52,798 nucleotides of DNA from Octopus sinensis. Taxonomy: Eukaryota. Made by a program: the position numbers and the translations under genes. The first letter of the stretch is position 1, and every line of letters begins with the position of its first letter. The notes below the pieces were generated by a model. That model searched no databases. It was not told where the DNA came from and saw nothing but the letters and a program-made list of their open reading frames with translations. Where the stretch lies: assembly GCF_006345805.1 (NCBI RefSeq), contig NW_021834149.1, positions 1-52,798 on the forward strand, given 5' to 3'. Below are positions 1-52,798 of the stretch, one piece after another.

Positions 1-59
1 CTTAAAGTCTTTGTTCAATGCGAATATAATGGTTTTTCTGATTCAACTTTGACTGAAGT

Positions 60-790
60 CTTTTATACAGTATGGTGTCATTTAATCACTTACTATGACT
101 CATGTCGTACCACATTACCAATTGTGTGATTCACAGACTGCTGCGTCCGTTTTTATACTGATAGTGCTATTTTATCGCTATGACTCATAGGCAGCTAGAA
201 CACCTAGTACTCAAATACGGTGACTCGTAGGCTTGTGTAAGCCTTCTTATATAATCTAATGCTATTTTATCGCTGCGACTCATAGGCAGCTAGAACACCT
301 AGTACTCAAATACGGTGACTCACAGACTAGTGTAATTCTTCTTATATACAATAGTGCCAATTTATCACTGACTCACAGACAGCTGGAACTCCTACTGAGT
401 CACTTTATCAATCACAGTGACTCATGACCTAGCATAAACCTTTTTATACAGCATGGTGCCATTTTATCACTGTGACTCACAGACATCTGGAACTCCTATT
501 TCTCAATCAATGTGACTCGTAGAGAAGTGTAACTCTTCTTACTCACAATAGTGCCATTGTATTACTGTGGATGAAAGACAGCTGCAACTCTGTTGCTCCG
601 CTTTATCAATCACGGTGACTCATAGCCTAATGTAAACCTTATACGGAGTGGTGTTATTTTATCACTGTGACTCACAAACAGCTGGCACTCCTAGTAATGT
701 ACCGTTTTATCACAGAGACTCAAAGACAAATATAACCCCTGTAATGGTGAATAGTAAGCATTATGTCAATTACATTGTGACTCAGATAAC
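60..790. repeat. Degenerate minisatellite, ~95-100 bp unit made of two ~47 bp TGACTCA-containing subunits
   Basis: gctattttatcgct..gactcataggcagctagaacacctagtactcaaatacggtgactc recurs at 166 and 261; diverged units start near 356, 458, 553 and 650. Confidence 0.85.
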
Positions 791-989
791 AATAACCACC
801 GATGCGGTGCCATTGGGAAAATCATTTTCATTTTATTGCCGACAACGTAGCGTTTCATGCGAAATAGATAAGAGAACAAATAGATTTATATCTGAAGCCT
901 GCGTTTTACCTTCTGACGCATGCGCGCGCGCCTCTGCCTATGTGTATCAATGTACATAGATGTGCATGTATATATGTATGTATGTATAT

Positions 990-1035
<46 letters not shown>

Positions 1036-1172
1036 ACATATACATTTCTATATGCGTATATATATACACACATATATATATGCATACACACATACATGCA
1101 TTCATATATTATACAAAATATATACACACATATAATATAATATATATATACAGACAGACACACATGTATGTA

Positions 1173-1220
<48 letters not shown>

Positions 1221-1993
1221 ACACCACATATATATATATATTAAATTCTTTATATTATATCTATTTTTAATATTCGTGCGATAGGTGAGCAGAATGGCGG
1301 AGTGACGAATGAATGTAAAAAGATAGAAAACATCAAACCTTTGTTATTTTCTTAAAAGGAATCAAATGTTCCTTTTTTTCTTCTTTGTTTGCATGTTTTA
1401 TATTTTTTATTTTCGTTCTTTTTATATTTTGATGGTTTTTGTGTTTCTTTTTCTCCATTTCCAATAAAATATGAAATGCCATGCAATATTTTAAATGTGA
1501 TACATTTTGTGTTGTTATAAGAGGTTGGTGTGCTAAAGAGGTGTGACAGGGGGAGATAATAACGGGCAAACTATTCCATTCTCTTACAGACATGTATGCA
1601 TGTTTGCGTGTCGCTGCATGTGTGTCAGTCTGTGCGTGGTCTTGTGTGTGTGTGTATGTGTGTGTTTTGTGTCAGTGTGTCTATGAATAACGAAATGTTC
1701 CGAGTAATCCATTTAGATTTTTATTTTGGTTGGGTTGGAAAAAATATTGTCTACATACTGGCATATGGGTGTGTATGTATGTTTGTGTATGTGTGTGTAT
1801 GAATACTGAAATGTGTGTGTGTATGTGCGTGGATGTGTGTGTGTGTGTATAAGTGTTCATATATGCGCATATATAATTAAATGTACGCATTTTATTTTTA
1901 AAAATTTTCGTGTACTTTTGTTTTCTCTTTGAACTTCGTATATATGTACACACACATACACATGTATATATATATATATAATATATATATATA

Positions 1994-2058
<65 letters not shown>

Positions 2059-2250
2059 CGTATATGTGTGTGTGAATGCGTGTGTATGCATGTATCGATG
2101 TATGTGTGCGTATGTACAACTAAGATCAAACAGATCGGACTGGAGGAAAGGTATTAGACATTACATACGGTTTTTACAATATATATTATATTATAGAATG
2201 ATAGATTTATATATAGAGAGACAAACAGAGAGACAGGCAGGCATACAGAC

Positions 2251-2337
<87 letters not shown>

Positions 2338-3407
2338 ATATATACGGTATTATGTATGATATAATGTGCAGTAAATGGCTTTATTAATTATATCTGATAT
2401 ATGATATTATATATAGTTGATGTTATATTTTGTACTAGGACACTTAAAAAGGCAAAATCGATTATATGGAAGTATTATTTCATATGGTCTCCCAATCATA
2501 AGAAAACGTCCTTTCGAAATAATATTAAAAAGATCATAAACCCTGAAACGGTTCTCTTACCTTAAATGGAACCTTCACTCCTCTATTTCTTAGTAACTTC
2601 TCTATCTCTCTCCCTTTCTTTCTTCGAAAGTGACTGTAGGTGACAGCACCAGCTGCCCGTAGTCAAATTTTCCACGTTTGTATAAGTTGTGATTTTAAAT
2701 TCGATCTGAACATCTGCAACACATAGTCGACCTCTGCCTGGTTTGAACACTTGAATGTACGGGTGACCAACAAAGTAGTGAAAAGTATTTTTCTGACATT
2801 CTACCGACTATATAAATATCTCGCAACTGAGGCATAAAGTATGTTATTTCATCTACTCTAAAACTTGTGTAGTATTTATCTTACCACCCCAGTTTTGTAA
2901 AAAGACAAAGCTATCTCTGTGGAATTTGAACTGAAAGTATAAAGGTTCCGATTAAATATTACAAGGCATTTAAGCAGATGCTTCACCAACTCTGCAAAGT
3001 AACAAAACCTTAAATATGGCGGCCAACCAGTAGTCGAAGTTATGACTGCCTAGTTTGTATCAACTTTACAGAGGTGAACATAAAGTAACAAATAATAAAA
3101 ATACAAAATGATATTTTCATATAGCAAATGTTTTCAGATAATAGTTTTACTGTAAAAATATTAGTATATGTTTTCACAAGATCAGATTTACACACAAAAG
3201 GAAAAAAGACAGAGAATCACATATTACTGAAAATTTTCCATGTTGTAAAAAATGGTTTTGTGCAAAAAAAAAGAAGCTTTCATTTAAAAAACGTTTCATT
3301 GAATAAAGTTTCTGTGCACATTGTAACCAAAAGAGGTTTTTATATAGAATGAAAATCACACACACACACACACAGAAGCATACATTCAGACATATATACA
3401 TATACAC

Positions 3408-3504
<97 letters not shown>

Positions 3505-3556
3505 TTTGTATATGTATATTTATATATGTATATTTATATATGTATGAATGTTTGTG

Positions 3557-3591
<35 letters not shown>

Positions 3592-3736
3592 GCGTGCGTG
3601 TGGATATCCAGAATGAAGGAATCCAATTCCGAAAAATTGAAATGCATGGTAAAAACATACACTCGTATTTTTAGCCTTTAAAAAAATTAAATTATCTATC
3701 TCTCTTTATACGATGTTACATGCGAGCTATACCACT

Positions 3737-3783
<47 letters not shown>

Positions 3784-3789
<6 letters not shown>

Positions 3790-4058
3790 TTGGTGTTGCA
3801 CTCACGAACTCACGATTACGAGATCGTGGTTTCGAATCCCAGACCGTTGCGTTTGTTTTCATGAGCAAAACACCTCATTTCACGTTGCTCTGCGATCATT
3901 TCGTCATCTGAAATGTGGCACGTCGTAATGTCGGTCTGATGGAGAGAGTTAACTTATATGAACAAAAATATTTGACCACTTTAGACAAATCATATGTGTG
4001 GTTGTTCAACAAGGAATTGCAGAACCCTTGTTCTTCGCCTAACGACGGGAGAGTCCAT
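3784..4058 (+). mobile_element. Degraded tRNA-derived SINE (family B-like head)
   Basis: B-box-like ggtttcgaatccc followed by tgagcaaaacacctcatttcacgttgctc, shared with the copy at 20395-20652. Confidence 0.7.
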
Positions 4059-4068
4059 GATAGGCACA

Positions 4069-4290
4069 CAGTGTGTCCGTAAATTCATGGCGGGATTTCA
4101 AAATTATTTACTGATGTTTATTTATGTAACTTGAAATACTACACATTTTATATACACGTTGAATAAGAGAAGGCACACTAATAACGTTTACATAGAATTT
4201 AGTACAATTCGATGTGGCTTTCATTTGTCGCCTTACACACATCTAATCCATACTCCAGTCAACTGAATAAAGGAAATTTTACGGACACAA
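4069..4290 (-). mobile_element. Tc1/mariner-derived MITE
   Basis: TIRs cagtgtgtccgtaaattc / gaaatttacggacaca; the internal minus strand reads LEYGLDVCKATNESHIELY*, resembling a Tc1/mariner transposase C-terminus. Confidence 0.65.
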
Positions 4291-4339
4291 CAGGTGTGTA
4301 TATATACATATATATATATATGTATATGTGTGTGTGTAT

Positions 4340-4379
<40 letters not shown>

Positions 4380-4380
<1 letters not shown>

Positions 4381-4570
4381 GGTATTTTTATATAGACTTA
4401 AAATATGCCGATCACCATGCAATGACTAAAGAAAGTAGTCTAATGAAGGGGCATATAAGCCTCTTGCTCGGTGATCGCCATACGATTTAAGCCTATATAA
4501 AAATACTATTATTACTATTTATAGGATTGGATTGTATAATATGGCACCGTATAAAAAACATTCGTACCGA
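4380..4570. mobile_element. Inverted-repeat insert in (TA)n, probably PLE-derived; a related fragment lies at 6217-6292
   Basis: tggtatttttatatag..gatcacc (4380-4417) is inverted at ~4470-4508; the same left arm recurs at 6217. Confidence 0.5.
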
Positions 4571-4589
4571 AATATATATATATATATAA

Positions 4590-4855
4590 ATATTAAAATT
4601 ACTAAGTCTCTCTAAAGGAGATTACGGCAGCGTTACTGGATATTAATAGTTATCGCCATACTAATATGGCAGTCTAAATATAAGACTAAAGCTGTCGCTG
4701 ATTAGCTCCAAGAGGCCACCGCCTCTAGCTAGCTATATGACACACGAACCTGCGTCCATTACAACCTTCGAACAGGGGAGGACAGCCGCTTCACCTTGCT
4801 AGTCAGACATCTGCATACATGTTTCAGGGTTGTTGCCCTTTATCAATGCAGCGTA

Positions 4856-4856
<1 letters not shown>
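4590..4856 (-). mobile_element. PLE/retrozyme-like non-coding fragment flanked by (TA)n
   Basis: Carries a hammerhead near its minus-strand 5' end; the body resembles the arms of the 14462-14807 inverted repeat (ctata..acacga.ctg.gtcc.t.a...gaaca.ggga). Confidence 0.7.
4811..4851 (-). ncRNA. Minimal type I hammerhead ribozyme, U3-A8 core variant
   Basis: Minus strand: ctgca TTGATAA aggg caacaa ccct GAAA catg TA | tgcag; 5 bp stem I, 4 bp stem II, palindromic CATG stem III, GUA triplet. Confidence 0.8.
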
Positions 4857-5332
<476 letters not shown>

Positions 5333-6101
5333 CAACTTATAAACGAGGGCTAAAGAAAATTATTTCTCTGCCAATGTGCTGATAACAGACTTTTAAATCG
5401 TCAATTTCCACACATTTACTCGCTACAGAAAACACGTAGAGCTGAAAACGGGGAAAGCCAGCCATGGCATAGAAATAATTTTCTTTAGCCCTTATTTATA
5501 AGTTGTTCATAATTTTAACCTTAAAGGTATTTTAATATGCTGCCACATTTTTTGATGGAATTTATTTCTGTAAAAAAACTTCATCCTTTATTAGTAGTAG
5601 ACTTATTACTATTCGCTATAGGGACTGGCAACCACTATAAGCTGTAGTGGCGGACAGTTCACACGTGTGCTGAGGCTGACCAAAGGATTTTATTTTTAGG
5701 TATATCTGGGGTACTTATATGTGCTCATGATTTTTGCTTCGGCTTTTTTTCATGGGCGCATATAAGTATCTTATTTATGTCTTTTCGTATTTTCTACTGA
5801 AGAGGAAAAAATCTATTATGAGATTAATTCCGAAATTGATTCAATATAGAAATAACGAACTTTTTTAAAAATTCTGTTGGCTAGCTTTCCTCGTTTTCAG
5901 CTGTACGTGTTTTCTGTAGCGAGTAAATAATATGTGGAAATTGACGATTTAAAAGTCTGTTATCAGCATATTGGCATAGAAATAATTTTCTTTAGTCCTT
6001 ATTTATAAGTAGTTTATAATGTTAACCTTAAAGGTATTTTAATATGCTGCTGCATTTTTTGGTGGAATTTTTTTCTGTAAAAAATCTTCATCCTTTATTA
6101 G

Positions 6102-6103
<2 letters not shown>
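5333..6103 (+). mobile_element. Retrozyme/PLE-like element: 507-bp unit with 132-bp direct repeats plus an inverted 5' segment, in (TA)n
   Basis: 5465-5596 is repeated at 5972-6103; 5335-5464 is the reverse complement of 5878-6010; internal hammerhead; no ORF. Confidence 0.85.
5784..5859 (+). ncRNA. Type I hammerhead ribozyme, canonical core
   Basis: ttcgt-at-tttcta CTGAAGA ggaa aa aatct attatg agatt aa ttcc GAAA ttg att caa TA | tagaaa-ta-acgaa; predicted cleavage after 5846. Confidence 0.9.
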
Positions 6104-6173
<70 letters not shown>

Positions 6174-6315
6174 TATATATATATTATATATATATATATA
6201 TATATGCATATATATATGGTATTTTTATATAAGCTTACAGCTTATGGCGATCACCGTGCAAGGACTAAGGAAAATAATCTAATTATGGGCTTATATATAT
6301 ATACATACACACACG

Positions 6316-6361
<46 letters not shown>

Positions 6362-6364
6362 TAT

Positions 6365-6560
6365 AGTAAATCCAAAATAGAAGAATAAACACAAAAACAA
6401 CAACGCAAGGACGTGGTACACGTAAAGTATTAGCAAACGTTCAGGGAAAGAACGAAAGATGGTTTAACGTTTCGAGCAGGCGTTCTTCTTCAGAAACAGA
6501 GGAAAGTCCAATAGAAAGGAAGACGGAGGAAGAAAATCGCCAACGATTCACATGTGGTTA
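6365..6560 (-). mobile_element. PLE-like terminal fragment in (TA)n
   Basis: Contains a hammerhead; similar layout to 28400-28600 (gtattag...cg.tcagg...acgtttcgagc..g.tcttc..cagaaa). Confidence 0.65.
6462..6497 (-). ncRNA. Minimal type I hammerhead, slightly degenerate
   Basis: gttt CTGAAGA a gaac gcct gctc GAAA cg TT | aaac; one mismatch in stem II. Confidence 0.65.
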
Positions 6561-6569
6561 TATTTATAA

Positions 6570-6626
<57 letters not shown>

Positions 6627-7092
6627 CATGTATGTATGTATGTATGTATGTATGTATGTATGTATGTATGTATGTATGTATGTATGTATAGCATTGAACA
6701 ACCAGAAACATCGTCATTGGTTGTTGTCTCCGCACGACTTTCTCTTCGCATTCGTCCAGTGATGAAGCTTTTCCTTTCTGTACTTCAAGTTACTCAGACT
6801 TATGCAGTGATATCTAGTTTTTAGTCCTACATCTCGCAGCTAACGTTCGCTGTTTTATTCACTTTTAGTCTACATTAATCAGTCATCTTATTAATTATTT
6901 ACCAGTTTATTTCTTACCAGCAAGAACATATTTTATAATTCATTTTTCATTTTTATTTTCTGATCATTTAATTATTTCTGCTATTGTGACCCTATCCTTT
7001 TCACATCTGTCTCTGACATCAGTTTCTTTTTCATATTTGTCCATTTCTCATCGTTAATTCTTTTAGTTTCTCTTCATTCTTTTCTATACTGA

Positions 7093-7520
7093 GACAGCAA
7101 CCAGGCAGAATCATTAGCACATCGAACGATATGTCTAACGGCACTTCTTCCGGTTCCTTGTGTGCTGAACTCAAATGCCGCTGAAGTCAGCTTGTCTTTT
7201 CTTCCTTACCGCTGTAATCGACTACCCCACCACCACCAACAACAAAAACAACAACAACAGGAACCAAACTGCCGTAATTTGAAACATTACTCTTCATTAG
7301 ATAAGGCGACAAGATGCTAGAATCACTAGCACGCTGGAGTAAATGTTTAGCGGCATTTCTTCCTAATCTTTACGTTCTGAGTTCAAATTACGCAGTAGGC
7401 AACTTTGCTTATCACCTTCTGAGGGACCAATAAAGTAAGTACCAGCTAAGCACAGGGGTCAATATAATAGACCTGCTCTACTTCCGCAGAATTTCGAGCC
7501 TTGTGTCTTGAGTAGAAAGG
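7093..7520 (+). mobile_element. Two degraded copies of tRNA-derived SINE family A
   Basis: ggcagaatcattagcac...ctgaactcaaatgccg and gaatcactagcacg...ttacgttctgagttcaaatt...aagtaccag match the family consensus seen throughout the window. Confidence 0.8.
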
Positions 7521-7529
7521 ATTTTTCTT

Positions 7530-9290
7530 CATTACATATTTTTGTAAGCCATTTCATATTTTACGTTTTATTTTTAAATTTTAGTTTCAGAAACTCCTCT
7601 TTCTATTCCTTTGTCTTTCCTGTAAATATAAACTCATTACTTCCACTTCAGAATATCATAACTGTTAGTTTTACTCAAGGAATTAAATTATTCATACGTA
7701 AAGTTTTGGCATCAAACACAGTTTGTTTTATTATTCTTGTACTTTATTCAATATATTTATTATACCACCAACTTTTGTATGTAGTGTATTCTAACTTATT
7801 CATTAATTTCTAAATATCTGTAAATTTACTGGAGGAGGATAGTTCATTCACTTGTCTATATTTCTTTATTTCAAATAATATTAGCGATTCTTACGTATTA
7901 ACTTATCAATTGGTTTTGAAATTCTGTTTGGAAACTTTCGCGAAAGCAACTCTAAAGAACGCCGTATTAGTGAAGTTCATTAATGTTCTTTTCTTAACGG
8001 CTGACTTAACACATTTATCCAAATTGAATTTCATGACAATTTCCCTGGTGAATCTAGGTTTTTCCAGTTGTTTATCATCTACAATAAACATCTTTGGTGG
8101 ATCTGTATACAAAAAGTGGTTTATTATCATCCCATAAGACTTGTATATGTATCAAGCATGGTTTACCAAGTTGATTAAATGTATGAAAGGCGAGACATGA
8201 AAGTTTTTCGTTTCTTTTAAAAGGGATGAGATTAGTTTATTAAAATTCCGACATTTTGTTTGGGTCTATAGACGTGTTTTCCATCTCCTTGTATATTTGA
8301 TGTAACCTACATCTTATTGGTGCTACCTTGCTAATGGATAAAGTTTATAGAATCTACGAGTGGAGAACACTGTCAAAATCTATTTGCAAATCAATCTATG
8401 ACATGTTTATACTCTTCCTACTCCTCCCACAGTTTTCTAATAACAGTTATTGATCCTTATATCAATATGAGATTTGCGAAATCCCTGTTTCTTAAAGTCT
8501 CGTGTTTTATTCGCCAGAGCAGGGTTTATCCTTTGATACAACATTATTGTTAAGACTTTGTATATTGTAAGCAGCTAAATTTTGGCTCTGGTGTTTCGTG
8601 ACTCGTGGAGCGGATAGTTCAAGGATAATTCAGCATTTGTTCAATAGTTCAATATCTGTGCAAGTAAATACGGTTACCTGCAAGAGACTCTAAGCAGAAA
8701 TTTGGAATTTTTTATACTTACAGTCGTTTCTAATTGTTGAAGTCTTGCAGTATCTGCGCCACTTCTCAACAAATTTCTTCCCATCATTCTTCAAATACAA
8801 CGTCATCAACAACATTGACGCCAATATATCCTATTTCTTTCCTAGTGATTCCCTATAGGGGCCGGCTTTTGCTTTGTCTTCTTGATAAATAGTTTTATTC
8901 ACCGAACTATTGTCTATTTTTTATAACGATGTATTCTTTACGATTTAGCGAGGATCTCTTGTTCAAGACGTTCTTTCCTTTCCATTCATTTTGATTTGCT
9001 GTCCTTCCATTCGTATTTTCTCCTCTTCTCTTTTGTCTATCTTTTCTATCTTTTTTTGTTGTTGACGTCATTTGCATCAGCTTAGATGATCCGATATGAA
9101 TGGTTTTCAGGAAGTCCCAATTTTTCATTCTAACTACCAAGTCTGTCGTATGTATTATTTGATTTATTCTGATAATATGATATTCATGTTTACATCTGCT
9201 TCCCGCACGTCTAAGATTTTTACGATTGTTGCTATTTTTTCGAACGGAGGAACATTTGTCGATCTGCTGGAAGACCTTATATAGATTTTA
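7530..9290 (-). pseudogene. Old R4/Dong-type RT relic
   Basis: IINHFLYTDPPKMF...IVMKFNLDKCVK aligns by eye to ISHLFYMDDLKLY...IGMEFGLEKCAK of the 36.8-38.7 kb ORF; many stops and frameshifts. Confidence 0.65.
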
Positions 9291-10055
9291 ATTCTTTAAT
9301 TCCAGCTTCACATTACACAATATTCAAAACGTCCATCTTTACAACGTCCTACATTAGATATTACAGTGTCCTACTCTCAAATATTGGTTTCAAATTGTGG
9401 CACAAGGCCAGTAATTTTGAGGGAAGGTAGCGATTTCAGCCTAATTCGATCTCATTAGTTTTGGTTGTGTTAGAAGTCAACAAACATGAGATAAACTGGA
9501 TAGATGTGTTTATTTTATCAAAATATCACACTCGGCTCTGGGTTTCGTCCTAAGTTGGCCATGGCTGTCTGACCACTCGACGGCGCAACTTATAGGCCTC
9601 TGTCATTCATGTGTGTTTGTATGTCTGTACTGTTGTGCGCATGCATGTAAATATGTATTTGTGTATGTATATACGTAGTATGTATGTATGTGACTGTCTG
9701 TCTGTCTGTCAGTCTGTATGTATGTATGAATGTATGTATGTATGTATGTATGTATGCTTATATATATGGATGGCTGTAGTTATGTGTACATGTAAGTTCG
9801 TGGGTATTCTTTCTCTTTTATTTTTAATTTGGAGTACATTTTGATCGACCTCCTGCTTAGTAACAAGATTGTTAAGAAAAAGCATCTTCTTTTATGCATC
9901 ATCCTTTAAATCTTAAGAACATCTTGCTAATCTTTATAGTCCCGGATCACGTGATCATTTGTAGTGTATGAATTAAAGAATTGCATTAACTCCCCATGAA
10001 TCCGAGTTCAGCCATACTTTACGCCAGAGGAGTTGATACATATTTTGCTGCTCCA

Positions 10056-10094
<39 letters not shown>

Positions 10095-10099
10095 TAATA

Positions 10100-10138
<39 letters not shown>

Positions 10139-10157
10139 CAACAACAACAACAATAAC

Positions 10158-10200
<43 letters not shown>

Positions 10201-10816
10201 GGGTATACAGCATACGCTATTATCCCACCGCCCGGAGATGGTGGGGTTGAGCCTCTGTCCCGACCACAGACCATACGACGTGTGACGACTGTCCACTTGA
10301 TGAGGACTAAGTCTAGAACGGCAGGTGAGTCGAGTCCAAGTCTTCCCCCAGCCCTGCGGTGGTTGTGGAGTGGAATCGTGAAGGCATCGTCGAAAAGGAA
10401 AATGCAAAAATCCTATGGGATTTTATAATTCAGCGCGACCATGTGATAGAGAATAGGAAACCAGAAATAGTCTTAATTGAGAAAGAAAGCAAACGATGCT
10501 GGATCATAGATACAGCATGTCCGGCTGACAACAAGGTTTGCGATAAGGAAGAAAGAAAAGTTGATAGATATAACAGGTTAGCTTGAGAGGTTAAGCAGTT
10601 GTTGGAGACCCGGGAACAGTGAGTAAAAATCTTGAAGAAGTACATGGAACAAATAGGGGCTACAATAAGGATGGAGCACTTGCAGAAAACAGCACTGCTT
10701 GGAACCGCTCGAATACTCCGGAGGGTGCTCGAAAAATAAGAGGTGTTATCTTAGTTCACTGGTAGTGAACAGCTAACACCGTAGTACATCTCCAGCGTTA
10801 GAAGCTGTGCAAAGCC
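10201..10816 (+). mobile_element. Short R4/Dong-type RLE retrotransposon derivative between (TAA)n tracts
   Basis: Flanked by (TAA)n at 10057-10200 and 10817-10960; ~170 bp GC-rich non-coding 5' part fused to an RLE C-terminus and a short 3' UTR. Confidence 0.85.
10371..10739 (+). pseudogene. RLE endonuclease C-terminal fragment
   Basis: KILWDFIIQRDHVIENRKPEIVLIEKESKRCWIIDTACP...KVDRY, then LQKTALLGTARILRRVLEK*; internal stop and deletion. Confidence 0.85.
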
Positions 10817-10825
10817 AATAATAAC

Positions 10826-10962
<137 letters not shown>

Positions 10963-11101
10963 GTAAGAAACTGTAAATGTATCTTGGATACTGGATTTAC
11001 AAACTCCCTATCAATGGTCTGTAGATGTTTTCATTCTCTTGTATTTTCTGACCATATTGATATCCAGAGGTCAGCTAGCTGATTTCCAGACTTTATGTAT
11101 A

Positions 11102-11322
11102 CAGTAATCTCTCGCCATATTGCGGTTCACCTATCGCAGTTTATTATTTTAGCTTATGTCGATTCCTCCATGGTGTTATTTTGCAATGATAATAAAATAA
11201 ATATATTCAAATTATAAAAATAATTTTAAAATATACAGTACAGTACGGTTTCTACTCCGCGGATTTTCAACTACCGCGGGGGATTTTGGCATGTAACACC
11301 CGTGATAATCGAAGGATTACTG
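11102..11322. mobile_element. pogo/Tigger-like MITE
   Basis: TA|cagtaatctctcg ... cgaaggattactg terminal inverted repeats. Confidence 0.65.
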
Positions 11323-12059
11323 TGTGTGCATATATGTATGTATTTACGTATCTATGCATGTATATATGTATATGTGTGTATGTATGTATTTATATGTATT
11401 TATGTATTTATGTATGTATCTATGTATGGTTTATGCATGTATGTACGAATGCGTGTGTTAATGTATATATGTATGTATTAGATTTAAACCCGGGTGAAAA
11501 CTGAAACCGGCTCCTGATGAGAACTTAGTTCCTATAGAGTGATGATTGATTTATTAGCACTTTTGACATCAACTTTCTACGCCGAACTTTAAACGATATT
11601 GTACAACTTTAATAATCACCTTCTCAAACTGGCCTGCAATAACACAATGGCCCTCTATCACCTTCTTTCAATGTTCATTGGCGGAATGTCCTTATTTGGT
11701 GTATGTGTGTATGTGTGCACATATATCTGTGTGTGCGTGTTCGTATGTATATATACATATGTATATGTGTGCATATGTGATGTTTTAGTTGTTGTCTTCT
11801 GTTACTATTCCATTTCTCTATTGACAAGTTATCTCATGCTCGTGCTAAATACGATAAAACAGTAATCTATGCTCGATATTGCACATCTGTTAATGACAGG
11901 AATAATGATTTGGTTATATGGATGACTTCTTTTTACTTTTCTCGTTTTTTTATCTTTTTGTTGTTGTTGTTGTTGCCATTTGTTTTGCTTTGTTTGTTCT
12001 TGTTTTTTTTTTACAACAGAACACATAGTTTCTTTTCATTTCGCTATCTTTCACACCAT

Positions 12060-12530
12060 TCTGCTGACATCTACGCCTAATTAACTATCAATTTGAAATT
12101 ATCCAGCTTTCGTATTATTTCGTCTCTATCGAATTGCAAATCATCCATTCGACTTGTTAGTCCATCATCTCGATGTATTGTCAGCTTTCTACATAACTCA
12201 AGGCCAAATGAGATTTTGATGTTTTCACTAAATTGGTTGACAAAGCTGAAGAAATGTTCAAGCAACACACCATTTCGTTATTACACTATCCACAATCACG
12301 TTATCTACCAAAACAAAATGGCGGGTGAACGAGGTCTTCGTTCGACTTCTCTCTTCCAACAAATTGGCTGTTTGCTTTTGCCAACTAACTATAAGTTAGA
12401 CCAGCAGATCAGAAACCCTAATTATTTGAAATATCCCTGAGGATATTTTAACGAGATTGGAATTAACAACATTAGCGTTATTGGAGTTTGTAATAAACGT
12501 CTGCCACATTCTAATTGTTAATTTAGTGAC
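12060..12530 (-). pseudogene. Old R4/Dong-type RT fragment
   Basis: FVNQFSENIKISFGLELCRKL resembles TVKSFSDDIGMEFGLEKCAKA. Confidence 0.55.
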
Positions 12531-12880
12531 ATCAAATTTATGAACTTTCAGGAATTTTAATGAGTTTTACTGGAAAGAAACAAATGTATTTATTTTTATT
12601 ATCACTTCAACTAAATTACAGGGGTCTTTTTTTTATTATTATTTCAAAATGTTACACAATCTAGAACTGATGAAATGTTTAGAGTGAAGATGAGCAAGTC
12701 TGATTCAGCTGATGACGGAGGTTGAGTCGCCGGAGCATCGAAGAGAACGAACAGCGACTTTTTGTCCCGGTGCTTTGCACTCATAGTTCAAATACTACCG
12801 ACTCCAACTTTCTTTCTCATCGATAAATAAAGTACCATTCAAGTACTGTAAGCAATTTCTACTTTTTTCTCTCTGTGTCT

Positions 12881-12934
<54 letters not shown>

Positions 12935-13728
12935 TTTTATTTTTCTCCCTACCTTATCACTTCTCTCCCCTTCTTTCTGTTCCTCTCATCTCTTTCTCCC
13001 TCTGTCTCTCTTTTTATCACTCTCTCTCCCTCATTTTCTCTTCTTCTTTACCTTTTTTCTCTCCTCCTCCTCTCTGTTCCTCTCCTCTCTTTCGCTTTCT
13101 CCCTCTTTTTCTTTCCCTTTTCTATCTTTCACTGTTTCTTTCTCTTTCTCTTACTCTTTCTCTCCCTCGTCTCTCTCTCTTTCTATCTTTCATTTTCTCT
13201 TTTGCTTTCTCTTTCTCTTACTCTTTCTCTCCCTCGTCTCTCCCCCCCCTCTCTCTCTCTCCTCTCTCCCTCTCTCTCTCTCTCTCTTAGAATCAGCCAA
13301 GTAAATAGTCCAACAAAGAAACGGTCCCTCACCACCCCACTAATCCCTTCATCCCCCTCTCAGTCAACACTACGAGAAACAATAAAACAAAACATACAAA
13401 CATACAAATATAAAACATAGGATTCAGGTATACACCACTCTTCCCGCTCCTTCATTATTCTCTGCCCTCATCTCATCTCATATGGTTAGATTAGATTTTA
13501 ATGAGGAGATGAATGAACGTAAAATTATGGGACTAAATACCTTGTGGTATTTAATGTTACCTCATTATGCTACCGACCCCTAATCCCACTAATTTCAAAT
13601 TAAGAGCCAAATATTCTTAAAATCACACGCTACCGTCTTAAATAGAATTCCTTTGATCATGGATTAAATTCTTAATCCATTTAAGAAACACACAAAACTG
13701 TTAGATTCACTTCAACATTTAAATTTAA

Positions 13729-13779
13729 TTTGCCAAAATATTTTCGTCGCTTTGAGACCACGACCTGTTCACTGACAAA
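13729..13779 (-). ncRNA. Minimal type I hammerhead, G3-C8 swapped core
   Basis: tttgtca GTGAACA g gtcgt ggtctcaaa gcgac GAAA atat TT | tggcaaa; 7 bp stem I, 5 bp stem II, self-complementary AAAATATTTT stem III. Confidence 0.7.
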
Positions 13780-14369
13780 ATTCCGTGCTGTTTTCGTTCC
13801 AGCACACAATTTCAGACCAGGTAACTTGCTATGCAAGTACATCTCCGTAAATTTTTAATGAAAATTATCTACTTTGGTGTCATGTGACTGGACCTGATAG
13901 CTCAGCGATACCGGAGAAGAACCGAAAGGAAACAATACCTTATAAGATAAACCTCGTAATAAACTACAGTTTTTCTTTTGAGTTGTTATCTTGAGATTTA
14001 CTTTAATTATATAATTAGCAAGCTCTCCTGTCATACAGCTCTGGAGAAACATTTATAGAATTGATTTGGTTCTGGTTGTTCTGAAAATGACAAATAAAAA
14101 GACACCCCCGAAAAATTTACAACGCCTAGATCTATGAATGTGGTTTGTTAAATGTGACTCCCGGGTTATCGACAGAATGAAATATCCCCTGCAGCATGTC
14201 CTGTGTGGCCACTATATTTCGTACTTTTAACGCAGTTCAATGCAGAGAAATAAATACATAAACAAATGTATAAATCATAACATATGACTGCTGATATAAT
14301 TAAAGCAACGTAACCCAGGACAGACAATACAGGGTATAATAAATTTTGTATTTGCTCAGTCGTTCGTTA

Positions 14370-14440
14370 AGCAGAGTGGCGCAGTGGACGCATGTTGGGC
14401 TCGTGCCCCCAACTCCGTAGATCGAAATTATGCTCTGCCA
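14370..14440 (+). pseudogene. Initiator tRNA-Met pseudogene
   Basis: agcagagtggcgcagtgga.gc.tg.tgggc...gatcgaaa...ctctgc matches eukaryotic tRNAi-Met (AGCAGAGTGGCGCAG start, GATCGAAA T-loop); anticodon arm decayed. Confidence 0.8.
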
Positions 14441-14461
14441 AGTAGTGGATACTATTTTTCA

Positions 14462-14807
14462 TGTAGTAAAGATTGTTTGCCAACATAACATGACAGTCCT
14501 GGTTTAGGACGAATGTTGCTGTAGTTTAGCCCCAGGAGACATCGTCCCCAGCTGGCTATACAACACGATCTGTGTCCTTATATTTTAGAACAAGGGAATC
14601 TAGCAGCCCCACTCAGCTCAAAACAATATCCGGAAATCGCGATACACAGATATTCAGTGGGGGTGATAGATTCCCTTGTTCGAAAATATAAGGACACAGA
14701 TCGTGTGGTATAGCCAGCTGGAGACAATGTCTCCTAGGGCTAAATTACAGCAACATTAGTCCTTAACCAAGACTACCATGTTACGTTGGCAAACAATCTT
14801 TACTACA
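14462..14807. mobile_element. ~150-bp-arm inverted repeat, PLE-like, with half a hammerhead in the spacer
   Basis: 14462-14613 versus 14657-14807; the spacer has GAAA tcgcga TA cacag (14633-14649). Confidence 0.75.
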
Positions 14808-15053
14808 AAGTACTGTTGCTGAATATCTCACGTTGTGAGATTTAAAAATAGTAATTTACTAATTTTCATATTTATACATCGAAAGTGAGTTGTCTACAAA
14901 TGTACAAACCTGCAGGAGTTAATACAAAGAATAACATGCTATAGAAATTTATACAGAGTAAAGGAGTTACCAACAGACTCGACTTAGACGAAAACCCAAG
15001 TGGCAAAGTGGGCATAGTACCGATAGTGGTAATGACATATATAAGTCTCTCGA

Positions 15054-15259
15054 TTATAGGCACAAGTTCTGAAATTTGTGGAGGAGGGGGTCCAGTTAAT
15101 TACATCGACCCCAGTGTTCGACTGCTACTTATTTTATCGTTCTCGAAAGAATGAAAGGTAACGTCAACCTCGGTGGAATTTGAACTCAGAACGTAGAGAC
15201 GGGCGAAATGCCACTAAGCATTTCGTCTGGCATGCGAACGATTCTGCTAGCTCGCCACC
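15054..15259 (-). mobile_element. tRNA-derived SINE family A
   Basis: Reverse complement of ggcgagctagcagaatcgtt...gttctgagttcaaattcc...ggggtcgatgtaatt. Confidence 0.9.
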
Positions 15260-15294
15260 GTCTATAGAAAATGTAATAATATGATTTAGTTATA

Positions 15295-15994
15295 CAGAGT
15301 GGTGCACTTAAAGCAACCCAGGTTCCGCAACATAGTGTAAATACAAATTAATTTACACACTCGAAAAATCTCCCAGCCTTTCGTTTGCAAGTGTCGTTGC
15401 GTTATTTCGGCCGCATGTAACTGCTGAACAAAGATGGCGCACTAGTCGAATGTTCGCTACGTTAACCTCGCTGCATCCTCACCACATAAGTTGATTGTAA
15501 GATTGCACTGGGTGAACATCTCTGGTTTTCTTGAGAAGATGACATACTCAATAGCGGAAAAGAAGGGAGATTGTGTTAGCGTATGTGAGAACGGGTTCTG
15601 TTAAGCAAACGCGACAAATTTTTGAGGTCAAGTTTCCGGCTAAAGGTTTACTGGCAAAGAGAATGATACAAATGTTGGTTAAGAAGTGGCGCACTACGGG
15701 GGTCTGCACAACGCTCCCAAACAAAGAGACCCAGCAGTTTGAACGCCGGAAGTTATTCAGGACAAGCACCAAAGGATTACACGAAGTTCAAATAATTCAA
15801 CACGTAAATTGACGCAGCAGTCTCACGTAAGCAGGAAGTCATGCCAACAGGTGTTGAAAAGTCTAAAGTTGAAGCCATATTATTTCGTATGTGTACAGCA
15901 ATTAAAGGTGGATGACAGGAGCAAACGAGTAAATTTATTTCTGTGTTTACAAGTATGCTACGGAACCCAGGCTACATTTCCGTGCGCCATCCTG
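15295..15994 (+). mobile_element. Internally deleted Tc1/mariner-superfamily transposon
   Basis: TA|cagagtggtgcac...ggttccg and cggaacc...gtgcgccatcctg TIRs; N-terminal HTH-like relic IVLAYVRTGSVKQTRQIFEVKFP...IQMLVKKWRTTG. Confidence 0.8.
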
Positions 15995-16600
15995 TTTAAT
16001 AATAAATTATGTAAATTTAGAATGATAACAATCGGTACGGCTTACTAGACGTTGATGTTTCTATTAGTATAACCACGTTAGGTAAAGTATACAGATTGTT
16101 TTTCGGTACTAACACTTCTTCTGTCGCTAATAACGAAGTAATAACAGCATTTAATAAGGACGTATAAAACATAATAGCATATAATTGTATTGTTGCTATA
16201 AATTGACAGAAAGATCCTTCTGTTTCCTAAATTAATAGAGTGAACATATCGTGGAAGGAGCTTCATTCCAACTTAATTATTTCACGATAAAATAAATTAA
16301 GTCAATAAACAACATTTGTTGGTCGTAAGACCGGAGTGGGCGGGGTGGAACGATTGTAATTTTATTGTCAAAATTTGGAACAGAACGCAGGAAAGGACCA
16401 TATTACTAGAACATACACGTGACCTCACGTACAACAACAGATCTCACTCTGCAGCTACTCACGATCATGTGTTGAGTATTCTTTCAAAGAATTTGTGTTT
16501 GTATGTTTGTGTGTGTCTCAGTGTATGTCTGTGTATGTGCGTATGTATTTGTGTGTGTTTGTCAGTGATTTTGTCTGTCAGTATGTGTTTGTATGTTCTT

Positions 16601-16642
<42 letters not shown>

Positions 16643-17361
16643 GTGCTTATGTGTGAATAGTGCCATAGAAAAAAGAGATTCCATACATTTTTCTTTATCA
16701 GACTTAAGCGTAAAACCGATTCATGGTAATATCTTGCTAATCCTTCCTTATTTGGAATGACGTGGTTGTGACGTTGTTGTGACGTAATTGTTGCAACTAC
16801 TGTTGGTATTTTACAAACAAACACCATTTAAGGAGACACAAAAATGTACTTTTACATAAAAAGATTCACCAAAATATACTGGCAATATAAATACCAGAGG
16901 CCGCCTCTACGTATTTCATATGACTTGCTAGAAATAGAAACCAAATGTCGCTCGAAGATTAACTACTGTACTATCATAAAGAACAATTTTGCTACAGTTT
17001 AGCCCCAGGTCTAACTTGATCGAGTTGGTGTATTATCAAATACTTGCAGTTCTGATCATCCTATTTCTATTTTCTTCAGACATTATATCTAGGACCAGAT
17101 TAGCCAATGTGTCCCTTTTTATTTAAAGTAGTGATCAAATAACAGCGTTGGTTTTGGTGATATATACCCCAAGGCGAATCCTAGTGAACAGATCTATGGT
17201 AAAAGACGTTTCAGCTCTGACCGTCATCATCCCATCTTATTACAGACAGTCTAACAATGACTATATTATCCAATAAGCTTTTTCTATTTTTAAGAGAATA
17301 GAGTATATATTTGAGTGAGATTTATATATATATATATATAGTATGTATGTATGTATGTATG

Positions 17362-17416
<55 letters not shown>

Positions 17417-17432
17417 ATATATATATATATAT

Positions 17433-17552
<120 letters not shown>

Positions 17553-17613
17553 TATATAGTTAATGTATTATTAACAGCTTTTTTCACTGTTTATATATGG
17601 GACGAATGGGAGC

Positions 17614-17656
17614 ACGTTACTGACAAACCGCAAAAAGGGCGAAATGTGCCTAACGT
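17614..17656 (+). ncRNA. Decayed type I hammerhead next to (TA)n
   Basis: acgtta CTGACAA accgcaaaaagggc GAAA tgtg CC taacgt; stem I intact, core mutated, probably inactive. Confidence 0.5.
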
Positions 17657-17974
17657 TCCGATGGGACACTGCTACGACGATGGTCGTTTCGCTCGGTACA
17701 TATTACATTTTAAAAACATGTCTATAAGAGGTTTTCTCTCTGACGCGTGATAACCACAATGTAACCAACAAACAACAAAGATTTTGGAGGCCATAAAATT
17801 CGATGATGCAACTGAAAATCTCGTAATCAACATTACAATTGTATTGTAAGTGCTAACATAACAGAACTGATGTTATTGTTTGAAACGGGAAATAAAAGCC
17901 ACGTACGATAATAATGGTTGGCTGCCTTAGAAATATGAACCTCACTTTTAAAAGAAGAACATCTATGGTCAAAG

Positions 17975-18333
17975 TAGGCACTAAGGGTTCAGTCCTGCTG
18001 TGTGGCACACTTGGACAAGTGTCTTCTACTATAGCCTCGGGACGATCAAAGTCTTGTGTGTGGATTTGGTAGACGGAAATTCAAAGAAGTCCGTCGTATA
18101 TATGTGTGTGTGTCGTTGTGTCTGTGTTTGTCCACCACCACTGCTTGACAGTCGGTGTTGGTGTGTCTACGCGTCCCCGTGACATAGCAGTCCAGCAGAA
18201 GTGACCGATAAAATACGTACCAGGCTTAATAATAAAAAAAGGATAAGGTCGATTCATTCTACTAACATTCTTCAAGGTGGTGCCCCAGCATGGCCGCAGT
18301 TTAATGACTGAAATAAGTAAAAAATAAAAAGAC
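17975..18333 (+). mobile_element. tRNA-derived SINE family C with internal (TG)n
   Basis: ggttcagtcc B-box, cttggacaagtgtcttctactatagcc core, tail ggtgccccagcatggccgcag...taaaaga. Confidence 0.8.
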
Positions 18334-18548
18334 AACTATTCTGAAAGCTACAGCTCCTCTAGCTTGACTATATATTTATTTCCCTTGATACCAGTAATTA
18401 TCATTGCACATAGTAATGGGCGAAAATGCTTACGTGACAGTATGGGAAAGCCAGGATCCTCAGAGACCAGCCAACACAAATCTCAGGTAAAATAAACGAA
18501 GAAGCTACAGGGGCTACTCAGGGGTTCTACAATCTCTTTTAAAGACTC

Positions 18549-18751
18549 TAGGACATTTACCTCCACTCCCCGGTCAATAACCCCACCCCCCGGACAATAA
18601 CCTCCCTCCAAGTACAATTACCCCTGAGGATAACTACTGATGATTTAAAACTTCTTAATATATTGGAGAGGCGGTAATTAACCAGGCAGAGTAATTACCC
18701 TAGGGGTAGTTGTCGTCGTGGCTAATTGTTCTATGGAGAGTAATTGTCCTG
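18549..18751. mobile_element. Palindromic MITE-like element built from ggacaattacccc-type subrepeats
   Basis: Several ggacaataacc/caattacccc motifs on the left and inverted gtaattaccc/gtagttgtc/gtaattgtcct motifs on the right. Confidence 0.55.
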
Positions 18752-19122
18752 ATATGCTTTTAAATCCATTGCAACCCTTCTGTATCGTTAGTGGGCATCT
18801 CAGGGTTACAAGCGTTTCACCCCTCAGCCTGTACGCTTCGCCTTGGTGGGGCTGCGGAGACTGATACAATCTGTAAGTGGACAGTGAAGAACACTTTGCC
18901 GAAGTTTAGCGTGTAACCATTGGTGTTGTTGTTGATGATGATGGTGTTGCTGCTTTTGTTTTTGTCGAAATACGGGCGATGGAACTTTGCTTCGTTGTTC
19001 AAAACCACAGTTTTCGCTCTCGGGAAGAATACAAATAACTAAACAAGATCGGCACACATACATACATATATACATACATACATACATACATACATGCATA
19101 CATACATACATACATACATACA

Positions 19123-19156
<34 letters not shown>

Positions 19157-19269
19157 CACACACACATGCATACATACATACATATACGCACTCACACACG
19201 CATACGTGTGTGTGTATGCACATATATACAAACATCCATATACACAAATACATATATATATATTTATAC

Positions 19270-19308
<39 letters not shown>

Positions 19309-19833
19309 CATACACATACATACGTACACATACATACACAAACATACACACACAGACACACACTCTCACACACACACACATATATGCACTGAAGATATTA
19401 GTCTCCTTCATTAGAAGTTTCTGGAATGTTCGTTATGGTTGATTTATAGTTTCTTAGAATTTAACAAATTTTTCATTTCGACTTCACTTGTCTTTAAATG
19501 ATGTGCGACATGAAACAGTACAACACTTCACTAATCAAAAAACTAAATAGATTGCTTAAAATTGACCAGAAAAAAACTCATTAACAATACCAGTTCGACC
19601 AACCACAACCATCTCACTCTGCCCCCCACTCTCTTTCTCTTTCTCTTTCTCGGCATTCGCTACCATTTCACACCCGTCGTTTATCCATTTTTCTTTGATA
19701 AATCAAAAATATATGTTGTTGAAAAATCGCAACCGGAAATGGATTTGATTTCATTATATGAAAGCGAACGAAAATTCAAGCAAATTCTTTTGTTTTTACA
19801 AAAAAAAATTCTTGAAATTAATGATAATAATAA

Positions 19834-19835
<2 letters not shown>

Positions 19836-19864
<29 letters not shown>

Positions 19865-19960
19865 AAGAAGAAGAAGAAGAAGAAGAAGAAGAAGAAGAAG
19901 AAGAAGAAGAAGAAGAAGAAGAAGAAGAAGAAGAAGAAGAAGAAGAAGAAGAAGAAGAAG

Positions 19961-20001
<41 letters not shown>

Positions 20002-20011
20002 AAACAACAAC
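19836..20011. repeat. Compound (AAG)n-(AAC)n microsatellite
   Basis: Directly visible; explains the poly-K/R/F/L ORFs. Confidence 0.98.
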
Positions 20012-20394
20012 AGCGGCAGCAGCAGTAGAATAAAAATCAATAAGAAGAGATTTACTTCTTGAATTGTTGTCGGAAAAACAAAGGTTAATTAAAAGAAAGA
20101 AGTTTAAAATCGGTAAACACTCCGGCTTATATATATGTGTGTGTCTGTCTGTCAGTCTACCTGTATTTGTATGCGTGTATGTATGTGTATACACATACAT
20201 ATGTATATGTATGTATATATATATATGTGTGTGTGTGTGTATGTGTGTGTGTGTGTGCGTGTGTGTGAATGTATATATACACAAACATACACATATAGTA
20301 TATAGTCAGTCGTAAGATTCGTTAGAATATAAGTATTTCAACGAGCTGAAGGCTGGGAAGGATAAGGTAGCGGGTTCAATGCGTTTGGGTAAAC

Positions 20395-20652
20395 ATAAAT
20401 AAAAATAAATAAATGCGCCCTTTTAAAGCCTAGCCAGGCCCATGGGCCCGGTTTCAATGGCGTATGTGTTCCCCAGCTGGACGGGACGCCAGTCCATCGC
20501 AGCGTTACTCCTTTTTGCCAGCTGAGTGGACTGGAGCAACGTGAAATGAAGTGTTTTGCTCAAGAACATAACGCGTCGCCCGGTCCAGGAATCGAAACCA
20601 CAATCTTACGATCATGGTGCTGACACCCTAACCACTAAGCCACACGCCTCCA
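20395..20652 (-). mobile_element. tRNA-derived SINE family B, apparently full length
   Basis: A-box tggcttagtgg, B-box ggtttcgattcc, central ctgcgatggactggcgtcccgtccag (V-domain-like from recall), (ATTT)n tail. Confidence 0.85.
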
Positions 20653-20765
20653 CAAACATATATATGCACATATATAAAATATATACATGCGTTATATACA
20701 GTTCTACACTTATGTGCATATGACCACATGCATTTACATACATTATAGATAGATGGATAGATGTG

Positions 20766-20798
<33 letters not shown>

Positions 20799-21126
20799 TC
20801 ACGCGCGTATATACACATATATAGAAACACGGGTACCCAATCCCATGTAAGTTGCATATCAAACATCGAGATTGTTTCAGGCATTGTATAAAAGAACATA
20901 AGTGGAGTTTAATGCATACTAGACCAATAGTTCAAGGTACCCGGAAAAAAAAACACGTATCTCGGGAATCCGTGGACCGATTTACGCGAAACTTGTTTTA
21001 TTCCGTTTGTGTTCACATGAGCCTCAGATTCATGGTGTCTCCTGCTTTTATCATTTTCCCTGTTTCACCAGACTCTAAGCTCCCCAAGCCTCCGATTCCT
21101 CATCTCTCCTGCTTCTGTCTCTTTTC

Positions 21127-21713
21127 CGGTGTGAAATAATTTTTTGCAGAAGTTTTTTCGAGCGCATTCAACGTATCTCTCCTCCAAACCCACCGCAAGC
21201 CACCTTCTTCCGGAAAAGAAAGGGGGTGGGTGGTGGGGACCTCGGAGTTTCCCACCAACGGAGTTTTGTTTCACGGGGGTTTCTTTGTCCAGGTTATTTC
21301 GCATGCTTTCAACGAATGTGACATCAAAATCACGCGTAAACGACTGCTTTCCCCAGAAAACGAAAGATTTGGCTACTATTTCTAGCATGTCCTGCTACCA
21401 CGTAACAACTATTTCGGGTCCCTTATCGCAAATAGCTGTTACGTGGTAGCAGGGTGTGCTAGAAATAGCAGCCAAATCTTTCCTTTTCTGGGGAAAGGAG
21501 CCGTTTACGCGTGATTTCGGTGTTACAATTGTTGAAAATACGCCACATAACCTGGAAAAAACACGAAATAAAACTCTGTCGGTGGGAAACTCCGAGGTCC
21601 CCACCAATCTTCCGCCCCTCTTCTTTCCGGAAAAAAGTGGCTTGCAGCGGGCTCGAGGTCAGATAGGTTGAACGCACTCGAAAAAAAACTGTAGAAAAAT
21701 TTATTTCACACCG
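21127..21713. mobile_element. Foldback/MITE-like long palindrome, arms ~287 bp
   Basis: 21127-21414 is a diverged reverse complement of ~21430-21713, with a ~14 bp spacer. Confidence 0.85.
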
Positions 21714-22689
21714 AGGTACGAATGGGTCATTTACGAAATACTTACCTTTTGAAATCATTTTCACTTTAAAATATTTTTTTAATATGCCAACAAAAACTTT
21801 TGTAATGGTATTCACTTCAAAATAATTCTTTAAACAATTAAAATATTGTCTGCTTAAAAAAAGCTAATATATAAGTACTTACTGTACAAACAACTTGTAT
21901 TTTTGAAATCACTTTCACTTAAAAGTATTTCTAAATGATTACAATATTGTTTTCAACAGAAGCAAAAATAGAAACATTTATTGTAAAAACAACGCGTATT
22001 TGTTCGTCGGTAAATTAAAGTCACAGACTTTTGCCCAGGGTCGTAAAATACGGAAAACATTGATCAATGTCTCTAATCGAAAGGTTAAACATTCTTCTCT
22101 TTCAGGGTTATTTTCGGAGTAATGCTGTTTTCCTTTGTGTAGTGACAATAACGAAAGAGGTTGTATGGTGAACGAGGTTTAAAAAGGTATGAGGACAGAG
22201 GCATTCCACTTTAGTAGAGCCCTCATCGACTTTTTCAAGTTTCAATGGAAAGGAAAGTAAGGGTAGAGAGGGGGTGCTATTCTCTAGTTAATTTATTTAG
22301 CAAGCTATTACTTGCTAATTTAATTAGGAGGAATGTTATCTTGAGGATTAGTGACAACGAGTCTCCTTAAATCTCCTCAAATCGCATAAGATTTTCTGAA
22401 GATTCTTTCTGAATATAGGTTGATACTTTTCTACAGGTCGTCAATGTGAGTCGCAATTGCAATGCCTTTGTGTCTCTAAAATAGTAGTTTGGGAGCCGTG
22501 CCAAGTGCACAAATAACCACACGAATAATTGTTGTTTTAATCTTGCTCAGTCTCTTCAGCCCTCTGGCTAGGTCCTCATTTGTTTCATATTATATCTTTA
22601 ATTTCGTGCATACACATTATTTGGTTTTGATTTTGTCCACTACACAGTATAGTAGGGTCAGTTGGATACTGGCTGTGAGAAAAACAGCA

Positions 22690-23390
22690 CCATGACACCA
22701 TTCAGTCTACCAGAAATATGGGAATGACATGCTCTACTGCTTGGCATTCGCGCCGGAAGCTCCAATACGAACATTTCAGAATGTTTGAGTGTCAATCTGA
22801 GGACAATGCAATCTGAGGACATGTACTGAGAGTAATAAAAACCAAACATCCAGTTAACATCATGGTGTTCGGAGTGATGATGACGTTATGCTTCCATTCA
22901 TTTTCCCACAAGACCTCAGACTCAACAAGGAGGCCTCCATCAAGTGCTTGGAGGAGTTAGTGTTGCCCTGGGTCAAGCGGGTAGAAGGTGATGAACTAGC
23001 AGAAACGTTAGCAGGCCGGGCGAAATACTTAGCGGTATTTCGTCTGTATTTACGTTCTGAGTTCAAATTCCACCGAGGTCGACTTTGCCTTACATCCTTT
23101 CGGGGTCGATTAAATAAGTACCAGTTACGCACTGGGGTCGATATAATCGACTTAATCCGTTTGTCTGTCCTTGTTTTCCCCCTCTGTGTGTAGCCCCTTG
23201 TTGGCAGTAAAGAAATAAGAGGGTAGCTACTGGAAGACCTTATGTCTGGCAACAGGACTCTGCACCATGCCACACAAACAGGGGAACCCTGTCATGGCTA
23301 TCAGACAGTTTCTGCGACCACATCACCCCTAACATCGTGCCACCTAACTCTCCAGACTGCAACCCCTCTTGATTATTATCTGTGGGCGAT
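22690..23390 (+). pseudogene. Tc1/mariner (maT/DD37D-like) transposase relic interrupted by a SINE
   Basis: LPFIFPQDLRLN...LEELVLPWVKRV | ATGRPYVWQQDSAPCHT ... PPNSPDCNPLDYYLW. Confidence 0.85.
22985..23216 (+). mobile_element. SINE family A with 10-bp target-site duplication
   Basis: aagcgggtag (22975-22984) / aagagggtag (23217-23226) flank the SINE. Confidence 0.9.
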
Positions 23391-23825
23391 TTTTTTCAAT
23401 TCCATTAGCATCAAATCTGTTATATGAAATTTCAAAGTCCCTGATCTGACACTGCTCCTTTATTTTGTCCTCTGAAATCATATCAGGTCTTCTTTCTTCA
23501 ATTCAGTCTTCATGGGGGCGGGGGGTCTTATAAATTAGGGTCTCATAAATTAGATCCTGTGACGCTCATTCTCTATTACTCTGTCATTAGCAATAATGGT
23601 AATAATGGTTAGTGATCATGCTGATAATGGCGAAGATGGTTAGTAACGGCCATGATGGCGATGACGAGAATCATAAAATTTAGCGAAGATCATTGTCGTG
23701 GAAATGACGTCGATAATAAAAACGATCTTTTATAGGCACAAGGCCTGCACAATGATAAAAACAATAGCAATAGTAATGATAAGAATGAAACGATGATGAT
23801 GATAATAATAATAATAATAATAATA

Positions 23826-23879
<54 letters not shown>

Positions 23880-23895
23880 TAATAATAATAATAAC

Positions 23896-23930
<35 letters not shown>

Positions 23931-24611
23931 CAATACTGATGATGATGATGACGACGGCGATGATGATGATGATGACGACGGCGGTGATGATGATGATGTA
24001 GATGATAGTATTGAGTGTGATGATGATTGTGATTGTCGAGGAGGTGATAATGTTGAGGATGGGGGAGGAGGAGGAGGGGGAAACATGAAGACTCTAAAAG
24101 AGCAAGTCTTTATTGATTTTCACGATAATTGTTAGAAATTTGCAAAAATTAACAAAAGGATTCTTGATCAAATGTATATATATTAAAATATATATATATA
24201 TATATATATGGACCCACATATTCAGGGAAACTGCACAATTCACACTAAATCTAAAAGGTATGGTGTCCTAATATTTTTCTTTCTTTGGGGAGCAGGAAAT
24301 ATGTTCCTTATATGTTCTTCTAGACTCCAGAACGAAATTACAAACTGCAAGAAGTTCAGGAAAGGTTCTTAGAAAGGAGGACAACGAAGAATCAAATTCT
24401 CAAAATGAAGCAACTGAAATATAGTTATCATATAATGTCAGGGATTTGGTTGACTGGACCTATTGACACCTCTCACTTGCATGTTATTTCCTTATTTCTT
24501 GTGAGCAAAGATCACAGATAGATAGATAGACAGACAGACAGGCAGGCAAGGAGGCAGGCAGACAGACAGGCAGGCAGACAGACAGGCAGACAGACAGACA
24601 GACAGACAGAC

Positions 24612-24698
<87 letters not shown>

Positions 24699-24723
24699 TA
24701 GATAGGTAGACAGATAGATAGAT

Positions 24724-24766
<43 letters not shown>

Positions 24767-24815
24767 GATAGATAGATAGATAGATAGATAGATAGGTAGA
24801 TAGATAGATAGATAT

Positions 24816-25125
24816 GTTTCTTTATTAGCCACACAGGGCTGCACACAGATAGAACAAATTACAAGGTAGAGCTTTTCTTTTGGGGGTAAAAAAAAAAAAA
24901 AAAAAAGGAGAGTGGTGGTTTTCGATCAAAAGGGATCGTAAAGGGAAAGAAAAAGGACAAAAAAAAGGGGAGGGGTTAAAAAAAGGGGGGGAGAGAAAAA
25001 AATGAATAATAGGGATCGTTATCACAGAAATGTCAATATGAAGTGTAAAGGGGAGGACAGGTGAGGTTTACCCGTGGAAAGAAAAGCCTACGGAAAAGAC
25101 CTCGGTCAATGAAGTCACATGTTAT
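24816..25125 (-). mobile_element. Possible LINE 3' end abutting (GATA)n
   Basis: Minus strand ends ...ggctAATAAAgaaacata followed directly by (tcta)n; no coding motif seen. Confidence 0.3.
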
Positions 25126-25351
25126 ATTTCTTTTTTTTTTTTTTTGCAAATAAGCAACTCTCTGTATTAATTTTTATGGTTCATAGAATCATAGTCAAGG
25201 TGGCTTCGTCATATAGATAGATAAGTAGATAGGGTGACGTTAGAAAAGGCATCCGGCCATAGAAACCGTGCCAAAGCAAATAGGAGAGTTTGGTCTACAC
25301 CTCTGGCTCTCCAGCTGCTCTCAAGCTGTCCAGCCCTTGTATATATATATA

Positions 25352-25600
25352 TTGGGTTGGTGCACAACTATTGCGGCTTTTTTTCAACAAATTTTATTCA
25401 ACAAAAACAATAACAACATGTAACAAAAATGTCTTTAAATTATCATTCCGGAGCATATTCACCATCTACTTCAATTACTGCTTTCCATTTGCTTGGCAGA
25501 TGGTCAAACCGTCTTTCAAGGATGTTTTTGTGTTAAGTATTGTTATTGTTTTTGTTGAATAAAATTTGACAAAAGCCGCAATAATTATGCACCTGCCCAC
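25352..25600 (-). mobile_element. mariner-derived MITE in TA
   Basis: ~60 bp TIRs ttgggttggtgcac..attgcggcttt; internal minus-strand DHLPSKWKAVIEVDGEYAPE* mariner C-terminus; TA flanks. Confidence 0.85.
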
Positions 25601-25606
25601 TATATA

Positions 25607-25642
<36 letters not shown>

Positions 25643-25948
25643 TACACGAAGAGAGAGTGAGAATTGATGTGTAGACACCAAAAGATGTATCGGCATTAAT
25701 TAAGAGTTCACTTGATAATAGCTCGTCACACTCTGACAGGTTGTAATTTTGCAGTAAATCTTGATAGAAACTTGCATTTATACATATAATCGGAGAAAAT
25801 GATTCTTGGGAACGAATATTTAGAAGAAAAAAAAAAACAACAGAAGATCTTAAATTTCATCAATTGTGCATAATTTAATTACATTCAACAGGTGTTTCAT
25901 TAGTAATAAACATCATTAATTCCATAATTGCATAATTAAGATATATGC

Positions 25949-26077
<129 letters not shown>

Positions 26078-26844
26078 CAGAGAGAGAGAGATATATATAC
26101 ATGTGTGTATGTATGTATACGTATATACATATGTAATTAATTTAAATTTAATTAATGTAGAATGATGTTAGTCCTAAATCATCTGGAGCGTTATGACGTG
26201 TATTATGACTTGTGAATCTATTTATTGCTTTAAATATAAATGAGACGGAATACAAAAAACAGTTTCTGATTAACATAACACATAATGTCTATTTGTGTGT
26301 AAAGAATACAGATAAAGAAAGTGAAAAGTAAAACATGGCAAAAGAGTAGACTTTCGAACTAAAATGAATAGGAAACATTTTGAAATTGTATGTGAATATT
26401 CACGTGTATAAATATAAATTTGCGTACATATGTTAGCGTGTCTATAAATGAGTGCGTATGTTTGTAAGTCTGTGGCAACAAGGATATCACATTGTATTCG
26501 GAATATTCTCTGGGAATCAACAATTCCACAACATAATTCCATCAAAATAGTCACGTAGTGAAATCGAAGGCCGAGTAAATGCACTGCATGACTAGAATAC
26601 ATTGACGAGAATATAAAGGTGTGTCTTGATTGTGTGTGTGGCCGTGGGAAGATATGGATACTCAGCATATACGCACGAGATATGTATGAGGTTGGATGTT
26701 TATGAAAGTGTGTGAGTATACGTTAGATATACATATATACGCACGCCCACATACAAGACCAACACCTATGATTTCTAGGCTGCATATTCTAGAATATATA
26801 AGTGTGTGTTTTGTTGTATAAGTATATGTGTGTGTATGTATATA

Positions 26845-26896
<52 letters not shown>

Positions 26897-27129
26897 CACA
26901 TATATATATATATATATATTTAATAAGTACATATATATGTATATATTATTATATATCTATATAAATAGGTATATATATGTATAATCATGCACATGAAAAT
27001 ATATATACATTTTTATGTATGTAAATAAATATACATATATATCTTTATATATATATATACATATATAGACGTATATATATGTGTGTATGTGAATATGTAT
27101 ATATGTATATATTATATATATATATATAT

Positions 27130-27201
<72 letters not shown>

Positions 27202-27962
27202 TATATATATGTGGTGTGTTCGTGTATATCTTGATAATATTAAAGCTCTAGGGATGTTTGTGTGTAACTGAAATATCTCAGAAATAGTATATTTTATCTT
27301 ATTTTTTTTTACATATTTATTTACATACATACCCTCCGCAGTGCAGTACAAATTGTTGTGACATTTGAACCGCTATTTAAACGATTAAACAGAATTTTTG
27401 CTATTTCTTGGTGAAAATATACATGACTTCCATGACGTCAGCACACATACACGCATACAGAATACACATATATAATGAATGTCATGACATGTCTATCAAC
27501 ACAAACACATGTTCGCTATCTGTGACATATGCATACACATTGTCTTCGTGCTAAGAAAAAAACCATTGACTTTTTGATGTACACAATATTTTAATATTTT
27601 AAAAATATTTGTAATTGAATGTGATTTCTTTAATTTCCGTAAAAACTTTTTATTTATTTACTTTTTTTAAGTGAAAGAGAGGGGAAAGGGAAAGATGTAT
27701 GTACGTGTATATGAAATGGACGTGTGTGTGTGTGAAAGAGAGAGAGAGAGAGAAAGAGAAAGAGAAAGAGAGACAGAGTGAGTGAAAGCGTGTGTTGTCA
27801 CGTATACGTACATACATCAATACAAATGCGTAATCTTTTTTGTATGCACGTGTGCATGTCTGTGTAAGATAGAAAGAGTGTGTGTGTGTGAGTGAGTGAA
27901 TATGTGTGTTCTCATGTATGTGTAAATGGCACACACTCTCTCTCTATCTCTCTATCTTTCTA

Positions 27963-28001
<39 letters not shown>

Positions 28002-28330
28002 TCCATTTCATATACACGTTCATGCAGCTTTCACTTTCTCTTCTCTTTCACTTTAAAACAGGTGATTTTCAGGATAAAAATCGTTCAAAAAAGGCTTCCC
28101 CTCATGTAAATTGATTACCATTGTTTGGATAGTTCCAATTAAATAAGTCCAGAAGTTAGGTTAAATTTATATATACATGCATAAATGCCGTAGATTCCCA
28201 TTCTACAAAATGGCAAACAATTCCGTGAATACTCTACCGGGTAAGGATGGGTAGTAAGTGTAGTGTGTCGGTGTGTGTGTATGTGTATATATATAATATA
28301 TATATACATATATATAATATATATATATAT

Positions 28331-28399
<69 letters not shown>

Positions 28400-28401
<2 letters not shown>

Positions 28402-28600
28402 CGGGAAGGTTTACGAAAATAAACAAAAGACGAAGGCAAGTGGAGTACAAACAAACAAATGTATTAGTATGGCGCTCAGGAATAGAAATAAAACAAGTCT
28501 TATACGTTTCGAGCCTACGCTCTTCGACAGAAAGGGACACAGAAAAGAAACAAGGAGAGGAAAAAAATGCGTGTAGGAGCTAACGGTCCAACATGGCGTT
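28400..28600 (-). mobile_element. PLE-like terminal fragment abutting (TA)n
   Basis: Contains a hammerhead-like motif; related to 6365-6560. Confidence 0.6.
28499..28534 (-). ncRNA. Hammerhead-like motif with non-canonical core (A6U)
   Basis: cttt CTGTCGA a gagc gtag gctc GAAA cg TA | taag. Confidence 0.55.
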
Positions 28601-29438
28601 CTGATTTCAGGCAGAAGTCAGAGATCAGAGGTCAGACGTCAGAGGTCACACGTTAGACGCTAGAGGGATAGTAGGGGAGATAACAGGGTCAAGTTACTTC
28701 GCCCCAACACAAAGGTGCGTGTGTGTATAAGAGAGTATGTATGTGCGTGTGAAAGAGGGCAGGTGGTCTGGACGTGTGTATGCATGTATGTGTGGGTGTG
28801 GAGATATGGGGATGGGTGTTGGGTGGTGTGTTGTGATGTGATGTGTAATGTCGTATGGTGTAGTGTAGTGTGGTGTGATGTTGTGGGGAGGTGGGGGCGA
28901 GAGTGGGGAAAGCCCATGTGGGGTGTGGGTTCGGCTGGGGGTTGGGGTAGAGTGGGGGTTGTGGGGAGGGTGAGAGGGGGAGAGAAGAGAGAGGACTGGG
29001 AGGGAGATGAGGGGGAGAGAGGAGGAGGGAGAGGAGAAGGAAGGAGAAGGAAGGAGAGGAGGAGAAGGAGAAGGAGAGGAGGAGAAGGAGAAGGAGAGGA
29101 GGAGAAGGAGAGGGAGAGGAGGAGGGGGAGGGGAAAGGAAAGGAGGGGAGGGGAGAGGGAGAGGAGAAGGGGGAAGAGAGGGGGAGAGAGAAAGAGAGAA
29201 GTGGAAGGGGGAAGAAGAAAGAAGAAAGAAGAGGGAAGAAGGGTAAGAAGGGAAGAGGAGGGAAAGAGAGTAGGGATGAAAAGATGAAGGACTGAAGAGA
29301 AGTTGGAGTCGGGGGGGGATGTATGTATGTATGTATGTATAAATTCAACTTACGATGAAAGTAAACAAAGTTTACTTCAGAAGCGTTGAGATGTATTGAA
29401 AGATACAGAAATAATTTGTTCTCAAACGCATGGTAGAC

Positions 29439-29542
<104 letters not shown>

Positions 29543-29599
29543 GTTAAAGTGAAAACAGAAAAAGCAAGACATTCGGCATCATTGGCAAAAAGAAAATTT

Positions 29600-29950
29600 A
29601 TTTAGATAGAGAATATAAGTATAAAGAGTCTCTTGCGGCTATTTCCAGAATATTCAAGCATGTGGATCATGATATTGAGTAAGAATTCCATCATGTCATC
29701 AAAGAGAGAGAAATGTAAAAATGTAAAGAAAATGTAAAAAGTATTATCCCTAATCGAAGATATTAGTGTATTCCAATTTATCAAAAGTTTAGGCAGGATT
29801 AGAAGACAATAGGTAAGCGTTACTCAGTTCTATGATCGAGTAAATAATAATGGTATAGGAAAGGTCCATCTGCAGTTCCAAAGGAGATTGTTCGATGATA
29901 ATCCATAGCCAGGAATAATGGAAGTTATCAGGTAATATTTTAATTGAGAA
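29600..29950 (-). pseudogene. Possible piggyBac-like transposase relic
   Basis: Frameshifted peptides ..DNTFY.. and ..MLEYSG.. recall piggyBac core motifs; weak. Confidence 0.3.
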
Positions 29951-30910
29951 TCAATAAGGTTCAAGTAGAAATATTAACTATAGTGTGGAGGAAAGACAGA
30001 GAGAGATGAAGAGAAGTTGGTTATCCCAACTCACTGGCATTTTAATCCAGTTTGAACTCAGAACATCAAAAACTAGAAAAAACATAACACTACAATGTCT
30101 GCCAATCAACCGCCTTCGTACTTTATTAATTCACCCCTGACCACGTATCACTGCTAATCATTACTAATTAATAAAAGACTAAATTCCTGTGACTGGACCT
30201 TTTGGTTAGAGATTGGCTCATGAAAATATTTAAAAAGTCCTTAGAAAAATATACAAACGGTTCGTGAGTTTGACTTTGTGAGACAGAGTATAATTATACG
30301 CATGTGTACGTGTGTGAATACGTGTGTGTGTGTGTGAGAGTGAATGTCTGTGTGAATGTGTACGTTTTCATGTGTGTGCATGTGTTAGTATTCGCATGTG
30401 AATGTTTCTATACGTGTGAGAGTGTGAGCGTTCTTAAGTGTATGTGCGTTAATGTGAGTGTGAATGCTCGCTTATGCATGTGGATTAATACGTGTAAGTG
30501 CATGTTTGTGTGCGTGTGCGTGTGCGTGTGTGAGAGAGAGAGATAGAGAGACAGAGAGAAAGAAAGAGAAAAAGAGAGTATGGGTGAATGTGTGTAATTT
30601 TGCTCTATATAGGTCTGACTGCACCGAATCATTTTCTTCCTTTGTTTTGTGTCAGTCTTTACTACGTGTTGCCATTTTTTAATGCAAATATTGTCTTTTT
30701 ATTTTATTTTCACAAACTGAAGAATATATCAACAACAACAACAAAACACACTCGTCTTTTTGCAGACGGACGGATATATCACCAGATTAGCTACATGGAG
30801 ACAGATGTGGATAGACGTCGGTGTGTATTGTGTGTGGGGGCAGCATATATACGTATATACACAATATAGACATGTGTATATATACATATATGCACATATA
30901 TATAATATAT

Positions 30911-30987
<77 letters not shown>

Positions 30988-31034
30988 GTAGATGTATGTA
31001 CGTATGTATGTAGATATACATATATTTATATATG

Positions 31035-31067
<33 letters not shown>

Positions 31068-31187
31068 AATGTATGTATGTGTATATATATTTAATATACA
31101 GGCACATATGCATATGTTGTATGCTTATGTGTATATATATATACATATATATACATATGCACACTTGCGCACATGCTCCCACTCGCA

Positions 31188-31230
<43 letters not shown>

Positions 31231-31518
31231 GTAAGTAGATGAGAGTGGATAACAATCAGTGACTGCCGATTGCAGTGTCTGATTGTTACAATCAGGAATA
31301 GATTCGCACCAAATCTATTCCTGATTCTCCATCAGGAATAGTTTCAGTGCGAATTCCAGTGCCAAAAATGGCGATAACGGTGCAAACGATGACAACGGCG
31401 AAAATTATAGAAAACATTATCTGCGAAAGAACATCTGTAATCTGGTCTCTTTAGAAAGTGAGAAATATAAAAAAAAAATACATTACCTGCATTTTATTTT
31501 TTTATTACTAGTGGCAGC

Positions 31519-31614
<96 letters not shown>

Positions 31615-31615
<1 letters not shown>

Positions 31616-32047
31616 AGGTGGCGGGCTGGCAGAAGTGCTAGCACTCCGGGCAAAATGCTCAGCGGCGTTTCGTCTCGCTTCACGTTCTGAGTTCAAATTC
31701 CGCTGGGATTGACTTTGCCTTTCATCCTTTCGGTGTCGATTAAATAAGTACCAGTAAAACACTGGGGTCGATGTACTCGATTATCCTCCTCCCCCAAGTT
31801 TCAGGCCTTGTGCTTACAGCAGAAAGTATTATTAGTAGTGAGTATGGCGACGAGCTGGCAGAATCGTTAGCACCTCGGGCGAAATGCTTATCAGTTTTTA
31901 CGTTCTGAGTTCAAATTCCGCTGAGGTGGTCATTGTCGTTCATCCTTTCGGAGCCGATAAAATAAGTACCAGTTGAACGCTGGGGTCGATGTAATCGACT
32001 TACCCTTCCCCCAAAATTGCTGGCCTTGTGCCGAAATTTGAAATCCT

Positions 32048-32103
<56 letters not shown>

Positions 32104-32315
32104 AGGTGGCGGGCTGGCAGAAGTATTAGAACGCCGGGCAAAATGCTTAGCGGCATTTCTTTTCTCTTAGCGTTCTGAATTCAAATACCGCCGAGGTCGA
32201 CTTGGCTTTTCATTATTTCAGGGCCGATAAAGTAAGTACCAGTTGAGTACTGGGGGTCGATGTAATCAACTTACTTCCCACCCTGAAATTGCTGGCTTTG
32301 TGTCAACATTTGAAA
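31615..32315 (+). mobile_element. Three head-to-tail SINE family A copies with (TAG)n spacers
   Basis: Heads at ~31616, ~31846 and ~32104, each with gctggcagaa..ttagca/ttagaa..gttctgagttcaaattccg-like sequence. Confidence 0.9.
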
Positions 32316-32529
32316 TTATTATTATTATTATCTACTTTTAATCTGCATATTTGTTACAATCACTCGCCGAGACACACCCAGGGTCCTGGAGCGAGTGAAG
32401 GATAAGAGATATTGCAGTATTAATGAAAGCTTGAGGAAGAGAATTGACAGAAGCAGTAGCGAAATATTTTCCTTTAATACAGCACATACATTTCAATTGA
32501 TAGGGTTATCATTATTATTATTATTATTA

Positions 32530-32579
<50 letters not shown>

Positions 32580-33133
32580 GAGTGAGAGAGCAGTTCATGC
32601 CATCAAAGTGACACTGGGGTAAAATATACGAAGCCCAATATACCCATCATGACTACCCGTCTGATAAAGGTACACCAGGCACATGCATCACAACCATATG
32701 TGCGCGACATGGTGATCTCATATCAAGATAAACAGCACATGACCTTGCAGGTGGGGCCCAGTTTGAATTTTCTTCAGGTTGAGTAGCCCATCCCGCTCAA
32801 ACGGTCCCCGAATAAGGGTTGTTTAAGGATGTTGAAAGAACCACCCATGTTTCCAGAGGTGAACTATTCAAACCCCAAAGCATCCCTCTCAACACATGGC
32901 TATGATGCTCCCCCACTACTTCTGCTCGTGATCAGAGATGCACATATCGTCAGCCACTAAGGGACATGCTCAACTGGTTAAGGTCAAACAACTGACAAGC
33001 AAATCTGTGGTATTGAGCAGAATATTTGCTGTAGCCCATCTTTTATACCAAGACAAAACACTGTACATGATAACACTTCCAATCAGTTAAGATCAGAAGC
33101 CATGAGAGCCACTGCCTGGTACTGCATCAGGGC

Positions 33134-33135
<2 letters not shown>
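32580..33135 (-). mobile_element. 556-bp non-coding insert between (TTA)n tracts; candidate non-autonomous TAA-targeting element
   Basis: Sharp boundaries into TTA repeats on both sides; no ORF and no clear pol III boxes; strand inferred only from neighbouring elements. Confidence 0.55.
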
Positions 33136-33175
<40 letters not shown>

Positions 33176-33292
33176 CATTATTATTATTATTATTATTATT
33201 ATAAATTATTATTATTATTATTATCATTATTATTATTATTATTATTATCATTATTATTATCATTATTATTATCATTATTATTATTATTATTA

Positions 33293-33332
<40 letters not shown>

Positions 33333-33509
33333 CATTATTATTATTATTATTATTATTATAAATTATTATTATTATTATTATCATTATTATTATTATTATT
33401 ATTATCATTATATTATCATATTATTATTATTATCATTATTATTATTATTATTATTATTATATTATTATCATTATTATTATATTATTATTATTATTTTATT
33501 ATTATATTA

Positions 33510-33546
<37 letters not shown>

Positions 33547-33566
33547 CATTATTATTATTATTATTA

Positions 33567-33597
<31 letters not shown>

Positions 33598-33598
33598 C

Positions 33599-33663
<65 letters not shown>

Positions 33664-33687
33664 CATTATTATTATTATTATTTATTA

Positions 33688-33733
<46 letters not shown>

Positions 33734-33734
33734 C

Positions 33735-33774
<40 letters not shown>

Positions 33775-33804
33775 TTATCATTATTATTATTATTATTATT
33801 ATTA

Positions 33805-33894
<90 letters not shown>

Positions 33895-33896
33895 TA

Positions 33897-33929
<33 letters not shown>

Positions 33930-33953
33930 TATTATATTATTATTATTATTATT

Positions 33954-33984
<31 letters not shown>

Positions 33985-34042
33985 TATTATTATTATTATT
34001 ATTATTATTATCATATTATTATTATTATTATTATTATTATTA

Positions 34043-34075
<33 letters not shown>

Positions 34076-34077
34076 TA

Positions 34078-34108
<31 letters not shown>

Positions 34109-34116
34109 AATTATTA

Positions 34117-34156
<40 letters not shown>
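33136..34156. repeat. ~1 kb (TTA)n tract with TCA interruptions (further tracts at 36431-36679 and 39673-40289)
   Basis: Directly visible. Confidence 0.98.
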
Positions 34157-36430
34157 TTTTTTTTCTTCTTTCAAATTTCTTCCATTTCTTGCCGAGTGTC
34201 TTCCCTACTCCTAGGGCAAAGAAACTCATAGTGTATATTGGTAGGCCATTAAACCAAACTCAGTAGTTCGTTCATTTTTTTTTTAATTTTTTTTTTTAAA
34301 GTTAAATTAAAATACATGAGCAGCAACAGTTCTCACATCGACAATGCTCTTCTCAATACGTGTGATGTACCAGTTAAGACAATCTTTTGCACTTCTTGCA
34401 GGGATGGTAAGCCAGGGATCATTTTCATATAATTTTTGGTTCCCTTCTTGATCATTCCTAGTGCTCCTACGATCACTGGTATTGTAACCGCCTTGAGATG
34501 CCACATTTTCTCAATTTCAATGAGTAGGTCTTTATATTTTCTGAGCTTGTCAAACTCTTTCGCTGAGATATTATGATCACAGGGGATGCTCATGTCGATC
34601 AATAAGCAAACTTTATTGTTTTGGTCTTTCACAACAATATCTGGTTATTGGCCTTGATGGTTCGGTCTGTATGTACTGGAAAGTCCCACAGAATGGTTAC
34701 ATTTTCTCCTTCAGTTACAGCCTCAGGGTGGTGATTATACCACTTGTCGGCAGTTTTGATATTGTAATGCCGACTTATTAGCCAGTGGAGATATTGGCCA
34801 ACTCTGTCATGTCTTAATTTATACTCCACTGGTGCTAAGACTTTACATCCAGAGATTAGGTGGTCCACTGTTTCAATCATGTCGTTGCAGAATCGGTATT
34901 TTGGGTCTGTTCCATTTTTCATCACATTGGCCTGGTAGTTCCGGGTTGATAGGCTTTGGTCTTGAGCAGCCAGGATGAAACCTTCCTTCTCTGCTTTTAG
35001 CCCTGAGCTCCGCAGCCACTGATGGGTTTGCTTCTGTTCAACATCAGCTTGTTTGCTGCGGGTCACATATTTGCCGTGCAGAGGTTTCTCCTCCCACCTA
35101 TCAGCCAATTGCTCGTGCGCTTTTTTCATTGCCATCATTTTCACCTTCTTTGCAACAATAGTTGCCGTACTTCCCTCGGGTTGTTCAGTTTGGGTATCCT
35201 GCACGAGAGCAATAGCAAATTTTTTGCTTTCCTTGATGATAGAATGAAGCTTCTTTCGTCTCTCGTGATTTTCCACGAGCTTTAGCATCCAGTCATTCGA
35301 TATTTCGAGATATTTGGCCAGTCCAATTATGGTTGTTTTGTAAGCTAGTTCAAATTGGATCAGGCCTCGACCTCCTTGGGCTCTGGGAAGGTAAAGGCGA
35401 TCTACGTCTGCCTTTGGGTGGTGCATCCTATTACAACTCAGCAGCTTGCGTATTTTTCTATCTATATTCTTTACTTCACTCATATTCCAGTTCAACACAT
35501 TGTAGCTATAAGTAACAACTGGAACTGCTAGGGAATTATAGCTAACACCTTGTTACGTGCATTTAGTTCAGATTTCAGGACTGCACGAACTCTCCTATAA
35601 CATTCCTTCCTGATTTTCTCTTTCATGCTTGCATGCTGAATACCAGAGCCTTCATTTATCCCTAAAATTTGTATGTCTGTTCTTGCTCAAGCTCTCTTAT
35701 GACTGTGTCAACATCTAACACGACTGAATTTGTGGTCTTCACTTTCCCTTTCTGGAAAGTGGCCTTGGCACACTTCTCAAGTCCAAACTCCATCCCGATG
35801 TCATCGCTGAATGATTTCACGGTGCGCAATAGGCCTTCAAGTTCATTATTGTCTTTACCATAAAGTTTTAAGTCATCCATATAAAATAGATGGCTTATTT
35901 TTTTATTGGCAATTTTATACCCATACCCTGTTCTGTTTAATTCACTTGTAAGGGGTATTAGGGCTATGCAAAATATTAAAGGTGAAAGTGAGTCACCTTG
36001 AAAAATTCCACAGTTGATGTTTATATTTTCTGAGGCAAGTACTCCATTAGAGTGGTATAATTGGAGATTCGTATTCCACAACGACATATTGTGCTTCAGG
36101 AAGTTTGAAATCACAGGGGAAATTTGAAGATGTCCAGCGATCTCAAGATCCATGGATGCGGTATACTGTCGAAGCCTTTTTATAGTCAATCCATGCGGTG
36201 CTGAGATTTCTGCGCTTGTTGTGACAGTTCTCAAGGATCGTACGATTGATTAGCAGTTGATCTTTGCATCCGTAAGAGCCTCGGCGGCACCCTTTTTGTT
36301 CGATGGGGAAAATATCGTTCTTCTCCATGAATGCATATGTTTTCTCCGCCAGGATAGATGTTAGGATTTTATACGTGGTGGATAGACAGGTTATAGGCCG
36401 ATAGTTTTTTGGAAGGTTGGTTTCGTTATT
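34157..36430 (-). mobile_element. R4/Dong-type RLE non-LTR retrotransposon, 5'-truncated copy A
   Basis: Near-identical to 36680-38945; RT and RLE split by single-base indels; A-rich 3' end running into (TAA)n. Confidence 0.95.
34333..36430 (-). pseudogene. Frameshifted RT-RLE ORF of copy A
   Basis: ORF pieces 36143-36328, 35662-36234, 34629-35498 and 34333-34632 tile the protein of copy B. Confidence 0.9.
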
Positions 36431-36454
36431 ATTATTTCGTTATTATTATTATTA

Positions 36455-36523
<69 letters not shown>

Positions 36524-36531
36524 CATTATTA

Positions 36532-36681
<150 letters not shown>

Positions 36682-36846
36682 TTTTTTTTTTTTCTTCTTT
36701 CAAATTTTCTTCCATTTCTTGCCGAGTGTCTTCCCGACTCCTAGGGCAAAGAAACTCATAGTGTATATTGGTAGGCCATTAAACCAAACTCAGTAGTTCA
36801 TTTTTTTTTTTTAAGTTAAATTAAAATACATGAGCAGCAACAGTTC

Positions 36847-38706
36847 TCACATCGACAATGCTCTTCTCAATACGTGTGATGTACCAGTTAAGACAATCTT
36901 TTGCACTTCTTGCAGGGATGGTAAGCCAGGGATCATTCTCATATAATTTTCGGTTCCCTTCTTGATCATTCCTAGTGCTCCTACGATCACTGGTATTGTA
37001 ACCGCCTTGAGATGCCACATTTTCTCAATTTCAATGAGTAGGTCTTTATATTTTCTGAGCTTGTCAAACTCTTTCGCTGAGATATTATGATCACAGGGGA
37101 TGCTCATGTCGATCAATAAGCAAACTTTATTGTTTTGGTCTTTCACAACAATATCTGGTTTATTGGCCTTGATGGTTCGGTCTGTATGTACTGGAAAGTC
37201 CCACAGAATGGTTACATTTTCTCCTTCAGTTACAGCCTCAGGGTGGTGATTATACCACTTGTCGGCAGTTTTGATATTGTAATGCCGACTTATTAGCCAG
37301 TGGAGATATTGGCCAACTCTGTCATGTCTTAATTTATACTCCACTGGTGCTAAGACTTTACATCCAGAGATTAGGTGGTCCACTGTTTCAATCATGTCGT
37401 TGCAGAATCGGTATTTTGGGTCTGTTCCATTTTTCATCACATTGGCCTGGTAGTTCCGGGTTGATAGGCTTTGGTCTTGAGCAGCCAGGATGAAACCTTC
37501 GCTCTCTGCTTTTAGCCCTGAGCTCCGCAGCCACTGATGGGTTTGCTTCTGGTCAACATCAGCTTGTTTGCTGCGGGTCACATATTTGCCGTGCAGAGGT
37601 TTCTCCTCCCACCTATCAGCCAATTGCTCGTGCGCTTTTTTCATTGCCATCATTTTCACCTTCTTTGCAACAATAGTTGCCGTACTTCCCTCGGGTTGTT
37701 CAGTTTGGGTATCCTGCACGAGAGCAATAGCAAATTTTTTGCTTTCCTTGATGATAGAATGAAGCTTCTTTCGTCTCTCGTGATTTTCCACGAGCTTTAG
37801 CATCCAGTCATTCGATATTTCGAGATATTTGGCCAGTCCAATTATGGTTGTTTTGTAAGCTAGTTCAAATTGGATCAGGCCTCGACCTCCTTGGGCTCTG
37901 GGAAGGTAAAGGCGATCTACGTCTGCCTTTGGGTGATGCATCCTATTACAACTCAGCAGCTTGCGTATTTTTCTATCTATATTCTTTACTTCACTCATAT
38001 TCCAGTTCAACACATTGTAGCTATAAGTAACAACTGGAACTGCTAAGGTATTTATAGCTAACACCTTGTTACGTGCATTTAGTTCAGATTTCAGGACTGC
38101 ACGAACTCTCCTATAACATTCCTTCCTGATTTTCTCTTTCATGCTTGCATGCTGAATACCAGAGCCTTCATTTATCCCTAAATATTTGTATGTCTGTTCT
38201 TGCTCAAGCTCTCTTATGACTGTGTCAACATCTAACACGACTGAATTTGTGGTCTTCACTTTCCCTTTCTGGAAAGTGGCCTTGGCACACTTCTCAAGTC
38301 CAAACTCCATCCCGATGTCATCGCTGAATGATTTCACGGTGCGCAATAGGCCTTCAAGTTCATTATTGTCTTTACCATAAAGTTTTAAGTCATCCATATA
38401 AAATAGATGGCTTATTTTTTTATTGGCAATTTTATACCCATACCCTGTTCTGTTTAATTCACTTGTAAGGGGTATTAGGGCTATGCAAAATATTAAAGGT
38501 GAAAGTGAGTCACCTTGAAAAATTCCACAGTTGATGTTTATATTTTCTGAGGCAAGTACTCCATTAGAGTGGTATAATTGGAGATTCGTATTCCACAACG
38601 ACATATTGTGCTTCAGGAAGTTTGAAATCACAGGGGAAATTTTAAAGATGTCCAGCGATCTCAAGATCCATGGATGCGGTATACTGTCGAAGGCCTTTTT
38701 GTAGTC
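36847..38706 (-). CDS. Reverse transcriptase + zinc knuckle + restriction-like endonuclease (open C-terminal part of a disrupted ORF)
   Basis: DYKKAFDSIPH, GIFQGDSLSPLIF, HLFYMDDLKLY, YRFC..ETVDHLISGC, RHD, KPDIVV...LIDMSIP...KY; the start given in the ORF track is a frameshift artefact. Confidence 0.93.
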   Translation of the reverse strand, partial: DYKKAFDSIPHPWILRSLDIFKISPVISNFLKHNMSLWNTNLQLYHSNGVLASENININCGIFQGDSLSPLIFCIALIPLTSELNRTGYGYKIANKKISHLFYMDDLKLYGKDNNELEGLLRTVKSFSDDIGMEFGLEKCAKATFQKGKVKTTNSVVLDVDTVIRELEQEQTYKYLGINEGSGIQHASMKEKIRKECYRRVRAVLKSELNARNKVLAINTLAVPVVTYSYNVLNWNMSEVKNIDRKIRKLLSCNRMHHPKADVDRLYLPRAQGGRGLIQFELAYKTTIIGLAKYLEISNDWMLKLVENHERRKKLHSIIKESKKFAIALVQDTQTEQPEGSTATIVAKKVKMMAMKKAHEQLADRWEEKPLHGKYVTRSKQADVDQKQTHQWLRSSGLKAESEGFILAAQDQSLSTRNYQANVMKNGTDPKYRFCNDMIETVDHLISGCKVLAPVEYKLRHDRVGQYLHWLISRHYNIKTADKWYNHHPEAVTEGENVTILWDFPVHTDRTIKANKPDIVVKDQNNKVCLLIDMSIPCDHNISAKEFDKLRKYKDLLIEIEKMWHLKAVTIPVIVGALGMIKKGTENYMRMIPGLPSLQEVQKIVLTGTSHVLRRALSM

Positions 38707-39672
38707 ATGTGGTGCTGAGATTTCTGCGCTTGTTGTGACAGTTCTCAAGGATCATACGATTGATTAGCAGTTGATCTTTGCATCCGTAAGAGCCTCGGCG
38801 GCACCCTTTTTGTTCAATGGGGAAAATATCGTTCTTCTCCATGAATGCATATGTTTTCTCCGCCAGGATAGATGTTAGGATTTTATACGTGGTGGATAGA
38901 CAGGTTATAGGCCGATAGTTTTTTGGAAGGTTGGTTTCGTTATTCTTTGGGAGTAGGTAAGTAATGCCACTTGCTAACCATTCAGGTGTTTTCTTTGGGT
39001 CTCTCAAAATTCCATTGAGCAGCTGAACTAGCTTACCGTGTGCGCACGGGAGCGATGCGAGCCAGAAATTCGGCCCTATCTTTACCGGGGATTTCCAATT
39101 ATGGGCCTTCGTGACTGCCTTTCTTAGGTCTGCTATTGTGATGTCTTCCCATGCTTGTTGTTGTAAATTTTGGTAGGATCTTTCAGTTTGTATAATCCAG
39201 TCTGCATTTATGTTGTACGTCTTCTTGTCACTCCAAATCCTTTCCCAAAAGTTTTGAACTTCTTCCATGGGAGGGGGGTCTTTAACGGTTACTTTCTCCT
39301 TCCCTATTTCTCTGTAGAATTTTTTGGCATTGGATGTGAACAGCTTATTTTGCTTGAAAACTTGTTTCTCTTCTCAAATCTTCGTATTCTTTGGGCTTTT
39401 GCTTGGACTTTTTGTTTCAGCGTTTCTTTTATTGATATCAGTTCTTCTCTTGGTGAGGATCCAAATTTTCTCTTCATCTTTCTTCCTGTTCTGGATCTTA
39501 CATCATTTCCACATATTAGTTCATTTAATATTGATATTTCCCCTCTCATAAATTCAATCTCTTTTTCAATTTTACTTCTCCAGGTTTGATTTCTTCCCAG
39601 GTTTTGTTTTCTTTGTTTTTTCGGGGGAATACAGCTGGTTTCAATTGCCCTAGCAGAAGCGTAAATAAGTTC
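38705..39672 (-). pseudogene. Upstream part of the same ORF (RT domains 0-2), frameshifted and truncated
   Basis: NWKSP...FWL, GITYLLPK, NYRPITCLSTTYKILT, EQKGCRRGSYGCKDQLLIN; upstream KQKVQAKAQRIRRFEKR. Confidence 0.9.
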
Positions 39673-39703
<31 letters not shown>

Positions 39704-39729
39704 TATTATTATTATTATATTATTATTAG

Positions 39730-39760
<31 letters not shown>

Positions 39761-39864
39761 TATCTTAGATTATATTTTATTATATTATTATTATTATATT
39801 ATTATTATCATTATATTATTATTATTATTATTTTATTATCATTATTATTATTATTATTATTATA

Positions 39865-39903
<39 letters not shown>

Positions 39904-40089
39904 CATTATTATTATTATTATTATTATTATTTATTATTATTATTATTATCATATTATTATTATTATTATCATTATTATTATTATTACTATTATTATCATT
40001 ATTATTATTGTTATTATATTATTATTATTATCATATTATTATTATTATTATTATTATTATTATCATTATTATTATTATTATTATTATGA

Positions 40090-40120
<31 letters not shown>

Positions 40121-40289
40121 CATTATTATTATTATTATTATATTATTATTATTATTATTATTATTATATTATCATTATTATTATTATTATATTATTATTA
40201 TTATTATTATATTATCAATATTATTATTATTATTATATTATTATTATTATATTATTATTATTATTATATTATCATTATTATTATTATTT

Positions 40290-40600
40290 AAGACGTCGCA
40301 CAGCATCCAATATCCTGATGTTGATTGAGAATATTGTGTCTCCGGGGTTTTATACTGTCTCTCAAGTCACAACAAGGACCTCGGGCAGACAATACTTTAT
40401 GCAATATGCTTGCAGTTCCAAGTAATGCCGATTTTTGCAATACACCAAGATCGTAGGGTATTTCTAATGTTTCCGGATGTTTTTCAGGTTGGGTGGTATT
40501 GAACCCAATGCTCCGATGACAATAGGGACAAATTGTGTTTGACTGTCGTAGCTCCTACATCTTAGCGATCTCAGTTCTCAGGTCTCCATATTCATCAATC
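40290..40600 (-). mobile_element. 3' fragment of a different RLE family
   Basis: YGDLRTEIAKM..VPIVIGALGSIPP..LGVLQKSALLGTASIL. Confidence 0.8.
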
Positions 40601-40627
40601 AATTCTCTTTATTATTATTATTATTAT

Positions 40628-41445
40628 TTCTTTTTATCACAGGTTTTGTTGGAGCACCTGGAGTCTTGCATGCGTAACAGGCTTTCTACCTGCAGCCTAC
40701 GGTACCATGCTTTTCAGCTATCTAATACTTTCCTGATTTTTCTGGCTGTGCTAAAAAGGCAAACGTTTTGTAAGAGTTCTACTGGGCACTCTATTCCAAT
40801 TTCCTGTGGGTAGCAGGTTACTACCAGTAACCTTGAGTAGCCACACGTTTCCAGTCGTCTTAGAACCCTCCTGGTAATCCTTGCTGTCCCGAAGATCTCT
40901 ACCGAGCATTTTATTCCAATCTCCTTCGACCATTTCTCTATATATTGGCTTACTCTTCCCAACGCATCAAATTCTTCTTATTTCAAACTTTAAGGGATTG
41001 TACCTTTTCTTCCTCTTTCTTTTCAATCCTGCAATCAAATGTACATGATGTGTCTATCAGTAAGCAACTTCCCTTTTCCTTATCTACAATCTTTATCTCT
41101 GGTCTATTATTTTCAAATTTCTTGTCTGAATTGGAAAGTCCCACAAAATCTTCCATTTTTCTGACTCCAATACTCTTCAACTCGATGATTGTACCATGTG
41201 TTTTCAGCTTCAAATCTCCATTTCTGGCACAGTTTCCAGTGTAGAAATTCTACAGTCTGGTCGTGCCTTCATTTCTTATTTTCTTCCTGTGCCAACTTCG
41301 GGCATTCTCCCACGATGTGTGCCACTGTCTCGTTCCAAGTTCCACAGGCTCTACATTTTCCTGGCACATTCTCTCCATATATTTTTTAAGGTGTTTGTTT
41401 CATCGCTTGATTTTGGGCTGCTACAATTAGCTTCTGTGTTTCTTT
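40628..41445 (-). mobile_element. Two adjacent older RLE 3' fragments (40628-40815 and 40816-41445)
   Basis: IGIECPVELLQNVCLFSTARKIRKVL; LIVAAQNQA, ETVAHIVGEC, NRPEIKIVDKEKGSCLLID, GTARITRRVL. Confidence 0.8.
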
Positions 41446-41529
41446 TATTATTATTATTGTTGTTGTTGTTGTTGTTGTTGCTGTTGTTGTTGTTGTTGTT
41501 GTTGTTGTTATTGTTGTTGTTGTTATATC

Positions 41530-42375
41530 TTTTACGCTTACTTTGTATTTGTACAAGTTGACTCCGAGTCTCACCCAGAGACCTCAAGAGACAACAAGCT
41601 AGAAGTTCAAGTTGATATTATGCCTAGAGTGTCATATATTTGCACAAAGTATTGTCCTAGAGAATGTTTTTTAAGAAAACATAAGAAAATTATAAGTTTA
41701 TTTTAAAATTTGAGATTACATAGACAGTATTTTGCATAGGATATGGGCAGTTCCTATGAGCACTATCTTTTGTATTTCTACCATTCTGGAGTTTCTTGGT
41801 ATCTGAGCTAGGTAGAAATCAGCCCCTTTTGCTATCATTCCTAGGGCACCTTTGTCAACAGGTATTGCTTTAGTCTTGAGGTTCCACATTTTGCCAATTT
41901 CTACTTCCAGATCTTTATACTTGCTCAGTTTTGGGAAGGTCTTGACAGAAACACTTATGTCGACTGGGACAGTCATATCAATGAGGCGGCATGTTTTTTG
42001 TCTGAAGTCCTTCGATATAATCTTTCAGTCTGAACGGTGAAGTTCCAGAGGAATGAGATGTGATCATTTTCAAGCACTAGATGTGCTTTGTGTTTCCACC
42101 AGTTTTCATCATGGGGCAGGTCCAAGTTCTTGCAAATTACCCAGTGAATATATTGCCCTGCTGTATTGCTGTATCATGCCTGTTGAGATACCCTGTAGGC
42201 ACAAGAAGACTGCACATGGAGACAACATGATCAACGGTTTTACTTTGCTGTTGAAACCCACATGTTGGGCAACTGCCGTTCTTTAATATGTTGCCATGGT
42301 AGCTGCTTCTAGGGAGGCATTGATCTTGGGCTGCTATGATAAGCCCTTCTGTTTCTGTTTTCCAGGTTACCATTG
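41530..42375 (-). mobile_element. Older RLE 3' fragment related to copies A/B
   Basis: ETEGLIIAAQDQCL...TVDHVVSMC...RHD and KLSKYKDLEVEIGKMWNLK...GALGMI...IQKIVLIGTAHIL..ILSM*. Confidence 0.88.
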
Positions 42376-42510
42376 GTCAAATTTCTTTAGATAAAAGAGA
42401 TTGTCTCTTCGTGCCCAGTCGTAGAAGCTAGCCAGCAGGGACCTCGTTTTATATGTGTGTCTTGTGGACAACAAATGAAACATTATTAAAAAGTATACGT
42501 TATCACTACA

Positions 42511-42547
<37 letters not shown>

Positions 42548-42767
42548 TTGCTTCTTCTGCTACTACAGCTACTACTACTACTACTACTACTACTACTATT
42601 ACTGCTACTGCTACTAGTAAGATAATAATGATGATAACGATGATGATGATGATAATGACATTGAGGATGTTGACTGATGGTAATAGTTGTGGTGGTGGTG
42701 ATGATAACGATGATGATGATATTATCAAAATCACTATCGCCACAACTACAGCCATCATTCCACTACT

Positions 42768-42879
<112 letters not shown>

Positions 42880-43042
42880 TCACCCCCACCCCCACCCCGA
42901 CGACTACCATCAGTGAACATCATTGTCATCATTATCATACTCATCATCTTCATTATCTTCAGAATTGCAGTCATCATCATCATCAACACCACTACTATCT
43001 CCCCGTCATCATCGTCGTCATCGTCATATTCATCATCTTTAT

Positions 43043-43077
<35 letters not shown>

Positions 43078-43317
43078 CCTTTCTCTCGCCGTTCTCTATT
43101 ACCGCAAATGCTCTGCTCCGTAATATAATTCATTATTGAGCTGTCAAACTTGAATGACGTCTGAAGCACGAGTTATTATAACTTTGCTCGTTGCCAATTG
43201 AATGGCGACGTAGAGAGACAAACATACATATATATACATACACACAAACAAACACACACACATATATATATATATATATACACTTACATATATACATGTA
43301 TACATATGCATACATAT

Positions 43318-43367
<50 letters not shown>

Positions 43368-43465
43368 TTATGCAAATACATATACATCCATACATTCATA
43401 TGCATACACACACATTCACATATATATAAAATATATATATTCATGTGTGTGTGTGAGAGAGAGAG

Positions 43466-43527
<62 letters not shown>

Positions 43528-43889
43528 ATTGTTGTATGTTCCCGGCGTTTGGAAATCGGAGAGAATCACGATTTTAAAGCGAAGTCCTCAGCACTGAGTA
43601 GATTTATCATTAAAATAATGATTCTTACGAGATTAGTTTATCGTGTGTGTGTGTGTGTGTGTTTGTCTGTTTGGATGAGTGTGTATATGTGTGTGTATGC
43701 GTTTGTTTGTGTGTGTGTGTGTGTGTGCGTTTGTTTGCTTTTGTGCGGATGCGTGTGTGTGTGTTTGTGTGTGTTTGTGTGTATGTAAATATATAGGGAG
43801 AATAAGCGAGAGGGAGAAAGAAAAAAGGAAGGAAGGAAGGAAAGAAAGGAAGAAAGAAGGGAAGAAAGAAAGAAAGAATGAATGAAAGA

Positions 43890-44241
43890 AAGAAGGAAAT
43901 AACCTGAATATTTTATCTCTTTTTTGTGATATGTGTATGTGTGTGTGTGCATGTGTGTGTGCGTGTGTGTGTGCATGTGTGTGTGTGCATGTGTGTGTGC
44001 ATGAGTGTGTGTGTGTGTGTTTGAGTGTGTGTATGTGTGTGTGTGTGGTGTGTGTGTGTGTGTGTATAGGTATATACAACTATATGTGTGTATCTTTTTG
44101 TTTTTGTGTTTGTCCGCTAGCATCGCTTCACTAGTATTGGTTTGTTTCCGTCCATGACCATTAGCGGTTCGGTAAAAAGTGTCCGATAGAATAAGTACTA
44201 GGGTTTAAAGAAAAGAAAAAGGAAGAAAAGTAAGGAAGGAA

Positions 44242-44273
<32 letters not shown>

Positions 44274-44617
44274 GAAGAAGGGAATAACCTGAATATTTCA
44301 TCTCTTTTTTGTGATGTGTATGTGTGTGTGCGTGTGTGTGTGTGCATGTGTGTGTGTGCATGTGTGTGTGCATGAGTGTGTGTGTGTGTTTGAGTGTGTG
44401 TATGTGTGTGTGTGTGTGTGTGTGTGGTGGTGTGTGTGTGTATAGGTATATACAACTATATGTGTGTATCTTTTTGTTTTTGTGTTTGTCCGCTAGCATC
44501 GCTTCACTAGTATTGGTTTGTTTCCGTCCATGACCATTAGCGGTTCGGTAAAAAGTGTCCGATAGAATAAGTACTAGGGTTTAAAGAAAAGAAAAAGGAA
44601 GAAAAGTAAGGAAGGAA

Positions 44618-44649
<32 letters not shown>

Positions 44650-44988
44650 GAAGAAGGAATAACCTGAATATTTCATCTCTTTTTTGTGATGTGTATGTGT
44701 GTGTGCGTGTGTGTGTGTGCATGTGTGTGTGTGCATGTGTGTGTGCATGAGTGTGTGTGTGTGTGTTTGAGTGTGTGTATGTGTGTGTGTGTGTGTGTGT
44801 GGTGGTGTGTGTGTGTATAGGTATATACAACTATATGTGTGTATCTTTTTGTTTTTGTGTTTGTCCGCTAGCATCGCTTCACTAGTATTGGTTTGTTTCC
44901 GTCCATGACCATTAGCGGTTCGGTAAAAAGTGTCCGATAGAATAAGTACTAGGGTTTAAAGAAAAGAAAAAGGAAGAAAAGTAAGGAA

Positions 44989-45029
<41 letters not shown>

Positions 45030-45075
45030 GAAGAAGGGAATAACCTGAATATTTCATCTCTTTTTTGTGATGTGT
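43890..45075 (+). repeat. Tandem triplication, ~375 bp unit (SINE C tail + GAAA + TG repeats)
   Basis: ctagcatcgcttcactagtattgg at ~44118, ~44493 and ~44868; aataacctgaatattt occurs four times. Confidence 0.92.
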
Positions 45076-45267
45076 ATGTGTGTGTGTGCGTGCGTGCGTG
45101 TGTGTGTGTGTGTATCTTTGCGTGTGTATTTGTCCACCACCACCGCTTGACAACTGATATTTGTTTGTTTATGTCCCCGTAACTTAGTAATTCGGTAAAA
45201 GAAACCGATAGAACCAGGATAACAAAAAAGTGGGACTGATGTTGATTTGTTCGACTAAAAATTTTTC

Positions 45268-45455
45268 AAGGCGGCAAGATGGCAGAATCGTTAGGACGCC
45301 AGGCAAAATGCTTAGCGACATTTCATTCTTAACGTTCAGAGTTCTAATTACCGCCGAGGTCGACTTTGCTTTTCGTCCTTTCGGGGTCGATAAAAACTTA
45401 CCTGTTGAGTACTGGGGTCGGTCTAATCGATTTACTTCACCCTCTCTTGAACTTG
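45268..45455 (+). mobile_element. SINE family A
   Basis: ggcagaatcgttagg...gccgaggtcgactttgc...tactggggtc. Confidence 0.85.
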
Positions 45456-45479
45456 CCAGACTTTCCTTCTCCAAAATTC

Positions 45480-45610
45480 ACTCACAAGGTGTTGGTCGAC
45501 CCGTGGTCATAACAGAAAACACTAGCTCAAGGTGCCACACAGTGGGACTGAACCCGAAGCAAAAACGCCAGCAAAAGGATCGTCTTAACACACAGCCATG
45601 TCTGCACCTA
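45480..45610 (-). mobile_element. SINE family C 5' fragment
   Basis: Reverse complement contains tggctgtgtg...gggttcagtcccactgtgtggcaccttgagc. Confidence 0.7.
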
Positions 45611-45784
45611 TTCTTGTTTTGCGTATAAAACTTTTAATTTAGCGCCATTCTACAAAAGAGTCATCGCCGCCCCGCCCCCCCCCCCGAGAAAGTCCAACAC
45701 TGTGTCAAGACCGACACACAGAACAAATTTATAACCAATCAGAACTCTTCAATATTGATGACGTATTACTAGTCTGGTTATAAA

Positions 45785-45995
45785 GACAGCGAGCTGGCAG
45801 AATCGTTAGCACACCGGGCGAGATGCTTAGCAGTATTTCATCTGTCTTTGTGTTCTGAGTTCAAATTCCGCCGAGGTCGACTTTGCCTTTCATCCTTTCA
45901 GGATCGATAAATTAAGTACCAGTTGTGTACTGGGATCCATGTAATTGACTGGCCCCCTCCCAAAAAATTCCCGGCCTTGTGCCTAGAGTAGAAAC
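45785..45995 (+). mobile_element. SINE family A
   Basis: Full head-to-tail match to the other copies. Confidence 0.9.
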
Positions 45996-46769
45996 GATTA
46001 CTAGCCTAGTTATTGTATAAACTTAATTTTCCGAAGAAATTTATTTTAGAATTTTTTTCCGTTCTCGAAATTTTTTTCTGAAATTCTTTCTTCTTGCAGT
46101 TCCATTCTTATTTTTTATTTGTTCGTATTTTTGCTCAACTAAGAAAATGAAATTCTGCCGCGTAATAACTCTTATGAAATGTTTTTAATAAACAATATTT
46201 ATTTTGTGAATAATTTCTACCATGAACATATTTGAGTTATTACGCTTGTCCGTTCTCAGATAGCTTCTTTCCAGAATCACCGTTCATTGCTACACATGGT
46301 GAACAAGTTATCATGTCGACTAACAACTGTCGACTTGCCTTTAATTCTATTCTTCTAAATACAAAATATCTCTACATGGAATTATATTGCTGCAATGGAT
46401 GTTGTTTAACTTTATCTGCTACATTCTTCACTGATTTCTTTTTTTGCTTTTGCTTTTGTTTTTACTTTGGACATTTTCTCTGAATTCCACGTAATCCAGT
46501 TATGTTATTAGAAGAATTAAATAATTTTTAGAGCAGAGGTACTTCTTATCTTCTTTTCTTCTTATTCTATCTCTTCAGTTTTTTTTCCCCTTAATGGTAA
46601 AATTAGTATCACTTGATATCACAGACTGCATAAACGTCATGCGAAAAATTCTTGAAACCTCGAAGATACAGCAAATTTTTGGCAGTACATTCACTGCCTC
46701 TTTAATTTTCTTCTTTGACACGGAACAACAGGATTTTCCTGTAACATGTCTCCTGCATATAAAGGTTCC

Positions 46770-46975
46770 AATTTTTAGCACGGGGTCAACAGTTCCGAAG
46801 GAGCGGGTAAGTCGATTTTCACCGACCCAGTGTTCAACTGATACTCATTTTATCGACCCCCGAAAGAATGAAAAGAAGAGTCGACCTCGGTGGAATTTGA
46901 ACTCAAGAACTTAAAGACAGGCGAAATGCCGCTAAGTGTTTTGCCAGGCGTGCTAATGGTTCTGCCAGGTCGCTG
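46770..46975 (-). mobile_element. SINE family A
   Basis: gtcgacctcggtggaatttgaactc...gaaatgccgctaag...ttctgccagg. Confidence 0.85.
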
Positions 46976-46979
46976 TCTT

Positions 46980-48150
46980 CTCCTTCGACATAGAACACAG
47001 CTGTTCCGTTTGAAGGAAAATTGATATGAACACAGGCGCTTACAGTAAGCTCGATTACATTAAATTCACGCAGCTTCTCCGATGGCCATATTTTCAAATC
47101 AAAAAACAAAAAATTCTTCACGCCGGTGTTCCTACATCTCGATGGATTCTCGGCCTGTCAGAGGGAAATGGTGATACCATTATACATTCGATGCCAACGC
47201 TCGTCAGCCTTATTCCCTTCAACAATTTTCTTCTTCTTAATAGGGAAACCACCCAAATAGCAATTAGAAATGACAGAGTTACCTGGATTCTACACTTCGA
47301 ACCAATCACTTCTTTCATATTTACGACAAAGCAACTTAAACTCGTATACGGTTACTGAAGTTAGCATTTTACAGTATCCGCAACACATTTTCGTGGCAAC
47401 AAGCCCACTGAGATAGTTCTTCAAACAATGAATCATTCTTCCATTGCCATCTGTGATGAAAAATCTATGACACTAGATCGCGGTATTCATAGAATTTTTC
47501 AATGGACTCACCTGACTTGCCAACAACAATTCCCAGACCAGATATTCGTCGTCATTTTCTTATGCACATCAAACCTCCTCATCTTATTGATTCTGCCACC
47601 AATCTTACCTTAAACGATATTAACTTTCTGATAACATCTGCCTTGTCTTAGTGACATCTTCAGGTCGGTTTGAGACTCTTTCGTAAATAAGAATTTACTC
47701 GTTCCCTGTTCAGCAGAAACGGAACAACGTGCACCGTTACTCTTGGCACTGAGACATGCCGACCACTTGTGTCTGCTAAAACAAGAAATCTCATTCCTGA
47801 TCGTCGCCAAGCAAGAAGTCAACAACAAACTGGAATACGGAATTATTGACCCCTCCACACTGGTGAAACACCTGGCCCTAATATTTCCAATAGACTAGGC
47901 TTTGCTAAATCTCCTTAACGACCATGTGGTGATGTTAAACCGGATAACGGATTAAACGACACAGATCGTCATTACATCCGCCTTTGTGACATTTGCATCA
48001 TAATAAATCAGAATATTATATAAAAAAATATTTCTTATCAGTGAAATATATCAACCGTTCTGGACTTTGACCTATTTTACAAAGTACTACGCTATCAAAT
48101 CAATATTTCCAAAGCCTTTGATTAACGCCTTCGATAGAATTGTGAGACGT
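46980..48150 (+). pseudogene. Possible very old APE-type LINE (CR1/Jockey-like) relic
   Basis: aat att tcc aaa gcc ttt gat = NISKAFD near 48100, an RT motif; the rest is coding-like but broken. Confidence 0.35.
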
Positions 48151-48486
48151 CTATGAAAAATGGTATTAAGTGAAACCTCAACCGAACGCTATACAAAACA
48201 AAATGTATTTTCTTTCCGTGGTTCTTATTGTTGTTTGTTTTGTTGTTGCTTTTTGTTGTTATTACCGTCGTTTTTAGCAGAGATTCGATAGAATTTTATG
48301 CTACACACACACTCACACACATACACATATGCATACACACACACACACAGATGTACCAGCATATACACACATACACACATACATACACACATGCTAGACA
48401 CGATCTCATACCAAACTGAGATGTGCTCCAGGCTATGATGTGCTCAATGATGTACTAGGAAGCTACATACGCAGCACCGTCAATAT

Positions 48487-48523
<37 letters not shown>

Positions 48524-48538
48524 TTTAGGATTTCACGT

Positions 48539-49090
48539 AGGCGGCAATCTGGCAGAATCGTTAGCATGCCGGACAAAATGCTTGGTGGCATTTCGTCCGT
48601 CTTCTTGTTATGAGTTCAAATGCCGTAAAGGTCAACTTTGCTTTCATCCTTTGGGACCAATTGACCAATGGGGACGATGAAATTGATTTTCCTGCCACCC
48701 TGAAATTGATGGTCAATTACCAAACTTTAGGATTTTTTCTGGCTCATTATATCTTGAGTTCAAATCCCATCGAGGTTAACATTGCCTTTCAGCCTCTCAG
48801 AGTCCAATAAACTACAGTACCCATGAAGTACTGGGGTCTGTAGTATCGCCTAACCCCTTCTCCAAACTGGTCGCTTGCGGCCTCAATCAGAAACCATTAT
48901 TTATGATTAGCAAGGCGGCGAGCTGACAGAATCGTTAGCACTCTGGACAAAATGCTTAGCTACGTTCTGAGTTCAAATTCCTCCGAGGTCGACTTTACTT
49001 TTCTTCCTTTCGTGGTCGATAAAATAAGTACCAGTGAAAGACCCCCTTTCCCCAAAAATTTCAGGCCTTGTGCCTATAGTAGAAAGGATT
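48539..49090 (+). mobile_element. Three head-to-tail SINE family A copies or fragments
   Basis: tgagttcaaat B-box region at ~48611, ~48755 and ~48968. Confidence 0.85.
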
Positions 49091-49109
49091 GTTGTAAAAA
49101 AATGATAGA

Positions 49110-49570
49110 CAAGGCGCGTGGGTTAATGGTTAGGGTTAATGGTTAGGGTACCCAGTTGACGATTATAAGGTCGTTAATTTCACGAGCTGGCTATCCCGTT
49201 GAGCGGATCAACTGGAACCCTCATCATCGTAACCAGCATAGTACCAGAGAGAGAATCTATAATTTGTGTGAAGGCACGTGGCTTAGTGGTTAGGGTATTC
49301 GGCTCATGACCGTAAGGTCATGAGTTCGATTCCCGGCGGGGCATTGTGTCCTTCAGCAAGGCACTTTATTTATCGCTGATCTAGTCCATTCAGCTGGCAA
49401 AAATGAGTTGTACCTGTAATTCAAAGGAATGACCTTGTCACAGTGATAACTACGTTAAGGGCATAGGTGTCTGTGGAGTACTCAGCCACTTGCACGTTAA
49501 TTTTACGATGAAGCTGTTCCGTTGATCGTATAAACTGTAACACTCGTCCTCGTAACCGACGAAGAACCAG
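49110..49570 (+). mobile_element. Two SINE family B-type copies (first internally deleted, second near full length from ~49270)
   Basis: aggcacgtggcttagtggttagggta A-box, gagttcgattccc B-box; shared tail ttaatttcacga..ccgttga..aactggaaccctc. Confidence 0.8.
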
Positions 49571-50818
49571 GATTTATTAACCTGTAGACTGTAGCTTATT
49601 ATACAACATCTATTAACTGAGCTGCAAACTGCGATATATATATATCAGATTATACAATAAACAAAAATACGTTGAGGGATTTTATATTCCCCCAAAATCT
49701 CATAGACATCGAAACATGTTTCAGTCACTGACTGATATACGCTGTAGTTGTTGCTTAATCCCAGGTCGACTCTGACCTACAATCAAACCATGACCATCCC
49801 GTCTTTTTTCAGACCCCTTGTAACCCCGTTTCAGCCCTCTTGTAACCCAAATTTATATTATCTCCTGTACCTTGTTTTAAGACAGCAAGATGTGGCTCCA
49901 GTGAGATTTGACTGCTATTTCTAAGAAAAGAGTGACCACCTAGAGGGTGCCTCATCGCTACATGTGAATTCTTTCTGTGTGTAAGTATTTTAATTGGTTT
50001 TTATATTAAAGTGTTTCATTTAGAGTGTAACTCAGTCAAAAGCAAAATGCGGGCCGCGGGACTTTCTGAATGACAAGAGTGCTAAAAAAAAATACATTGA
50101 ATATATTTTAAGTGCGGCCCGCCTGATGATGAGCTATGCCTCCTGCGGCTCGCTTCTCAAAAAAACAAAAACAAAAGACTTGTCTATGCTGGTGTAACCC
50201 GTCTTTACATAATGTTTTGGGCTGAACACGCAGCACAGCACAACTGGCAAGCAGCAATCAAACGCGAAACCGTTGGCCATTTCAGTTGATTGTACGATTA
50301 GAGTCAGTTGAGTCAGCCATCTTAGAACAGAGCTTTAGACAGAAAGATGTAAATCGAGGCGTTGCAATAATTTCACCTTTGATCTACTTCATGCACTGGT
50401 TTATCATAGCTATAAATATACACACACATATACACACGTACATATACACATACATGCATACATACACATATATATATATATGCATATATATATGCATATG
50501 TACATATACATGTACATATACATGTATGTGCGTATATATATATATATGTATGTGTGTATATAAAAGCTATCTGTTATTAAGTTATATCAAATATATATCA
50601 TCAGTTCTCACCTTTGACCTATATCTTCCCATTTATTATCGCTTTGAAAAAAGACACCAAAGACCATCATATATTTTCCTCGTAAAATATATTTGATCTG
50701 CGCGTGTGTATATATGCATATGTGTGTGAGAGTGTGTCTGTGTGTGTGTTTGTGCGTATGTGTGTTTGTGTGCGCATGTATGTACGTATGTATGTATGTA
50801 CGTACGTATGTATGCATG

Positions 50819-50852
<34 letters not shown>

Positions 50853-51348
50853 TGTATGTATGTATGTATGCATAGACGAGTATATGAACACACACTCATA
50901 TATGTAATATACATATTTTTGCGTATATGCTTAGAGTATGGTGTATATGTATGTAGATATATGTGTAAATGTGTATATATACACATACGTACATGTGAAT
51001 ATGTATATACGGGCATATATGTGTGTGCGCGTGAGTATGTGTGAGGGTGTGTGTTTATATACAAGAGCATGTGCGTATGCGTGCATATATATATATATAT
51101 ATACATACATATATGTACATGCACATATATACGCATACTTCTATGTGTAAACGCGTTTATATATGTACATGTATGTGTATACGAATTTATATACACATCA
51201 TAGATACGAATATGTGTATGTACATGTATGTGTATGTACATGTATGTGTATATGCGTATCTGTACATATACACACATATATTGGTGTATATGCGCATATA
51301 CACGTATCTATGTTTGTATGTTTAATACTTACGCTCATGTATGTCAGC

Positions 51349-51397
<49 letters not shown>

Positions 51398-51984
51398 TAA
51401 TCAATATATATAACAATATATAATTGTTAATATATATATATATGTATATATATACATATATATATATATATGAGTGTGTGTACATTTGTATGCATGTACC
51501 ACAATTACATATACTTGTACATATATATATGCATACATACACATATATATATACATATACATATATATATATGCGTGTGTGTATGTATATACGTATATGC
51601 GCATACATGCTGACATATATTTATGTATTTGCATATAGGTAAATGTATATATGTGTGTGTGTCTATGTGTGTGTGTGTGCGTGTGCGTGTGTCTATGTGT
51701 GTGTGCGTGTGCATGTGTGTGTAGAAGACTTGTATCTCATTAATGTCCATGAAATATGCATATACTTTCCATTACTATCTGCTCCAGTACATTATCATGT
51801 TAAACTTTGACCTTTGACCTCCGAGATTATCTGACCTTTGTATCTGAAACGTTTGTCTTAATGCTGAAGAAATAATTCAGGCCCTTACACCCTCACCATT
51901 CACCCCCTAATCGCCTCCCCCCCCCCACACACACACGTTCCCACTACTACACTGATATTCCCTCCTCCCTCTATATGACATTCA

Positions 51985-52165
51985 TAATTTTTCCCGCAAA
52001 ACCTGAAGTTTGTGGGAACGAGGCTGGTCGATGATTGGTCCTTATTTGATCTACTTCAAAAGGCAGAAAAGCAATGTCGACTTCAGAGGAATTTGAACTC
52101 AGAACGTAGAACCGAAAGAAATGCCGTAGACCATTTTTCTCGACTCGGTAACCACTCTGCCAGCA
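51985..52165 (-). mobile_element. SINE family A, degraded
   Basis: gtcgacttcagaggaatttgaactcagaacgt...ctctgccagc. Confidence 0.8.
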
Positions 52166-52798
52166 CACCAGTTTCCTGCCATCATTTATTTTAAACACTG
52201 CACGCAAGAACCTCAATGCGCAAAGTTGAACTTGTTAAAATTAATAGCCAGATTTCCCTCGAACGAACCATTCTTAACCATTTTTTGTACCCGTTTGTTC
52301 TGGCGGAAGAATCTACCACCAATTCCTTAACAGACCGCTCTGGGTACGTGACTCGTGAGTGTTTTAACGACGTCTTTTTTTTTTTTTTTTTTTGAACAGT
52401 TGAAAGGAGGTGGCTGCAAAGGAAACATAGGGAAGGATTGAATTGTGGGAAGGAAAGAAGGACTTGCATTGGGCCTGAGGTGGTGGAAGTGGACACAATG
52501 AGGGTGAAGAGAGGTAGAGGGGTGAGTGAATCGGATGGAGAGTGGAGGTCACAGGTGACCAATCCGCTCTGTGCAACTTAGGTCATTATGATAATGGCGG
52601 GAAAGGCTAAGAAAATAACAGAGGTTGAGAGAAATGAGCAAAAGAGAGAGACTTAATGGGGGGAGGGGATATGAATTGTCTTTTCTGTGGATGTGGTGGA
52701 GGATGTCGGTGTAACAATATCGATGATGTCCCGATGCTGGTGGTGGTAGTGGTGGTGGTGGTGGTGGTGGTGGTGGTGGTGGTGGCGGCGGTGGCGGA

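Follow-up and report, generated by a model that had tools for sequence, protein, structure and literature searches.

A swapped 3-8 core pair as the family state of a hammerhead motif in the terminal repeat of an octopus Penelope-like element

The 52,798-nt stretch of Octopus sinensis DNA analysed here (the window) carries on its minus strand, from 13779 to 13729, a 51-base hammerhead motif, confirmed as real by sequence and fold, in which core positions 3 and 8 form a G-C pair instead of the canonical C-G. The motif belongs to the terminal repeat of a Penelope-like retrotransposon (PLE), and G3-C8 is the state of the repeat family rather than a product of decay in the window copy. The preferred reading, held with a probability of about two in three, is that this is a minimal type I PLE hammerhead with a swapped 3-8 pair that likely still cuts itself, slowly, and likely only when a second copy supplies helix III or the element's protein assists. 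An earlier sequence-only reading had recognised the hammerhead, although it gave neither the strand nor the placement in a PLE terminal repeat. The features concerned are as follows.

13729 to 13779, minus strand: minimal type I hammerhead motif whose 3-8 core pair is G-C (from sequence, fold and cross-family pair counts)
13773 to 13779, minus strand: stem I, 5' arm (from the fold)
13766 to 13772, minus strand: core positions 3-9, GUGAACA, with G3 at 13772 and C8 at 13767 (from sequence and family state)
13765, minus strand: additional G between 9 and 10.1, common to all sister families (an invariant alignment column)
13746 to 13764, minus strand: stem II, 5 bp with a 9-nt loop II (fifth pair U·G here, C-G in most copies)
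13736 to 13745, minus strand: GAAA box, AAUAUU palindrome (15.1-16.1) and U17 (from sequence)
13729 to 13735, minus strand: stem I, 3' arm (A>G subfamily variant, U·G pair kept)
13673 to 13790, minus strand: PLE terminal repeat, direct part (pLTR fragment), with 88% identity to copies behind intact RT/GIY-YIG frames
13789 to 13853, plus strand: the family's 3' tail (~58 nt) in inverted orientation, head-to-head with the direct part, a typical PLE insertion structure

Stem I comprises 7 bp (13779-13773 with 13735-13729), including one U·G, and stem II comprises 4 bp plus one U·G (13764-13760 with 13750-13746). The core GTGAACA, with one extra G before stem II, had been described correctly and lies at 13772-13765; GAAA occupies 13745-13742, U16.1 is at 13737 and U17 at 13736, and hammerhead numbering would place the cut between 13736 and 13735. 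All of U4 G5 A6, A9, G12 A13 A14 and A15.1-U16.1 are present in the window copy, as are an NUH cleavage triplet (UUU) and a Watson-Crick 3-8 pair (G-C), and it is only the literal C3 and G8 of CUGANGA that are replaced, by G3 and C8. U17 makes a weak cleavage site. The claim that all three stems are in register holds for stems I and II and fails for stem III, which in the monomer consists of 2 bp on a 2-nt loop and is open in the minimum free energy (MFE) fold. A monomer without a stable helix III is typical of PLE minimal hammerheads, which use their palindrome instead. Here the hexamer AAUAUU at positions 15.1-16.1 is usable for a dimer helix III, but the 10-mer palindrome originally named for dimeric cleavage is not, as it also pairs A13/A14 with U17/U1.1 and so blocks the core. 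The AAUAUU self-duplex alone is worth -0.2 kcal/mol and the competing 10-bp duplex -3.8 kcal/mol.

Taken alone, the window copy is weak evidence for a hammerhead. The motif occurs once in the window and its fold is modest (z -1.94, with 11 of 200 shuffles folding equally well); no hammerhead is among the three Rfam matches at E<=10 in 13400-14400, nor among the best 150 of 326 Rfam matches over the whole window. A hammerhead on the plus strand was rejected, there being no meaningful fold (z +1.42).

The repeat in the window, 13673-13853, is a ~180-nt terminal-repeat fragment in which a direct part is joined to an inverted tail, and the direct part stops ~30 nt before the first of the family's 3' ends. 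Longer copies, followed in the upstream direction, lead into reverse transcriptase (RT) and GIY-YIG coding sequence, with open frames of 839 and 1,042 aa that end 0.9-1.0 kb before the motif. The RT and GIY-YIG assignment comes from Atlas matches (scores 0.95-0.97), in which parts of the protein fall with RVT_1/HTH_animal and GIY-YIG clusters, RVT_1 being found on 30-48% of cluster members and GIY-YIG on 15-18%. Motifs read in the frame and a 40-sequence profile that matches solved RTs (E 2e-5) agree with an EN+ PLE protein; single-sequence Pfam and PDB searches of the frame gave nothing significant. The truncated copies with inverted partners, the optional tail and the AT-rich targets are likewise those of EN+ PLEs. 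A CX3CxxC linker is present between RT and endonuclease (EN) and points to the Neptune/Nematis type as described in the available text of PMC8557442, the RT tree itself being built without named clade references. The frame has 138 homologous proteins, the best-scoring of which bears the name of an octopus protein and is placed by the RT tree within the C3-G8 sister family. Near-identical long frames (97-98%) suggest recent activity. All of the long copies examined are 5'-truncated, and one same-sense motif pair, 1,969 nt apart, was seen among them; the window copy is a solitary insertion, probably inert by itself.

Several other repeats lie in the window. A broken RT remnant that retains the motif HRDDGL (12100-12500, minus strand), which we take to be a Naiad/Chlamys-type PLE, lies ~1.3 kb downstream of the fragment, and a link between the two was rejected, the family protein having no tblastn match in the window at E<=1. 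Partial tandem copies of a non-LTR retrotransposon occupy 34333-39700 on the minus strand, with long TTA/TAT arrays on their flanks and a 634-aa frame that matches RVT_1 (E 1e-20) and bears a C-terminal endonuclease-like motif, presumably R4/Dong-like. There are also a ~350-bp inverted repeat at 14462-14807 (arms 84% identical; also in locus L010) that is possibly a MITE, a common short interspersed repeat at 15023-15283 with matches in many of the loci examined, and a 375-bp tandem repeat at 43942-45113 (3.1 copies, 96% identity) made of microsatellites.

That the core represents a variant family rather than decay, as the sequence-only reading had proposed, is borne out across the genome. Exact-pattern searches returned 8,683 G3-C8 matches (12 for the reversed control pattern) against 304 for G3·G8 (control 15) and 88 for C3·C8 (by subtraction from 9,482), and the 407 matches to C3-G8 (control 139) come from a sister repeat outside the G3-C8 family. 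A DNA search of the species' own 2.7 Gb genome yielded 2,447 candidates, of which 40 were scored, and the GTGAACA core is present in 29 of the 30 loci retrieved, the remaining locus differing by one base at position 4. The motif is covered by contigs of four runs that bear four organism labels (one run may be the assembly source), and among the matches listed (40 of 45) none varies at position 3 or 8. When stem II and GAAA are also demanded, the G3 pattern gives 6,411 matches against 5 in the control, with C8 in 92 of the first 100 listed, and the shared-architecture pattern lacking G3 gives 8,901 against 1, the first 100 rows of which were counted by hand as 52 U-A, 35 C-G, 4 U·G and 9 mismatches; these G3 and non-G3 shares are extrapolations, because the listed rows all come from the start of one chromosome. 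Extrapolated in this way, only ~1/8 of the motif copies in this clade and genome fit CUGANGA, and the descriptor of Craig et al. (2021), given as ^cuganga in the part of the source available, would miss the present motif, as had been anticipated for CUGANGA-based searches.

An older G3-C8 subfamily differs from the rest at N7, in loop II and in palindrome length (AAUU); by hand count, 19 of its 31 listed rows are G3-C8, one is G3·G8 and none has C3. Copy number alone shows no selection, because the G3-C8 copies all derive from one lineage. The G3·G8 and C3·C8 states are each one transversion from the family state, and the former outnumber the latter by 304 to 88. A G3·G8 intermediate lineage is unsupported, the 30 G3·G8 loci examined being scattered mutants of several subfamilies.

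Searching with the RT brought in sister PLE families. One of these, ~55% identical over the frame, has a CUGAUGC core and a terminal repeat shared with short CUGAAGA copies, and another, ~50% identical over the frame, has a UUGAAAA core. The CUGAUGC family is young, with near-identical long open frames, C at position 9 and many genomic copies (for example L258:7305-7356 and L260:2020-2071); its older copies carry A9, and C9 is found in 15 of the 35 C-G rows among the first 100 listed non-G3 matches. This natural core variant is expected to be damaged, and the intact frames of the young C9 family indicate that amplification tolerates a damaged core. The U3-A8 sister family, with a 4-nt palindrome (loci L266-L268 and L278-L306), makes up about half of the 8,901 non-G3 matches, judging from the first 100 listed. 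In the RT tree, support for the G3-C8 family is 100/100, for the C3-G8 and U3-A8 families together 99/98 and for all three as one clade 97/92; the G3-C8 family is sister to the other two as a pair, a topology that does not fix the ancestral state. This tree contains 27 rows, without short stretches and most outgroups, and a 67-row quick tree gives the same three-family topology. On the G3-C8 branch, which is long at 0.37 substitutions per RT column, the only core changes are at the two paired positions.

An alignment of 24 chosen copies has C-G at the 3-8 pair in nine, G-C in eight, U-A in six and another combination in one, and at two stem II pairs both partners change, so that the stem covariation looked for by the sequence-only reading appears in both the 3-8 pair and stem II across the sister families. 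Paired cells reach 97% against 9-54% in slid controls, and the shuffle controls overstate covariation because the 24 rows were hand-chosen and stand for only a few family-level events; changes in stem I were read by eye and left uncounted, since the columns are misaligned for some families. Flanks compared between families are 48-56% identical, which is shuffle level (means 50-54%, maxima 57-63%), and U4, G5, A6, G10.1, C11.1, G12, A13 and A14 are invariant across the aligned copies. Judged from these alignments, positions 3 and 8 covary among three Watson-Crick pairs, G-C, C-G and U-A, in what amounts to about three independent family-level events, not 24.

The biochemical background, which is drawn here from partial texts of the papers cited, bears on how such a swap could be tolerated. 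In the active hammerhead G12 is the general base and the 2'-OH at position 8 joins acid catalysis (PMC6155905, PMC8495972). A full pairwise scan found a G:C swap to be the only rescue in the CUGA region (PMC9901934), and in the Poseidon PLE hammerhead of Anolis the C3G/G8C double mutant partly restores cleavage, which also needed the element's protein (PMC11167929). Minimal hammerheads of PLEs cleave weakly and form dimers via their palindrome (PMC4209133, PMC6765202). A Watson-Crick pair between 3 and 8 may be supposed to stay under selection because what the active fold requires is the pairing itself and the 2'-OH of position 8, and not a G base as such; with the base at 8 held by its pairing with position 3, the swapped pair could work. 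The laboratory rescue by the double mutant and the weak dimer cleavage of PLE minimal hammerheads together argue for slow cleavage that is assisted by a dimer or by protein, in which helix III would be supplied by a second copy or folding would be helped by the element's protein. The U17 site, G as the extra base, the weak AU-only dimer helix and the competing 10-bp duplex are likely to impose further penalties on the rate.

The structure of genomic copies was examined in 97 copies sampled by the motif downstream of the predicted cut. Their 3' ends fall at two sites 58 nt apart (33/97 and 52/97), 64 of those 85 copies run into AT-rich flank, and the two end sites plus tail match the internal RT start sites and tail in the Anolis PLE, as far as the available text of PMC11167929 describes them. 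In the upstream direction 92 of the 97 copies continue beyond the predicted cut, 78 of them as far as position 3, which means that uncut RNA was the template for most copies. No cleavage signature is found in the 5' ends of these copies: three of the 97 start at the site, all ambiguous, since each is an inversion junction that the self-homology of stem I accounts for, and stem I is where inversion junctions concentrate (10 on its 5' edge and 3 at the cut). The 5' ends are most frequent at a site 58 nt before the cut (13 copies), and a non-genomic G precedes 12 of these 13 ends where long copies have T, for which a capped transcription start is the probable explanation. This start site (L134:7000 and short copies in L142-L226) may bear the cap signature of a pLTR promoter. 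Long copies have an acceptor-like sequence directly upstream of the sharp 5' end; a spliced origin for that end is disfavoured, only one non-genomic G being shared, without an upstream exon. Same-sense tandem copies were found at one locus among the 364 examined. Under the preferred reading, transcription would begin ~58 nt before the cut site and reverse transcription beyond it, at the two sites 58 nt apart, so that short cDNAs of uncut RNA would account for most genomic copies. The 92 copies that span the cut and the young C9 family with intact frames stand against the predicted cleavage, and the rarity of same-sense tandems among the loci examined stands against the dimer route.

The same observations lend some weight to the main rival, which is clearly the less probable reading though one to be taken seriously: the fold may be kept as a structural signal, for protein binding, RT pausing or template switching, with negligible cutting in vivo, so that 3-8 covariation would reflect selection on the fold and not on the chemistry. 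Copies made from uncut RNA, the young sister family with C9 and the clustering of inversion junctions at stem I would all fit, as would the findings that hammerhead mutants left PLE insertion unimpaired in vitro, where cleavage is dispensable, and that no RNA-seq reads begin or end at the site (both from the portion of PMC11167929 available). Against it, G12, A13, A14, U4, G5 and A6 are invariant across families whose flanks are saturated, and the palindrome stays self-complementary through its change in length; an invariant core and a kept palindrome are predicted by catalysis rather than by a generic hairpin.

A ribozyme that is dead in this lineage, with two neutral complementary changes in a master copy amplified by hitchhiking, is improbable. 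The single lineage behind every G3-C8 copy, the unexplained excess of G3·G8 over C3·C8 and the need for one of the changes to have passed via a mismatched state are all in its favour, but the core changes on a branch of 0.37 substitutions are confined to the two paired positions, the G3-C8 pair persists in the older subfamily, and the 30 G3·G8 loci are scattered over subfamilies and do not form an intermediate lineage. A chance hammerhead look-alike inside the repeat would account for the modest single-copy fold and the lack of a hammerhead match in Rfam, yet it is largely refuted by homology and can be given scarcely any credence, since the position in the element, the extra G and the stem II register are the same in the canonical CUGAAGA sister family, and PLE terminal repeats are the expected place for such motifs (PMC4209133, in part). 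A slowly cutting PLE hammerhead with a swapped pair stays the preferred reading.

The interest lies in the family and not in the window copy. No new mechanism is implied, the swap being already known as tolerated in the laboratory; what is added is natural covariation, through three Watson-Crick states, for a tertiary pair known from structure and mutagenesis, of which U-A was the only natural swap found before in the literature searched. Searches by core string strongly undercount hammerheads in some animal genomes, and sister elements that are matched and recently active but differ in their cores make the purpose of PLE hammerheads directly testable. A wider claim, that G3-C8 is a third catalytically active natural core state recurring across Penelope-like elements, is possible but doubtful. 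Were it true, a large share of eukaryotic hammerheads would be invisible to CUGANGA descriptors, perhaps including those of PLE clades reported without them, and the sister families would form a natural rate series (C-G, U-A, G-C and C9) bearing on why PLEs keep a ribozyme.

Natural U3-A8 hammerheads have been published (Perreault et al., 2011, PMC3088659), including those of Schistosoma PLEs (PMC4209133), and Fig. S3 of PMC4209133 shows 56 cores, 53 of them CUGA and 3 UUGA, none of which starts with G. The G3-C8 variant in PMC3884650 is, in the text available, a laboratory construct only, and the accessible parts of PMC11014351 and bioRxiv 10.64898/2026.07.22.740005 hold nothing further on natural G3-C8. 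No natural example was found in the literature searched. The natural U3-A8 motifs resemble the present one in the compensatory change of a 3-8 Watson-Crick pair; U-A is reached, however, by two transitions via a wobble, whereas G-C takes two transversions via a mismatch and places a purine at position 3. Engineered C3G/G8C hammerheads (PMC11167929, PMC9901934 and, as cited by others, Martick and Scott, 2006) have the identical core swap, with partial rescue of cleavage, but are laboratory constructs, whereas the present swap is fixed in a natural lineage of thousands of copies. Compared by description only with Neptune/Nematis-type EN+ PLEs (PMC8557442), the element differs in its tail, ~58 nt here and 30-40 there. 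The closest likeness is to the PLE minimal hammerheads of Cervera and de la Pena (2014, PMC4209133), as far as that paper was available, with which the motif shares its location in a pLTR behind an RT and GIY-YIG frame, the extra nucleotide between 9 and 10.1, G10.1-C11.1, a short palindromic helix III, thousands of solitary truncated copies and a natural U3-A8 variant. It differs from them in its G3-C8 core and in having G as the extra base where their consensus is H, although one row, Nasonia, has G there too. By position and homology the motif belongs with the PLE minimal hammerheads, and it would work as they do.
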